The notes under the pieces are model-generated. The model did no database searches. It was not told the origin of the DNA and saw only the letters and a program-made list of their open reading frames with translations. A stretch of 63,719 nucleotides of DNA, counting the filler. It is 8 parts of 8 records of this genome, joined end to end, with 100 filler letters (N's around TTAATTAATTAA, not from the genome) between each part and the next. Parts side by side here need not be neighbours in the genome. Positions count along the whole stretch, not along the records: positions 44,398 to 53,379 come from SRR31156797_23804; 7 more parts are not named here. One strand, 5' to 3'. Shown here piece by piece: positions 1-63,719 of the stretch. Position 1 is the stretch's first letter. Each line of letters begins with the position of its first letter. The position numbers were made by a program, and so were the translations under genes.

Positions 1-583
1 TCACCTCGAACACCCTGTCGGAAAACCCGGTGGCCTGGCTCAAGCTGTGGCTTGCAAGGACAAGGGTGGTATTGGGATGACGGGCATGGATGTGCTCGAC
101 CATGGCCCGGGCGGACGCCTGGTCCATGGAGCTGAAGGGCTCATCCATGAAAACGAGCCCGGGATTGCAGAGAAAGGTTCTGATGATGGCGCTCTTCTGT
201 TTCATGCCCCTGGAGATTTCATGGGGATAGTGGTCCTCGAAGCCGGCAAGTCCGGTGACGGCCATCCATTCCCGGTAACGCGCCTTGATTTCCGCGCACC
301 AGGGAATTTTATTGAGCCCGAGGGGATACAGGATATTCTCCCGGACCGTCTTGTACCAGAAGAGCCCGGGTTCCTGGAACACCACGCCGGGGGAACTGGT
401 TTGGGCGGCCACGGTTCCTGAAAAATCCCGGTCAATGCCGGCCAGGATTGCGATCAATGTGGTCTTGCCGGAACCGGACGGAGCCATCAGGGTGACGGTC
501 TCCCCCGTTTCCACACTGAAACTGAGATTATCGATGATGGTCTGCCGGTTGTATTTTTTCGTTATCCCGGTCGCCTTAAGCAC
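1..583 (-). CDS. ABC transporter ATP-binding subunit (NitT/TauT-like), 3' end cut by window edge
   Basis: Not in ORF track. Manual translation from GTG 583 after an AAGGAGG RBS gives MLKATGITKKYNRQTIIDNLSFSVETGETVTLMAPSGSGKTT (Walker A); H-loop region ILASHSLSQATGFSDRV near base 1. Confidence 0.85.
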   Translation of the reverse strand, partial: MLKATGITKKYNRQTIIDNLSFSVETGETVTLMAPSGSGKTTLIAILAGIDRDFSGTVAAQTSSPGVVFQEPGLFWYKTVRENILYPLGLNKIPWCAEIKARYREWMAVTGLAGFEDHYPHEISRGMKQKSAIIRTFLCNPGLVFMDEPFSSMDQASARAMVEHIHARHPNTTLVLASHSLSQATGFSDRVFEV

Positions 584-603
584 GACGCCTCCTTGAATCC
601 CGT

Positions 604-1365
604 TTATCCCGGATAAAAATATTTCTTGAAAAGCCCCATGAAAACAGCGCTGATCACAAGCTGAATCACCAGGACAAAGAGCAGGATCACAACCACATAA
701 AAGAGCACCTCCTGCATATTAAAATAGATCCTGGAAACATTGATCAGGAACCCAAGGCCGTTTTCAGACGCGATGAACTCCCCCAGGAGGGCCACCTTCA
801 TTGCCATGGTGGTGCCCATGGCGGCGTTGGCCCGCATGGCCGGTACAAGCAGGGGAATGTAGAGATCCCGGATCACATGCCACCGGGTGCCGTTGAAGGA
901 GCGGATCACCCCCTCCATGGCGGGATCGGCCTTGGCCAGGGCGGCGGCCGTGTTCATGGCCAGGAGGGGCGTTGTCATGGTGACCACCAGCAGCACCGGC
1001 GCCACGCTTCCCACCCCCACCATCAATAGAAGAATAACCCCCACGATGAGGCCGGGCAGCACCTGGACCATCATCAGCAGCCCCTCCACCCAGGCCGTAA
1101 TTTTCAAAACATGGGCGATGATGCCCACCAGGGTTCCAAGAACAAAGGACAGGGCAAATCCCGTCATCACCCGTCCCAGGGTAAATGAAAGGTGCCCGAA
1201 AAACTCCGGGGTGCATAACCGGTCCGCCCGTCCCAGGGTTTCCAGGGGAGAAGGCAGGACAAAGGGGTCAAAAAAAAGGGAACCCGTCCACCAGAGCACC
1301 ATGACGATGCCGAGGGAAACCAGGGGGCCCGCCAGGGGCCTAAAAAAAGTCGTTAAATGTTTCAT
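604..1365 (-). CDS. ABC transporter permease (SsuC/TauC-like)
   Basis: Multi-TM protein with LPSP and ALLGEFIASENGLGFLI motifs; sits between the binding protein and the ATPase. Confidence 0.85.
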   Translation of the reverse strand: MKHLTTFFRPLAGPLVSLGIVMVLWWTGSLFFDPFVLPSPLETLGRADRLCTPEFFGHLSFTLGRVMTGFALSFVLGTLVGIIAHVLKITAWVEGLLMMVQVLPGLIVGVILLLMVGVGSVAPVLLVVTMTTPLLAMNTAAALAKADPAMEGVIRSFNGTRWHVIRDLYIPLLVPAMRANAAMGTTMAMKVALLGEFIASENGLGFLINVSRIYFNMQEVLFYVVVILLFVLVIQLVISAVFMGLFKKYFYPG

Positions 1366-2344
1366 CCAGGGGCGATCCGATGGTTTTGTAATAGGCGGTA
1401 ACGCCCTGTTTCAATGGCCGGTCCGTCAACAGCTCAAACCGGGTGCGCCCCAGGGCCGTGTCCAGGATCTTTCCGGGAAACCTGAGGCGTTTTCCGGCCC
1501 GCTGCACCGCAAGGCCGGGATTGGCGTTACACCGTTCAATGGCCCGTGCAAGTGCCTGGTTGAACCGGACAACCCGTTCCGGATGGGCCTTTGCCCACCG
1601 GGTGTTGACAAAGGTTCCCACCTGGGGACAGGTGGTACGGCTGCCGGTGTACCGCTCCCACAGGGCTGCGTAATCAAGGCTGACAACCAGGCCGGGATGG
1701 GCTTCGGCCAGGGAGACAAAGGGTTCGGGCAAGGCCGCGAACCCGATCCGCCCCTGCTGGAGCATTTTTACGGAACTGTCGAACATGGCGTATCCCACAC
1801 GGATATCCCGTTGCCACACAAGGCCCTCGGATCTTGCAAAAAACCGGGTAACCTCCTCCAGGGGGGAGCCGGGAAAGGGAAGCCAGATCTTCTCGCCCTT
1901 AAGCTCGCCAAACCCGTTGACGGGCCGGGTCGATACAAGGAAGCTGAGTCCCGCCACATGGGAGTTGATGATCTTCAGGGGCACCCCCTGGCGGAAAAAC
2001 CGGACACCCACGCTGATGCCGGTTGTCAGGAATTGCACCTGGTTCCTCAAAAACAGGGAATGGGCCTGGGAATGGTTGTGGAAAATTTTCACCGCCACCC
2101 CGGGCAGATCGTCCGCAGCCAGGATCAACGGGAGGGAAGCCGGCGTCGCCGGGGCCAGGACAACAATGTCCCGGCCCGGTTCCCCCGCCGCCCTGCCCGG
2201 CAGGACCAGGGCAAGGCAGCAAAGAAAAGCAACGATCAGGGACTTGCAGCCCTTCCCGTATGAATTGCACCTGTTCCTTATTATACAGGTGCAGGTATTC
2301 ATGGAAGTCACCATCATCAAGAACGATCTTCGATCTCCCGCCAT
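1340..2344 (-). CDS. ABC transporter substrate-binding protein (NitT/TauT/SsuA-like); true start probably downstream of 2344
   Basis: Signal peptide (LLCCLALVLPGRA-like stretch), LKGEKIWLPFPGSP and LPEPFVS motifs; operon context. Confidence 0.75.
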   Translation of the reverse strand: MAGDRRSFLMMVTSMNTCTCIIRNRCNSYGKGCKSLIVAFLCCLALVLPGRAAGEPGRDIVVLAPATPASLPLILAADDLPGVAVKIFHNHSQAHSLFLRNQVQFLTTGISVGVRFFRQGVPLKIINSHVAGLSFLVSTRPVNGFGELKGEKIWLPFPGSPLEEVTRFFARSEGLVWQRDIRVGYAMFDSSVKMLQQGRIGFAALPEPFVSLAEAHPGLVVSLDYAALWERYTGSRTTCPQVGTFVNTRWAKAHPERVVRFNQALARAIERCNANPGLAVQRAGKRLRFPGKILDTALGRTRFELLTDRPLKQGVTAYYKTIGSPLDETFNDFF

Positions 2345-4116
2345 ATCCCGTCCATGGTGTGGCAGACCTTTTGTTTCCTGTCCCGGTAGGTGGTATGGAG
2401 CAGGTGATGGCTCTTCTCCCCCAGGGGTTCCTTCAGAAAATCCTCGTAGATTTTGGCAATCATGGGATTGTTGTGGGACTGGCGCACGGTACGCTTCTCA
2501 TCGATGGTGTACATCCCCTGTTTCCGCTCCAGGCGTGTGCCCTGGTAGGAGTGCTTGCTCCTGGGCTGGCCACCGCCCCCGGCGCATCCGCCCGGGCATG
2601 CCATCACCTCCACAAACCCATAGGGGCTCTCGCCTGTCTTGATTTCCTCCGCAAGCCGGCGGGCCTCCTTGAGGGTGTGCACAACGGCCACCTTGACGGG
2701 TCCTATATCCGGCCCCAGATCCACGGTGGCCTCCCTTCGCAGGGCCTCCCCCCTGACATCGGTATACTCAACCGCTTCCAGCTCCTTGCCGGTAACCACC
2801 TTGTGAACGGTTCTGACGGCTGCCTCCATGACACCGCCGGTGTTTCCGAAGATCACGGCCGCCCCGGAATAGTCGGACATCCACGGGTTGTCAAACCCGG
2901 TATCCTCGAGGCGGGCAAGGTCGAGGCCCTCCCGTTTCAAGATCCGCGCAAATCCCCGGGTGGAAAGCACCACATCCACGTCCCGGCGTCCTTCGTTCTC
3001 AAACTCGGGCCGTTTGGCCTCCCCCTTCTTGGCCGTGCAGGGCATGATGGAGATCACCCGGATCCTATCGGGATTGATGTCCATCTTTCCGGCAAGATAG
3101 GTCTTGGCCATGGAACCCAGGCACTGCTGGGGCGAGCGGGTGGTGGAGATGTGGGGGTTCAGTTCCGGATAGTTCTTCTCCACAAAGTTCACCCACCCGG
3201 GGCAACAGGAGGTGAACATGGGAAGCACGCCCTTGTTTTTGATACGGTCCAGAAGCTCCGTCCCCTCCTCCATGATGACAAGGTCGGCGGCGAAATTGGT
3301 ATCCAGGACCACGTCGGCCCCGAGCTGTTTCAGGGCTGTGATCATCCTGCCCTCGACATTCTCCCCCCTTGCCATGCCGAACTCCTCACCAATGGCCGTT
3401 CTCACGGCCGGGGCAAACTGCACCACGGTGAAAATCTCCGGATCGTAAAACATATCCAGGGCATCTTCGGTATCGTTCCTGCCGGCCAGGGCCCCCACGG
3501 GACACACCAGGATGCACTGGCCGCAGGAGACACAGTCCGACTGGTTCAGGGGCAGATTGTCCCGGACACTGATCTCGGTCTCGAGCCCCTTTTCCGTGAT
3601 CACCAGGGCGTCGATGCCCTGGATCTCCCGGCACACCTTGACACAGCGGAAACAGCGGATGCACTTGCTCATGTCCCTGAAAATGGCGGGGGAGGAGTCG
3701 TCCCGGCTGCGGCGCTGGTAAAACTCGGGATAGGTGTAACGGTTCTGCTGAAGGCCAACGAACTGGGCCACATCCTGGAGTTCGCAGTTTCCGTGGCGAA
3801 CGCAGGAGGCGCACTCCTGGTTATGGTCGGCAAGGAGCAGTTCCACCTGGAGCCGCTGCATCTCCCTGACCTTGCGTGTCCGAGTGAGAACCGCCATGCC
3901 GTCCTCCATGGGGGTGGTGCAGGAGGTCACAATGTGGTGCTCCGAATCGCCCTTCCGCTGGATATCCACCAGGCAGACCCGGCAGGTGCCCGGGGCATGG
4001 TCAAGGTCCGCCATCTCGCACAGGGTGGGAATGAAGTGGCCGTTTGCCTTGGCAACATCGAGCACTGTCTGGTTTTCACTGAATTCTACATCTTTACCAT
4101 TAATGGTTCCTATCAT
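2317..4116 (-). CDS. hydA: [FeFe]-hydrogenase catalytic subunit (group A, with 2Fe-2S, His-ligated 4Fe-4S and 2x4Fe-4S domains)
   Basis: H-cluster motifs TSCCPGW, MPCTAKKGE, EVMACPGGCAGGGG; N-terminal CRVCLV, HNQECASC, CIRCFRC, CVSCGQC; fused small-subunit region SHNNP...HHLLHT. Confidence 0.95.
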   Translation of the reverse strand: MIGTINGKDVEFSENQTVLDVAKANGHFIPTLCEMADLDHAPGTCRVCLVDIQRKGDSEHHIVTSCTTPMEDGMAVLTRTRKVREMQRLQVELLLADHNQECASCVRHGNCELQDVAQFVGLQQNRYTYPEFYQRRSRDDSSPAIFRDMSKCIRCFRCVKVCREIQGIDALVITEKGLETEISVRDNLPLNQSDCVSCGQCILVCPVGALAGRNDTEDALDMFYDPEIFTVVQFAPAVRTAIGEEFGMARGENVEGRMITALKQLGADVVLDTNFAADLVIMEEGTELLDRIKNKGVLPMFTSCCPGWVNFVEKNYPELNPHISTTRSPQQCLGSMAKTYLAGKMDINPDRIRVISIMPCTAKKGEAKRPEFENEGRRDVDVVLSTRGFARILKREGLDLARLEDTGFDNPWMSDYSGAAVIFGNTGGVMEAAVRTVHKVVTGKELEAVEYTDVRGEALRREATVDLGPDIGPVKVAVVHTLKEARRLAEEIKTGESPYGFVEVMACPGGCAGGGGQPRSKHSYQGTRLERKQGMYTIDEKRTVRQSHNNPMIAKIYEDFLKEPLGEKSHHLLHTTYRDRKQKVCHTMDGIWREIEDRS

Positions 4117-4129
4117 TCTTAAGACCTCC

Positions 4130-6109
4130 CTATTGCTCGGTGATTACGGAATAGACACGGTAGCAGCGCATGCATCGCTCGGCTTCGGCGTATGCTTCGT
4201 CAACGGAAATGGGTTTTTCAACTTCTTCAAAGAGCTCTTTTCGAATCATTGGATCAAGCTCCTTTATCTTTACCCTGTATTCATGTTTCACCGGAATGGA
4301 GATGCCCGTTGAAATCATGGGCTGGACATCGCCCACAAGCTGGGACATCCGCTCCCTTGGCTGGAACCGCACCCGTCCCAGGGTCAGATAGTCGTCGATG
4401 CTTGCCGCCGCCTTTTCTCCCTGGGCCATGGCCTGAACCAGGGTGGCGGGCCCGGTCACACAGTCGCCGCCGGCAAACACCCCTTTTCTTGTGGTCATGA
4501 GGGAAGACTCATTGACTTTTATGGTCCCCCAGGAGTCCAGCTCCACCCCTTCCTCGGGGGCTACAAACCCATGCTCCACCTGCTGGCCGATGGCCGGGAT
4601 GACATGGTCGACCTCGAGGACGAATTCACTGTCCGCAATAGGTGTGACGCCGCACCTGCCGCTCTCGTCCGGCTCGCCCAGGGCCATCTTGTTGAGCTCG
4701 ACCCCCCGCACCTTGCCGTCCTCCACCAGGATCTTGGTGGGATTGGTCAGGAAATGAAAGATCACGCCCTCCTTCATGGCCGCCTCGATCTCCTCATGGT
4801 CGGCGGGCATCTCCTTCTGGCTCCGCCGGTATACAACGTGAACCTCCTTGACGTTCATGCGGAGGGCGGACCTGGCACAGTCCATGGCCACGTTGCCGCC
4901 GCCCACAACCACCATTTTCTCCCCGAGTTCCATGGGCATGCCCCGGTCGATATAGTCGTGGTTGATGCGAAGCAAAAAGTCGACGCCGAAATCATAGCCC
5001 TCGATTTCCGGATTTTCCTCGGCCACCCGCATCATCTTGCCCTTGTGGGCCCCGATCCCCAGGAACACGGCATTGTATCCCCTCTCCACAAGTTCGGTAA
5101 GGGTCATATCCCGGCCAAGCTTCTGGTTGTACAGTATCCGGCCCCCCAGGTTTTCGATGATGGAAATCTCCTTGCCAAGCACCTCCTTGGGCAGCCTGTA
5201 CTCGGGAATGCCCGTGGCCGCCATGCCGCCGGGAACGGGCTTGGACTCAAAGATATCAACGTTATACCCCTTGAGCAGCAGATGATAGGCCGCGGCGATG
5301 CCGGCGGGACCCGTGCCAACCACGGCGATCTTGAGATTCTTGTTTTTGGGATTTGACGGCTCATAGGACGAGAACCAATCGTTGATCACCTCCTGCTCAT
5401 GGTCGGCGACAAAGCGTTTGAGCACCTTGATTCCCACGGCTTCGTCCACCTGGGTTCTCCGGCAGGCCATCTCGCAGAACCTGACACAGACCCGGCCGCA
5501 GGTGGCGGCCATGGGATATTTCTGGAGAATCACCCCCAGGGAATGGGTAAACTTGCCGTCCTTGACATAGTCGATATATTTGGGCACATCGACCTTTGAG
5601 GGACAGGCCTCGATGCAGGGGGCGGACACATAGGTCTCACAGGGCTGTCCCTTGGGGGCGGGCCCGGAAAGCTCGGCCACAAGCGCTTCCCGGAAGGATC
5701 CCAGCATCTCCAGGAGGGCAACGGTTGCCGTCTGGCCCAGGCCGCACAGGGAGGTGTTTTTCACGTGTTCCGCAATGATTTCGATCTCGTCCAGGTCTTC
5801 CGGGCCGCCCTTACGGTCGACCAGGTCCTTGAGCTTTCTCTTGATGATCTGGGTCCCGACCCTGCAGGGGGTGCACTTGCCGCAGGACTCCTTTGCAACC
5901 CGCTCCATGTACTGAAGAAGGGCGTCCAGGAGGTTGACATTTTTTTCAAATATGAAAAAACCGTGTCCCCCGAAAAAAGCCTTGATGGGATTTCCCGCGT
6001 TAAACTCATCAAAGTCGCTGAATTCCGGGTGTTCCTCTATTTCAAAGATCTGCCGGTTTCGATTGTCGATGACCTTGCCATCCCATGATCCGAAAATTAC
6101 TTTAGCCAT
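4130..6109 (-). CDS. FAD/NAD(P)H oxidoreductase: NuoF-type 4Fe-4S domain fused to GltD/NfnB-like domain (hydrogenase partner)
   Basis: CGKCTPCRVG..SLCGLG; CIEACP; CGRVCVRFCEMAC; GTGPAG; GGGNVAMD; YRRS; GVFAGGD; EAERCMRC. Confidence 0.85.
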   Translation of the reverse strand: MAKVIFGSWDGKVIDNRNRQIFEIEEHPEFSDFDEFNAGNPIKAFFGGHGFFIFEKNVNLLDALLQYMERVAKESCGKCTPCRVGTQIIKRKLKDLVDRKGGPEDLDEIEIIAEHVKNTSLCGLGQTATVALLEMLGSFREALVAELSGPAPKGQPCETYVSAPCIEACPSKVDVPKYIDYVKDGKFTHSLGVILQKYPMAATCGRVCVRFCEMACRRTQVDEAVGIKVLKRFVADHEQEVINDWFSSYEPSNPKNKNLKIAVVGTGPAGIAAAYHLLLKGYNVDIFESKPVPGGMAATGIPEYRLPKEVLGKEISIIENLGGRILYNQKLGRDMTLTELVERGYNAVFLGIGAHKGKMMRVAEENPEIEGYDFGVDFLLRINHDYIDRGMPMELGEKMVVVGGGNVAMDCARSALRMNVKEVHVVYRRSQKEMPADHEEIEAAMKEGVIFHFLTNPTKILVEDGKVRGVELNKMALGEPDESGRCGVTPIADSEFVLEVDHVIPAIGQQVEHGFVAPEEGVELDSWGTIKVNESSLMTTRKGVFAGGDCVTGPATLVQAMAQGEKAAASIDDYLTLGRVRFQPRERMSQLVGDVQPMISTGISIPVKHEYRVKIKELDPMIRKELFEEVEKPISVDEAYAEAERCMRCYRVYSVITEQ

Positions 6110-6212
6110 AAATAGATTCCCATTCGTTTCTATTAAGTCGTGTTAACGTTCGTTTTTTTCAGCCAGGGGCTTGTCTCCCTTGCAGCGCCCCCCTGTCTGC
6201 CAGGTTGACAAT

Positions 6213-6228
6213 TGCAAAATAAATACCA
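6213..6228 (-). promoter_or_regulatory. sigma54 (-24/-12) promoter of the hydrogenase operon
   Basis: Minus strand TGGTATTTATTTTGCA = GG-N10-GC, about 100 nt upstream of the 6109 start. Confidence 0.6.
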
Positions 6229-6415
6229 TTCCATGCCGATGTAATCGGATCATGGAAGCAACAGATTGTTTTGTCGGAATTACTGGAACAGGTTTAAACT
6301 GGTTGCGAGACTCCCTTGCTGCATGGGGCCAGGCGTGCATTATCGTGATAAACACGCCTGACTCCGTAAATCATTTTACAACTTACTTCTACTTCTACGT
6401 GCACGGATTAGACCG

Positions 6416-7090
6416 TTACCTCCTGGCGGCGATCCACAGGGTGTGGCGCGCCCCCTTGCCGTTTTCCCTTGCCCGGACCCGGTGAACCTCGGGATGATAC
6501 CCGCACTCCTTTAGACGCCGGGTAAATGGGGGACTGTCAATTGCCGACCACACACCAAGGACGCCCTTGGGCGCAAGCCCCTTGTGAATGGCCCGGAGTC
6601 CCTGGCTTGTGTAGAGCCAGGCGTTGCCCTCCTGGGTCAGGGCGCCGGGACCGTTGTCCACATCCAGGATAACGGCATCATAGCGCCCGGCAGGTTGTGC
6701 AAGCAGCCGAACCACATCCCCGACCTCAACCGTAACCCGGGGGTCATCCAGGGGAGCCCCGGCCAGGTGGGAAAGATGCTCACGGTTCCAGAGAACCAGT
6801 TCGGGCATAAGCTCCGCCACCACCACCTCGGCATTTTCAGGCAGTACCCCAAGGGCTGTTTCAAGGGTAAATCCCATGCCAAGGCCGCCGATGAGCACCC
6901 GGGGCCCGGGGTTGGGACCCAGGGCCCGGCAGGCAAGCCTGGCAAGCGCTTTTTCAGACCCTGACATGCGGCTGTTCATTAATTCCTGGCCGCTGACGCG
7001 GATGGAAAATTCGCTGCCCCGGCAAAACAGCCCCATCTCATTTCCGTCATCCGGGGTAAGCGCAGCCCCGAGCTGTTTCCATGGAATCAT
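6416..7090 (-). CDS. spermidine synthase-like SAM-dependent methyltransferase
   Basis: ELMNSR, VLIGGLGMGFT, DAVILDVDNGP motifs. Confidence 0.8.
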   Translation of the reverse strand: MIPWKQLGAALTPDDGNEMGLFCRGSEFSIRVSGQELMNSRMSGSEKALARLACRALGPNPGPRVLIGGLGMGFTLETALGVLPENAEVVVAELMPELVLWNREHLSHLAGAPLDDPRVTVEVGDVVRLLAQPAGRYDAVILDVDNGPGALTQEGNAWLYTSQGLRAIHKGLAPKGVLGVWSAIDSPPFTRRLKECGYHPEVHRVRARENGKGARHTLWIAARR

Positions 7091-7122
7091 CGTTTCCTCC
7101 GGCCCGGCTGTATCCCAGCCAT

Positions 7123-8517
7123 CTAACGCGCCTCGAGAAGGGCTACGGATTCGATGTGAAAGGTGTGGGGGAACATATCAACAGGCTGTACCTCCAGCGC
7201 TTTATAGCGGGAGTTGAGCATGCCGAGATCCCGTGCCAGGGTTGCGGGGTTGCAGGAAACATAGACGATCTTCTTCGGCGCCAGGGCCATGACCTGCTCC
7301 ACCACGTCCTTGTGCATGCCGGCCCGTGGCGGATCGATGATCATGACGTCACAGGAGGCGTCGATCTTTGGCAGCACCTCCTTGATATCCCCGACAAAGA
7401 AGTCGCAATTGTCAATGTCGTTGAGGGCCGCGTTTCGCTTGGCGTCTTCCACGGCACTCTCCACGATCTCGATGCCCACGACCCGTTTGGCCGCGTCCGA
7501 AAGCCAGATGGGGATGGTTCCCGTGCCCGAGTAGAGATCGACCACGGTCTCGTTCCCGGTGAGGGCGGCGTACTGGGAAACAAGGGTATAAAGCTGTTCG
7601 GCGCCGGTGGTGTTGGTCTGGAAAAAACTGTTGGCCGAAATTTCAAAGGTGAACCGGCCCAGGCGTTCCTTGATGCAGCGCTCCCCGGCAAGGAGCTTCT
7701 CATACTCACCCATTGCAATGCCCGCCTTTCTGGCCGTGACATTGTTCACCACCGAGGCGATCTCCGGAAAGGTCTTTCTCAGATGTTCCGCCAGGGGGAT
7801 CAGGAGGTCGTCATTCTCCTCCTTGGTGACGATGTTGACCATCCAGGTGTTGAAGGCGGTGGAGCTTCGAAGCATGAGGAACCGCCAGAACCCCTCATGG
7901 GAACGAAGGCCGTATGCCGGCACCCCGGAGGCCTTGATGTAGTTGCGCACCTCGTTGAGGATCCTGTTTCCGGTTTCCGGCTGTATCAGACACTGGTCAA
8001 GATCAATGACCCGGTCAAAGGTTCCGGGCACGTGGAGCCCCAGGCCGAAATCCTTTTTGATGTCGGGATTGTCCAGCTCTTCCGGCAGCAGCCAGCGGCT
8101 GTCGCTGCAGGAGAACTCCATCTTGTTTCTGAACCCAAAAGTTTTCTGGGAGGGGAGAACCGGATGAACCGTGACATCTTTCAAAAGCCCGATGTGCTCC
8201 AGGGACTCCCGGACATGCTGGGTCTTGTATTTAAGCTGGGTCTCATAGGGAAGGGACTGCCATCGGCATCCGCCGCAATATCCGGCATAGCGGCACGGGG
8301 TTTCCTGCCTCAGGGAAGAGGGTTCGATAAGGGAAATTAGCCGTCCTTCGGCAAAACTCTTCTTCTTTTTGGTAATCTTGGCAAGGACCTTGTCTCCGGG
8401 AAGCGCCCGGTCGACAAACACGGGATAACCGTCCGGCTTGGCAAGTCCCTTGCCGCCAAAGGCAAGATCGATGATCTCAAGTTCAACAGCCTTTCTCTTT
8501 TGTATCTTCATAAACAC
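7123..8517 (-). CDS. rlmD: 23S rRNA (uracil1939-C5)-methyltransferase
   Basis: TRAM domain, C-x5-CGGC FeS motif, SFFQTN, DLYSGTG, DPPRAG, YVSCNPATLARD, DMFPHTFHIE. Confidence 0.92.
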   Translation of the reverse strand: MFMKIQKRKAVELEIIDLAFGGKGLAKPDGYPVFVDRALPGDKVLAKITKKKKSFAEGRLISLIEPSSLRQETPCRYAGYCGGCRWQSLPYETQLKYKTQHVRESLEHIGLLKDVTVHPVLPSQKTFGFRNKMEFSCSDSRWLLPEELDNPDIKKDFGLGLHVPGTFDRVIDLDQCLIQPETGNRILNEVRNYIKASGVPAYGLRSHEGFWRFLMLRSSTAFNTWMVNIVTKEENDDLLIPLAEHLRKTFPEIASVVNNVTARKAGIAMGEYEKLLAGERCIKERLGRFTFEISANSFFQTNTTGAEQLYTLVSQYAALTGNETVVDLYSGTGTIPIWLSDAAKRVVGIEIVESAVEDAKRNAALNDIDNCDFFVGDIKEVLPKIDASCDVMIIDPPRAGMHKDVVEQVMALAPKKIVYVSCNPATLARDLGMLNSRYKALEVQPVDMFPHTFHIESVALLEAR

Positions 8518-8729
8518 CTTGGCCCATGGGGGCTTTTATTATCGTTCACAGGGGCTCGACACCCACTGATCGGTTCCATGGCTCCCTGTATGTGAATCGT
8601 GTTCATTCCCTGATTATACCAAGAAAAACAGGGCACCGATTCGAGTGCAAAGAGCGCTCTCAGCCCGCAATCGGGCATATGCAAAAAATGAACTTGAGAT
8701 TATACAGTTCTTGTGCCATAAACACAAGA

Positions 8730-9473
8730 ATGAATATCTTATCAAAAACAATCCAATTTGTCTGTGATGCCATGACCCTCCATGGCATCCTTCACCTGCC
8801 TCCCACACCCAACCCGCCGCTGGTGATCGGTTCCCACGGCCTTGAAGGCACCAAAGAATCGGCCAAGCAGGCCCTGCTTGCAGAGCTTCTGCCAAGCATC
8901 GGCATTGCTTTTTTTAGATTTGATCACCGGGGGTGCGGAGAGAGCGACGGAACTTTTCAACAAGACACCTCCCTTGACAAGCGGGCAGCGGACATGGTGG
9001 CAGCGGTAAAGCATGTACTCGGCCTCGGTCTGACCAGCAGGAAAATCGCATTGTTCGGAAGCAGCCTCGGCGGAGCGACCTGCATCGAGACATGGACACG
9101 GCTTGAAGACCAGGGCCTGACACCCCAGGGGGCGGTGCTCTGCGCAACGCCCATAAAGAGCCAGTCCATCAGGAACATCCCCCTTGAAGGCACCGAAAAC
9201 CGGCCGGCCCTGCCCTTGAGCTTTTTCGAGGAGAACCTGCTCTTTGACCTCACCCAGGCGGCGACCAGGCTGGACAATCTCCTGATCTTCCACGGTTCAA
9301 AGGACGAGGTGGTGCCCTGGGAGAACGGCCAGACCCTTTATGACCTGGCCCGACACCCCAAGGAGCTGATCATCCACGAAAACGGAGACCACCGAATGTC
9401 CAAAAAAAGCCAGCAGGAAGATTTCACCGATCGGACCGCCATCTGGCTCAAAGGGTGCCTTCTGTTGGATTGA
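8730..9473 (+). CDS. alpha/beta fold hydrolase
   Basis: HG, RFDHRGCGES, nucleophile GSSLG, HGSKDEVVP, GDH triad; start moved to ATG 8730. Confidence 0.85.
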   Translation: MNILSKTIQFVCDAMTLHGILHLPPTPNPPLVIGSHGLEGTKESAKQALLAELLPSIGIAFFRFDHRGCGESDGTFQQDTSLDKRAADMVAAVKHVLGLGLTSRKIALFGSSLGGATCIETWTRLEDQGLTPQGAVLCATPIKSQSIRNIPLEGTENRPALPLSFFEENLLFDLTQAATRLDNLLIFHGSKDEVVPWENGQTLYDLARHPKELIIHENGDHRMSKKSQQEDFTDRTAIWLKGCLLLD

Positions 9474-9958
9474 GCCTGCGTCTCAGCAGTTCCAAGGCGG
9501 TCACGGCAAAGATCTTCTTGTTCATTGCCCTGTCGTCAAAGGGGAACACATAGCGCTTTGCCCAGGAGAAACCTGGACCTGCAACCCCGACACACACGGT
9601 ACCCACCGGCTTTTCATCGCTGCCGCCGCCAGGCCCGGCAATGCCGGATGTGGAAATCCCGTAGGTCGCCCCGGTCAGGTTTCTCACCCCCTGGGCCATC
9701 TCCCCGGCGGTCTCCTCGGACACGGCACCGAAACCTGCAAGGGTCGACTCCTTAACCCCGAGCACCCTGACCTTGGCGTCATTGGAATATGTGACACCCG
9801 AAAAAAGGAAATAATCGGAACTTCCGGCAACATCGGTGAGCAGGCTTGCCACAAGCCCGCCGGTACAGCTTTCAGCCGCGGCAACGGTTGCGCCTGTTTC
9901 AAGCAGCAACCGGCCCACCTCCTGCTCCATGGTGAGCCCCCGGGTGGAGATCACCCGC
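9448..9958 (-). CDS. cinA: CinA/PncC nicotinamide-mononucleotide deamidase domain, 5' truncated by contig end
   Basis: AESCTGG, GSSDYF, GAVSEE, SGIAGPGGG, KPVGTV. Confidence 0.88.
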
Positions 9959-10058
9959 NNNNNNNNNNNNNNNNNNNNNNNNNNNNNNNNNNNNNNNNNN
10001 NNTTAATTAATTAANNNNNNNNNNNNNNNNNNNNNNNNNNNNNNNNNNNNNNNNNNNN
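9959..10058. other. artificial contig spacer
   Basis: N44-TTAATTAATTAA-N44 (stops in all six frames); abrupt GC change across it. Confidence 0.99.
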
Positions 10059-10901
10059 ACCACCAGAGTGCTTGTTCATCGCGCTCTTGGAAGACATTCC
10101 GTAGAACTTCATGAACATTTCACCGTTCTTCTCGATGATTTCGCCACCAGCTTCTTCGTGACCAGCTAGCATACCGCCAAGCATTACGAAGTCTGCACCG
10201 CCACCGAATGCTTTTGCTACATCACCAGGGCAAGTACAACCACCATCTCCAATAATACGACCACCCAAGCCGTGAGCGGCATCTGCACATTCAATAATTG
10301 CTGAAAGCTGCGGGTAACCCACACCAGTCTTAACGCGAGTAGTACATACAGAACCAGGGCCGATACCGACTTTAACAATGTCTGCACCCGCTAGAATAAG
10401 CTCTTCAACCATATCACCAGTTACTACGTTACCAGCAACAATGACTTTATTTGGGAAAGCGTTACGTACTTTTTCTACGTATTCTACAAGGTGCTCTGAG
10501 TAACCATTCGCAATGTCAATACAGATGAAAACGAGATCTTCGCTCAACGCCATGACATCTTTGGTTTTTTGAAAATCGTTATCTGAAGTACCGGTTGATA
10601 CCATTGCATTGTTGAGAGTGTTGACGTCAGCCTTACTTACAAACTCGGCCCAATCAGCCACACTGTAGTGTTTATGAATTGCAGTCATTACACCGTGTTT
10701 AGCTAGCGCTTCCGCCATTTCAAAGCTACCTACAGAGTCCATGTTGGCTGCAATAACAGGAACACCAGACCATTGACGACCACTGTGCTTGAATGTAAAC
10801 TCGCGGGTTAAATTTACTTGAGAGCGGCTTTTGAGGGTAGAACGTTTCGGGCGAAACAGGACATCTTTGAAACCTAACTTAAGTTCTTGTTCGATACGCA
10901 T
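10059..10901 (-). CDS. guaC: GMP reductase, 3' truncated
   Basis: [44 protein letters not shown]. Confidence 0.97.
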
Positions 10902-10990
10902 TGTGTAATTCCTTGATTAATTCACAGTTTGTGTCTCTTTTGCAGAGTGCGTAGTGAAGACGTTGGCAGACGTCACCACATTTCGGACAC

Positions 10991-11025
10991 AAAAAAACCG
11001 GAGCGTTGGCAGACGCTCCGGTTTT
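10991..11025 (-). terminator. terminator-like hairpin in the guaC leader
   Basis: Minus strand AAAACCGGAGCG-TCTGCCAA-CGCTCCGGTTTTTTT. Confidence 0.6.
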
Positions 11026-11029
11026 CAGC

Positions 11030-11057
11030 ATTATAGGCCGTGATTTTTTTCCGGCAA
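11030..11057 (-). promoter_or_regulatory. sigma70 promoter for guaC
   Basis: TTGCCG-N16-TATAAT on the minus strand. Confidence 0.6.
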
Positions 11058-11465
11058 GTCTGATATTTGAATTTTTTTTATGCTACGCTGACGAAGATTT
11101 CATATCTTTAGTCTTGTCATTGGCTACTCCTTACCAGCAATCAGAACAACACTCCGTTTATCAACAAGTTAACTCCAAACGTCAATTTTCCATTGATTTA
11201 CAAACGCTGACGTAAACGTTTAACCTCAATCGCTACATGTTCATTTCGTGAACCAAGTCACTCTAATAAGAAAACCACACCCATCAAATAATGCTTATTT
11301 TTCATACAAATATTGATTGATCACAACTTTTTATTTGTGCGAATACTAAAAACATGAAGAGGTTTATATCTTGCTTATAATTGAACAGCCAAAATTTAAA
11401 AGCTAGAACGCAAACAAGAGTGTCAAAAGGCACCAAAGCCGTTCGGTTGGCAGTGGAGAATTACG

Positions 11466-12026
11466 ATGAAAAAAAATGGATTATTTAGCCTATTGTTGCC
11501 AAGTATAATCATTACAGCGTGCTTTCCTGCGTTTGCAGCGGATAGTCGGCACCAATTTTATGTGAGTAGTAGCTACAACTACCTGGACAACAGTGAATCA
11601 ACAGAAGACGCCTGGGCCACGACCCTTGGCTACAGCTATTTCATTTCTCCATTTCTCGGCGTTGACATAGGCTACACCGATACGGTTTCAAACGGTGCGA
11701 GCTTTCACAACTCAAATGGAGATAACATCGAGGTTAAGTACCGTAGTTATTTCGCCGGAGCCAGAATAGAAAGACCACTTAACAGTTACTCTAGCATTTA
11801 TGCACTAGGCGGTATTGGTCAAACCAACGTGAAAGAAACCAACACCAGTGTTTATCCAGAAACATCGCAGGATTCTTCAGGACTGAACCCCTATTTGGGT
11901 ATTGGCGCAAAAATGCAGCCGATGTTAATGGAAAAACTCGAATTGAGTGTAGAGCTGAAGTATCAGGACTTAGAAGATGAATACTCCTCAGCATCATTTA
12001 ATCTGGGAGCAAAATTTAGTTTGTAA
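11466..12026 (+). CDS. outer-membrane beta-barrel protein (OmpA/Ail-like transmembrane domain)
   Basis: Signal peptide ending AFA; amphipathic strands; C-terminal FNLGAKFSL. Confidence 0.75.
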   Translation: MKKNGLFSLLLPSIIITACFPAFAADSRHQFYVSSSYNYLDNSESTEDAWATTLGYSYFISPFLGVDIGYTDTVSNGASFHNSNGDNIEVKYRSYFAGARIERPLNSYSSIYALGGIGQTNVKETNTSVYPETSQDSSGLNPYLGIGAKMQPMLMEKLELSVELKYQDLEDEYSSASFNLGAKFSL

Positions 12027-12045
12027 AAAATCAGAGCTCTGACAT

Positions 12046-13518
12046 TTAGTTCACCAAACTGCGTAAGTGAGGTAACAAGTCACTCGCAAGCATTCCCCGC
12101 TCACCGCTCTGCTTAGCATTGAGATCGGCAGCTGTACTGTGAATAAGCACACCCGCTTTTGCGGCTTGCAAACCATCAAGTCCCTGCGCTAACAGTGAAC
12201 TGATCACACCGGTAAGAACATCACCCATTCCGCCACTTGCCATTCCGGGATTTCCAGCCAAACAGACGAAAGTTTCTTGGCCATCACTGACTAAAGTCCC
12301 TGCCCCTTTCAACACCACAACACCACCGTAGATTCTCTGTAGCTCCTTGATCGCGCTAAAACGGTCACGTTCCACTTGTTCAACACTGGTATCCAGCAGC
12401 ACTGCCGCTTCTGCTGGGTGAGGAGTAATAATTCTCTCATTATCGATATTCGGATCTTTTGCCAAAAAATGAAGTGCATCAGCATCAAACACTTTAGGCC
12501 CCTTAACGTTTTGTACTTGTGAAACCAAGTCAGCGGCTTTTTCATCGCGACCTAACCCTGGGCCTATCGCAATGACATTACACCAATCAAGTCTCTTGGT
12601 GTTTCCTGATTCCGATTCCCAATCCGAACTCATAATTTCCGGAGCAGAAACCAGCATTGGCGTGACATTAGAAGGATGTAACAACACGGCCGTCAAGCCA
12701 CTTCCGACTCTGGCACAGGCTTGTGCAGCCAGAATAATGGCACCACCTAAACCCGTATTCCCACCAATCAATAACGCTTTACCGTGACTACCTTTGTGTG
12801 AACAAGGCTTTCTTTTGGTCATTACCTGCTTGATCAACTTATTGGGTATTGCATTTAATGTCGGTACGTTTTGCTGATTAAAGCTCTCTTCGACCCCCAG
12901 ACCCGCAAAATGTAACTCACCTACATAATTACGAGCTTGACCAGTCACCAGCCCTTGTTTTAATCCAATAAAACTGATGGTGTGATTCGCTTGAACCGCA
13001 GCACCCAGAACAGCGCCGGTATTGGCACACAAGCCTGATGGCACATCAATTGCGACCACTGGCACACTGTTGTTATTAATGAGTTCAATGAGAGATTTAA
13101 TCGGGGCCCTGACATCACCCGTCAACCCTGTACCAAGTAATCCATCGACGATAAGGTCAACATCTTCTGGAATGCTGTCGTCAAATGGCAGCACATCTCC
13201 ACCATGGTCGAGCCAATGATAGTAAGCAGAAAGTGCGTCCCCTTTAAGGTTTTCGGGGTTACCGTGTTGCCATACCGTTACGTGTACGCCCATAGATTTG
13301 GCTAAACACGCCACAATGTAGCCATCACCACCATTGTTCCCACCACCACAACAAACCAGCCAATGATGCGTTCCCGGATACTGGGCAAACGCAATGGTAA
13401 ACGCCGCTTGGCCAGCTCGTTCCATTAAACTGAACATTTCAAGTCCTGTTGCTTTCGCAGCGAGAACCTCACCATTTTTAACTTGTTGAGCAGTGTAAAA
13501 AAATGTCGATAGTGGCAT
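12046..13518 (-). CDS. nnr: bifunctional NAD(P)H-hydrate epimerase/dehydratase
   Basis: LMERAG, GGGNNGGDG, DVPSGL, GPGLG, DADAL, TPHPAEA, GNPGMASGGMGDVLTG. Confidence 0.95.
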   Translation of the reverse strand: MPLSTFFYTAQQVKNGEVLAAKATGLEMFSLMERAGQAAFTIAFAQYPGTHHWLVCCGGGNNGGDGYIVACLAKSMGVHVTVWQHGNPENLKGDALSAYYHWLDHGGDVLPFDDSIPEDVDLIVDGLLGTGLTGDVRAPIKSLIELINNNSVPVVAIDVPSGLCANTGAVLGAAVQANHTISFIGLKQGLVTGQARNYVGELHFAGLGVEESFNQQNVPTLNAIPNKLIKQVMTKRKPCSHKGSHGKALLIGGNTGLGGAIILAAQACARVGSGLTAVLLHPSNVTPMLVSAPEIMSSDWESESGNTKRLDWCNVIAIGPGLGRDEKAADLVSQVQNVKGPKVFDADALHFLAKDPNIDNERIITPHPAEAAVLLDTSVEQVERDRFSAIKELQRIYGGVVVLKGAGTLVSDGQETFVCLAGNPGMASGGMGDVLTGVISSLLAQGLDGLQAAKAGVLIHSTAADLNAKQSGERGMLASDLLPHLRSLVN

Positions 13519-13569
13519 ATACCCACCTACAATTAGAAAACAGAAAAGTGCAATTTAACCGAGCTGTAA

Positions 13570-14013
13570 TTACGATTTATCTTTTAGCACCACTAGCGCT
13601 TCAGCAGTCGTATCTTGAATAGAAAGAAATAAAGAGTTCACTGCCCCAGTCGGTGTTCGCATAGGGTTTAGCGTAATGTTCTGGTACATATAATCAGCTT
13701 GCTGTGTCACGGGGCGAACATTTCGACATTTAAAAAGATATGGGCGTTGCTGCCAGGTAATAAAGCTTCGGCACCCCAAATCATAAACAGGCTTGGTTTT
13801 AAGCTTAAACCACTCCTTGGGAATCTCGGGAAACACCTCAAACAGTGATTTTCCAATCACTTCTTGAGCCATTTTCCCGCTGTGATGGGTCATAAATCCG
13901 TTCCACACCTGAACTGTGTAATCACGGTCAATGACGATCAATCCCATATCGACATTCTGCACCATGTCGACCATCCAATGAAATTGCTCAAATTCTGCTG
14001 GAAGTGACATCAT
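13570..14013 (-). CDS. stand-alone PAS domain protein
   Basis: GLIVIDRDYTVQVWNGFM...GKSLFEVFP; no output domain before the stop. Confidence 0.8.
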   Translation of the reverse strand: MMSLPAEFEQFHWMVDMVQNVDMGLIVIDRDYTVQVWNGFMTHHSGKMAQEVIGKSLFEVFPEIPKEWFKLKTKPVYDLGCRSFITWQQRPYLFKCRNVRPVTQQADYMYQNITLNPMRTPTGAVNSLFLSIQDTTAEALVVLKDKS

Positions 14014-15017
14014 CAGAAATCCTCCATCAAATACGCCAACTTACTATCCAGTAAAGGCAACGACTCATCAACAAACATAAATAACAAATCACATCGAATA
14101 GAAGTATTCTCAATGGTATAGCTGACTTCAAAAGTCATCGTTTTAGTAAACGATCCAGCGGTAGACTGAATAACGGAATCTATAGTGATATGCTGGCCAA
14201 GCAAAACGGGGGAGCTTTGAAAGAAACGAACTTCGGATTGTTCACCTAACCCATTCAGAAATGCGCCAACCAGAATATTGGACACATCCATAAGCAGTTC
14301 CAATTCCTCTAAGTCTTCACTTTCAGCCGGAACCTTCATTAATTTTTTAAGGTCTGAAACACTGGTATCACTAAGCAGTACCAACGCCTCTCCAGCAATA
14401 CCTTCACCACTAAAGCCCTGACATACGCCTGATACTTGATCATTTTCAGCCAAATCCCGCAGCGCCATATGAAGTTCTGTCACTTCGAAGATATTAACGT
14501 TAGGGAGAGGCAAATGAACGAACACATCAAAGTGTCGCGCTAACGCATCCGCAGCACGACCAATTGAAACGTTGGCTACTTCCATATAGATATCACGACG
14601 CCGTAACGCAGGCAGTTCTAACGATATTGGGGTGATAACTTTAGCTTGAGTGCTTGGCTCAACGAATGCTCTAAGCACCTCTTTCAAAGTAGCAAGATCG
14701 ATTGGTTTTTGAATAAAGGCTTTTGCACCTAAATCATTAACACGCTCTTTTGCTTTAGGTTGAATATCACCGGAAACAACAACGACAGGCGTTTTTATTC
14801 CACGCTTTTGCATCTCTTCCAACGTACCAAAGCCGTCAAGCTCTGGCATCGTCAGATCCAAAAACATCAACTTAAAATCTTGTTGTTCAAGAATAGAGAG
14901 TGCTTCTAAACCATGTTCAGCAAAAGTAACTTCAGCGTTCAAAGAAGCAGGAAGAGAACGAGCCATTTGCTTTCGAGCTAAGGCAGAGTCATCACAGATA
15001 AGTACAGGAAATGACAT
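14013..15017 (-). CDS. response regulator with CheC-like C-terminal domain
   Basis: ICDDS, LDLTMP, QKP receiver motifs; EVANVSIGRAA and DVSNILVGA CheC-like repeats. Confidence 0.85.
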   Translation of the reverse strand: MSFPVLICDDSALARKQMARSLPASLNAEVTFAEHGLEALSILEQQDFKLMFLDLTMPELDGFGTLEEMQKRGIKTPVVVVSGDIQPKAKERVNDLGAKAFIQKPIDLATLKEVLRAFVEPSTQAKVITPISLELPALRRRDIYMEVANVSIGRAADALARHFDVFVHLPLPNVNIFEVTELHMALRDLAENDQVSGVCQGFSGEGIAGEALVLLSDTSVSDLKKLMKVPAESEDLEELELLMDVSNILVGAFLNGLGEQSEVRFFQSSPVLLGQHITIDSVIQSTAGSFTKTMTFEVSYTIENTSIRCDLLFMFVDESLPLLDSKLAYLMEDF

Positions 15018-15117
15018 AGTGACACCTTCCCTTTGTTTAACAAGACTCTATAAAGTGTATACCTAAAAGTTACATAATGACTACAACAGAACAGTTAGTT
15101 ATTGATAAATAGAGACT

Positions 15118-15351
15118 TTATGGCCAAAAAGTAAGCACTATAATACGTAATAACACCGCACAGACTAATAAGGCAACACCCAATCGGTACCACTTGTACT
15201 CTGAAACTGACATAGGAATGCGCCGATAGAACATAGTCACAACACCTTTCCAGTCATGACTACGTCGGCCATATTGAGTAATACCCGTTAAGACCATAAT
15301 GATCCCGGCAACGAGTATGCCCTTCTCAATCCAAAACAACATCACATCCAT
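15118..15351 (-). CDS. small membrane hypothetical protein
   Basis: Two hydrophobic helices; AAGGAG RBS upstream. Confidence 0.6.
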   Translation of the reverse strand: MDVMLFWIEKGILVAGIIMVLTGITQYGRRSHDWKGVVTMFYRRIPMSVSEYKWYRLGVALLVCAVLLRIIVLTFWP

Positions 15352-15451
15352 AGTGGTTTCTCCTTACATCTTAACTAGGGGCTATTGACCATAGACAGTG
15401 TATAAAGAAAAACAACTTAGGGCTTTTGGACTATAGTCGAACATAAACGAC

Positions 15452-15476
15452 AAAGAGGGCCATTTAGGCCCTCTTT
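15452..15476. terminator. intrinsic terminator-like inverted repeat
   Basis: AAAGAGGGCC-ATTTA-GGCCCTCTTT just downstream of the 15497-15862 gene. Confidence 0.65.
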
Positions 15477-15496
15477 CATAAGAAAAGATACTTTGA

Positions 15497-15862
15497 TTAA
15501 TGCGTAATCGTCTTGCTGAAAAGTTTCGGTATGCGAGTGATGCTATCGCGATAACTAAACCACAGGTAAGTTGCCACTATCGAGAAGAATAGATACGACA
15601 ACGCAAAGACGAGGGGAGACGTAATCAAATCAGCAGAAAGTCCCCACATCACTCCTACAACGGTCACAGTGAGTTTTGCGAACAACCCGAGAACGAGAAG
15701 CAGAACTGCCAACTGAGGAAAACGCGTGCTGCGGAAAGCAAACCAATAGCAGCTACCGACCGCTAATGCCGCAATAGACATGCCTAACATGAAAGAGTGA
15801 AAATGATCCGCAGATGCTACACCCGCAGAAAGCGACATCATTATGATTAATAGTAATTTCAT
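15497..15862 (-). CDS. hypothetical inner-membrane protein
   Basis: Four hydrophobic segments, 121 aa. Confidence 0.65.
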   Translation of the reverse strand: MKLLLIIMMSLSAGVASADHFHSFMLGMSIAALAVGSCYWFAFRSTRFPQLAVLLLVLGLFAKLTVTVVGVMWGLSADLITSPLVFALSYLFFSIVATYLWFSYRDSITRIPKLFSKTITH

Positions 15863-16305
15863 AGCTTGCCTACCTTAGTGACAGTATGAATCCTTTCATA
15901 TTTGAGAAGTTATTTTGCAGTCATTTTCACCCATATTTCGTTTATTGCAAGCTTGACTATTAAACAATGCTTGTATATTTTGTAAACATTTTTGACATGT
16001 TATTAAATGGTTAAATTAACAATGTCAACACATCAGCTAAACATCCGTAATTAATGGAATTCCACTGTTAGCTTGGTATTTTAGTAACATATATTTAACT
16101 TGAAATAATTACTCTAAATTTGTTACCAAATGTAACCATGCGAGTAATCATCAATTTCAGCTCTAGTTAACTATCATTTTGATTAATAAATCGCCGCATT
16201 GTAGAAACAAGGCGAATTAATTTTTTGTTAAACAGCACTCTGCGCTCGCCAAGATCTCCAGCCTCTGATACTTTTACGCCACTCAAAACCTAGCTCTAGA
16301 ATACG

Positions 16306-17469
16306 ATGCTGTCACAACATAGAATTAACAAAATTGTTGAAATAGGCGACACCCTGCACAGAAGCGGGTGTGCGCCTTATAAAGTTGAAAAATACACTCA
16401 ATTTTACGCACAAAAGCACGGTGTCGACGTCATGATTCAGGCCACGCCGACTGCAATCAACTATCAGTTTCCCGATGATAACAATGCGGTGGTGATGAAG
16501 CGCTTAAAGCCTGCTTCAATAAACCTTAGCTTACTCGCCAATACCATTATTCGTATTAACCAACCGAGTAACGAGCCTGTACCTGAGCCTGTTGGTTATT
16601 CAAAATGGGCAATTGCATTTGCCAATATGGGCATACCGCCAGCGTACTTGATGCTAGTTGGCAGCACCTTAGAAGCGGTCGCTATTTCTGTTGTGTTAGG
16701 CCTGATTGTTTGGCTAAGCCAATTGGTTTGCCATTCCAGACGCGCGATCGCGGCCGAATTTTTGTCTGCCATGCTCACTGGTATTTTTGTCGCTTTTCTC
16801 GCCAGCACAGGTCTGCCGATCCCGGTTTGGGCCCTGTGTGTTGCGGCAGTGATACTGTTTGTTCCAGGGCTATCCATCGCTAACTCTTTAGAGTGTCTAG
16901 CATTCAACGACTTAGTTTCTGGAACCAGCCTTCTCGGTCAAAGTGCCTTAACACTCATCAAACTATTTGTGGGTATCGTAATTGGTCTGAATATCGGTGA
17001 AGCAATATGGGGACAAGCGGTAGCCACCAACTACAAAAATGAAGTGCCAATGCTACTTCACATCTTTGGTTTGTTCCTTTTATCGATATCAATTGGGATC
17101 ATCTTTAATGCCCGACCAAAAGACATCATGCTCGGACTGCCCGTTGCCGTACTCGGGATGTGGGGACCATTCTACTTAGGATTTGATGCTGGTTGGGTAG
17201 TCGGTACTTGGGTAACAACCGTGCTTATTACTCTATATGGAACCTGGATAGCGAAAAAAATGGAGCTCACAGGCTCCATCTATATAGTGCAAGGGATAAT
17301 TATTCTGGTACCGGGCAGCCGAGTCTTAATCAGTGCAAGTCAGTCGGTTTTTGAGCAGTCAATACTGCCTATTCCAAGTATCGGCCTCTCGGCACTGTTT
17401 ATGTTCTCAGCCATTGTTGCAGGGCAGATCACCGCCTACTCGCTCTATTCGCCGAAAATCGATCGCTAA
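16306..17469 (+). CDS. threonine/serine exporter (ThrE) family protein
   Basis: GDTLHRSG..YKVE N-terminus; LFVPGL and ILVPGS repeats; about 10 TM segments. Confidence 0.85.
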   Translation: MLSQHRINKIVEIGDTLHRSGCAPYKVEKYTQFYAQKHGVDVMIQATPTAINYQFPDDNNAVVMKRLKPASINLSLLANTIIRINQPSNEPVPEPVGYSKWAIAFANMGIPPAYLMLVGSTLEAVAISVVLGLIVWLSQLVCHSRRAIAAEFLSAMLTGIFVAFLASTGLPIPVWALCVAAVILFVPGLSIANSLECLAFNDLVSGTSLLGQSALTLIKLFVGIVIGLNIGEAIWGQAVATNYKNEVPMLLHIFGLFLLSISIGIIFNARPKDIMLGLPVAVLGMWGPFYLGFDAGWVVGTWVTTVLITLYGTWIAKKMELTGSIYIVQGIIILVPGSRVLISASQSVFEQSILPIPSIGLSALFMFSAIVAGQITAYSLYSPKIDR

Positions 17470-17515
17470 TCGGTCTGACCATTCAGATCAAAAGAGCCCT
17501 ATTCGAAAACCTCTA

Positions 17516-17722
17516 CTAAGCGGCTTTTGAATAGGGCTCTTTCCCTTTATGCTTCATCTTACGGTTGAAACTACCTTTACCTTTCTTCGCTTTCTCTACT
17601 CGTTGTTTAAATAGTGGACTCGTCACCACCGCTTTTAATGCATTGTCGCGAATTTTTCCTCGACCAAACTCGGTATCATAAACTTCATTTTGGTCAGGAT
17701 AATTTGATGTTTTCTTCATCAC
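17516..17722 (-). CDS. arfA: alternative ribosome-rescue factor A
   Basis: [36 protein letters not shown]. Confidence 0.92.
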
Positions 17723-18079
17723 AAACTCCTTAATGTTGTTCGCTGCGCATTCTGCGCTAACTATTTAGATAGTCAATGGTTTATTTATAGCCACCGCACC
17801 TTTTTTATTAATGCACCCAAATTAATTTGCAAAGAAATGCCGAACAGTGCAAAAAAATGCTCGAAACATGTTTCATCGGTACGACAGACGTCAAGAACCC
17901 ATTGACAAGCTGTTTCAATAGCCTAGACTCGGGGTTAGCTAGAAAGAAGTTCTTTGTATACACATTGTTTCGTTGGATTACTTGTAACTCCCCCGTCGTG
18001 TCGTACGCAATAGCAATCTATTTTTCCACGCTATCAGCGCCCTAATCGGCTTTAAAGTAAAAATTTTAGGAAAAGAAAT

Positions 18080-18289
18080 ATGTCTACACCTGTTACTGGT
18101 ACCGTTAAATGGTTCAACGAAACAAAAGGTTTTGGTTTCATCAAGCAAGAAAACGGCCCTGACGTTTTCGCACACTTCAGTGCAATTCAAAGCGAAGGTT
18201 TCCGTACTCTAGCTGAAGGTCAAAAAGTTGAGTTCGTTGTAACTCAAGGCCAAAAAGGCCCACAAGCTGAAAGCATTAAAGTTATCTAA
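18080..18289 (+). CDS. cold-shock protein (CspA family)
   Basis: [24 protein letters not shown]. Confidence 0.97.
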
Positions 18290-18311
18290 TTTTAATTGCT
18301 AAGCATATTCT

Positions 18312-18337
18312 AAGAGCCAGCTTCTGCTGGCTCTTTT
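18312..18337 (+). terminator. intrinsic terminator after csp
   Basis: AAGAGCCAGC-TTCT-GCTGGCTCTTTT. Confidence 0.8.
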
Positions 18338-18555
18338 CGTTTTAGACGACTTTTCTATACAACCCAGCCAACCGCGATGAGTTGAACAATACTCCTGACA
18401 TGTCTAATAACCTCTCAACGTATTAACCTGACTGTATTTTTAGTCATTGCTGCTATAGCTATGCACGCTTATTGCGATATACTGAGTCCATTGAATTAAG
18501 AGTCGTAGCAGAAGCCCCTTATGTCTGTTTCGGCTATTTGGAACCTTCTAAGCAC

Positions 18556-19098
18556 ATGGCTTTAAAACCCACAATTTATAAATTTCGCATCGCGTTAACC
18601 GATCTCAATCGTGATCACTATGACTCTTTAAATCTCACGGTGGCTTTACACCCTTCAGAAACAAACGAAAGAATGATGGCGAGGCTGATGGCATTCTGTC
18701 TCAATGCACATCCCGATCTTGAGTTCACTAAAGGTATATCAACCACAGCAGAGCCGGATATCTGGCAACAGAACCTTTCTGGACGTTCTGAGCTATGGAT
18801 TGAACTGGGAGAGCCTGATGTAGAGCGCGTTAAGAAAGCAACGCGTTTAGCCGATGTAGTTAAAGTCTACACCTATCAAACACGTTCAGATGTGTGGTGG
18901 AACCAGAATCAAGGTAAACTCGGCTATCTACCCGCTGAGATTATTCGCTTTGACCCTGAGTCCATCGACCAGCTATCGGCCAATCCAACAAGAACAGCAG
19001 ACATGTCAGTCATGATCACCGGGCATTCTCTGTTTGTTGAAGGCGACATGGGCAGTTTTGAAATCACGTACGATGTTCTCCAAGCTCTACCAGAATAA
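18556..19098 (+). CDS. yaeQ: YaeQ family protein
   Basis: MALKPTIYK, HPSETNERMMARL, EPDIW, WIELGEP; start moved to ATG 18556. Confidence 0.92.
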   Translation: MALKPTIYKFRIALTDLNRDHYDSLNLTVALHPSETNERMMARLMAFCLNAHPDLEFTKGISTTAEPDIWQQNLSGRSELWIELGEPDVERVKKATRLADVVKVYTYQTRSDVWWNQNQGKLGYLPAEIIRFDPESIDQLSANPTRTADMSVMITGHSLFVEGDMGSFEITYDVLQALPE

Positions 19099-19130
19099 AA
19101 AAATAGCCTGAACTTTCAGGCTATTTTTTT
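19097..19130. terminator. bidirectional terminator between yaeQ and the mscS-family gene
   Basis: A7-TAGCCTGAA-CT-TTCAGGCTA-T7. Confidence 0.85.
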
Positions 19131-19143
19131 GTACGTGTTGTCG

Positions 19144-20013
19144 TTAGTGGCCGATAGCAGCTCTATCTAGCACAGTATCTCTTGGAAACTGCTGCTCATA
19201 CAGCTCCATAAAATCTTTTCGGATTAACTGTTCGAAATGAGTTGCTCGTTCAGTGGGGCAAAAGATCTTGATATGAACGACCTGTTCACCTGCCGCTTCG
19301 CTGGTGATCTCTACGTGGGGGTCAGCGCCCGGAAGGTCTACGCCAGCATGCTTTTCTATCATACTGTTGTAGCGACGGGCAACATCAATAAAGTGAGAGA
19401 AATGCTCCTCGATTCGCTTATAAATCGATGGGACGATCGGAAACAAATTCACAAACTCAGGCACAACAATCGTAATGTCATGGAACACGTAGCGCTTCAT
19501 GAAATTTAGATTCTTTACCGGATGAATAAAGAACATACTATTCGGTAGTGTGGCCGTCTTACCGGTAAAGTGATAAGAACCTTTTTGTAGTGCTATCTCT
19601 TGTATCACCGTTGCCATTAGATTGTGCTCAATCACTTCACCACTGATAGAGCCTACCTCAATCCAATCACCAATTCGGAATGAACGTGAACTGGCTCTTT
19701 GAATCGATCCAGTAAAACAGAGGATGATCTCTTTCGAGGCAACAACAATCGCAACCGCAATCGCAGTAACCGATAAAGCAAACTCACTGATCTCAGACTG
19801 CCAAAGCATGAACAATAAAATTAACGTAACGATGAAGGTGCCATTCTTAGTTCGAGACATCCAGTTTCGTTGCTTTTCGCTAATGAATGCCACATCACCA
19901 CGGATCTGTGACAATACCAATCGACGTAGCAGTAAAATGAATAAAATAATCAGTAACGTCAATATCATTTTGTGCGTTAGTAAAAATTCTACTACCGCGC
20001 TAACTTTTTCCAT
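19144..20013 (-). CDS. mechanosensitive channel MscS family protein
   Basis: Three TM segments, then FRIGDWIEVGSISGEVIE, TLPNS; start moved to ATG 20013. Confidence 0.88.
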   Translation of the reverse strand: MEKVSAVVEFLLTHKMILTLLIILFILLLRRLVLSQIRGDVAFISEKQRNWMSRTKNGTFIVTLILLFMLWQSEISEFALSVTAIAVAIVVASKEIILCFTGSIQRASSRSFRIGDWIEVGSISGEVIEHNLMATVIQEIALQKGSYHFTGKTATLPNSMFFIHPVKNLNFMKRYVFHDITIVVPEFVNLFPIVPSIYKRIEEHFSHFIDVARRYNSMIEKHAGVDLPGADPHVEITSEAAGEQVVHIKIFCPTERATHFEQLIRKDFMELYEQQFPRDTVLDRAAIGH

Positions 20014-20043
20014 GCATATACCTAAGACATTAATTAACCAAAT

Positions 20044-20076
20044 AAAAAAGCGTTGGCACCTATTGATACCAACGCT
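20044..20076 (-). terminator. intrinsic terminator of an upstream, truncated gene
   Basis: Minus strand AGCGTTGGTA-N8-TGCCAACGCT followed by a T run. Confidence 0.6.
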
Positions 20077-20176
20077 AAGTATATCCAACTAACAAGCTTG
20101 GGAAAGCGTTTTTTTGTTATACCTAAGTGACTTCAAGATACAGAGGTTCAGAGCTGCATCAACGAGTTCAGGTCAA

Positions 20177-20276
20177 NNNNNNNNNNNNNNNNNNNNNNNN
20201 NNNNNNNNNNNNNNNNNNNNTTAATTAATTAANNNNNNNNNNNNNNNNNNNNNNNNNNNNNNNNNNNNNNNNNNNN
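20177..20276. other. artificial contig spacer
   Basis: N44-TTAATTAATTAA-N44. Confidence 0.99.
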
Positions 20277-20648
20277 TTCTACAACATGGTCTTCAGCGGA
20301 ACCTACGGCGGAGACGCCGAATCACTGCTTGACGCCCTGAACGGCATAGAGGCGGAGCTGGGGCGAAACCGGGAGGAAGAGAGAGCCAAGGGCCCCAGGA
20401 CCATGGATCTGGACATCCTGCTCTTCGGCGAGGAGAAGAGATCTGACGAACGCCTGGTGATTCCCCATCCGGGGGTGACAGAAAGGGCTTTCGTCCTTCG
20501 TCCGCTCCTTGAAATCATGCCGGATGACGAGGAATCCTACTTTTCATATAAGGACGCTTTGGATAAACTGTCTGGTCAGGAGCTGTACTGCCGGGAAGAC
20601 CGCAGGAGCAGCGATTTCTTTCTGGATGACGGAGGTGAGCATCTGTGA
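20277..20648 (+). CDS. folK: 2-amino-4-hydroxy-6-hydroxymethyldihydropteridine pyrophosphokinase, 5' truncated
   Basis: IEAELGR, GPRTMDLDILLF, IPHP..ERAFVL.PL. Confidence 0.9.
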   Translation, partial: FYNMVFSGTYGGDAESLLDALNGIEAELGRNREEERAKGPRTMDLDILLFGEEKRSDERLVIPHPGVTERAFVLRPLLEIMPDDEESYFSYKDALDKLSGQELYCREDRRSSDFFLDDGGEHL

Positions 20649-21409
20649 GCGACCATATGACCTTTCAGCTGGATCAGTTTGAGGGGCCTCTGGATCTTCT
20701 GCTTTTCCTGATCAGGAAAAACGAGGTCAATATCTATGACATCCCTATTGCCTCCATTACGGAGCAGTACCTTTCCTATTTGAAATACGCCAAGGCCGTA
20801 AACCTTGAGAACATCACCGAGTTCTATCTGCTGGCGGCGACCCTTCTCTATATCAAATCCAGAATGCTTCTGCCCGTGGAAGTGGACTTCACAGATGAAA
20901 TCGAAGACCCCCGGGAGGAGCTGGTCGCCAAACTCATCGATTACCAGAAGTACAAAAAGCTTTCCGAACTGATGACCGAACAGGAGAAATCCACGGAATG
21001 GGTCATAGAGAGAAAGAAGAAGCAGAGGATGCTCCCTTTTGAGAATGAGGAAGATCTCTGGGAAGAGGTCGACGTATGGGAGCTACTGCAGAGCTTCTCG
21101 GACGTTATGGGCTCCCTTACCCAGGAAGCCATTGTCAACCTCTATGAAGAGGTCACTGTCAACGAGAAGATAACCCTGATACAGGAGCTTCTGGACGAAA
21201 AAGGGGAGTTCTCCTTTACTGATATACTGATCAACCCCGAATCCATAATGGAGATCGTGTGCGCCTTCCTGGCAGTCCTTGAATCTGTAAAAATGAGACT
21301 TATAATGGTCTATCAGAACCGGCTTTTCGGGGATATCCTATTAAGATCCAGAAAAACGGACAAAGAGAGTGATACACATGAACCTCAAACAGGAACGATC
21401 GATAATTGA
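20645..21409 (+). CDS. scpA: segregation and condensation protein A
   Basis: FEGPLDLLLFLI, IYDIPIASITEQYL, KSRMLLP, FLAVLE. Confidence 0.93.
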   Translation: MSDHMTFQLDQFEGPLDLLLFLIRKNEVNIYDIPIASITEQYLSYLKYAKAVNLENITEFYLLAATLLYIKSRMLLPVEVDFTDEIEDPREELVAKLIDYQKYKKLSELMTEQEKSTEWVIERKKKQRMLPFENEEDLWEEVDVWELLQSFSDVMGSLTQEAIVNLYEEVTVNEKITLIQELLDEKGEFSFTDILINPESIMEIVCAFLAVLESVKMRLIMVYQNRLFGDILLRSRKTDKESDTHEPQTGTIDN

Positions 21410-21917
21410 AGCGGCTCTTTTCCTGGAGAGCGATCCCGTTTCCATACAGCATCTCAGCAAAATATCCGGCCTCGACCGGAACGTGGTGAAGGAAGTCATC
21501 CGGGAACTGCAGAGCCATTACGCCTCGGAAGAGCACGGCCTTTCGCTGAACGAGGTCCACGGGGGATGGGTATTGTCAGCCAAGGAAGAGCTCTGGGACA
21601 ACCTCAAAGAGTTCTATGGTAAGAAAAATGAAGAGAAACTCTCCCGCGCGGCTATGGAAACTTTATCGATTATCGCGTATTCTCAGCCTCTCACCCGCGC
21701 TGAAATAGAGAATATCCGCGGCGTGAACTCCGACGGTATGATCCGCTTGCTCCTGAAGCGCTCCCTGATCAGAGAGGTCGGAAAGAAAGATGTTCCCGGG
21801 AAGCCGGTGCAGTACGGCACGTCGAAAGAGTTCCTGAAGCTTTTCAGGCTCAAGAGCATTGCCGACCTGCCGAAGCTGGATGAGGTGGAACAGAAGAGGT
21901 TTGAACTTAATGGATAA
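21378..21917 (+). CDS. scpB: segregation and condensation protein B
   Basis: IEAALF, LSRAAMETLSIIAYSQP.TRAEIENIRGV, YGTSKEFL. Confidence 0.95.
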   Translation: MNLKQERSIIEAALFLESDPVSIQHLSKISGLDRNVVKEVIRELQSHYASEEHGLSLNEVHGGWVLSAKEELWDNLKEFYGKKNEEKLSRAAMETLSIIAYSQPLTRAEIENIRGVNSDGMIRLLLKRSLIREVGKKDVPGKPVQYGTSKEFLKLFRLKSIADLPKLDEVEQKRFELNG

Positions 21918-22692
21918 AGAAACGGATCTGCTCAGGCTGCAGGTCTATCTGGCCCGCTGCGGCATCGGCAGCCGGCGAAAATGCGAATCCTTTATCGAAG
22001 AGGGAAGGGTGGCGGTCAACGGAAACCCGATCCTGACTCCCGGACACAAGGTAAAGCCCGGAGACGAGGTGAGTTTCGACGGTCGGCCCATGCATCCCGA
22101 AAGGGAACTGGTCTACATCGCCCTGCACAAGCCCTCCGGCTTTATCTGTTCCAATCAGGACAGCAAGGGACGGCCCCTGGCCGCCGACCTGATCGCGGAC
22201 GCTTCCCAGAGACGGCTTTACAACGTGGGCCGCCTGGACTATATGACATCGGGGTTGCTCTTTTTTACGAACGACGGTGATTTCGCAAAGCTGATGACCC
22301 ATCCTTCCTCACATGTGGAGAAGGAGTATATCGTAACGACCAAGAAAGAAATCCCCAAGGAACTGATGGAACAGTTCAAAAAGGGCATGTCCGTGCAGGG
22401 TGAGTTTTTTCGCCTCAAGCGTTACGCCTTCAAAGGGGCCAGGACAGTGGCCATCGTCTTGGAGGAGGGGAAGAACAAAGAGCTCAGAAAGGTGTTCCTC
22501 TCCCGTAATATTACGATCAAGAGCATACACAGGATACGGATCGGCAACGTCAAGCTGACAGGGCTTGATTCGGGACGTTTCCGCAAACTCACGAGCCGCG
22601 AGGTGGATCAGCTGAAGAAAGCGGCTCACGATAAAAAAAACAGGAAAAGAAACAATGACAGTAGCCATAGACGGACCGGCGGGCGTCGGTAA
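21910..22692 (+). CDS. rluB: rRNA pseudouridine synthase (RluB/RsuA family)
   Basis: S4 domain RLQVYLARCGIGSRR; VGRLDYMTSGLL. Confidence 0.85.
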   Translation: MDKETDLLRLQVYLARCGIGSRRKCESFIEEGRVAVNGNPILTPGHKVKPGDEVSFDGRPMHPERELVYIALHKPSGFICSNQDSKGRPLAADLIADASQRRLYNVGRLDYMTSGLLFFTNDGDFAKLMTHPSSHVEKEYIVTTKKEIPKELMEQFKKGMSVQGEFFRLKRYAFKGARTVAIVLEEGKNKELRKVFLSRNITIKSIHRIRIGNVKLTGLDSGRFRKLTSREVDQLKKAAHDKKNRKRNNDSSHRRTGGRR

Positions 22693-23293
22693 GAGCACCA
22701 TAGCGAGCACCATCGCCGAGATGATGGGATATTTCAACCTGAACTCAGGCAACTTCTACAGGGCCGTCGCCCTGACCATCCTGCGCAAGGGCATATCCTT
22801 CGAAGATGAGGCCGCGGTTGTCGAGTCGGCGGGAAAAGCCGTTCTCGAGATAAGAGAAGGCCGTCTTTTCATGGACGGAGAGGATGTGGAGGATCTTCTT
22901 CACAGCGATGACGTGGACGGCATAGTCGCCCAGGTTTCGGCCGTCGTGCCGGTCAGGCACATAGTCAACGAGAAACTCCGGGAGATCAGCCGATCCCTGG
23001 ATCTTGTGGCCGAAGGCCGGGACATGACCACCGTCGTCTACCCCGATGCGGAGGTAAAAGTGTTCCTGGACGCTTCCCCTGAGATCCGGGCTGAAAGGCG
23101 TTTCAAACAGGGCGTAAGCACCCTGAGCTACGAGGAGATTCTCGATTCCATCAGGAAAAGGGATGTGATTGACCGCAATAAAAAAGAGGGCAGTCTCATC
23201 ATTGCGGAGGACGCGTTATATATTGACACATCCGCCTTGACGTTAGAGCAAGTATGTGAGAGAGTAACAGATAAAATCAACGAATTAAAATAA
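22655..23293 (+). CDS. cmk: cytidylate kinase
   Basis: AIDGPAGVGKST, EGRDMTTVVYPDA, RAERR. Confidence 0.95.
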   Translation: MTVAIDGPAGVGKSTIASTIAEMMGYFNLNSGNFYRAVALTILRKGISFEDEAAVVESAGKAVLEIREGRLFMDGEDVEDLLHSDDVDGIVAQVSAVVPVRHIVNEKLREISRSLDLVAEGRDMTTVVYPDAEVKVFLDASPEIRAERRFKQGVSTLSYEEILDSIRKRDVIDRNKKEGSLIIAEDALYIDTSALTLEQVCERVTDKINELK

Positions 23294-23320
23294 TTCATAA
23301 TTCAGGAGAACGGAACGGTT

Positions 23321-25021
23321 ATGGGAAAGATGGATGCTGCTTCAGCAGAGAACAACAGCCAGACACAACTTCAGGAAGAATACCTGAAGGCTATGGATCA
23401 GCTTGAGGAAGGTCAGCTGGTCGATGGTCATGTCATTCAGGTAGACAACGAATTTGTATTCATCGATATCGGCTACAAATCTGAAGGAAAAATACCTCTA
23501 TCCGAATTCAAAGAAGCTCCTGAAATAGGTGAAATCGTTTCTGTCGTACTCGTAAAGAGGGAAGGCAAGAACGGGGAAATTGTTGTTTCCAAGAAAAAAG
23601 CCGACGCAAAAGTTATGTGGAAGGAACTCCGCGACGCTTTTGCAGATCATAAGACCATTCAGGGTAAAGTGGTCAAATCCATCAAGGGTGGATTTGAAGT
23701 CGACCTCGGGATTGAAGTACGGGCTTTTATACCTATTTCAAAGATGGATCTTCACAGAATCGAGGAACCCGAGGAGTACGTAAGCCTTGAATCGGACTTC
23801 TACATCGAGAGGCTTTACAACGAGAAAAAGGTCAATATCGTACTCTCAAGAAGAGAGCTGCTCGAAGAAAAGCTCTCCGCCGCTAAGAAGGAATTCTTTG
23901 AGAAAACCGCTATCGGCGACACCGTAAAGGGAAGCGTAAAGAGCTTCACTTCTTTCGGCGCCTTTATCGATCTGGGCGGTTTCGACGGACTGCTGCATAT
24001 AAACGACATGAGCTGGGGCCATGTGAACAGACCCAAGGACTATGTCAAAAAGGGTCAGGAGATAGAGCTGAAGGTGATTCGCCTCGAGCCCGAGGACGAG
24101 AAGATCAACCTCTCCCTGAAACACTTCTCCGAAGATCCCTGGTCTACCTTCGAAGACCGCTACCAGGTTGAAGACGTGGTTAAGGGCAAGGTTACCAAGC
24201 TCACCGATTTCGGCGCGTTCATCGAGCTGGAAGAGGGAATCGAGGGACTGGCCCATATCTCAGAGCTTTCCTGGGTCAAGAGAATCAAGCACCCTAAGGA
24301 GATCATGAACATCGGAGACGAAGTGGAAGCCATGATCCTGGGTTACGATATCCATGAGGGACGCATCTCCCTGGGTATGAAGCAGGTAATGCCCAATCCC
24401 TGGGACGAAATGCACGAAAAGTACCCCATCGGCATGAAGCTGACCAGAGAGATCAAGAAGGTGACCAACGCCGGCGCGTTCATTGAGCTGGAAGAGGGCA
24501 TCGACGGATTCCTCCACGTGGACGACCTGTCCTGGACCAAGAAGATCAAGAATCCTTCTTCCGTACTGAAGGAAGGAGAGGAGATCGAGGTCACCATCAC
24601 CAATGTGGACACAGAAGCCCATCGCATCCGCCTGGGTGTGAAGCAGCTCTCCGACGACCCCTGGGCCGAACTGATGAAGCTCTTCCCCAAGGGATCTGTG
24701 ATCGAGGGAGAGATCTCTAATATCACCGATTTCGGACTGTTCGTTAAGGTACAGGGCGAAATAGAGGGTCTGATCCACAAGAACAACCTCAGCGATGACC
24801 GGGACGCCGATCCCGATGAACTGCTGGGCAACTTCAAGGTGGGAGAAAAGATCAAGGCTTCCGTAATCGAGCTGCAGCCCGGAAAACAGAAGCTTTCCCT
24901 TTCCGTTAAGGAAATGAAGCTGCGCGAGCAGAAGAAGGAAATCTCCAAGTACATCCACGAGGATGACGGAGACGACTCCTACAATCCTTTTGCCGAGCTG
25001 CTGAAGGACAAAGAAGACTGA
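23321..25021 (+). CDS. rpsA: 30S ribosomal protein S1
   Basis: Six S1 repeats (FGAFIDLGGFDGLLHI, GIEGLAHISELSW). Confidence 0.97.
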   Translation: MGKMDAASAENNSQTQLQEEYLKAMDQLEEGQLVDGHVIQVDNEFVFIDIGYKSEGKIPLSEFKEAPEIGEIVSVVLVKREGKNGEIVVSKKKADAKVMWKELRDAFADHKTIQGKVVKSIKGGFEVDLGIEVRAFIPISKMDLHRIEEPEEYVSLESDFYIERLYNEKKVNIVLSRRELLEEKLSAAKKEFFEKTAIGDTVKGSVKSFTSFGAFIDLGGFDGLLHINDMSWGHVNRPKDYVKKGQEIELKVIRLEPEDEKINLSLKHFSEDPWSTFEDRYQVEDVVKGKVTKLTDFGAFIELEEGIEGLAHISELSWVKRIKHPKEIMNIGDEVEAMILGYDIHEGRISLGMKQVMPNPWDEMHEKYPIGMKLTREIKKVTNAGAFIELEEGIDGFLHVDDLSWTKKIKNPSSVLKEGEEIEVTITNVDTEAHRIRLGVKQLSDDPWAELMKLFPKGSVIEGEISNITDFGLFVKVQGEIEGLIHKNNLSDDRDADPDELLGNFKVGEKIKASVIELQPGKQKLSLSVKEMKLREQKKEISKYIHEDDGDDSYNPFAELLKDKED

Positions 25022-25033
25022 TCTCTCAGCCCT

Positions 25034-26545
25034 ATGTTTGCTGATAAAGTTGACAGAAAGAGACTGGATACGCTGATTGAGATCAACAATCTCATCAATT
25101 CCAACTATACGGATATCCGGTCTCTTATGACTCATATCCTTGAATCATCGACTCGCCTCACCGGAGGCGAGTCTTCTTCTCTTCTCCTCCTGGACGCGGA
25201 AACCGATCTTCTCTATTTCGAGATAGCTCTTGGCAACAAGGGAGAGGATGTGAAGAAGTTCACTGTTAAGGTCGGAGAGGGCATCGCCGGCTGGGTCGCC
25301 CAGAACAATACCTCCCTGATTGTTAACGATGTGGAACAGGATTCCCGTTTCTACTCCGACATCGATAAGGACGTAGGTTACAAGACCACTTCCATCCTGG
25401 CCGTTCCGCTGAGGATGAAGGAGAGCTGCGTTGGCGTAATCGAAGTCATCAACAAGGAAAACGGAAGCAAGTTTACCGAAGAAGACCTTGAGTGGCTGGA
25501 AATCTTTACCAACCAGGCATCGCTGGCTTACCAGAATGCCCAATCCTTTAAAAAGGTAAAGGACGAGCTGTTTCGCCTCCAGGACAGAGTGGAGTCGGAC
25601 AGCGGTTTCCATAAACTGATCTACCAGAGCGCAGACGTGGACAAGCTTCTGAAGATTACCGACAGGGTTTCCCAATCCGATTCTCCCGTTCTGATCACAG
25701 GCGAAAGCGGTGTCGGTAAAGAGCTGTTCGCAGAGCAGGTTCACCTGAGAAGCGCCCGGAAAAACGATGTCTTCGTCAGGCTGAACTGCGCCGCCATTCC
25801 CGAGGATCTTCTGGAAAGCGAGCTCTTCGGCCATGTGAAGGGCGCCTTTACGGATGCCCAGACCGATAGGCTGGGACGTTTCGCTATGGCCGACGGCGGG
25901 TCCATTTTCCTGGACGAGATCGGCGAGATAAGCCTGCCCGTGCAGGCCAAGCTGCTGAGGGTGCTTCAGAACCGGCAGTTCGAACCCCTGGGTTCGTCGG
26001 AAACCGTTTTTGTAAACGTCAGGATCATCGCCGCGACCAACAGGAATCTTGAGAATATGGTGGAGAAGGGGACCTTTCGCGAGGACCTCTACTACAGGCT
26101 GAACGTTCTGCCCATAGCCATTCCCCCTCTGAGGGAGCGGGTGGACGACATACCCGTTCTTGTGGAGTATTTCCTGAATAAATACACCGCGAAGAACCGT
26201 ACGGAGATCAAAGGCTTGTCCGATGACGCCCAGGAGATGATGATGAACTATGGCTGGCCCGGCAACATCCGGGAGCTTGAAAACGTCATTGAACGGGCGG
26301 TCATCGTTTCTTCGGGAAACCTGATCAGACCGGAGGATCTTCTCCTTTCCAGGGACAGAGAGAAGGGAATCAGCGGATTCGGAGGAAAATCTCTCAAAGA
26401 AGCGGTGAACTTATTCAAAAAAAATTATATAAAGAGAATGCTGAGTTCCTGCGGTAACAACCAGACAGAAGCGGCTGGCCAGCTGGGAATACAGAGGACT
26501 TACTTATCCAGGCTTATCAAAGAACTGGAAATAAAAATACAATAG
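25034..26545 (+). CDS. GAF-domain sigma54-dependent transcriptional activator
   Basis: GEGIAGWVA GAF motif; GESGVGKE, ESELFGHVKGAFTDA, WPGNIRELEN; Fis-type HTH. Confidence 0.92.
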   Translation: MFADKVDRKRLDTLIEINNLINSNYTDIRSLMTHILESSTRLTGGESSSLLLLDAETDLLYFEIALGNKGEDVKKFTVKVGEGIAGWVAQNNTSLIVNDVEQDSRFYSDIDKDVGYKTTSILAVPLRMKESCVGVIEVINKENGSKFTEEDLEWLEIFTNQASLAYQNAQSFKKVKDELFRLQDRVESDSGFHKLIYQSADVDKLLKITDRVSQSDSPVLITGESGVGKELFAEQVHLRSARKNDVFVRLNCAAIPEDLLESELFGHVKGAFTDAQTDRLGRFAMADGGSIFLDEIGEISLPVQAKLLRVLQNRQFEPLGSSETVFVNVRIIAATNRNLENMVEKGTFREDLYYRLNVLPIAIPPLRERVDDIPVLVEYFLNKYTAKNRTEIKGLSDDAQEMMMNYGWPGNIRELENVIERAVIVSSGNLIRPEDLLLSRDREKGISGFGGKSLKEAVNLFKKNYIKRMLSSCGNNQTEAAGQLGIQRTYLSRLIKELEIKIQ

Positions 26546-26594
26546 GATCTGTACACCGACCATTCGGCGCTACAGTAAGAAGGAGTGATTGAGA

Positions 26595-27272
26595 ATGAGC
26601 ACAGTAGAAACTGAAATGACAGGGGCAGAGAAGTTCGCTCTTGCGTTGAAGACACATAGCAAAATGTTTATTGCCGCAGCGGTGGCTCTTGTTGTCATCC
26701 TGGCGGGTATCGGCGCAGCCGAACACTTTGGAAACCAGAAGAAGGAACTGTCTGTTGTCGCCGCAGAGGATATCGAGGAAGCATTCGTAGCTTATATGAC
26801 AGCGGCCGAAGATGAGAAGGCGAGTGCCAAGGACGGCCTGATCGCCCTGATCGATTCCGCGAAGCAGGAATACAAAGGCCTCTACGCCGAGATGAAGGCT
26901 CTGAGCGCCGAGGCACGGATGCTGGCCGACGAGGAAAGCTGGAACGATGCGGCCGCAGCCTATGTCGCCCTTGCCGACGGATTTGCAGATTCCTATGTGG
27001 CTCCCATCGCACTGCTCAACGCCGCCGCTATGAAGGAAGAGGCCGGCGACGATGACTCTGCCATGTCTTTGTACGAGCGGGTGGCGAACGAGTTCAAAGC
27101 GGTATCTCCCGATGTCCCCGAAGCTCTGTTCAACCTGGGTCGTCTCAGCGAGAAGACCGGCGACAGCGACAAGGCCCGCGAATACTATGAATCCATCGGC
27201 AGCGACTACTCCTCCTCCAGTTGGACGAATCTCGCGAAAAGCCGTATAATTGCAATTAAAGCAGGCAGCTGA
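26595..27272 (+). CDS. membrane-anchored TPR protein (YfgM-like)
   Basis: N-terminal TM helix followed by TPR-like helices (ALFNLGRL..KAREYYE). Confidence 0.75.
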   Translation: MSTVETEMTGAEKFALALKTHSKMFIAAAVALVVILAGIGAAEHFGNQKKELSVVAAEDIEEAFVAYMTAAEDEKASAKDGLIALIDSAKQEYKGLYAEMKALSAEARMLADEESWNDAAAAYVALADGFADSYVAPIALLNAAAMKEEAGDDDSAMSLYERVANEFKAVSPDVPEALFNLGRLSEKTGDSDKAREYYESIGSDYSSSSWTNLAKSRIIAIKAGS

Positions 27273-27437
27273 CAGATCATAATGAAATGCATGGTTCATA
27301 TCCGGGGGGAAGCCGGTAAGGCGGCTCTCAGCAAGACAATGCCCCGGAATATGAGCCATTCTTTCACTTCATTCATTCGACAATGATCTGCACGGGCTAC
27401 CGCGCTCATACCATTTGCGAACAGAGGGAGAGATTTT

Positions 27438-29834
27438 ATGGCCGGAAGGAACCGTAGCAAGATACTGAATGTAAAATATTTCAGCCTTATCCTGGGGGTT
27501 CTGACTTTTTTTCTCTTCCTCAGTCTGAACACATGGACCACCGTCTTCAACCACATGGAACTGAAGCTGCTTGACCTGCATTTCAATCTTAAAACCGTAT
27601 TCGACCAGACGAGGATCCAGGAAGGGGTTACCGTTGAAAAACGCAATCCCCAGATCTCTCCGGACATCCTTATCCTGGGGATAGACTTCAACAGCCTGAA
27701 CCAGTTCGGCCGCTGGCCCTTTCCCCGTTACAGACACGCCAACCTCATCGACGCTTTCACCAGAATCAAGGACCAGACCCAAAGAGAATCGGCCCTCTTC
27801 ATCGACGTCTTCTTCATTGAGCCGGATAACAACGCCTTCGACGACGTGGTCCTCACCGAGGCCATGGAGAACAACGGGCGCGTCTATATCGAAACCGTTT
27901 TGAAGCGCACACCCATGGCGTCTCACGAGGCCGAAGAGTTCTTCGGCCGCCAGCAGATCCTCTACGACAACTACGGAGAGATTCGAAACGTCCACGGGGA
28001 CACCTCCAAGGTTGTGGAGTACTACGGCCTTCAGGCCCCCCTGAAGCCCTACGGCAGAAAAACCTACGGATACGGCCATGCGAACTTCTATGACGACTAC
28101 GACAAGAAGTACAGAAGGCAGCAGCTCATCGCCAAATCAAGCGTCCTTCTGGCCGAGTATGACCTGGAGAGCCTGGACAGCTCCTTTACCCTGAACAGGG
28201 ACAACTACGAACGCCTGGCCTGGGTGGACAAGGAAGGGCAGTACCATACGGTCGAACACCCCCTTACCGACAAGGTGCTCGAGAGCCTGCGGAAGGAGGT
28301 GTCCTCCAACTCGGCTCCCCGCGTGGAAGACAGCGACCAGGACGGCACTCCTGACAAGTCCTACTACGTGATCTATCACTTCGAAGATCATTTCGTCCCC
28401 TCCATTACCCTGGCCCTCGCTGCCAACTACTTCAACAAGTCCCTGGAGGACCTTGAGGTTGTGCTGGGCGATCACATCACCATCCCCAATCTGCAGAAAT
28501 ACGACAGCGATAAGGGAGAGTGGGGCCCTTATACGATCGTCGAGGAGTATCCCGTAGCCGACGAGAACGGAAACATCCTCAAGGAAGGGAAGAGCCGCAT
28601 CGTCAGCGAACTGCGCATCCCCATCGACGACAGGGGACAGATGCTGATCAATTACATGGGCATGCGCTCCAATTCCACCAGGGGTGGATATCAGACCTTC
28701 CCGGTACGCTCCTATTCGGGTTACGCCGCTAGGGTTCCCGGCGCCGATCCCGCCTCCTGGCCCCGCACCAAGGCCGTTGACAACAAAATCCTTATGGTCG
28801 GCGCCTTCGCCCAGGGAATCGCGGATGACGAAAAGACCACTCCTTACGGCCTGATGTACGGTGTGGAGATCCATGCCAACGCCCTGAACACCATACTGAT
28901 GGATAATTTCCTTCATGAGCTGCCCGAATGGATCAACGTCCTGATCCTCCTTCTCTCCATCATGATCATAGCCTTCATCACGGCCCGGATGGGCCCCGGC
29001 TGGTCTTTTATCCTGATGCTCTTCCTGATTTTCGCCCAGTTCATCGCCATTTCCATACTCTTCGAATTCCGGAACCTCATGATCCATTTCGCCGCGCCCG
29101 GCGTAGCCAGCTTCTTCGTCTACATCACCGTGATGCTCTACCGCATCATTACCGAGGAATCGGACAAGAGACGGATCAAACTTATGTTCGGTAAGTACGT
29201 GAGCCCCGTGGTGGTGGAACAGATGATGGAAAAACCGCCCGAACTGGGAGGCGAGGACAACGACACCACCATCTTCTTCTCCGATATCCGCAGCTTTACG
29301 ACCCTGTCGGAGACCATGACGCCCCAGGAGCTGGTTCACCTCCTCAACGAGTATCTGACGGCCATGACCGACTGCCTTATGGATTACCGCGGCACCCTGG
29401 ACAAGTACATAGGCGACGCCATCATGTGTTTCTGGGGCGCCCCCATTCCCCAGGAGGACCATGCGCTTCTGGCCTGCAAATGCGCTCTGAAGCAGATGGA
29501 GCTTCTGGACGAGCTCAACAAGCAATGGCCCCCTGAGAAACAGATCCATATAGGCATAGGCCTCAACTCCGGCGTCTCCACTGTAGGAAACATGGGCAGC
29601 GAAGGGCGTATGAACTATACGGTTATGGGAGACAACGTCAATCTGGCGTCCCGTCTGGAGGGCATCAACAAGCAGTATTACACCAGCATCGTTATCAGTG
29701 AGTCCACCTATGAAAAGGTAAAGGACAAGGGCGCCATCTGCCGTGAACTGGACGATATCCGGGTCAAGGGAAAGAAGAAACCTGTCAGGATCTACGAGCT
29801 GGTGGGATTTGAGGGCGGCCTTGAGATCCGCTAA
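27438..29834 (+). CDS. CHASE2-domain class III adenylate cyclase
   Basis: GRWPFPR, MYGVEIHANAL, three TM segments, FFSDIRSFT, DKYIGDAIM, GDNVNLASRLE. Confidence 0.92.
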   Translation: MAGRNRSKILNVKYFSLILGVLTFFLFLSLNTWTTVFNHMELKLLDLHFNLKTVFDQTRIQEGVTVEKRNPQISPDILILGIDFNSLNQFGRWPFPRYRHANLIDAFTRIKDQTQRESALFIDVFFIEPDNNAFDDVVLTEAMENNGRVYIETVLKRTPMASHEAEEFFGRQQILYDNYGEIRNVHGDTSKVVEYYGLQAPLKPYGRKTYGYGHANFYDDYDKKYRRQQLIAKSSVLLAEYDLESLDSSFTLNRDNYERLAWVDKEGQYHTVEHPLTDKVLESLRKEVSSNSAPRVEDSDQDGTPDKSYYVIYHFEDHFVPSITLALAANYFNKSLEDLEVVLGDHITIPNLQKYDSDKGEWGPYTIVEEYPVADENGNILKEGKSRIVSELRIPIDDRGQMLINYMGMRSNSTRGGYQTFPVRSYSGYAARVPGADPASWPRTKAVDNKILMVGAFAQGIADDEKTTPYGLMYGVEIHANALNTILMDNFLHELPEWINVLILLLSIMIIAFITARMGPGWSFILMLFLIFAQFIAISILFEFRNLMIHFAAPGVASFFVYITVMLYRIITEESDKRRIKLMFGKYVSPVVVEQMMEKPPELGGEDNDTTIFFSDIRSFTTLSETMTPQELVHLLNEYLTAMTDCLMDYRGTLDKYIGDAIMCFWGAPIPQEDHALLACKCALKQMELLDELNKQWPPEKQIHIGIGLNSGVSTVGNMGSEGRMNYTVMGDNVNLASRLEGINKQYYTSIVISESTYEKVKDKGAICRELDDIRVKGKKKPVRIYELVGFEGGLEIR

Positions 29835-30458
29835 ACTCAATGCAAGATCAATAGGGGCGGCTGCGGCCGCTCTTTCGATCCTGTTTGTCTCATCCTGCGG
29901 CCTGCCCAGCTACAGCTCTCTTGACGCACCTTCGGTGATCAGCTACGGAAGCACCAACAAGGTGGGGTTCAATCCGGCCGACGATGTGGACGGTTATATT
30001 ATCTACTATAAGATCTATGAGTACGGCAGCAGTTCCATAGACAGCGACGAGGATAAGTTCGACCCCAGCAACTACGACGATGACAATATCCCCAACGGAA
30101 CTACGGTTCCAGAAAACCAGGACTTCACAGAGATGCGATGGGCTAATGTGAACTCCAGCACCACGCCTTTGATCGAGTACGACGGAGATGATTCGGTTGT
30201 TTTTGATTTCACTTCTTCCATCAATCTGGGAGATTCGGGCGTCAGCGATCCCGTTCTATATATCAATGATAACGACATGAGCTCTAGCATGGGAATTCCC
30301 GGAAGAGGAGTGAAGGGGAGCGACGGCAATTACAAGCGTTTCGTACTGGACTACGAACTGACCGACAGCGATATGGATTCATCTGTCAATACAAATGAAT
30401 CGATCATAATCGCCTTTGCAGCTATCAGTTACGGCCTTGATCCTTCAAGCCTTGACAG
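29821..30458 (+). CDS. putative lipoprotein, 3' truncated
   Basis: TTG start; hydrophobic signal with lipobox VSSC; GYIIYYKIY. Confidence 0.6.
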
Positions 30459-30558
30459 NNNNNNNNNNNNNNNNNNNNNNNNNNNNNNNNNNNNNNNNNN
30501 NNTTAATTAATTAANNNNNNNNNNNNNNNNNNNNNNNNNNNNNNNNNNNNNNNNNNNN
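30459..30558. other. artificial contig spacer
   Basis: N44-TTAATTAATTAA-N44. Confidence 0.99.
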
Positions 30559-30573
30559 AAAGGGTCCATAATA

Positions 30574-31146
30574 TCACTCCTCTGCCTCTTTAATTTCATT
30601 TATTTTCACATCTAGGGCATTCACCACAGCCGTTGAAGAGATCGTTGCGCCTGTAATAGCATCTATCGAACCACCCGAGCTGGAAAGACTCAGCTCAGAT
30701 ACAGGAATGCCGACGAACTGACTCTGAAAACTGTCTTCCACTATTTTAGCACCCAATCCAGGAGTTTCTTCATGACTCAGGACATCCATCCCACGAAATG
30801 TTGAAAAGGTTGAATCAACGCCTCCTGCTACAACAATAGGACCCTGGGAACCTGACTGTTGCTGGAAGAATGCATAACCTACAATGTTACCTGAGGGGTC
30901 TAGTGCACGATAATAGAGAACTATCTGATTACCATCCTCATCAATGATATCACCATATACCTCTTCAAAATTGCCATTTGCTTCAGGAATCAATTCACCT
31001 AGTATTTCTTTTTTAGATTCAGCTTCATTGATCTTAAGCTGTTCACTTGTAGGAACATAAGTAATACCCAGCAGAAGAGCAGCTATTACGGATATGAGAA
31101 CAAGTTTTCCTATAACTATGACTGTATCCTTGTTGGATTCACTCAT
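30574..31146 (-). CDS. rnfG: Rnf complex subunit G
   Basis: HEETPGLG and FMN-Thr motif DAITGATISS. Confidence 0.93.
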   Translation of the reverse strand: MSESNKDTVIVIGKLVLISVIAALLLGITYVPTSEQLKINEAESKKEILGELIPEANGNFEEVYGDIIDEDGNQIVLYYRALDPSGNIVGYAFFQQQSGSQGPIVVAGGVDSTFSTFRGMDVLSHEETPGLGAKIVEDSFQSQFVGIPVSELSLSSSGGSIDAITGATISSTAVVNALDVKINEIKEAEE

Positions 31147-32155
31147 TATTCATCACCTCGAACTTCAAGGATGAGGGAATCTTATCCATCACTTTTCCAT
31201 AAATCTTTTCCGGAAGGGATTTTGTTCCAAATGATGCTGGCATTGTATTGAGCTCTATGTAAGAACCAATACAGTTAGCAAGGAAAATACCGTACAATAT
31301 CCCATCAACGTAGTTGGCAAAGTAACCATATATGAAGACAAGTACCCCACATACGATACCATAGACAATACGACCATTCTTGGTCACAGGTGAGGTCGGT
31401 GCATCGGTCGCGAGGAAAAGGATACCGAAGAAGACTGCACCAATCATTGCATAAGGCAGTTCAGGACTCATGTCAAGGAAAACGAAAAGTTGTGACATGT
31501 ACATCAATGGGTTCAGTACACCTTCATGTACAAGAGCCATTACGCTGGAAATGAACAACATGATCTGAGGTAATGCCACCAGTGTGGCAAAGAATGAAAG
31601 TGGAACCTTCCAGTCAACATATCTTTTGTATATTAGATACACGCCTCCGATAAGCAGTATTGGGGAAACACCCACCATAAGGCCTGCACCATGCTCAAGG
31701 AAAAGGTCAGAGAACTGGCCTACATGCGGAATAGATGAAGCTGTCATGTATTGTGGCCAGGCACTTTTTATAAAGATCCATGAAACCAGAACCGGGTTGA
31801 AAATATAGGATCCAATGCCTCCAAAAACATGTATTCCAACGGTAATAGCAAAGAAACCACCAACAACAGGTATCCATAAAGGAGCTTCGGGTGGGATAAG
31901 CAATGCAAGTAACAGACCCACCAGGGCTGCATTGCCATCTGATATCGTTACTTTCTGTTTAAGTACAGTCTGTATCACAAATTCTGTTGCCACGGCAGAC
32001 ACTACGGATGCAACGATGATGCCGAGTGCAGGTAAACCAAAGAAGTATATCGCTGCAAGACACAATGGAAGCAGAGCAACTATCTTGCTAAAATTCAATG
32101 TCTTGAAATCTAATCTTGTTTTCTTGTGAGGGGGAGCTGAAATAGTATACGTCAT
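31139..32155 (-). CDS. rnfD: Rnf complex subunit D (methanogen type)
   Basis: ISAPPH, FGGIGSYIFNP, ATDAPTSP; start moved to ATG 32155. Confidence 0.9.
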   Translation of the reverse strand: MTYTISAPPHKKTRLDFKTLNFSKIVALLPLCLAAIYFFGLPALGIIVASVVSAVATEFVIQTVLKQKVTISDGNAALVGLLLALLIPPEAPLWIPVVGGFFAITVGIHVFGGIGSYIFNPVLVSWIFIKSAWPQYMTASSIPHVGQFSDLFLEHGAGLMVGVSPILLIGGVYLIYKRYVDWKVPLSFFATLVALPQIMLFISSVMALVHEGVLNPLMYMSQLFVFLDMSPELPYAMIGAVFFGILFLATDAPTSPVTKNGRIVYGIVCGVLVFIYGYFANYVDGILYGIFLANCIGSYIELNTMPASFGTKSLPEKIYGKVMDKIPSSLKFEVMNNE

Positions 32156-32156
32156 A

Positions 32157-33515
32157 TCACTCACCTCCGCAGCCGCATCCAAGTTTCATATTGGATGACT
32201 CCTTTTCAGGCAGGTCATCATATGCCATATCAATGGCATCCTTTGCATACCTGATCAGCTGCAGAATGTGTATCTTTGATGGACAGACTGCTGCACAGTC
32301 ACCACATTCAATACAGTTCTGAATATGGATTTGCCTGCATTCATCAAAACGACCCTGATCTGCCATTACAGCAAGACGACTTGGGATTAAGTTAACAGGA
32401 CAGACATCCACACAGCGTGCACAATGTATGCAAGCAATAGATTCGTCCCTGATGATCTCTTCGGGTTTCTGCAGGGATATCCTGGTAGTTCCTTTTGTAA
32501 CCGGGACCTGGTCAGTGTACTGTGCCACACCGGTCCTCACACCGTTTGCTATGATCTTACCGATCTCACCGGTGTATCCGAATGAATCAATCACGTCCTT
32601 AAAAGGAGTACCGATCTTCACAAGGATATATTCCATCTTGCCTGAAACACCTTCCACAGAAACAACGGTATCGTAGAATGGTTTTCCTTCATGAACAGCA
32701 TCATAGAGGGCTTTTGCGGATTTGATACCACATACTGCAACTCCTACATCCGTAGGATCACAATCAACATTTACCTTTCTTCCTGTTACATTATAAGTAA
32801 AGAAGTTAAGGATCTTCTTACCATAGATGCGCTGCTGGGACAGAACGACTATGTCCGAGTTCTGCTCCTTAAAATAGTAACCGATCTTACGGCCACCTAC
32901 AAGAGGGGCAACCCTCAGTTTCTTGTTATCGACCTCAATACCCTCAAAGGCATTTATGGACTCTTTATCATCAGTCCTGAGTACAATAGCTCCTTTGCTG
33001 GCGCCTGCTGCTTTCATGAGCAGTTTGAGGGCATCCATGACCTGAGATGCATAATCTCTTGGTGTTTTGAAGTTACCGCCGATCCATTCGGATGAAGTAG
33101 CATTGATAAGTACTGTATCTATCTTCTTGCCCTTAGGCCTGAGAACAGTATGAGTAGGCATTCCATAATGCTCTACGATACCTGAATCCTTAATAAGGTC
33201 TGCAAGTTTTTCAGGTGAAAGTTCCCCGCATGGGGAGAATTCGACCGATTCATCGCCCCCTTCCGGCTGGATGACAACACTTGCCACCTTGTTACCATCT
33301 GGATGAGCTGATTCCTCAACAGCAATTACCTCACCACAGACACTTGAATGAACCGCAGAACTGTTGTAGGCCTCACTTTCGCCTATCTTCTGTCCGACCA
33401 GAACCCTGTCGCCTTTCTTCACAAGGGGTTCACAGACAGCACCCCTGTGCTGCCTGAGTGGAATAATGATCTTTTCCGGTAATTTATCCAATGTTCTTAT
33501 TTCCACAATTCTCAA
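32157..33515 (-). CDS. rnfC: Rnf complex subunit C (methanogen type)
   Basis: IPLRQHRGA, VHSSVCGEV, CIHCARCVDVCP, CIECGDCAAVCP. Confidence 0.92.
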   Translation of the reverse strand: MRIVEIRTLDKLPEKIIIPLRQHRGAVCEPLVKKGDRVLVGQKIGESEAYNSSAVHSSVCGEVIAVEESAHPDGNKVASVVIQPEGGDESVEFSPCGELSPEKLADLIKDSGIVEHYGMPTHTVLRPKGKKIDTVLINATSSEWIGGNFKTPRDYASQVMDALKLLMKAAGASKGAIVLRTDDKESINAFEGIEVDNKKLRVAPLVGGRKIGYYFKEQNSDIVVLSQQRIYGKKILNFFTYNVTGRKVNVDCDPTDVGVAVCGIKSAKALYDAVHEGKPFYDTVVSVEGVSGKMEYILVKIGTPFKDVIDSFGYTGEIGKIIANGVRTGVAQYTDQVPVTKGTTRISLQKPEEIIRDESIACIHCARCVDVCPVNLIPSRLAVMADQGRFDECRQIHIQNCIECGDCAAVCPSKIHILQLIRYAKDAIDMAYDDLPEKESSNMKLGCGCGGE

Positions 33516-33519
33516 CTCC

Positions 33520-35079
33520 TTAGAATGCAGGGTCCTTTTCTACTTCAGTAGGCTTTGCACCAGGTATAGTCACACCTATTGTCTTTTCGGAGAAGTCTGT
33601 TGGCGGATCTGTTTCTGCCGGATCGGCATCATAACCAAGTAAGTTCCAGTTGATCACAGGGATAACATCATGGCACTTGGAACAATCCTGAGTTTCAGTT
33701 CCAAAGTGGACATTCTGGAGAGTCTCTGAAGCTGATGCTCCATGACAATCAGCACATTCCAGAGGATCTGCAAGACCTGTCTCTGAACCTGCAATGTTGT
33801 GGCTTACCTGATAGTACATTTCCACATGCCTGAGAACAGCATTCGGATAGTCCGGGGTTCCGTCAGCATTGCCATCATATGATTTAATCTCATCTTCTGT
33901 AACAATACCGTCACCGTCATCATCTGCCCTGAGGACTTCATCAGGAGTAATCGGGTTACCTATCACAGCACTTGTATTAGGATCTGCAAGTACTTCTGCA
34001 TTGATTCCTTCATCCCACCAGACACCTGAAATTATATTGAATGGTTTGAGTACAGAGTCCTCGTTACGTTCCTGAGCTACTGGCAGAAGGTCATAGTAGA
34101 CACCTGATGACCATCCAAGAGTTGGAGTGAACTCAGATTCATATACAACATCCTCACGTTCACCGCTAGCCCAGCTAAACTCCTTAATCACAGGAGTGCC
34201 GGTTACATCGGTTCCCGGGAGTGCCGGTATATGACATGATTCACAACTGATGAACTCAAGGTGAGCATCGACCATTCCGCCGTGTGATATGCCTTCGTGA
34301 CATCCCGAGGAATCACAGTCCTTTACGCCTACTTCGTGTTCCATGTGTGCTGGTTCGGAAGCAAAGAGATATTCACGGGTACCTATATCATGTTCTTCGG
34401 TCTCATGGCATTCCTGACAGTCAACATCGTCGTGGACATCGTATGAAGCTGAATCCTCAAGTGTCCATGAAACAGCTGTTGTTGAAATGTCACCTGTATG
34501 ACAGTTACTTCCACAGAGAGCCTTGTTCGGTGCACCGTTCACTTCATCGTGTACTTCGGTTACCAGTGGAAGTGGCGCCAGAACATCAAGCAGATAACTT
34601 GCTACATATAATGGTTCTTTCTGTAATTCTGTCCTTGATTCCTCGATAGCGGCTTCGTTGGCTTCCTCAAAATTGCCTGCTGCTATGCTTTCTGCACGTG
34701 CCTCAAAATCATAGCCATTAACCTGCTCATGACAGATCATACAGTCGATATCGACTCCATAGTCTCCCATGTAGCCGCCACCGGGATGGACCTGTCCATA
34801 GGTTACTGCCATGGCATCTGTATCAATGCTGTCGACATCAACACCATAATCCATGATAGATGACCACCTTTTCAGGTCCTGCTCCACGTGGTCTGACTCA
34901 GCGACTTCCTCATACACGCCTCCGTGACAGCCACTGCATGAGCTATCTGACCATTTCTGTCCGGTCATATAATGAGTGGACATGGCCGCATTGCCGCTGT
35001 ATCCAATGTATGTATACACACCAGCTGCTGCGAACATTACGAGGAGAATCCCGATAAGAATAACATTCATTTTAGCCAT
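33520..35079 (-). CDS. mmcA: multiheme cytochrome c MmcA (Rnf-associated)
   Basis: N-terminal TM; eight heme motifs (CSGCH, CMICH, CGSNCH, CQECH, CDSSGCH, CESCH, CADCH, CSKCH); immediately upstream of rnfC. Confidence 0.88.
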   Translation of the reverse strand: MAKMNVILIGILLVMFAAAGVYTYIGYSGNAAMSTHYMTGQKWSDSSCSGCHGGVYEEVAESDHVEQDLKRWSSIMDYGVDVDSIDTDAMAVTYGQVHPGGGYMGDYGVDIDCMICHEQVNGYDFEARAESIAAGNFEEANEAAIEESRTELQKEPLYVASYLLDVLAPLPLVTEVHDEVNGAPNKALCGSNCHTGDISTTAVSWTLEDSASYDVHDDVDCQECHETEEHDIGTREYLFASEPAHMEHEVGVKDCDSSGCHEGISHGGMVDAHLEFISCESCHIPALPGTDVTGTPVIKEFSWASGEREDVVYESEFTPTLGWSSGVYYDLLPVAQERNEDSVLKPFNIISGVWWDEGINAEVLADPNTSAVIGNPITPDEVLRADDDGDGIVTEDEIKSYDGNADGTPDYPNAVLRHVEMYYQVSHNIAGSETGLADPLECADCHGASASETLQNVHFGTETQDCSKCHDVIPVINWNLLGYDADPAETDPPTDFSEKTIGVTIPGAKPTEVEKDPAF

Positions 35080-35091
35080 ACTTACCTCGCT

Positions 35092-35496
35092 CTATTCCTC
35101 TGCAACTTCTTCGAGCTGTTTGACCACAACTACAATATTGTTTCTCAAGTCCTGCTCATTTGTTATCTTCATATCGCCAGAAACATATTTGTCGATCACA
35201 AATGACTTTCTGACTACACGTACATTAAAGTCAAAAACCTTATCCAGAAGACCTTTTTGAGGAGTGATTCCTAAAAAGTCCACATCCATATGATTGCCAA
35301 GTACATTTGCCTTAAGTTCAATTTTATCAAGAGAAGACCCCGGTTTCACATAAATGATATGATGTTTTACAAAACCAAAGTGTTTCTCTATACCTCTCCA
35401 ACCGTACTCTTCCATTAGTTGATGAAGGGCGACAACAAGGTACTTATCCTTGCTTGAACTAGTTCCCGTACCTGAACCTGTGCTGGGATTGCTCAT
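35092..35496 (-). CDS. conserved hypothetical protein upstream of mmcA
   Basis: 134-aa ORF, GGAAG RBS-like sequence, 12 nt from the mmcA start. Confidence 0.7.
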   Translation of the reverse strand: MSNPSTGSGTGTSSSKDKYLVVALHQLMEEYGWRGIEKHFGFVKHHIIYVKPGSSLDKIELKANVLGNHMDVDFLGITPQKGLLDKVFDFNVRVVRKSFVIDKYVSGDMKITNEQDLRNNIVVVVKQLEEVAEE

Positions 35497-35602
35497 TCTA
35501 TTACTTCCTTCAGATGAATATAATAACTATTACAAGCGGAAATTGACTTCCTTCTTTTCCGCAGTACATAAGTTTAATATTAAGTATATCTTTTCATATT
35601 GC

Positions 35603-36486
35603 ATGAGGTATAAAACTGTTGCCATTGTACTGATAGCGATTTTCACAGTATTATTCATGATAGATTATGTGTCAGATCAAAATACTGGCACCCCTGTCAA
35701 AGAAAAAAGCTTCTCACAAACCAGAAGCATGATGGATACAACTGTTACAGTATCCGTCATAAGTTCCAATGAAATTTTTGCACTACAGGCTATTGATGAT
35801 GCCTTTGAGAAGATATCCTATGTAGATGACCTGATGAACAACTATGATAATGCCAGTGAGATAAGCGCACTAAATAGTCAGGGCACTTTGGACAACGCAA
35901 ACCCTCAACTTGTCTTTGTGATCGGCAGATCAAAATATTACTCAGAAATTAGCGGAGGAGCATTTGATATATCCATACAACCAGTACTTGATCTCTGGGC
36001 GAGCAAGTACAGCTCCGGAGGAACTTTCCAAGGTCCTACTCCGGAAGAAATAAATGAAACAATCAAACTTGTGAACCACTCCGCCATAATGATAGAAGGA
36101 AACAATATCACTATGACTGAAGGTATGAAAATAACCCTGGGTGGTGTTGCAAAGGGATATGCTGCTGACCTTGCAATTGAATCAATGATTAATAACGGTA
36201 TTACATCTGGTTTTGTAAATGCTGGCGGCGATGGAAGATATATTGGCACAAAACCAGACGACAGCCTTTGGAGTGTCGGACTACAGAACCCGGATAAAAG
36301 TGAAGAAGCAGTAACTGTTATGCACATACAGGACATGGCAGTTGCCACAAGCGGAAACTATGAACGTTATTTCAGCGATGCTGCAAAAGTATCACATATT
36401 GCAGACCCAAGAACCGGGTACTCTTCACAGAACCTAATCAGCGCAACTGTCATCGCAAATACAACTATGGATTCTGATGCATTTGC
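35603..36486 (+). CDS. apbE: FAD:protein FMN transferase (ApbE), 3' truncated
   Basis: MMDTTV, GAFDISI, LGGVAKGYA, NAGGD, ATSGNYERYF, HIADPRTG. Confidence 0.93.
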
Positions 36487-36586
36487 NNNNNNNNNNNNNN
36501 NNNNNNNNNNNNNNNNNNNNNNNNNNNNNNTTAATTAATTAANNNNNNNNNNNNNNNNNNNNNNNNNNNNNNNNNNNNNNNNNNNN
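36487..36586. other. artificial contig spacer
   Basis: N44-TTAATTAATTAA-N44. Confidence 0.99.
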
Positions 36587-36627
36587 TCCATGACGGTCTT
36601 GCCCAGACCGGTGGATTGAACTTTCAC
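36587..36627 (-). CDS. start of a downstream gene (MKVQSTGLGKTVM...), truncated
   Basis: AAGGAGG RBS overlapping the upstream stop, then a GTG start; frame open to the contig end. Confidence 0.5.
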
Positions 36628-36640
36628 GAGTCCATCCTCC

Positions 36641-38263
36641 TTAGAGCAGGCCGAGTTCCTCGGCTCGGGTTACCATTTCCGGTTTGTTCCACCACTTCTC
36701 CAAACTCAGATCATCAGCGATTCTGCCGGCTGCGTTATAACCGTTGGCCATCAGGATCGTGCCCCCGGGGTAGGTGCAGGCGCCGCAGACATATAGGGAT
36801 TCAATGGGAGTGGCGTATTCCGAACAATATTCATTGGGACGCAGATAACCCATTTGCAGAGGGGTGTACGCCCCCTGTTTATACGAACCTTCCCGCATGT
36901 TCACCAGCTTGTTGTGAATGTCCTTGGGCGTGGTGATATATCGCCACATTACTGTTTCCTCGTCCACGCCGTCCACATACCGGCTCAAGCGGTTCGCAGC
37001 TTCGTCAGCAACTTGATCCCGGACGTTATACCAGGCCTCCGCCCCGCCGTTCCGGAGATTGTATGGCGCGTGACAGGATATCAGGGCGGTATGTTTGCCC
37101 GGCGGGGCCTGCATGGGATCGTGAAGAGTGGGCACGCAGAAGTTGAAGCCCGATGTCTGGGGCAGACCGTTATTCAATCCCGCGAATCCGGTCAGGAGTT
37201 CGTTGTAACTTTCAAATCCGAATACGTGAATAAATGCATCGTTAACATCCGGATTCCGCTCCGCAGCTTTAAACCGGGGCCGGTCGAAAAGGGCGAAGTG
37301 CACGTGAAAGTAACTGTGCGGCTCCCATTGCCAATCCTTTGTCCTGGTAACAAAGTCCACATCCAGATTTTCTTCGCCCACCAATTCCAGGAAAGTCTGC
37401 TGCGGGTTGAGACTGGAAACCACGAATTTTTTGGCTTTGTAGTAATAACCGTCCTCGGTTTCCACGCCTACGGCCCGGCCGTTTTCCAGGACGATCTTCG
37501 ATGCAGCTTTGGGCCCGATGATCATGCCCCCATGTTTGTAGATGACCTTGCTCATCAAATGGGCCAGGTGATGGGACCCGCCGACAACGAGACGATAATT
37601 GGCCGCACGGTTTAAATATAGAGGAACCAGGAATCCGAGGCCGTCCTGTTCATAATCCAGCCCCCACATGCAGGCCGCGTACAGGAACATTGTCCGAACG
37701 TGCTCATTTTCAAAAAGCGCCTCCACGATCTCGCGGGGAGACATGGGCTGCAATCCCTGAAGCTCGCGTCCCACCTCATGGGCCTGCATTTTGGTCATTG
37801 CCTCCATGGCCGGGTGGGGTGGAGCGTAGGTGGCCGGTGCAATGAAAAGGTCCATATATTCCTTGAACCGGGGCGCCACGCGTCGGTACGTGGCTGCGTC
37901 TCGGGATGAAAACAGCTCGATGGATTGGGCGGTCCGCTCAATGTCCTGGTACACGCCCAATGTCCGGCCGTCAGCCAAAGAGAGGTTCATGACCGGATCG
38001 GGAAACACAAAAGCCAAATCGTAATCCCGGGTCATTTCCTTCTCGAAATCCTTGAATACCGGAGCGTAGTCCACCATGGGCATGTAAATGGCATGGGTGT
38101 TGTGGATAAATGTAGGGATTGTCACATGCTCCGAGCAGAGCCCGCCTCCCATTTCAAAGCGCCTTTCCAACAGCAGAATCTTCAACCCTGCCTTGGCCAG
38201 GTAGGCGCCGCAGAGCAGGCCGTTAGGTCCGGCCCCGATGATGATTCCGTCGTATTCAGACAT
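36641..38263 (-). CDS. phytoene desaturase-like FAD-dependent oxidoreductase
   Basis: IIGAGPNGL..LERR..GG, PTLHDP.QAPPGKHT, TPIESLYVCGA.TYPGG. Confidence 0.85.
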   Translation of the reverse strand: MSEYDGIIIGAGPNGLLCGAYLAKAGLKILLLERRFEMGGGLCSEHVTIPTFIHNTHAIYMPMVDYAPVFKDFEKEMTRDYDLAFVFPDPVMNLSLADGRTLGVYQDIERTAQSIELFSSRDAATYRRVAPRFKEYMDLFIAPATYAPPHPAMEAMTKMQAHEVGRELQGLQPMSPREIVEALFENEHVRTMFLYAACMWGLDYEQDGLGFLVPLYLNRAANYRLVVGGSHHLAHLMSKVIYKHGGMIIGPKAASKIVLENGRAVGVETEDGYYYKAKKFVVSSLNPQQTFLELVGEENLDVDFVTRTKDWQWEPHSYFHVHFALFDRPRFKAAERNPDVNDAFIHVFGFESYNELLTGFAGLNNGLPQTSGFNFCVPTLHDPMQAPPGKHTALISCHAPYNLRNGGAEAWYNVRDQVADEAANRLSRYVDGVDEETVMWRYITTPKDIHNKLVNMREGSYKQGAYTPLQMGYLRPNEYCSEYATPIESLYVCGACTYPGGTILMANGYNAAGRIADDLSLEKWWNKPEMVTRAEELGLL

Positions 38264-38404
38264 ATTTGCTCCTTTCAGATCCGATCAGCCGCGATGGCCG
38301 GGACATAGCGATGCAACAACAGAAACCATGTCGAAAAACGGATGGTTCCGTCGGCGTCCGGCAATGGGCGCTGCTTTATCAATTGTGTGAATGTCACACA
38401 TTAG

Positions 38405-38420
38405 AGCAAGATGCATGCCA
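38405..38420 (-). promoter_or_regulatory. sigma54 (-24/-12) promoter
   Basis: Minus strand TGGCATGCATCTTGCT, near-consensus; lies between the sigma54 activator and the oxidoreductase. Confidence 0.75.
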
Positions 38421-38507
38421 TGTGATTGCGACCGGCAATCGTTTAATATAGATGGTTAATTGGAGTGGATTGTGTATTGCGACTTGAAAATTGGAAAAAA
38501 TTATTTT

Positions 38508-39881
38508 TCAAGTGGAAAGTTTTTTTCCAAAACCAGGCTGCCTCTCAAGGCCATACTTGCGAATCTTGGACCGCAGGGTGGGGCGAGATATGTTGAGCAG
38601 CCTGGCAGCTTCGGAAAGATTGCCGCGAGTGAACAAAATAGCCTTTCTCACAGCGTTTTTCTCCACTTCAGCCAGAGTCGGCACTGGAGCGCGATCAGTC
38701 TCCCAACGGCGGCTTTTGTTGAGGATGCTCTTTACGACGTCTTCCAAAATTACTTCGTCACGACCCAACAGGCAGGCTTGGGTCAACAGGTTTTCCAATT
38801 CCCTCACATTACCCGGCCATTCGTATTCCATTAGCGCCTGAACGGCCCGGTCCTCAATCCGGAGCACTCCTGTTTTGTGCCGGAGGTTGATTTTGTGCAG
38901 GAAATGCCGTATCAGAAGCGGGATGTCCTCACGTCGTTCCCGTAAGGGGGGGACGAAGATGGTCAGCACTTTCAACCGATAATACAGATCCTTGCGGAAC
39001 CGCCCGTCGGAGATGGCCCGGTACAGATCCCGGTTGGTGGCCGCGATGATTCGAGCATTGGATTTCTTCGGTTGATTGCTTCCAACCGGCTGGTATTCCT
39101 TCTCCTGCAGGAATCGTAACAACTTTGATTGTAGAGATAAGGGAAGGTCGGCTATTTCGTCGAGAAAGATTGTGCCGTCTCCTGCGATCTCGAATTGCCC
39201 CTGGTGGGTTTTGTAAGCTCCTGTAAAGGAGCCTTTTTCATGGCCGTACAGAGTGCTTTCCGAAAGCGTCTCCACAAGTGTAGAGCAATCAACGGTGATA
39301 AAGGGCTGGTCCCGGTTGGCGCTGTTGCTGTGAATGATTCGGGCTACGAGTTCCTTGCCCGTACCGGTTTCTCCCCGGATGCCAACCACTGCGTTGGTGT
39401 TGGAGATGCGCCCGATGAATTTATATATTTCGCGCATGGCATGCGTCCCGCCGATGATCTCGTCTTCTTCGAGTTCAGCGTTGTCGGTCGGCGGCACGGG
39501 TTTGATCTTTTCAGCCAGTTTCAGAACATGAAAGGCCTGTTGAACTTTCCTTTCGAGCGAGCTTTTGTCAAGGGACTCGGGTATGCAATCGAAAGCGCCG
39601 AGTTTGGTGGCATGAATTGTCAGGGCCATATTTTCACGGTGGTAAAAGAGGATGGTTTTTGTCGGGATTCCGTCCCGGGGAATCAGGTCCAGGAATTCCA
39701 ACCCGCTCATGTCGGGCAGCAGTGCATCGAGAAGGACCACTGTGGAGTGGCGGTCTTTTAGCCGGTCCAATCCCTCGCGGCCTTTTCCCACCAATTCCAG
39801 GCAGTATTTACCCTGGAAAATTGGAACAAGGCTCTTCTTGTATTCCGGGGAACCTCCGACGATGACCAGTCGTCTTTCCAT
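38508..39881 (-). CDS. sigma54-dependent response regulator (NtrC/AtoC-like)
   Basis: Receiver LLDALLPD; GETGTGKE, GHEKGSFTGA, WPGNVRELEN; HTH. Confidence 0.92.
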   Translation of the reverse strand: MERRLVIVGGSPEYKKSLVPIFQGKYCLELVGKGREGLDRLKDRHSTVVLLDALLPDMSGLEFLDLIPRDGIPTKTILFYHRENMALTIHATKLGAFDCIPESLDKSSLERKVQQAFHVLKLAEKIKPVPPTDNAELEEDEIIGGTHAMREIYKFIGRISNTNAVVGIRGETGTGKELVARIIHSNSANRDQPFITVDCSTLVETLSESTLYGHEKGSFTGAYKTHQGQFEIAGDGTIFLDEIADLPLSLQSKLLRFLQEKEYQPVGSNQPKKSNARIIAATNRDLYRAISDGRFRKDLYYRLKVLTIFVPPLRERREDIPLLIRHFLHKINLRHKTGVLRIEDRAVQALMEYEWPGNVRELENLLTQACLLGRDEVILEDVVKSILNKSRRWETDRAPVPTLAEVEKNAVRKAILFTRGNLSEAARLLNISRPTLRSKIRKYGLERQPGFGKKLST

Positions 39882-40044
39882 CCGGGCCTCCCGGTGGAAG
39901 CCGGGCGCGGCGCAAGGGACTGACTTCCCGACGCCGGTCCGTTTCCGTCAGAAGCGTTTACAATGAAAGTGAATTACATCCTTAGGTTAATCGAAATCGG
40001 CAATGATTTCAAGAAGATTTTGTATTGACTGAAACCAGTCTTTT

Positions 40045-40659
40045 CTATGATGAGTCATTCTCCCATTCAAGGATTTCCTTCTCCCGAGCCTGTATTGCTT
40101 CCCGGGCCAGGCGGATGGCTGTGGAAGTGAACAACCATGCTCCGATTCTGGCTTTGACGTAATCATAATACTCCCGGGGTTTTACCCCCCCTTGCTTATC
40201 TAGTTCCTGCCACATGCCAATTTCGGAAAACCGCCAAAGCTTGTCCGCGTCCTTTACGATCCGCTCCTCAATGGAGCGGGCCGTCTGGGAGGAATCATGG
40301 GTGGATATGATGGATGTAATGAAATCGATCCGGTCGTGGTCGTATGATACGCTTTCCAGGATTTCCCGTGCGATCCGGGCGCCCTGTATTTCGTGGATCC
40401 GGTTAAGCCGGTCGGCTTCTTCACCTGATGGCCGAACCCCGTACGCCCGGAGAATTTCATCACGGGTCAGGGCCGACCAACCTACATCATGAAGAATGAC
40501 GGCCGGCTCCACAACCTCCCGGTCGCCGCCTTCCGCTGCCAGCAATTGGAGTGCATAATCGTGAGAAACCTGTGTGTGAGGTATATCGCCCCTAACGACC
40601 AGGTAAGGTTCAGCGACCTTAAAAAGCCATTCAATAAACTTGTTCCAATCCAACTTCAT
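40045..40659 (-). CDS. HD-domain phosphohydrolase
   Basis: H..V, ILHDVG, HE..GA, HDS, KDADKL. Confidence 0.85.
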   Translation of the reverse strand: MKLDWNKFIEWLFKVAEPYLVVRGDIPHTQVSHDYALQLLAAEGGDREVVEPAVILHDVGWSALTRDEILRAYGVRPSGEEADRLNRIHEIQGARIAREILESVSYDHDRIDFITSIISTHDSSQTARSIEERIVKDADKLWRFSEIGMWQELDKQGGVKPREYYDYVKARIGAWLFTSTAIRLAREAIQAREKEILEWENDSS

Positions 40660-41231
40660 CGCCTTTGAGTTGCTGTTAACATGACCACAACACCTTTTTC
40701 CCCGGATAATATACCGGCTGCTTGAAACGTGTTAAATTCTCACCATTCACTGGTGATGAAAAGTTTTTTACCTGTTCTTCCATGTGTGGCAATGAATAAC
40801 TAGCTGAATCTGTTACACAAACACCTTCCCACCCATTTTAAGGATAATCCATGAATTACCCCACTGTCAATCGTCATCCTTGGTCCATATCTGTCTTATT
40901 TACGTTTTCTCAAATTATTGCAATAGGTTGCAATGCTCTAAAATTGGAAATAGGTCGACGTTGGTAAATTGCGCCGCAGTTTACGTCTGACAAAGATCGA
41001 TAAAATACAATTAAAAAGGGATAATCGGATATTTCGGTTCTAATTAGACGGAGTCTCAACACCAACATGTAACATAGCATTTTGCGCCCCGAAAATGGCA
41101 TGGATACTTGGTCGGCGATCTGACAAGCTTTATCATTGCTACTCAGCCTAAACCTTACAGCTCAGTCCACATAATGCGATTCAAGCAAGCAACAACAGGT
41201 TTTGGAATTCAATCAGCCGTCTATTACGGCC

Positions 41232-41810
41232 CTATCCTTCCCAGGGCGGGGCCATGGACTCAGTCCAATTGTCCGGCCGAATCCCGAATGCCTCTATGAA
41301 TCTTTGCCATCCCAGGGCGAACCCCATGGACATGCCCAGGTCAAGGATTTCCTCCTCGGAAAAATACTCCTTTAGCTCGGCATAAAAATCAGAATCGAGT
41401 CGCTGACCGCTTTGGAACATTTTGTCTGTCAGCTGAAGGGCCAGTTTTGTTCTTTTGGGCAGGTCTGAATTCTCATAGTCCCGCATCTTTTCGATCAGGT
41501 CATCGCCAAAGCCCTTGCGCACCAACGATGCGCTTCTGGCCAGGCTTCAATGGACGCACTCGTTGTTCCAGGCCATCCTTATACGGCAGAGTTCGAACAA
41601 ATCCCGTTCGATGCCGCTCCGGCCGCCGTAGATGTACCCTATAAAACCCAGTGTGGCCCGAAGGAGGTCCGGCCTTTTGGCCATGGTCAAAAAAAGATTG
41701 TCATCCGGATAAGCTTTGTCGAACCAGGTTTCCAGGCTTTTCTTCAGGTCGTCGTCCAACCCGGCCCGGTCAGCCTTGGGCAGCAAACCATAATCGTTGC
41801 TCATAAGCAA
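41232..41810 (-). CDS. AhpD/carboxymuconolactone decarboxylase-like protein with in-frame UGA (putative selenocysteine, CxxU), 192 aa
   Basis: ORFs 41547-41810 and 41232-41525 share a frame and are joined by ELCRIRMAWNNECVH-TGA-SLARSASLVRKG; AhpD-like C-terminal LKEYFSEEEILDL. Confidence 0.8.
41505..41540 (-). promoter_or_regulatory. putative bacterial SECIS hairpin
   Basis: Apical stem GCGCAUC/GGUGCGC with loop GUU starting 21 nt after the UGA; lower stem GCCAGA/UUUGGC. Confidence 0.6.
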
Positions 41811-42001
41811 TATCGTCCTTTCAGCTTGAATTATATGGCAAATTCTGCGTTTACGCTAATATACCATGCCATTTCCATTACAGCTAAGACTTTTGCGCGA
41901 GCCCGCATTATGGGATACAAAGCAGCTAGTAGGCAGAGATTCGATTTACAGGCCGATGCTTTATGCTAAGATAGATAAAAAGCTAACGGAGAGTCTTAAT
42001 A

Positions 42002-43084
42002 TTGCCCACATTCGATATCGCCATAATAGGGGCCGGACCGGCAGGCGCCACACTGGCTCGGCTCATCGGGAAACGTTACAAGGTCCTGTTGGTCGACAAG
42101 CGCCCTTTGGTGGATTTACCAGACAGCAGCAAGTCCGATAAATGCTGTGGAGGGCTGCTGGCTCCGGACGCCCAAAAGATGTTGTCCAAGCTCGGTTTAG
42201 GCTTGCCCATGTACGTCTTGGAAGAGCCTCAGTTATTCGTGGTTCGGGCCATGGATTTGCAGAACGGTCTGGAACGATACTATCAGCGACATTACATCAA
42301 CATGAACCGTCGTAAATTCGACTGCTGGCTTGTTTCCATGATCCCGTCGTGCGTAGATGTTCGGACTGGAGTGAGATTGACATCCTTTGACAATAGTGAC
42401 AGCGGGTTCAAGTTGAGACTCAGTGATGGAACCAATGTTTTTCATGAAACCGCCAGGATAATAGTGGGAGCTGACGGCGCTTCTTCCCGGGTTGGGAAAC
42501 AGTTCTTCAAAAACAATGGTTTGACTCGCCAATATACTGCGATTCAGGAATTGTTGGAAGCCGCCGGCGACATGCCCTATTTTTCATCCATTTTCGATCC
42601 TGACATAACAGATTTCTACGGCTGGGTTATTCCTAAAAGCAATCATATACTCATCGGTGCGGCTCTTTTACCCAAAGACAACCCAACTGCAAAATTCGAA
42701 CGCCTGAAAAGCCGGCTTAGGCAAAATGGTATGAAGTTCGGCCAAACCATCCAGAGGCAAGGCGTCATGCTTATCAGACCGACCAGACTGAATCATGTAT
42801 CCACAGGCGGCCGTGGAGCGGCTTTGATCGGCGAGGCAGGCGGTTGGATTAGTACAAGCTCGGCGGAAGGGCTCAGCTACGCTTTTCGCACTGCCATAAT
42901 GCTGGCCGAAAGCTTGCAACCCGGGATTCATGGATTCGAAAAACTATATTATGAAAAGGCCCGAGCCCTAAAATTGAATCTTTTACTCAAAAACCTAAAA
43001 TCCAGAATCATCTTCACGCCGGCCCTAAGGCACACTATCATGAAAACCGGCCTTCAGAGCTTGAAGCCACTTAAAAACAGTTGA
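42002..43084 (+). CDS. FAD-binding oxidoreductase, CbrA/geranylgeranyl reductase-like
   Basis: IIGAGPAG, KCCGGLLAPDAQ, DGASS, FYGWVIPK, IGEAGGWISTSSAEG. Confidence 0.8.
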   Translation: MPTFDIAIIGAGPAGATLARLIGKRYKVLLVDKRPLVDLPDSSKSDKCCGGLLAPDAQKMLSKLGLGLPMYVLEEPQLFVVRAMDLQNGLERYYQRHYINMNRRKFDCWLVSMIPSCVDVRTGVRLTSFDNSDSGFKLRLSDGTNVFHETARIIVGADGASSRVGKQFFKNNGLTRQYTAIQELLEAAGDMPYFSSIFDPDITDFYGWVIPKSNHILIGAALLPKDNPTAKFERLKSRLRQNGMKFGQTIQRQGVMLIRPTRLNHVSTGGRGAALIGEAGGWISTSSAEGLSYAFRTAIMLAESLQPGIHGFEKLYYEKARALKLNLLLKNLKSRIIFTPALRHTIMKTGLQSLKPLKNS

Positions 43085-43350
43085 TTTAACTCAATAGCTG
43101 ACGACCTCTAAAATAGACATTTTACAATTCAGGGGCAAACCGCTCGTATCGGCTTGACCGTCAGGAATTCCATGGACTATGATGCTCTAAAATGGGGAGA
43201 CGGCGTTTTTTTAAGCAAGATGATCAAAAAATCGCCAAATTGTAGGAAGTCTGATGCCCCACGGCCTGGTTAAAATCCTGATCAACAGCCCAAAGGCCGG
43301 GTCGGAAGGTTTGAATTTCCAAAATCTTTATCCTTGCTGCGGAATTCGGA

Positions 43351-44145
43351 ATGAATATGCGAGAACCATTACTTTATCATGAAATGCACGGAACACATGG
43401 ACCTTTCATACTGTTGGTTCACGGTATGCTCTCAAGTCGGGCCCAATGGACTCCCAACCTGGATGCTCTTACGGAATTTAGTCGCCCTGTCGTAGTGGAG
43501 TTATTTGGACATGGCCGCTCCCCTTCACCGGAGGACACCGAATGTTATTCTCCTGACAATTATGTCAAAGAGTTCGAGCGCATTCGAAATAAACTGGGAA
43601 TTGAGCGGTGGTTTTTGTGCGGGCAGTCCTTGGGAGCGTCGCTAACGCTTCGTTACGCGTTGTATCATCCTGAACGAACCATAGCCCACATATTTACAAA
43701 CTCCGAGTCCGCCATGACCGAAAATAGTTGGGAAGATGAACTGAAAATATTATCAAAGCTTCTGGAGGAAGAAGGAGATAAAATAATCGAGACGCTTCCC
43801 TTGCATCCTTCCCATAGCCGCCATATCAAGCCTGATATAAAAGCTGCTCTCGTAGAAGATGCAAAATTGGTTAACTCAAAAGGACTTTCCCATACAGGGC
43901 TGTATACGGTTGCCAAATGTTCAGTGCGCACAATCGTTCATAAAAATATCATTCCAACCCTGTTGATCGTAGGAAAATATGATAAGCCATTCTTGCCATA
44001 CATTGAATTTGCTCAACAGAATATACCCGAGCTTGAGGTCTTGATTTTGGATGGCGGCCATGCGGTCAACATTCATGCATCCGAGCAGTTTAATATGGCT
44101 GCACGAGACTTTGTTAGACGATTTATTCATACTTCCACAAGTTGA
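43351..44145 (+). CDS. alpha/beta fold hydrolase
   Basis: LVHGMLSS, ELFGHGRS, GQSLG, GKYD, GGHAVN. Confidence 0.88.
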   Translation: MNMREPLLYHEMHGTHGPFILLVHGMLSSRAQWTPNLDALTEFSRPVVVELFGHGRSPSPEDTECYSPDNYVKEFERIRNKLGIERWFLCGQSLGASLTLRYALYHPERTIAHIFTNSESAMTENSWEDELKILSKLLEEEGDKIIETLPLHPSHSRHIKPDIKAALVEDAKLVNSKGLSHTGLYTVAKCSVRTIVHKNIIPTLLIVGKYDKPFLPYIEFAQQNIPELEVLILDGGHAVNIHASEQFNMAARDFVRRFIHTSTS

Positions 44146-44297
44146 AAATATGGTTATGTCCTGGTGAGTTTAATTGAAGGCAAGAATCATCCAGGCCCAG
44201 CGCAGCAGTGCATATAATGAGATGCTTTTTGGAAGCTACTAAGGACAGAAGCAAAGATCGAATGCTTAAATCGAATGAAATTGTTGGGTTACGCTAC

Positions 44298-44397
44298 NNN
44301 NNNNNNNNNNNNNNNNNNNNNNNNNNNNNNNNNNNNNNNNNTTAATTAATTAANNNNNNNNNNNNNNNNNNNNNNNNNNNNNNNNNNNNNNNNNNNN
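44298..44397. other. artificial contig spacer
   Basis: N44-TTAATTAATTAA-N44. Confidence 0.99.
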
Positions 44398-45039
44398 ATA
44401 TTGAAAGAACATGATCTTCTTTATCAATCTGATGATGCTTATGGATTGACAACTACCGGGAAACTGATTGTAGCTGAAATGGCCCCTTTTCTTAGTACTA
44501 TTGAAACGCTGGGCTCAAGCAGTCACTATCTGGAAGATCACAATGTAGGTGCTATTCCGGAACATTTCCTGAAACGAGTTAATGAGATCAGGGGTTTTAC
44601 TCTTGTGGAACCCAGCCATGTTAATTCAATTGAGCTGAATGCGGATTATCTCACAGACTGTCTTGCATCCAGAGCAGTGTACTTTGTGTACACTTTCATG
44701 CATCCAGGATCCTTGTCTGTTCTGGATCAGCTGGTCGCTAAAGGTATAGAAGTTTCGATCATCATTTCTAAGGAACTTGCTGAAAAAATGATTGATGAAA
44801 TGTATGATGTATGTAAATATACTCTTACACTTGATAATGTTTATATCTATATTTACGAGAAAGACGTGGAAATTTCATCGCTCACAGTTTGTGATACTGG
44901 TTTTCAATTAAGATTGCTTTCTAAAAACAATGAATTCAGCAATAAGCAGATTATGTGCTTCAGTCCAGAAGGGCGTAAATGGGGCAAGGATCTTTATGAT
45001 TATCACCTGAAGGATGCAAAGTTGATGACTGATATCTAA
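44398..45039 (+). CDS. Methanosarcinales winged-helix regulator (DUF1724-like C-terminus), 5' truncated
   Basis: YGLTTTGKLI, HNVGAIPEHFLKR, WGKDLYDYH pattern. Confidence 0.75.
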   Translation: MLKEHDLLYQSDDAYGLTTTGKLIVAEMAPFLSTIETLGSSSHYLEDHNVGAIPEHFLKRVNEIRGFTLVEPSHVNSIELNADYLTDCLASRAVYFVYTFMHPGSLSVLDQLVAKGIEVSIIISKELAEKMIDEMYDVCKYTLTLDNVYIYIYEKDVEISSLTVCDTGFQLRLLSKNNEFSNKQIMCFSPEGRKWGKDLYDYHLKDAKLMTDI

Positions 45040-45545
45040 CTATTCATTTATTTTTGATCTGATGCAGGACTAATTATTTTTTGTAGCTTCACTATTTTTA
45101 AAAAATGTTTCTGTTTCAGAATTCCATATAATCTTTCTTGCTCTCTAAAAAATAGTAAAATAAAGTTAATGGCATTGGTTTTATAAATGATTTCACATTA
45201 AAATCAGTGTTTTAGAATTTAACGCCATGTTAAAATTAAAAAGGAATATGGTTATATTTCCTTCTCTCAATGATCACTTGCAATAATTCAGGAAAAACAG
45301 AAACTTTCAGAAGGAATATAGAATAGGTAGAGTTCAGTTATCCGAGTAATGTGGCAAGAAATAAATAAAGCGATTAAACCTGGAAATTTCAGGGTCAATT
45401 CGTGTTAAATTCAGGAATGTCATCGTTGTTGCTGCACCCTGAATTGGATTCTGGTGGGTTATGCTGCTGCTCTTTCGATATTTCAACTGGTATCTGTAGA
45501 ATGATTGTTTCAATCAGTTTCGGCAATGAAACATAATAGCTTGAT

Positions 45546-46106
45546 TTGGTGGTTGGATTGAGTGGAGTAGTTAATAAAATCTATAAAAAGGGGACAGAAA
45601 CACAACTTCAAAGTGTTCTCTCCAAAAGTGACATATTCGACATATTGAGGAACGATCGCAGAAGATATACACTGGAGCTGCTGAAAAAAGACGGCAGCCA
45701 GAGCCTCCGGGGTATCTCAGAAGAGATAGCCAGGATCGAATCCGGTGAAGACAATCCCGGCGGTAAGATACGCAAGAGCATCTACGTCTCCCTGCTTCAA
45801 AACCATCTTCCCAAACTGGAGGAGATGGGCCTGATAGTCTACAATCGTGAGCTGGACCAGCTGGAGCTGACCCCCCTGGCCAGCAACGTAAGCTTCTACC
45901 TGGAGACTGTGGAAGACGGGGATATTCCCTGGAGCCAGTACTACCTCGGGGTCAGCCTGCTGGCACTTTCCGGCGGTCTTGTCACAAGCTACCATCTGGT
46001 GAACTTCATAGATGACACGCAGTGGTTCTTTTTCATAAGCATGATCTTCCTACTCTCATCACTGGTCCACCAGCGCCGCCAAACAAAACTGCAAAAGCAG
46101 ATGTAA
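45546..46106 (+). CDS. membrane-anchored winged-helix protein (DUF7344-like)
   Basis: IFDILRNDRRRY, RKSIYVSLLQNHLPKLEEMGLIVYN, then PWSQYYLG and two TM segments. Confidence 0.75.
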   Translation: MVVGLSGVVNKIYKKGTETQLQSVLSKSDIFDILRNDRRRYTLELLKKDGSQSLRGISEEIARIESGEDNPGGKIRKSIYVSLLQNHLPKLEEMGLIVYNRELDQLELTPLASNVSFYLETVEDGDIPWSQYYLGVSLLALSGGLVTSYHLVNFIDDTQWFFFISMIFLLSSLVHQRRQTKLQKQM

Positions 46107-46661
46107 AGATCTGCATTCCAGTTTTTTTGTCTTTTTCTTCTTTTCTCCTATTTTCTTTCCGGTCTCTGTCGAAATCCTGAATAACTTAATCCATCCCGGA
46201 GGGTCCGGTGAAGCCGGCACGATCCAAAAAGATGAAGAAAATAATCTGTTGCCTTTAATTCTTTTTCTTGATTTCACTTTAAAGCTCAAATCCAAAATGA
46301 TGCAACTTTTAGTAAAATTGCTTCCAGCATTTGTGCCCCGACATACAGGAAAAAACAACGTTTTCCCAGAATTTCCAGCTTAGTTTATCCCAAAAAATCA
46401 CGATTTTCTCATTAAAATTGGTTAATTAATCATTAATCCTGAAAAATATTCTTTCAAATCACACCGCCCTTTGATGCTGGTAATTGTACATTACTGCCCC
46501 AAAACCCCCGTTAACCCACCAATAACTATATCCTGACAAATCTTAGGCAGTTCTGGTCATAATTTCAGATGGGTGGTTGGATATCTTCTCATCTGTTATA
46601 CCTTGCAGCATGTGCTGCACAATTGACCGACCAATTTGAAAATACAATTTAGGTGGAAAAT

Positions 46662-47192
46662 ATGATAAACAAGAAAATATTGCTAAGCCTGCTCTTTATC
46701 GGTGTAGTCACTGCAGCAGCAGGTTCCGGTACATGGGCATACTTCTCAGACATAGACGCCAGTACATCTAACACTCTCACTGCAGGAACTTTGGTTTTAA
46801 GCCTTGATGAAGTAACTGCATCAACATGGGCTTTTGATCCTGCAGTAATTGCTCCAAATGATGAAGACTCTGGATCCATTACAGTTACAAATGATGGAAG
46901 TCTTGATGGTTACCTGTTTGCAACTTTGACAGTAACGGAAACTGATGAAGATGCATTCTACCTATCTGATATGTTGACAATTACAGTATCAGATGGTACT
47001 GTTACAAATACATATGACTATCCAGCCGAAACAACAGATATGAGTTTTGGAGCGCTTGTATCTGGTGACAGCACCGAGATTACAGTGACATATACATTTG
47101 ATGCAGCTGCTGGTAATGACTATCAGGATGAATCTGCTACTTTCGATCTTGCTTTCAAACTAAATCAGCTAAATTCAGCAAGTAATACATAA
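46662..47192 (+). CDS. TasA/CalY-like protein with SipW-class signal peptide (putative major fibre subunit)
   Basis: KKILLSLL..GTWA/YFSD...SNTLTAGTL; APND..SGSITVTNDGSL; C-terminal GNDYQDESATFDLAFKLNQ. Confidence 0.85.
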   Translation: MINKKILLSLLFIGVVTAAAGSGTWAYFSDIDASTSNTLTAGTLVLSLDEVTASTWAFDPAVIAPNDEDSGSITVTNDGSLDGYLFATLTVTETDEDAFYLSDMLTITVSDGTVTNTYDYPAETTDMSFGALVSGDSTEITVTYTFDAAAGNDYQDESATFDLAFKLNQLNSASNT

Positions 47193-47202
47193 AACTGTAA
47201 GA

Positions 47203-47229
47203 AAAGAATGAGATTTAATCTCATTCTTT
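47203..47229 (+). other. perfect 12-bp intergenic stem-loop
   Basis: AAAGAATGAGAT-TTA-ATCTCATTCTTT directly before the GGAGGAGG RBS. Confidence 0.7.
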
Positions 47230-47245
47230 ACAGGAGGAGGTTAAA

Positions 47246-47998
47246 ATGAACAATAAAAAAATATTGTCCTCTGTCCTGCTTATTGCTCTGGTTACAGGGT
47301 TGATGGGGACAGGTACATATGCGTATTTTACGGATAGTGCTCAGTCCACTTCTAATGTTGTGAATACAGGAACACTAGAATTGACTCTTACCGATGGAAA
47401 TCCTGATCCAGATAGGCAGTGGTTGATGATACAGGCATCTCCAGGAACCATAGGTGGAGCTGGAGATATACGTATACATAACACAGGGTCTATTGAAGCT
47501 GATCATGTCGAAATTGTTTTCAAATTAGATGAACATGAGGATAATGATGGAATTCCATCCAATGGATATGAAGCAGGTCCAAATTCAGACACACTTCTGA
47601 CTGGAACAGGTGACATGTCCTCATATTTTGTAGTCGATTCAATGACATATCAGGTATTTGAAGAGGGTACTGCCATTCTATCAAGTGATGGTTCTTCCAT
47701 TGTATCAAGCAAAATAATCCTTGTGGGTTACTCTGCCGGGTCATACTTTTACGATCATGAATATCTTACGGACTATAATGGTAATGATTTCATAGATTTG
47801 TATGATTTGTCATGTGACGATTTTGATGGTTTTGATGATTTGGAACCACCGAAAGCAAATCCAGAGTTGTACATTGATTATTCTCAGTTGGATATGAGTA
47901 TATCTTTCTTGGATGATGGAACTCCTCAGAATGATTTCCAGGGAGATGTCATTGATATGACTGTGGAGGTAACTCTCAATCAAGACCCGAGCCAGTAA
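47246..47998 (+). CDS. second TasA/CalY-like protein with SipW-class signal peptide
   Basis: GTYA/YFTD...SNVVNTGTL; SPG..IHNTGSI; C-terminal QNDFQGDVIDMTVEVTLNQ. Confidence 0.82.
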   Translation: MNNKKILSSVLLIALVTGLMGTGTYAYFTDSAQSTSNVVNTGTLELTLTDGNPDPDRQWLMIQASPGTIGGAGDIRIHNTGSIEADHVEIVFKLDEHEDNDGIPSNGYEAGPNSDTLLTGTGDMSSYFVVDSMTYQVFEEGTAILSSDGSSIVSSKIILVGYSAGSYFYDHEYLTDYNGNDFIDLYDLSCDDFDGFDDLEPPKANPELYIDYSQLDMSISFLDDGTPQNDFQGDVIDMTVEVTLNQDPSQ

Positions 47999-48011
47999 AA
48001 TAAGCGAAAAT

Positions 48012-48035
48012 AGGATAGGTCTTACCTATCCTTTT
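48012..48035 (+). terminator. stem-loop with T tail after the second TasA-like gene
   Basis: AGGATAGGT-CTT-ACCTATCCT-TTT. Confidence 0.6.
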
Positions 48036-48054
48036 AATTTTATATTAGAGGATT

Positions 48055-48522
48055 ATGAATATTAAAAAAATTGATATTTTGTTAATCTTTTCAGTATTAA
48101 TTATTGTGTTTCCAATATTAGCACTTATGGTACCAATTGGTGAAATGCATTTTATGGCTGTATCTGGTACCAGTATGGAACCAACAATTACGGAAAAAGA
48201 CATAATTGTAATTGGACCTAAGTCTGCTGGAGAAATTAAACCAGGAGATATTATATCTTATAAATATAATCAAAATGTTATTATTACTCACAGAGTTGTA
48301 AAGAGGGTAGCAGGAGGTTTTGAAACTCAGGGAGATGCGTATTCAGAACCAGATGATTACATAGTTACTTCTGAGAATATAGTTGGTGTCATGAAATTAA
48401 AAATACCATATTTAGGTTCTCTGGTATACTTTGCACATACAACAAAAGGCATCATAATACTTGTTGTTTTGCCAGCACTATTGCTTATAATGCAAGAAAT
48501 TAAAGAGTTGATTAAATCCTGA
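48055..48522 (+). CDS. sipW: signal peptidase I, SipW/Sec11 type (S26B)
   Basis: VSGTSMEP (Ser), IITHRV (His), TQGDA..D, KIPYLG; flanking TM segments. Confidence 0.88.
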   Translation: MNIKKIDILLIFSVLIIVFPILALMVPIGEMHFMAVSGTSMEPTITEKDIIVIGPKSAGEIKPGDIISYKYNQNVIITHRVVKRVAGGFETQGDAYSEPDDYIVTSENIVGVMKLKIPYLGSLVYFAHTTKGIIILVVLPALLLIMQEIKELIKS

Positions 48523-48535
48523 TGGGGGTATCGTT

Positions 48536-49066
48536 ATGAAAACGTTCTTTAAACTTACTATTATTTGCCTCCTTATTGGGAGTTTACTCCCTTTTTCAGG
48601 TACAAATTCGTATTTTCATGATACTGAATATTCATCATCCAATGTAGTTATAGCAGGATTATGGGCAAGCCAATCTCAAATGCTCTATGTTGACACTTCA
48701 AACACTTATGTGAGTCAACATCAGGATGAATGCCGTCTGCTGTGTATAAGGCTTCAGACGATGGGTGATAGTGATCTTGTAATTGACAGTGTTCAAGTTG
48801 AGTGGGATGAAAACATGTATCCGATTACCATGCTTGAAACTGTGAAAATAGATGAGGATACATTCTTCATCGGTTCGGTAACCTCTGGAACAATGCTTGA
48901 TGATAATGATTATGTCATTTCTCCGGGAGTTGTGGAACCTTATAGAATGAGGGTATTTTTTAGTTCTGAAGTACAGGCTCCGTTTACAATTAGGTTCATA
49001 ATGGACGATGGATCAGTTAGGGAAATATTTATTCCTCTTGAAACTGCTGAAGATCAAAGTGAGTGA
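48536..49066 (+). CDS. third SipW-class signal-peptide protein (accessory/minor subunit)
   Basis: GTNS/YFHDTEYSSSNVVIAGLW; beta-rich mature region. Confidence 0.75.
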   Translation: MKTFFKLTIICLLIGSLLPFSGTNSYFHDTEYSSSNVVIAGLWASQSQMLYVDTSNTYVSQHQDECRLLCIRLQTMGDSDLVIDSVQVEWDENMYPITMLETVKIDEDTFFIGSVTSGTMLDDNDYVISPGVVEPYRMRVFFSSEVQAPFTIRFIMDDGSVREIFIPLETAEDQSE

Positions 49067-49083
49067 TTAAAGGTAGGTTTAAT

Positions 49084-50124
49084 ATGAAAAGAAAGGATCT
49101 GGTATCCGGTGTTCTGGCAGTTATTGTCATTACTTCAGGATTACATATGCTGCTTCCTTTTATAACAGGTTCATCAATGCCATTGATAGTTCTGAGTGGC
49201 AGTATGCATCCCTACATGAGAGTAGGTGATATGGTCTTAGTGGAATCAGTAGAGCCAGATGAACTCGGTCTTGGTGATGTACTTACTTTTAGCATACCGG
49301 GTGAAACTGAAGATATAATTGTAACTCATCGCATAATTTCTATCAACAACAAAGGAGATCTGACTTTCCAGACCAAAGGTGATGCAAATGAGGAGACGGA
49401 TGATTTTACCATACCTTCTGAAGATGTTATCGGCAAAGTAGTTTTTGTCATTCCGTTTGCAGGTTATCTTCCTGAAGCCACTAAAAGTTCTTCTCTCTTC
49501 TTTATTTTTGTAACATTGCCAGCTCTCCTTCTGATTATCGGAGAGCTTCGCAACATCATCAGATACAGCAACCCCGTCAAAGCCCGAAAAGACGAAAAAA
49601 TACAGAAAAAACAATCCCGGCGCATAAAATACACTACTGTTCTATCCAGAGCCACAGCAGTAGCATTGCTCTCTGTGATTATAATGCTTATACTTCTCCT
49701 TCCAAACTCCTTTGAAAATCAGGAAGGAATACTTACGGATGGATATACAATAGAAAATGCGGGATATCTTTCGTCGGTTTATGTTATAACGCCTGATAAT
49801 CCGGTGGACAGGTTGAAAATTGAACCCTGGTATGGGGTTGTGGCTGCGGGGAATGCAAGCAGTGTTGTGGTGGCGGAGGAGGGTATGCATGTGCAAGTCT
49901 CTTCTGTGCCGTATGTACTGCCTGTGCAGTGGATTATAATGCTGGCTGAAAAAGGGGTGTTTGTGCCAGCTGCTGGTGTGCTTGTGCTTTATATGGCGGG
50001 AGTTTTGTTTGTGACAGTTCCCCTGTGGTACAGGAAGTCTGTCAGGGGTGTGAAAAAGAGGAGTTTAAGGTATCGTTTTGCACGTTTTAAGCGTGATGTG
50101 CAGCGTATGAAGATAATGGGGTGA
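49084..50124 (+). CDS. second SipW-type signal peptidase with long C-terminal membrane extension
   Basis: VLSGSMHP, IVTHRII, QTKGDANEETD, VIPFAGY; about 190 extra aa with TM, soluble loop, TM and basic tail. Confidence 0.85.
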   Translation: MKRKDLVSGVLAVIVITSGLHMLLPFITGSSMPLIVLSGSMHPYMRVGDMVLVESVEPDELGLGDVLTFSIPGETEDIIVTHRIISINNKGDLTFQTKGDANEETDDFTIPSEDVIGKVVFVIPFAGYLPEATKSSSLFFIFVTLPALLLIIGELRNIIRYSNPVKARKDEKIQKKQSRRIKYTTVLSRATAVALLSVIIMLILLLPNSFENQEGILTDGYTIENAGYLSSVYVITPDNPVDRLKIEPWYGVVAAGNASSVVVAEEGMHVQVSSVPYVLPVQWIIMLAEKGVFVPAAGVLVLYMAGVLFVTVPLWYRKSVRGVKKRSLRYRFARFKRDVQRMKIMG

Positions 50125-50246
50125 ATTCCGGATTAAAATTAAAATGGTCTTGACTAAAAATTAGAACAAAAACAGCAAATTTTTATACCATGGCATGTCA
50201 CATTCTGGCGTTGGTACTTAGAACGTTTTGAAAAAAACGGGGGCAT

Positions 50247-51281
50247 TTGGTGGAAATAGAGTATCTCAAATTTAAAAACGAATTGCTTAACAGGATAGAC
50301 ACTATCAAACATATTCTGCTTATATTGATCATACTTACTGCCGTATTGGCACTTTACATTTATGTCACGCCGGAAACGTACAAAGAGGAGTATATAGCTT
50401 CTTCATGTACCCACTACGGTGAATATACCTATACAGCACCTGTGACGCTTGCAAACCCTATCTATTCAAAGGGCATAGAGCTTGAAATGGGTATGCCAGC
50501 TTATTTCTTTGCGGTATCTCCAACTGTGGATATGACATTTGACTATCATCTGGAGGCCAGTGACTCAGTCGCCGTTGACATTCAGGTAGCGAGTTATCTT
50601 GTTGCATCAAGTGGGGCGGCAGAGGAAACATTCTGGAATAAAAGTTTCCTGCTTGCCAGTTCTTCAACATCAAAAGGTGAAAATGGGAACGTAATTCACA
50701 CCTTTACTATCAATGTTCCTGAAATCCAGGGACAGATACAGAGTGTGCAGGATCAGATCGGTTATTCCCAGGGAATGGAAACAGAAGTATTAACCATTGT
50801 TTCCTATGAAGGAATACTCAATAATAGGGTGGTTGATGAAAAAGAACAGTTCAGTTTCCCCCTGACAATAACTAATTCCTATTACCAGTTCCCTGAAGAA
50901 CTTGAATTCAGCAGTAACGATGAGTTCTACATGGGAAGGAATGTAACAAAAAAAGCCGGTTTTGCGGAACTTAAAGTTCCACTTGTTATACTTATTATTC
51001 TGGTGTCTCTACTGCTTCTTACCGGTCAGGCAAAAAAGCTGGAAACAACTGATGCCGAATATATACAAAAACTGGAAATGCAGCGTGAAAACTCCAAGTT
51101 TGATGACTGGATAAGCCCGGGCCAGTTTCCGGAATCAATTGATTTCCCACAGGTCAGGGTAGATTCTCTGCAGGGTCTTGTGGATATTGCCGCAGATATG
51201 GATGCACGGGTAATCAAAGATTCTGAAAAAGAGCTTTATTTTGCTATAAAAGATGCTATTATCTATTTGTTCTCTCAGTAA
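50247..51281 (+). CDS. DUF5305-like two-TM membrane protein
   Basis: TM, YTAPVT..NPIY..G...PAYF, large extracellular domain, TM, FDDWISPG, VDSLQGLVDIAAD.RVI. Confidence 0.7.
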   Translation: MVEIEYLKFKNELLNRIDTIKHILLILIILTAVLALYIYVTPETYKEEYIASSCTHYGEYTYTAPVTLANPIYSKGIELEMGMPAYFFAVSPTVDMTFDYHLEASDSVAVDIQVASYLVASSGAAEETFWNKSFLLASSSTSKGENGNVIHTFTINVPEIQGQIQSVQDQIGYSQGMETEVLTIVSYEGILNNRVVDEKEQFSFPLTITNSYYQFPEELEFSSNDEFYMGRNVTKKAGFAELKVPLVILIILVSLLLLTGQAKKLETTDAEYIQKLEMQRENSKFDDWISPGQFPESIDFPQVRVDSLQGLVDIAADMDARVIKDSEKELYFAIKDAIIYLFSQ

Positions 51282-51382
51282 GAATCTATATGCTTATTGA
51301 GGAATGCATTGGACTTTTTGAGGAGAATTCAGGCAAACATCTACCTTTTGCAAAATATTGATTATCAAACTCAGGTAAAAGT

Positions 51383-51796
51383 ATGACCAACTACATCATC
51401 AAGGAAAAACTTCCCACAGCCGAAGCGTAAAAACACCTGCGAAAATCTGTCGCCTGGCCTTACCCCAACGACAAAGCCATAGAAAAGAGCCTAAACAACT
51501 CCAATTACTGTGTTTGCGCCTTGGAAAACAGCAAAACCATCGGGATGTCCCGTGTGATAGGAGATGACAGTTTCGTCTATTTAGTTGCAGATGTTATCGT
51601 CATCCCTGAGTATCAAAGGCAGGTCATCGGCACTATACTCATGGAAAGGACAATGGAGTATCTGAAAAAGCACGTGCAGGAATATTCGTACATCACCCTG
51701 ATGTCAGCAAAGGGTATTGAAGGCTTTTACGAGAAGTTTGGTTTCTTCAAGAGGCCTATGGGTGAGTATGAGTATGGGATGATGGTTGAACTTTAA
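51383..51796 (+). pseudogene. GNAT acetyltransferase interrupted by a nonsense codon
   Basis: ATG 51383 gives MTNYIIKEKLPTAEA, then TAA (51428-51430), then KHLRKSVAW, in frame with IGMSRVIGD, DVIVIPEYQRQVIG, FYEKFGF. Confidence 0.75.
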
Positions 51797-52093
51797 TTCT
51801 CAGATTCTATTCAGGTTCTTCCTCTACTCAGCAACTAGCCCTTTTCCTTCAGAAATCCCATTGCTTCAAATTGTGTCAATTGGTGGTTTGTGGGTATGCT
51901 TTTCAACAATCCTTCCTTCTGATAGATACTTGCCAAAGTACTATTTATTTGGTAAACAATTTACACAAAATTTATATAGTATTTTTCGGAAGAACACTTC
52001 CAATACTTATATATGCTATTAGTTATTTTTAGCCTAAAATCGCTCTATTCAGAAAACAAAAAACGGCTTTTTGCCTATTTCACAGGTGTAAAA

Positions 52094-52258
52094 ATGGAAA
52101 TTGAAGATTTTATTATTGCTAATTTTGCCATTGCTGTGCTTGTAAGCTTCTTCCTCTACACAGCAACTAATCCTCTCCTTCCAGGGCTTCACGTACTTGA
52201 AACATTTGCAATTGGTAGCATCTGCGCTTATGTTTTCAAGAGTCCTGGAATTTTCTAA
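52094..52258 (+). CDS. small two-TM hypothetical protein
   Basis: AGGTG RBS; MEIEDFIIANFAIAVLVSFF. Confidence 0.45.
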   Translation: MEIEDFIIANFAIAVLVSFFLYTATNPLLPGLHVLETFAIGSICAYVFKSPGIF

Positions 52259-52281
52259 AAATCAGATTTTGGTTTATAGCC

Positions 52282-52376
52282 CTGATATATTCAAAGGATA
52301 TGGAGGTCTTTTACGAGAAGTTCGGGTTCTTTAAGAGGTCAACGGGAGATTATGTGTATGGGATATGGTGGAGTTT
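52282..52376 (+). pseudogene. degenerate copy of the GNAT 3' end
   Basis: CTTTTACGAGAAGTTCGGGTTCTTTAAGAGG...GTATGGGAT closely matches about 51697-51793. Confidence 0.65.
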
Positions 52377-52398
52377 TCACCAGTTTATATTTTTTTAA

Positions 52399-52632
52399 TT
52401 AGCTAAAGATCTTGAGTTACTGGTAAAAGACGAAGTTCTATCAGAAGAGCGAACCCAGAAACTCATAGAGAACTATCTCTACGCTGAACAGGAACCACTA
52501 TTGGATGAGATACTAACATTAATAGAAGGACCACAGCCATCTGTCTTGAAGCGCAAAAATATAGGCGGTAGAATATTGGATAAAATAAAGGATTTTGTAG
52601 ATACTTTCATTGATGGTATGGACACAAATTGA
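52399..52632 (+). pseudogene. start-less remnant resembling the C-terminus of a type I restriction enzyme R subunit
   Basis: Manual translation LAKDLELLVKDEVLSEERTQKLIENYLYAEQEPLLDEIL..PSVLKRKNIGGRILDKIKDFVDTFIDGM; bounded upstream by TAA. Confidence 0.5.
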
Positions 52633-52683
52633 TCAATATTTATCGCGAAATTCCCGACATAAATTTTAGTTTTGCTGGTTTGC

Positions 52684-52749
52684 ATATAAATAACTGGTCA
52701 CGCTCGTGACTAGGTGTATATAAATGCCTGGTCAAACGTTTGACCAAGG
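52684..52749. repeat. two 34-bp-period units, each a TATA-like box plus palindrome
   Basis: ATATAAATaacTGGTCAcgctcgTGACTA and ATATAAATgccTGGTCAaacgttTGACCA. Confidence 0.7.
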
Positions 52750-52901
52750 GCTTTGTGCAATGGGCTGAATCTGTCATAGGATTTCTCCACGAAAATTAAG
52801 TTCAGGAAACTTGCCATACATCAATTTGTATACAGTTTTACTTTTCAAATCAAATTTTGTGGATACATAGTATTATCTCCAACTCCTCTCAATAAAAACA
52901 T

Positions 52902-53379
52902 ATGAACCCCATAATCTCCCAACTCAGAGCCGAGCTCGAACAAAACTCTGACGAAGAAGCAAAAGCCAGTTCTAACCGCTTCTTCAAAGAGCCGATCAAA
53001 TGCTATGGCATGAAAACTCCGGTTGCCAGAAAAATAGCAAAGGACTATTACAAGAAGATATCTGGTAAAAGTAAGCAGGAGATCTTTGCACTATGTGAGG
53101 AACTCCTCAGTTCAGATTACATGGAGGAAGCGTTCATAGCATTCGAATGGTCATACAACCTGAGAAAGCAGTACGAACCTGAGGACTTTGCTATTTTTGA
53201 GAGATGGGTAAGGGATTATGTCAACAACTGGGCCAAATGTGACACTCTCTGCAATCACACCATAGGTACGTTCATCGACATGTATCCTCAGTTTATTGAT
53301 TCACTCAAAAAGTGGACAGCTTCAGATAATCGCTGGTACAGGCGTGCTGCCGCTGTAACACTCATTTTAGCGGCTCGCA
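52902..53379 (+). CDS. DNA alkylation repair protein (AlkD-like HEAT repeat), 3' truncated
   Basis: RFFKE...YGMKTP, VNNWAKCD, W..SDNRWYRRAA. Confidence 0.85.
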
Positions 53380-53479
53380 NNNNNNNNNNNNNNNNNNNNN
53401 NNNNNNNNNNNNNNNNNNNNNNNTTAATTAATTAANNNNNNNNNNNNNNNNNNNNNNNNNNNNNNNNNNNNNNNNNNNN
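53380..53479. other. artificial contig spacer
   Basis: N44-TTAATTAATTAA-N44. Confidence 0.99.
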
Positions 53480-53484
53480 CGACC

Positions 53485-53913
53485 ATGAAAAACTTCAACG
53501 TTATCACAGAGACATTGAGTGTAGAGCTTCAAACGGGTCCCGACATCCAGAATATCACTCATGAAGTACAGAATACCGTTCAGTCATCCGGAATCCAGTT
53601 GGGTACAGTCTCTATCTTTATTGTGGGGTCTACCGGCTCCGTGACCACCATTGAATATGAACCGGGTGTTGTTTTTGATTTAAAAAAAGCTATCACGTCT
53701 CTGGCTCCCCCTGATATGGAGTACGCCCATGAAGAAGCATGGCATGATGGTAATGGTCACAGTCATGTTCAAGCAGCACTTCTTGGGCCATCCATGACAG
53801 CACCTATTAGAAACGGAAAAATCATATTGGGAACTTGGCAACAAATTGTGGTGATCAACCATGATAATGGTCCGAGAAGTCGAAAAGTTGAAGTCACCAT
53901 TATGGGAATCTAG
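53485..53913 (+). CDS. yjbQ: YjbQ/UPF0047 family protein
   Basis: GSTGSVTTIEYEPG, NGHSHV, LGTWQQI. Confidence 0.9.
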   Translation: MKNFNVITETLSVELQTGPDIQNITHEVQNTVQSSGIQLGTVSIFIVGSTGSVTTIEYEPGVVFDLKKAITSLAPPDMEYAHEEAWHDGNGHSHVQAALLGPSMTAPIRNGKIILGTWQQIVVINHDNGPRSRKVEVTIMGI

Positions 53914-53924
53914 CCAAATTTAAA

Positions 53925-54374
53925 ATGGAACCATTATTCTTCTGCTCTCCATCGGATGTTATAAAAAACACATTTTTGCTTCTCGCCATCGATGGAATAC
54001 TGTCATTCCTTGCCTGGAAAGCCTGTGCTGATCCTGATTTCAGAAATTCACAGTTTTCAAATGGAGAGGCCTATCCTCTGATGGGAATTATCCTTGGATG
54101 TGTAATTATGATGATTTTTGTTCTGATAGCATATCCGGATGATTTTTATCGCCTTGATGCAGATGAGAGCGGAGTTTGTCTCTACTATTGGCCAGAGAGG
54201 AAAAGAGTTATCGCGTGTTCAAATATCAAAACAATTGATTATCTGTATCTTGGAAAAAATAAAGGGGAATGTGTTGTTCTTACAAAAGATAACAAACACA
54301 GACGTTCTGTTTCTATTGACCGGAGTCGTCTAAAGTCTATGAAAGAAAAGACAGATGCTCTTTGCAAGCTGTGA
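53925..54374 (+). CDS. hypothetical membrane protein (two TM plus soluble domain)
   Basis: 149-aa ORF 11 nt after yjbQ. Confidence 0.6.
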   Translation: MEPLFFCSPSDVIKNTFLLLAIDGILSFLAWKACADPDFRNSQFSNGEAYPLMGIILGCVIMMIFVLIAYPDDFYRLDADESGVCLYYWPERKRVIACSNIKTIDYLYLGKNKGECVVLTKDNKHRRSVSIDRSRLKSMKEKTDALCKL

Positions 54375-54419
54375 CATCTCTTTAATATTACATTTTTTTG
54401 TGGGGACTGTCGGGGGACA

Positions 54420-54794
54420 GTGAATGAATTAAAACATGGAAAGGTTCTTGATATGATAGGGTGTTTGCCTGCGGGAGTTATGATAGTTTTGTTTCTCAGT
54501 GAACTTGGGTTTACTGGGTACGCAATTTATCAATTATTTCAGAGAGAGTACATGGCGGCTGTTGCGGCTGCTTTGATTGTCTTGGTTTTGAAACAATTTA
54601 GTAAAGATTTATCTAATTTTCTCTCTCTTCCCTCCAGAATACTGCGGTCGATGAAAAAGGATTATTATGAAGATGACGAAGAGAACTGGGAAGAGGAAGA
54701 TGATTATGAAGAGATTGTTATTTCCCCGCCTCCCCGTGACGCACGAAAAATGAAACCGTTTAAAGAGAAAAAACCCAGAAAACGCCGGAAATAG
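54420..54794 (+). CDS. hypothetical membrane protein with acidic and basic tail
   Basis: Two TM segments; EDDEENWEEEDDYEE then KEKKPRKRRK. Confidence 0.55.
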   Translation: MNELKHGKVLDMIGCLPAGVMIVLFLSELGFTGYAIYQLFQREYMAAVAAALIVLVLKQFSKDLSNFLSLPSRILRSMKKDYYEDDEENWEEEDDYEEIVISPPPRDARKMKPFKEKKPRKRRK

Positions 54795-54878
54795 AAAATA
54801 GCTAGAATGATGAATCTTTTGGAGTATTCGGAGCTCTTCTAAAAGAATATCAAATACGATCTAAAGGGACAAACAACA

Positions 54879-55474
54879 GTGATACAATCAATATTGCCAC
54901 CCGAAATAACATTCACAAAAGACCGAATTCAAGACCAATGGGTTTACACATTCCGACACGAGGATTTAGGTGAAATCGGACGTATCCGTTTGAAAGGCAT
55001 CGGAAAGAATACCATGATCAACTTGGATATCACGGGTGATCCGAACGACCCCATGACTGAAAAGCGGCGTGAAATTTTCGAACCTCTTGGAATGCAGATA
55101 GCAAACCAAATGGAATCTATTGTGGGTCGTGGGACTGAAAACCCTGTTCCAACCCCACCGCCGGTTCAGGACAAAACACGTGTAATGAGCAGCCTTATGC
55201 AATGCGAAAAGTGTGGTGCCTACGTTGCGACGTTGATATTTCCTGATAATGCATGGACACCTGACCGCTTGGAAGATTATGCCCGTATGATGTACCCCGA
55301 ATATTCAGAGAGGAATCTGCCGACCTGGATCATTGGATCGCCATTAGATAAGTCTGAAAAGCCCCCCCCGCTCATATCCTGAAAGTCTGGCCTGAAAGAG
55401 AACCTGTTTCCATCATGACTCCAGATGAGTTCAATCCTATGCTCAATAAAATCCAAGCCACTCATTGTGATTAA
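54879..55474 (+). CDS. hypothetical protein (CxxC) with probable frameshift at a C8 tract
   Basis: ORF stops at 55382; the alternative frame after C8 (55362-55369) continues AHILKVWPEREPVSIMTPDEFNPMLNKIQATHCD. Confidence 0.6.
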
Positions 55475-55779
55475 TTTGGAGGCAAAAAAAGCAGAAATTC
55501 CCCCGAGTTCCTGTGGTGGGTTATGTATCTTTGTTTAGATAGACCCACTCCATGAAATCAATTACAATATGACCGTGGGAAATGACATGATCGTATTTAC
55601 AGGTAGGATGCCCAATAGGCAAAATATCCGTGTGCATGGAGGGGAGTTGATATTGCGCTCATGGTTTGGATTTAATAAGAGCATCCATGTAAATTGTACC
55701 GGGCTTGCAGTCGAAGGAAAATATCCCGAGGAATGAAGCCCCAACACCCATGGAAATGAGAAGGGAAAGCGTAAAGGCA

Positions 55780-56217
55780 ATGAATAAACTTCCAGTTGTT
55801 TTGCTAAGCTTGTTAATGTTAACGAGCTGTTCAGGGACCACACCGAATTTGGGGATAAACAACGGCGAGCTAATGCCATGCCCGAAAACTCCAAACTGTG
55901 TGAACAGTCAGGCAAAAGATGAACAGCATTATATTCAACCTATCCACTTCACAGGCACTCAAAAGGAAACTCAAGACCGCCTTTTGCAAATACTTGAAGT
56001 CGAAAAACGAATAAATCTTCTCAGCATTCAGAATAATTATGTTCGAGTCGAGTTCATGTCGGCTTTGTTTCGATTTATTGATGACGTTGAGTTCTATTTT
56101 ACGGAAAAACAAGGTGACGAGACGATTATTCATGTCCGATCAGCTTCCCGGATCGGATATTCAGACCTTGGCGCCAATCGAAAACGACTTGAGCGAATTC
56201 GAAATAAATTAGATTGA
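55780..56217 (+). CDS. DUF1499 family lipoprotein
   Basis: Lipobox LTSC; PCPKTPNCVNSQ, FIDDVEF, RSASRIGYSDLGANRKR. Confidence 0.88.
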   Translation: MNKLPVVLLSLLMLTSCSGTTPNLGINNGELMPCPKTPNCVNSQAKDEQHYIQPIHFTGTQKETQDRLLQILEVEKRINLLSIQNNYVRVEFMSALFRFIDDVEFYFTEKQGDETIIHVRSASRIGYSDLGANRKRLERIRNKLD

Positions 56218-56429
56218 AAAATATAATTTAGTGGACTTGGAGTTCATCTCGGTTTGGACCACTGGAGGGGATGCGGCATAGGCTCGACCGGAATCAAGCT
56301 GTCACGGGAAATAACCCATTACAAAGATTCCAAGACAATTTCCAGCACATTAGCAATTGATTAAATTTTAAAATAGGTATTGACCCGCAAAAGAACTTTG
56401 TGTAATTAATCGTGTTCAACTAAAAAATT

Positions 56430-56855
56430 ATGATAAAACAGGTTACGATGAAAATATTTTGGGCTGCATTACTTTTTGTGGTCTTTTGGTGTGAAGGTGC
56501 ATCTGCAACCGGACATTATCAAACGAAATGGTTAGACAATGACAACCGGTCTGTCACGTTGCCGTATCTAGGTGCTGTCCTTCAGTCCCATAAACTTGAT
56601 AACGATGGTCCCCCCCATGTGCCAGATGATGCGTCAGGACATACTCATTGCTGTTACCATCGTTCATGTCATCTTGTTGCCTTAAGCAGATTACCTGCTC
56701 CAAACACAGTTGGAAGTTTCCCAACTCTATTTTTTGCATCGATTATTTCTCTCCCGCCGCCGGAAAGAGTAGATGACAAGCTTTTCATTTTTCCTACCCA
56801 AAACCGCCTAGCCGGTCGCCAAATCTCTATTTTGAATCAAACATTTCTCTGTTGA
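56430..56855 (+). CDS. hypothetical exported His/Cys-rich protein
   Basis: Signal-like N-terminus; HTHCCYHRSCH. Confidence 0.45.
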   Translation: MIKQVTMKIFWAALLFVVFWCEGASATGHYQTKWLDNDNRSVTLPYLGAVLQSHKLDNDGPPHVPDDASGHTHCCYHRSCHLVALSRLPAPNTVGSFPTLFFASIISLPPPERVDDKLFIFPTQNRLAGRQISILNQTFLC

Positions 56856-57209
56856 ATCCCATTTAAGGTAAGTACCTGACCACAATTAAGGGAACTCATA
56901 ACAAATAATTTACCCACACCCGGAGAAGAGCCTTTGACAGTACTGGGGGCTGTCTTCAAAAACGGGGAATTTATTTTTGATGAACTGCCTAATTCGATAG
57001 AACTCATTAAAAAGAACATAGAATTTAATTTACTCATGTACTTAGGTCACGTTTAGTGACACCCGTAGATACAAAGCCACCCCATTTTCAGTGATTTAAA
57101 TCTAAATTATTAAATATAACGCTTAAGTGCCTAATCATCTTAAGTTCATTTTTGATGGATTTACTGGCCGAATGCCGGTTTTTATAAAAAACATAATCAG
57201 GAGACGAAT

Positions 57210-58094
57210 ATGATTCGGAGTACACACAAACTAAGAACGGTAATTATCTTTTTGCTGACCCTGTCCTTTGCAACTGCAACCTTGGTTGTAGATACCGCAG
57301 ATGCACGTTCCAAACGGGGAGGTAAATCCTTTAAACCCGCCACGAAACAAACTCAAACCCAGCATAGCACCCCTGTTAAAAATAAAAGCGGAAGTTTCAT
57401 GAAAGGATTAGCTGGTGGCCTGCTCGGGGGCGCTATAGGAGCCATGCTTTTTGGATCACTTTTTGGGGGGGACGGTTTAGGTATTTTACCAATTCTCATT
57501 TTTGCCGGTCTCGGTTTTTTTCTGTTTAGAAAATTTTCCAAGGCCAAGCAAAAGAGGACTATTGATGACGAAAGCTTTCCAGGTGTCACCACCAATGGGT
57601 ACCAAAAACACTCTTTTGAAGCTGACCCTAAATCTGCCGAAGGCCTGGCCCAGGGAGTGGCTGAAATTCAAAGGAATGACGCAACTTTTGATCCCGATAT
57701 TTTTCTGGAACTTGCTTCTGATTGCTTTTTTCAGGTCCAGGCAGGATGGACGCAAAGAGACTTGGCCTCATACCGAAATCTTTTGGGGGAGCAGTTGGCA
57801 TCTGAATATGAGGAAGAGTTTGCCCAGATGAAGCAAAAAGGGATCATCAACAAATTGGAAAGTATTGCCATACGCAAAGTTGATATGGTGATGGCGGGTA
57901 ATACAGGGGATCATGAGTTTGTTACAGTCCTTTTTAAGGCCAACCTTCTGGACTATACCGTGGATGAAAAAACAGGGGAACTCGTTGATGGAAGTAATCT
58001 GAAACCAGTCAAATTCGAAGAGGAATGGACTTGGGCAAGACCTGTCGGAACCACGAATTGGCTATTGGAAGAGATAGAAGTTGTAAAAGAGTAA
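57210..58094 (+). CDS. Tim44 domain-containing protein
   Basis: ADARSKRGGKSF, GLAGGLLGGAIG, FDPDIFL, F..VQAGW, FEEEWTW.R. Confidence 0.88.
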   Translation: MIRSTHKLRTVIIFLLTLSFATATLVVDTADARSKRGGKSFKPATKQTQTQHSTPVKNKSGSFMKGLAGGLLGGAIGAMLFGSLFGGDGLGILPILIFAGLGFFLFRKFSKAKQKRTIDDESFPGVTTNGYQKHSFEADPKSAEGLAQGVAEIQRNDATFDPDIFLELASDCFFQVQAGWTQRDLASYRNLLGEQLASEYEEEFAQMKQKGIINKLESIAIRKVDMVMAGNTGDHEFVTVLFKANLLDYTVDEKTGELVDGSNLKPVKFEEEWTWARPVGTTNWLLEEIEVVKE

Positions 58095-58118
58095 ACGAAT
58101 GGAGTTTATACTCACAAA

Positions 58119-58150
58119 ATGTTCCGGGCTTTACAGCCCGGAACATAAAA
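58119..58150. terminator. inverted repeat/terminator between convergent genes
   Basis: ATGTTCCGGGCT-TTAC-AGCCCGGAACAT. Confidence 0.65.
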
Positions 58151-58319
58151 AAGCCTTGCTAAAAAGAAGTAGGACTAGCGGGGCCATTTGAACAAAAACT
58201 TACGGTTTCGATAAATCCATAATTTTAAATAAAGAACAATATAGAACCCTGTCTGGCAACTTTTTATCCTGACAGACTTAGGTGATCTGATAGAATCACA
58301 AATGAGTAAAAAAGGGTGA

Positions 58320-58518
58320 TCACAACAGACTATCCAAAATGATATCATTCCCCAGAACCTGACCAAAAACGGTATCCCCAGGTTCTGCCAGGTGCCATCG
58401 CTTCCCATCAAAAAAATACATACCCGTTTCAGCAGTGGCCCATCCCTTCACCTTGATCAGTTTCCAATACGTTTCCGTGGGCTTGAGTCTGGCTTTCAGA
58501 AACTTCCCATGCTTTGGA
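58320..58518 (-). CDS. C-terminal fragment of an unknown protein, 5' truncated
   Basis: Open frame PKHGKFLKARL...YFFDGKRWHLAEPGD...LDSLL-stop from the contig end. Confidence 0.4.
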
Positions 58519-58618
58519 NNNNNNNNNNNNNNNNNNNNNNNNNNNNNNNNNNNNNNNNNNNNTTAATTAATTAANNNNNNNNNNNNNNNNNNNNNNNNNN
58601 NNNNNNNNNNNNNNNNNN
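58519..58618. other. artificial contig spacer
   Basis: N44-TTAATTAATTAA-N44. Confidence 0.99.
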
Positions 58619-59537
58619 ACATGGAAAAGTTGTTTTAGATGAAGATGGTAATCCTAAAAAAGCAGAAGGTTCTGTTGCATGGGGTGAAGAGCTTTATGTT
58701 GAGCAATGTCAAATGTGTCACGGTGACTTTGGTGCAGGTGGAAAAGGATATCCAGCATTATCTGGTGGAGATGGAACAACAAAATCATTAACAAACCAAT
58801 TAATGAATCCAGCTGATGAAAATCCAGGGATTGAACCTCCAAAAAAAGTTATTGGTACATACTGGCCATATGCTAGTACACTATTTTGGTATATTCAAGA
58901 TGCAATGCCATTCCCACACCCAAAAAGTTTAAGTAACTCTGAAACTTATGCACTTACAGCATATTTATTATATGAAAATGGTGTAAAAATCGAAGGTGAA
59001 GAGCTTGATGAGGATTATGTACTTGATAAAGAGAAATTCTTAAAAATCAAAATGCCAAATGCTGAAGGTTTTTATCCTAATGTAGATACTCCTGAGGATC
59101 CACATAAAGGTGTTCAAAATATGACTGAATATCTTTCTAATCCTAAAAACTATGGAGCAGGAACGAGATGTATGACTGATTGTATCAAAGAACCAGTTGA
59201 AAAACTTGTGATGAGAATCGATCAAGAGTTAAAAGACTTTAATCCTCCAGCATCAACGGTGAGAGACTTACCTCCAAAAGAGGAATCAGGAAATACACAC
59301 CCTGGACTTGCTGGATATGAAGCAAATGGTTGTGGAGCTTGTCATGCAAATGCAGCAATTGGGGCACCAGTTGTTGGAGATAAAGATGCATGGGCAGCAG
59401 TTATGGAAAAAGGAATTGATGAAGTTTATGCAAATGGTATCAATGGTATCAATGCCATGCCACCAAAAGGTGGTGCAGGTATGAGCGATGATGAATTTAA
59501 AGTCATCGTAGATTATATGATCGAAGCTAGCAAATAA
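58619..59537 (+). CDS. soxD: sulfane dehydrogenase cytochrome subunit SoxD (two hemes visible), 5' truncated
   Basis: GSVAWGEELYVEQCQMCHG, IGTYWPYASTLF.YI..AMP, MPN, second heme CGACH..AMPPKGG. Confidence 0.88.
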
Positions 59538-59557
59538 TCTTTTTCTTCAATTTTTTT

Positions 59558-59586
59558 AAAAGGCTCAATTTTTTGAGCCTTTTTTT
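59558..59586 (+). terminator. intrinsic terminator after soxD
   Basis: AAAAGGCTCAA-TTTT-TTGAGCCT followed by a T run. Confidence 0.8.
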
Positions 59587-59810
59587 ATCTATCAATTTTC
59601 AACAAAACATCACTTATAAACTAAACTTATAAATAAATATTTTATTTTCTTATACAAAATTACACAATTATTTAATTTTATATATAACATAAGATAATGC
59701 TATAAAGACCTATTTAAAGGGGTTTATAGCAATTTACATTATCTATATTTTATAATTATATGAAGTAAAACTTATATCATAAAAAATATTAAAAAAAATC
59801 ACATTTTTTC

Positions 59811-59840
59811 TTGACATTAGTAAATAAATTTGATTATAAT
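59811..59840 (+). promoter_or_regulatory. sigma70 promoter of soxXYZA
   Basis: TTGACA-N18-TATAAT. Confidence 0.6.
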
Positions 59841-59926
59841 TCATTGTTTTAGTAATCAATTTTAAAGATACTAAATAAATGGTTAATATTCCGAAATAAT
59901 AATATTAACAAAATACAAAAGGAGAG

Positions 59927-60295
59927 ATGATGAGATTAGCTAAGAGTTTACTAATAGCATCTGCAGTGAGCACATTATTTGCAACTGCAAGTTTTGCAGA
60001 TGCCTCTTTAGTCAAAAAAGGTGAGAAGATCTTTAAAGGTAAATCACTTGGTAACTGTGTAGCATGTCATGCAATTGAAGGGCGAGAAGATATTCAAGCT
60101 ATGGGTCCTGGAAGTTTTGGTCCAAAACTAATTGGTCTTAAATATTGGGATGACAAGTTATTATATGACACAGTATATGACATTTATAAAGCAAGAGGTA
60201 TTAAAATTTCACCTATGCCAGCATTTGGTACAAATGGTTGGTTAAATGATGCTGAGATCAAAGCTGTAGTTGCTTATTTAAAAACAATAGATTAA
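59927..60295 (+). CDS. soxX: SoxX c-type cytochrome
   Basis: GNCVACH, GSFGPKL, MPAFG. Confidence 0.92.
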   Translation: MMRLAKSLLIASAVSTLFATASFADASLVKKGEKIFKGKSLGNCVACHAIEGREDIQAMGPGSFGPKLIGLKYWDDKLLYDTVYDIYKARGIKISPMPAFGTNGWLNDAEIKAVVAYLKTID

Positions 60296-60313
60296 TTTTA
60301 GGAGATAAAACAG

Positions 60314-60820
60314 ATGAATAGAAGAAATTTTTTAGGTTTAGGTTTGGGTGTTGCAGCAGCTGCAATGGTACCTTCACAATTAAGTGCAATTGATTTTAGA
60401 GCTACAAAGCCTGAAGCATGGAAAGTAACAAACCCATTCAAAAAGGGTACTAAAGGTGATTTAGCAGGTGGAGTAACTGATCATAGTGCTATTAAAAAAG
60501 CTATTAAAGAGATTTTTGGATCTGATGCTTTAGATATGAGTGGAGTTAAACTAAAAAGCCCTGCAATTGCAGAAAATGGTGCAGTTGTACCTGTATCGAT
60601 TGAAACAGATAAAAAAGCTACAAAAGTTGCACTTTTACAAAATGCTAACCCTGAAACATTAGTAGCAGTTTGGACAGTTCATGATGGTCAACCTGTTGAT
60701 TACTCAGTAAGAATTAAAATGCAACAAACTGGTGATGTAGTTGCAGTTGTAGAAGCAGATGGTAAATTATATGCAGCATCTAGTAGTACAAAAGTAACTG
60801 CTGGTGGATGTGGTGGTTGA
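60314..60820 (+). CDS. soxY: sulfur carrier SoxY
   Basis: Tat motif NRRNFL; PAIAENGAVVPV; C-terminal KVTAGGCGG. Confidence 0.96.
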   Translation: MNRRNFLGLGLGVAAAAMVPSQLSAIDFRATKPEAWKVTNPFKKGTKGDLAGGVTDHSAIKKAIKEIFGSDALDMSGVKLKSPAIAENGAVVPVSIETDKKATKVALLQNANPETLVAVWTVHDGQPVDYSVRIKMQQTGDVVAVVEADGKLYAASSSTKVTAGGCGG

Positions 60821-60884
60821 TCCAACTCCGAATAAAACAAAAATTATAAAATTAAAAAATATATAAGATAAAGGATTTATTACA

Positions 60885-61193
60885 ATGGCAAACTTAGGTA
60901 AAGCTAGAATTAAAGCAAAAGAAAAAAAAGGTGTTGTTGGTGTTAAAATGATGGGAAAACATCCACAATTAAGTTATCAAGAAGCTGAAAGAGCAAAGAA
61001 AAAAGCAGACTGGATTACTCAAGTTACAGCTACTGTAGGTGGAAAAACTGTATATGAAGCATCTTGTTCTCAATTCTTATCTAAAAACCCTTACTTTAAA
61101 TTTTCATTTAATGGTGCAAAAGGTGAGGAACTAGAAGTTGCGATGACTACACTTTTAGGAGAAAATAAAACTTTTAAAGCAAAAATCAAGTAA
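60885..61193 (+). CDS. soxZ: SoxZ
   Basis: SKNPYFKFSF motif; directly after soxY. Confidence 0.9.
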   Translation: MANLGKARIKAKEKKGVVGVKMMGKHPQLSYQEAERAKKKADWITQVTATVGGKTVYEASCSQFLSKNPYFKFSFNGAKGEELEVAMTTLLGENKTFKAKIK

Positions 61194-61261
61194 GTTTTAG
61201 AAATCTAAAACTACTTATTTTTCAAGTAGTCACAATAATAACAAATACGAAGGGAGAACTT

Positions 61262-62176
61262 ATGTTATTAAAACTAGCTAAAACTTCTGCTCTTGTAGCT
61301 ATTGCAGCTTGTACACTAAATGCAGCTGACTTCAATGCTCAAGCAGAGAAAGATAGAAAAGCTCTTATCAAATATTTTGAGGATAAATTTGCTGACCCAG
61401 AAAAAAATGCAGCAACTTTTTTCCCTTATTCTACTGAAGATGAGTTAAAAAACAATATTCAAGGTGGACTTAAGTGGCAAGATTTTGGTATTGGAAACTA
61501 TGCATTCAATAAAGTTGGTATGGCTTCTTACGAAGAGATCAAAGAGATGCCACCATATGAAGATGCTATAGATAGAGGTGCAGAACTTTATGAAAAGAAA
61601 TTTGCAAATGGAAACTCATTTGCAATCTGTTTTCCAGATCCAGCAATTGGTGGAGACTACCCAATGTTTGATGACGCAAAGCAAGAGGTGGTATCTCTTT
61701 CTTCAGCAATCAACGAATGTTTAACATCTAACGGTGAAAAAAAATGGGGTATGAAAAAAGGTAAAATGGCTGATTTAGAGGCATTTATCGCAAACTCTAC
61801 TAAAGAAGCTGAAAAGAAAGTGAACATTAAAATTGAAAGTGCTGAAGCACAAGCTGCTTATGAAAGAGGAAAAGAGTATTATTACTCACAAAGAGGTTAC
61901 TTAAAGCTTTCATGTGCAACTTGCCACGTTCAAGGTGCTGCTCAAAGAGTTAGAAATGAGTCATTATCTCAACTTCTTGGACATACAACTCACTTCCCAG
62001 TTTATAGACTTAAATGGCAAGGACTTGGAACATTAGAGAGAAGAATGGAAGGTTGTGTTAAAGATCAAGGACAAAATCCTCCAAAACCAAACAGCAAAGA
62101 GATGAAAGAGCTACTATACTTTATGGCATATATGTCAAATGGTATGCAAGTAGACGGTCCAGATATCAGAAAGTAA
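61262..62176 (+). CDS. soxA: SoxA (single CxxCH)
   Basis: RG..KLSCATCH, HFPVYRLKW, LERRMEGC, GPDIRK. Confidence 0.95.
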   Translation: MLLKLAKTSALVAIAACTLNAADFNAQAEKDRKALIKYFEDKFADPEKNAATFFPYSTEDELKNNIQGGLKWQDFGIGNYAFNKVGMASYEEIKEMPPYEDAIDRGAELYEKKFANGNSFAICFPDPAIGGDYPMFDDAKQEVVSLSSAINECLTSNGEKKWGMKKGKMADLEAFIANSTKEAEKKVNIKIESAEAQAAYERGKEYYYSQRGYLKLSCATCHVQGAAQRVRNESLSQLLGHTTHFPVYRLKWQGLGTLERRMEGCVKDQGQNPPKPNSKEMKELLYFMAYMSNGMQVDGPDIRK

Positions 62177-62186
62177 GGGGAGTAAG

Positions 62187-62624
62187 ATGAAAAAATTATA
62201 TACACTAGCAATAACTTCAGCGGTAGCATTATCATTAGCAGGTTGTGCAAGTTCAGGTAGTCTAACTCCTCAAGCAGCTTCAGAGATGGATGTTGAAAAA
62301 CAATGTAATGTAAAAGCAAACGGTATTGAAAAAGTTTTAGCAAATGCAAAAACTTTCAATGCTGCTGCAATTGCAGAAAAAGTTGAATATAGAAGACTTG
62401 GAATCAATAACTCTGATTTAATCATCTCTGTTGAAGAGGGATTAAAAGCTGGAGCTAAAGAAGTTGAACCAAAAAACTTCAAAGGGAAACCAGGAAAACA
62501 AAAGTTTGAGATCGGTTATGCAGCGGAGAGAGCTTGTAAATTTGGTCTATCAGCTTTAATGCAAAAGCATGAAGCTAAATCTACTTGGAGATTGGCTGTA
62601 CCAGGTGATGGTTATACATATTAA
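62187..62624 (+). CDS. uncharacterised lipoprotein between soxA and soxB
   Basis: Lipobox LAGC; 10 nt after soxA; two further Cys. Confidence 0.75.
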   Translation: MKKLYTLAITSAVALSLAGCASSGSLTPQAASEMDVEKQCNVKANGIEKVLANAKTFNAAAIAEKVEYRRLGINNSDLIISVEEGLKAGAKEVEPKNFKGKPGKQKFEIGYAAERACKFGLSALMQKHEAKSTWRLAVPGDGYTY

Positions 62625-62655
62625 TCTTTTAATAGTTACCATTTAAATAAAAATT

Positions 62656-62686
62656 AAAAAAGCCAAGTATTTTACTTGGCTTTTTT
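62656..62686 (+). terminator. intrinsic terminator before soxB
   Basis: AAAAAAGCCAAGTA-TTT-TACTTGGCTTTTTT. Confidence 0.8.
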
Positions 62687-62747
62687 CACGTTATATAAAA
62701 TAAACTATGATAGAATTTATAAATTTTAATAATAAGGAAATGATACA

Positions 62748-63719
62748 ATGAGTAAAATGAGTAGAAGAGAATTTATCTACATGTCTGCAATGTTGGCTGG
62801 AACTGCTCCTGTATTTGCAAATTCACATACAAGAATGGCAAACACTAGTAAAGCTGAGGATTATTATAAACTTGATCCATTTGGAAATGTAAGATTATTA
62901 CATATGACAGATTGTCATGCACAATTACTTCCAGTATATTTTAGAGAGCCAAGTGTTAATATTGGTCTTTTTGAGAACTATGGAAAACCACCACATATCG
63001 TTGGTGATCAACTACTTGACTATTATGGAATCAAAGGTGATAAAAGATTAGAGTATGCTGTATCTTGTGTAAACTTTGACAAACATGCAAAAGCGATGGG
63101 TAGAGTTGGTGGTTTTGCACAACTTAAAACTGTAATTGATCACTTAAGAAAAAGTTTTACAAAACCTGAAAACACTCTTCTTTTAGATGGTGGAGATACT
63201 TGGCAAGGTTCTTGGACTTCTCTTCAAACAAGAGGAAAAGATATGGTTGGAGCTCTTAACATTCTTGGAGCTGATATCTGTGTTGGTCACTGGGAGTTTA
63301 CATATAAAGCTGAAGAGGTTTTAGAGAATGTAAAACTTCTAAAAGGTGAATTCTTAGCACAAAATGTAAAAGTAAAAGAAGAATCTATGTTCAACGGTGT
63401 TGAAGCATATGATGAAGATACTGGGCATGCATTTAAACCATATACAATCAAAGAGATGAATGGTGCAAGAGTTGCAGTTATTGGTCAAGCATTCCCATAT
63501 ACAACTATCGCAAATCCAAAAAGAAATATTCCTGATTGGATGTTTGGTATCAATGAAGGTGCTATGCAAGAGCTTGTTGATGAGATTAGAGAAGAGGAAA
63601 AACCAGATGCGGTTATCGTTCTTTCTCATAATGGTTATGATGTTGATAAAAAAATGGCAGAAGTTTGTTCTGGAATTGACTTTATCATGGGTGGACATAC
63701 ACATGATGGTGTACCTGAA
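62748..63719 (+). CDS. soxB: thiosulfohydrolase SoxB, 3' cut by window edge
   Basis: Not in ORF track. Manual translation MSKMSRREF (Tat), HMTDCHAQLLPVYFREPSVN, LDGGDTWQG, GHWEFTY, LSHNG, GGHTHD. Confidence 0.95.
   Translation, partial: MSKMSRREFIYMSAMLAGTAPVFANSHTRMANTSKAEDYYKLDPFGNVRLLHMTDCHAQLLPVYFREPSVNIGLFENYGKPPHIVGDQLLDYYGIKGDKRLEYAVSCVNFDKHAKAMGRVGGFAQLKTVIDHLRKSFTKPENTLLLDGGDTWQGSWTSLQTRGKDMVGALNILGADICVGHWEFTYKAEEVLENVKLLKGEFLAQNVKVKEESMFNGVEAYDEDTGHAFKPYTIKEMNGARVAVIGQAFPYTTIANPKRNIPDWMFGINEGAMQELVDEIREEEKPDAVIVLSHNGYDVDKKMAEVCSGIDFIMGGHTHDGVPE

Follow-up and report, generated by a model that had tools for sequence, protein, structure and literature searches.

A putative TasA-type fibre locus with two signal peptidases and a three-box operator in a Methanolobus-like archaeon

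The tapA-sipW-tasA operon of Bacillus subtilis (8AUR, 5OF1; PMC9674648) combines PF12389 subunits that bear a SipW-class signal, a dedicated archaeal-type signal peptidase, and a partner protein that shares the donor strand only. The Tafi system (Haloarcula hispanica tafA-G, Natrinema TafE), in the available text of PMC11821415 and PMC12337348, has the regulator TafB, the DUF5305 protein TafG, the four-TM peptidase TafD with a C-terminal ectodomain, and tip, major and minor subunits joined by strand donation; processing of TafA in Haloarcula requires TafD (available text of PMC11821415). The AbpX loci (Pyrodictium abyssi, 9SJ2), as far as the accessible portion of the preprint 10.64898/2026.01.04.697558 describes them, pair a dedicated peptidase with DUF5305 and have minor and tip subunits; their subunits are acidic, with an aromatic-2/Asp-4 donor strand that is tied there to calcium-assisted strand donation. 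Counterparts of these features recur, some by prediction, in the methanogen locus described here. The bundling pili of Pyrobaculum calidifontis (AbpA, 7UEG) likewise assemble by donor-strand exchange, from a locus in which the available text of PMC9245690 places no dedicated peptidase. The subunits of our locus belong to the euryarchaeal 'archaeal TasA-like' cluster, described by distribution and models in the accessible parts of PMC9245690, PMC12518558 (the Methanosarcina barkeri TasA) and 10.64898/2026.01.04.697558; Methanosarcinales homologues, one of them from M. barkeri, have already been named in print, and earlier descriptions of Tafi and AbpX loci include the same helper genes. In the available portions of these three papers we found neither the gene set nor the two-peptidase layout nor the operator. 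A preliminary description had known of no characterised methanogen example; this agrees with our literature search and with the accessible preprint text, which counts none of the euryarchaeal TasA group as experimentally characterised.

The window, 63,719 nucleotides in all, is made of unrelated contigs joined together; the contig that bears the locus is metagenomic and occupies positions 44398-53379 (about 9 kb). The stretch is covered with 0 differences by one 23.9-kb contig of run X1, which may be its source. An ORF finder recovered all seven co-oriented genes of the preliminary description where it had placed them, on the plus strand (Table 1). Two starts differ: the ORF finder's GTG 46653 for the first subunit lies within the ribosome-binding site, so ATG 46662 is the likelier start, and it opens the long peptidase at 49063 rather than the listed 49084. 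The claim of a Methanosarcinaceae-like archaeal host gains support from a flanking FilR1-type regulator that shares 71% identity with a protein named from Methanolobus zinderi, pointing to a Methanolobus-like member of the Methanosarcinaceae.

Table 1. Features of the locus, in window coordinates
Feature	Position	Strand	Evidence
DUF7344 winged-helix regulator (TafB-like)	45546-46106	+	PF24035 80.2 bits, cut-off 27.8
Distal operator box, palindrome TAAY-N5-RTTA	46423-46435	.	
Middle operator box, 31 nt 5' of proximal box	46481-46493	.	
Proximal operator box running into conserved AATAACTA element	46512-46528	+	
Putative major subunit (major pilin), TasA/Peptidase_M73 family	46662-47192	+	PF12389, TIGR04088, profile, model, trimer
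Hairpin after major subunit gene	47203-47229	+	13-nt perfect arms
Second TasA-family subunit, putative minor pilin	47246-47998	+	PF12389 43 bits, TIGR04088 32.6 bits
Hairpin and T-run after second subunit gene, weaker	48009-48035	+	
Short two-TM archaeal/ER-type signal peptidase I (SipW-like)	48055-48522	+	TIGR02228 93.6 bits
Third substrate, putative tip/initiator (TapA-like role)	48536-49066	+	Donor-strand-like N-terminus and non-TasA beta-sandwich
Long four-TM signal peptidase I with C-terminal extracellular domain, core gene	49084-50124	+	TIGR02228 109.8 bits
DUF5305 protein (TafG homologue), two TM segments	50247-51281	+	PF17231 123.1 bits

Both putative subunits pass the TasA/Peptidase_M73 model PF12389 (cut-off 22.5; 36.7 bits for the major subunit) and the SipW-cognate signal model TIGR04088 (cut-off 19; 30.6 bits), as had been anticipated. 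The third substrate shares the cleavage motif, yet at 15.3 bits it falls short of TIGR04088, where a SipW-cognate signal had been expected of all three, and it has no PF12389 match. The cleavage signature first given, with D-x5-N, matches nothing; in its D-x6-N form it picks out just the three substrates, with no further match in any of the six frames of the whole window. By analogy with TasA, the cut would fall before Tyr-Phe-x-Asp, placing the predicted mature start of the major subunit at 46740 (Tyr-Phe-Ser-Asp). None of the three signal peptides, as read from the sequence, contains the RR (Tat) motif; this differs from the twin-arginine signal of Tafi, although the Sec-type taf-like clusters of Archaeoglobales and Thermococcales also do without it (available text of PMC11821415 and PMC12337348). 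The subunits moreover belong to PF12389 and not to DUF1102/TafA/TafE: the taf-type loci L112 and L105 match PF06510, and the window subunits do not.

A 65-sequence family profile matched TasA (5OF1 and 8AUR) with E values of 1.2e-12 and 2.2e-12, against a weak 4e-4 for AbpX; AbpA gave no sequence-level match. The AF2 model of the major subunit (pLDDT 79.6) has the jelly-roll fold proposed earlier, its top Foldseek match being the TasA fibre 8AUR (E 1.5e-5); by VIA the same structure leads (Z 9.6, rmsd 3.5, 144 aligned), with AbpA 7UEG as runner-up (Z 8.1, rmsd 6.5, 138 aligned). The TasA-like N-D-(Y/F)-Q...Q ends are indeed present in two substrates, and homologous subunits from Methanosarcina barkeri, M. 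siciliae and M. spelaei carry the annotation 'TasA family protein'. Relative to the Bacillus operon, the subunit is without the large TasA insertion and equivalog scores lie far below their cut-offs: 24.2 and 21.1 bits against 450 for TasA (NF046066), 79.5 and 86.1 against 190 for SipW with the two peptidases (NF046067), and 15.6 against 80 for TapA with the third substrate (TIGR04087).

PF12389 carries the name of a metallo-endopeptidase, and the polymer is known here by prediction; one might thus take the M73 proteins for soluble secreted enzymes of the camelysin type, or for S-layer-associated monomers, that the peptidases only export. We regard this as very improbable: the subunits have no HExxH motif, their conserved positions are the N-terminal and last strands rather than a catalytic set, the model fits fibre-form TasA better than the TasA monomer 5OF2 (VIA Z 7.0), a donor-strand interface is predicted, and a co-conserved protein shares the donor strand only.

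That interface comes from a prediction with three copies of the major subunit, which scored 0.32 (best control 0.00), exactly on a mark that 21 of 30 solved pairs, but none of 23 single chains, attained in a calibration that had used two copies; one of the three runs scored less (0.28). The runs share at least 72% of their contacts, with partner pLDDT of at least 71, and lay residues 1-17 antiparallel to residues 128-143 and 32-40 of the next copy; in the single-chain model, residues 1-19 are without secondary structure. The N-terminal strand donation suggested by the preliminary description is thus predicted as a borderline pass, and since a TasA fibre structure (8AUR) exists, the pass may reflect the predictor's memory of it.

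The model of the third substrate (pLDDT 88.7) also leaves its N-terminus, residues 1-20, unstructured. Its structural matches are generic beta-sandwiches, the best being a TRAPP subunit (Z 9.4, rmsd 3.2, 103 aligned), with neither TasA nor TapA among the matches listed; these searches show no TapA likeness in the putative tip domain. With its donor strand but without a TasA body, the protein could sit only at a chain end. In relatives the same slot holds proteins of 160-1343 aa, some with 3-11 PKD domains, so the third substrate is probably an exchangeable tip; the slot is retained in 30 of 35 loci.

A dedicated TasA-type fibre system in a methanogenic archaeon is supported by TasA homology, fold, predicted donor-strand exchange, Methanosarcinaceae origin and gene co-conservation; the anchor that the preliminary description had included is not, no anchor subunit being assignable. 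All three substrates lack a C-terminal hydrophobic segment, so there is no counterpart of TafF, the membrane-anchored terminator subunit of Tafi. The subunits might therefore polymerise but go free, as a matrix or gel resembling the AbpX calcium lattice, instead of building a pilus that carries a tip and is attached to the cell. Besides the missing anchor, the subunits are acidic (15-17% Asp+Glu), position 2 is aromatic in 44 of 51 homologues and position 4 is Asp in 31 of 51, following the calcium-assisted pattern reported for AbpX in the accessible preprint text, and the second subunit, which has acidic insertions, carries an EF-hand-like DxNxN loop (present in 14 of 96 homologous subunits). 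We nonetheless consider a free matrix unlikely, given that most loci retain a variable tip slot, with PKD payloads in some, that the core genes include two membrane helpers with ectodomains, and that the subunits are much nearer TasA than AbpX. Free matrix and attached fibre have the polymerisation step in common and differ only in attachment.

Both peptidases pass the archaeal signal peptidase I model TIGR02228 (cut-off 51.85) and possess the Ser/His/Asp motifs that befit the Ser-His enzymes first described; S40, H82, D100 and D106 of the long enzyme are invariant among 34 sequences. The long peptidase has four hydrophobic segments and the short one two, whereas the AbpX peptidase is given ten TM helices in the available preprint text. 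The C-domain of the long peptidase aligns with TafD-like C-domains of fetched loci (not H. hispanica TafD itself) at 96.7-97.1% hhalign probability, but in a quick tree it and the TafD-like enzymes fall in different clades. The short peptidase, for which Tafi has no counterpart, forms its own clade and is intact in 21 of 35 loci; it is dispensable in relatives and would be an old helper. In 3 of 3 Methanosarcinales genomes tested, one housekeeping peptidase is encoded elsewhere and belongs to a separate clade. The downstream protein is, as expected, DUF5305-like with two hydrophobic segments (PF17231 cut-off 29), probably a peptidase accessory subunit, a role already proposed in the accessible parts of 10.64898/2026.01.04.697558 and PMC11821415. 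Judged by sequence, then, the helpers comprise homologues of TafB, TafD and TafG together with a second peptidase that is dispensable, whereas the Bacillus operon has neither the second peptidase nor the DUF5305 and DUF7344 helpers.

With DUF5305 as its marker, the locus was found in 33 of 284 Methanosarcinales genomes. Of the 35 Methanosarcinales DUF5305 loci, 29 combine subunit, tip, long peptidase and DUF5305, and 17 have all six gene kinds, bearing out the proposed co-conservation. The structural set without the regulator is found elsewhere in the phylum too, some of the genomes carrying true taf loci as well; the PF12389 type and a taf-type locus coexist in genomes G387, G343 and G491. 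The distribution is patchy, the locus being often decayed or rearranged and absent from 14 of 14 control genomes. One of these is M. acetivorans; judged by annotated homologous subunits, the locus is present in cultured Methanosarcina species, yet it was not detected in this one, which may explain why it was missed. Relatives show broken second subunits, a transposase-like insertion and one regulator-plus-operator relic, as might a silent or decaying horizontally acquired cassette of no current function in this organism. That reading is extremely improbable in the present case: the seven frames, catalytic residues, three boxes and hairpins are all intact in the window, and each of the two peptidases forms a clade spanning distant genomes of the phylum.

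The upstream gene encodes a DUF7344 winged-helix protein with two C-terminal hydrophobic segments (residues 134-148 and 160-174) of moderate hydropathy, the first marginal, in keeping with the membrane-anchored regulator described earlier; 12 of 27 homologues reach the two-segment threshold. Its likeness to TafB is one of family, drawn from the presence of DUF7344 in DUF1102-pilin loci rather than from H. hispanica TafB itself. A 555-nt gap with a promoter-like element separates it from the first subunit gene, so the regulator is probably its own transcription unit. Upstream of the major subunit gene we found a conserved three-box palindromic operator, new here, that tracks the DUF7344 regulator; this co-occurrence is among kin and does not represent independent events. 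The proximal motif, from Gibbs sampling, has an information content of 22.9 against 11.8-12.4 in shuffles, and a single match in the window where 0.03 were expected. The middle box stands at exactly -31 in 34 of 38 anchored sites (at most 1 mismatch), where the best offset in 200 shuffles reached 4; the distal box lies 78-80 nt upstream of the proximal in 28 of 38 homologous sites, and 89 nt here. The proximal box and AATAACTA may be the weak BRE/TATA region of the subunit promoter. DUF7344 would bind the three phased boxes beside this promoter, most likely activating it from the membrane.

We think it likely that the product of this locus is a thin surface or matrix fibre of the TasA superfamily, assembled by donor-strand exchange, and most likely an adhesive fibre at the cell surface. 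Three Sec-exported precursors would be cut just before Tyr-Phe-x-Asp by the locus-encoded peptidases, and the freed N-terminal strand (about residues 1-17) would pair with the last beta-strand of the next subunit, chaining the major and minor subunits into a linear fibre. The third substrate, at the chain end, would give the first strand and display an exchangeable adhesive domain. The long peptidase and DUF5305, whose conservation marks them as core, could form the membrane machine. As the simplest guess for attachment, a base subunit would be tethered by its uncut signal peptide; alternatively, it might be held by the DUF5305 or peptidase ectodomain. More tentatively, and with real doubt, we suggest that Methanosarcinaceae use this fibre, with an adhesin tip that can be swapped, for adhesion or aggregation: the short peptidase, long peptidase and DUF5305 would form a membrane complex, cleavage itself would hand the growing fibre to the next tethered precursor, and the membrane-tethered DUF7344 activator would switch the genes on through the three-box operator. 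If so, the boxes, the first candidate site for DUF7344/TafB regulators, would be the first binding site proposed for that family, and the locus would offer a genetic handle on methanogen attachment to partners, minerals and granules. The assembly principle is already known; the gene set, likely major subunit, mature N-terminus and operator make a role of TasA fibres in clumping, granules and partner attachment testable, and the one- and two-peptidase versions offer a natural comparison.

Hairpins after the subunit genes are also new here. That after the major subunit gene is strong (z -4.67; 0 of 200 shuffles fold as well) and may be an mRNA-stabilising or partial terminator element; that after the second is weaker (z -1.93; 11 of 200). 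Perfect stems of at least 8 bp follow 15 of 57 subunit genes against 2 of 143 other locus genes, and such hairpins would probably raise subunit over helper mRNA.

The eight contigs joined in the window are unrelated, so genes on opposite sides of a spacer are not neighbours. The locus lies within a single contig, and a 23.9-kb contig of run X1, perhaps where this DNA comes from, spans its stretch with zero differences. All seven of the same-direction reading frames in the preliminary description were found. The contig was said there to be archaeal, and a flanking FilR1-type regulator indeed has 71% identity to a protein attributed to Methanolobus zinderi, which makes the host a Methanolobus-like member of the Methanosarcinaceae. 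The cleavage signature proposed for the secreted substrates fails as originally written, with five residues between Asp and Asn, but with six residues there its only matches in the window are the three substrates, whose cleavage site it presumably marks. An exact-sequence look-up of the seven window proteins in a cluster collection found none of them.

The first two substrates are TasA-family proteins. The major and second subunits score 36.7 and 43 bits with PF12389 (Peptidase_M73/TasA; cut-off 22.5), and 30.6 and 32.6 with TIGR04088, the SipW-cognate signal (cut-off 19); the third substrate, which had been credited with the same signal, falls below that cut-off at 15.3. A profile from 65 homologues of the major subunit matched TasA (5OF1, 8AUR) with E 1-2e-12, and AbpX with E 4e-4; TasA was reached by this family profile only, a single-sequence search of solved structures with the window protein giving no matches. 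No relatives of the major subunit were found in the viral contigs searched. The AF2 model of the mature major subunit (pLDDT 79.6, pTM 0.73), in which residues 1-19 have no secondary structure, is predicted to have the expected TasA jelly-roll fold: Foldseek ranks the TasA fibre 8AUR first (E 1.5e-5), and so does VIA-align (Z 9.6, rmsd 3.5, 144 residues), with AbpA 7UEG next (Z 8.1).

Donation of the N-terminal strand, likewise anticipated, is predicted by a borderline pass. Three copies of the major subunit scored 0.32 (runs 0.42, 0.28, 0.32) against 0.00 for the best control, a mark that 21 of 30 solved pairs and none of 23 single chains reached; contact agreement between runs was at least 72% and partner pLDDT at least 71. 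In the predicted trimer, residues 1-17 of one copy lie antiparallel to 128-143 of the next copy and also against its residues 32-40, the same geometry as in the account of TasA strand exchange in the available text of PMC9674648. This pass may be recall of 8AUR by the predictor.

One subclass of the second subunits, 14 of 96 homologues, has an EF-hand-like DxNxN loop that is possibly a calcium site; the loop is seen in the window and in loci L033, L047, L051 and L104. In L055, the C-terminus of one subunit is a long Gly-Gln dipeptide repeat.

The model of the third substrate is a beta-sandwich (pLDDT 88.7) with its N-terminal 20 residues loose; fold searches gave generic matches, with no TasA, TapA or Taf chain among the matches listed. 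Proteins in the same slot of related loci keep the signal and the donor strand, and range in length from 160 to 1343 aa. Five of the larger ones from DUF5305 loci were scanned, and four have 3 to 11 PKD domains, the fifth having no Pfam match. We infer an exchangeable tip that donates the first strand, as has been proposed for TapA. The domain itself is also present, often in several copies, in larger proteins that are otherwise unrelated, and appears to be an unnamed mobile surface module: among P0016, P0018, P0027 and P0024 it occurs two to three times in proteins with what we take to be a prepilin-like N-terminus, and as 18 stretches in a protein of 3331 aa.

Both peptidases exceed the cut-off of TIGR02228 (archaeal signal peptidase I), in keeping with the two signal peptidases described earlier, and score 79.5 and 86.1 with the Bacillus SipW model, below its cut-off of 190. 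A quick tree of 88 peptidase catalytic domains (149 columns, SH-aLRT support only) recovered short (20 rows, 91), long (26 rows, 90), TafD-like (30 rows, 96) and housekeeping (5 rows, 99) groups. The short and long clades, each moderately supported, span distant genomes, which suggests that the pair is old. Four hydrophobic segments were found in the long enzyme, whose C-terminal domain is homologous to that of TafD-like proteins (hhalign 96.7-97.1%). Gene order had raised the idea that the short enzyme processes the subunits and the long one the tip; this was not supported, since nine loci that lack the short enzyme, although the interval from subunit to tip is intact, keep the signal motif unchanged. 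One extra peptidase lies outside the locus in each of G220, G227 and G145. The last gene, described as DUF5305-like, is DUF5305 at 123 bits.

Because a contig scan had yielded one locus, we surveyed the order and the phylum of its genome. Within the order, 33 of 284 genomes had a DUF5305 match above its cut-off; none of 14 controls did. All 33 have a subunit match at E 1e-9 or better (40 such genomes in total, counted by hand), a co-occurrence that is partly circular as the profile was built from the same loci. We fetched 35 of the 39 places over the cut-off, omitting the L001 contig and three short contigs. These contain subunits (31), tip (30), long peptidase (33), short peptidase (21) and regulator (24), several absences being contig ends or split loci; the short peptidase is absent from nine intact loci. 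The four-gene core is kept in 29, as co-conservation of the genes would have it, and all six kinds occur in 17. A TIGR04088 search of genome G001, where the locus is truncated by a contig end, gave no match.

Across the phylum sample, DUF5305 exceeded the cut-off in 87 of 401 genomes. Among 40 places hand-picked from long contigs over the score range, TasA-type subunits occurred in 10; the regulator was in none of these and in 23 of the other 30. Spot checks found PF12389 subunits at L080 and L102, and DUF1102 pilins with DUF7344 at L112 and L105; both types occur together in G387, G343 and G491. The TasA-type and the taf-type loci are thus distinct systems with DUF5305 in common, and the Methanosarcinaceae form is a locus of the TasA type that has a TafB-type regulator.

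A second Methanosarcinales locus type (L067, L068 and L070, in G197, G143 and G117) has TasA subunits and a single short SipW-like peptidase, which forms a separate clade, with neither DUF5305 nor regulator; the tip slot of L067 holds a 1650-aa DUF2341/LamG protein. Decay was seen in several relatives: a second subunit with a frameshift, an operator parted from its subunit by an insertion, a fragment of a regulator, a short peptidase that is split and an additional, degenerate copy of a peptidase. In L034, L044, L058, L048, L051, L062 and L035, regulator-operator units are duplicated and gene order is rearranged, with an inverted DUF5305 or long peptidase. We considered phase variation by inversion (L035, L048, L051, L062) and dropped it, the rearrangements seen being fixed only, with duplicated regulators.

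The first gene, noted before as a winged-helix protein, is DUF7344 (80 bits). The region upstream of the first subunit holds a three-box pattern that the preliminary description lacked. The motif found there has an information content of 22.9, against about 12 in shuffles (21 regions), and consists of palindromic boxes TAAY-N5-RTTA. From the anchored site, a second box lies exactly 31 nt upstream in 34 of 38 cases and a third at 78-80 nt in 28 of 38, where shuffles gave at most 4 at any offset. In a tally of 86 loci (two overlap others, and kin share states), the 52 with subunits had regulator and motif in 27, neither in 24, motif only in 1 and regulator only in 0; the motif was absent from all 34 loci without TasA-type subunits. 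The two-box pattern occurs at 31 places in 25 of the 284 genomes, and its reversed control at none. Of these 25, 21 have the locus, G275 has a relic and three matches look like chance. Genomes G265, G248 and G049 have the structural locus with neither a DUF7344 nor a two-box match; the draft G235 has boxes but no DUF7344 match. From this co-occurrence the DUF7344 regulator probably binds the putative operator boxes. That it activates the subunit promoter is our guess, from a weak TATA-like sequence after the boxes.

In the G275 relic (L138), an intact DUF7344 gene and boxes adjoin transposase-like frames, and structural genes are absent from the 17 kb fetched. Short tandem repeats of variable copy number lie between operator and first subunit in L048, L051 and L062.

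Positions of features in the window and in loci of relatives
Feature	Position	Pattern	Location
Operator boxes	46423, 46481, 46512		window, upstream of first subunit
Spacers	9959, 20177, 30459, 36487, 44298, 53380, 58519	N44-12 nt-N44	window, between eight contigs
Locus contig	44398-53379		window
Short element	46180-46236		window, between regulator and operator
DxNxN loop	47774-47812		window
Decay sites	7754-8067		L032
	7381		L046
	8227-8364		L052
	6436-6916		L062
	4469		L041
Subunit with Gly-Gln repeat	5270-5869		L055
Relic	10450-11300		L138

The locus differs from the Bacillus tapA-sipW-tasA operon, the Tafi locus and the AbpX locus by the defining features of each. For the dedicated TasA-type fibre system first proposed, membership of the TasA superfamily stands; the locus probably works like TasA, and we infer a function in adhesion. 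The accessible text of PMC9245690 notes PF12389 homologues in Methanosarcinales and calls for their study, and that of PMC12518558 uses Methanosarcina barkeri and Archaeoglobus fulgidus TasA proteins as superfamily representatives. The AbpX preprint (10.64898/2026.01.04.697558), in the portion available, describes an archaeal TasA cluster with no member characterised, which agrees with the earlier remark that no characterised example was known in a Methanosarcinaceae-like organism, and assigns DUF5305 as a peptidase accessory. TafB, TafD and TafG are described in the available parts of PMC11821415 and PMC12337348. The literature searched (mostly without subscription papers, and without supplements) mentions DUF5305 in only four papers and yielded no study of the locus, of its pair of peptidases or of the operator.

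Between regulator and operator lies a short element that also occurs on other X1 contigs, some at depth 120-290 against 43.6; it is possibly a small dispersed repeat, and folds no better than shuffles. For 15 of 57 subunit genes, a perfect stem of at least 8 bp lies at most 70 nt after the gene. The figure for other genes of the loci is 2 of 143, an imperfect control since these often directly abut coding sequence. Hairpin z is -4.67 after the major subunit and -1.93 after the second.
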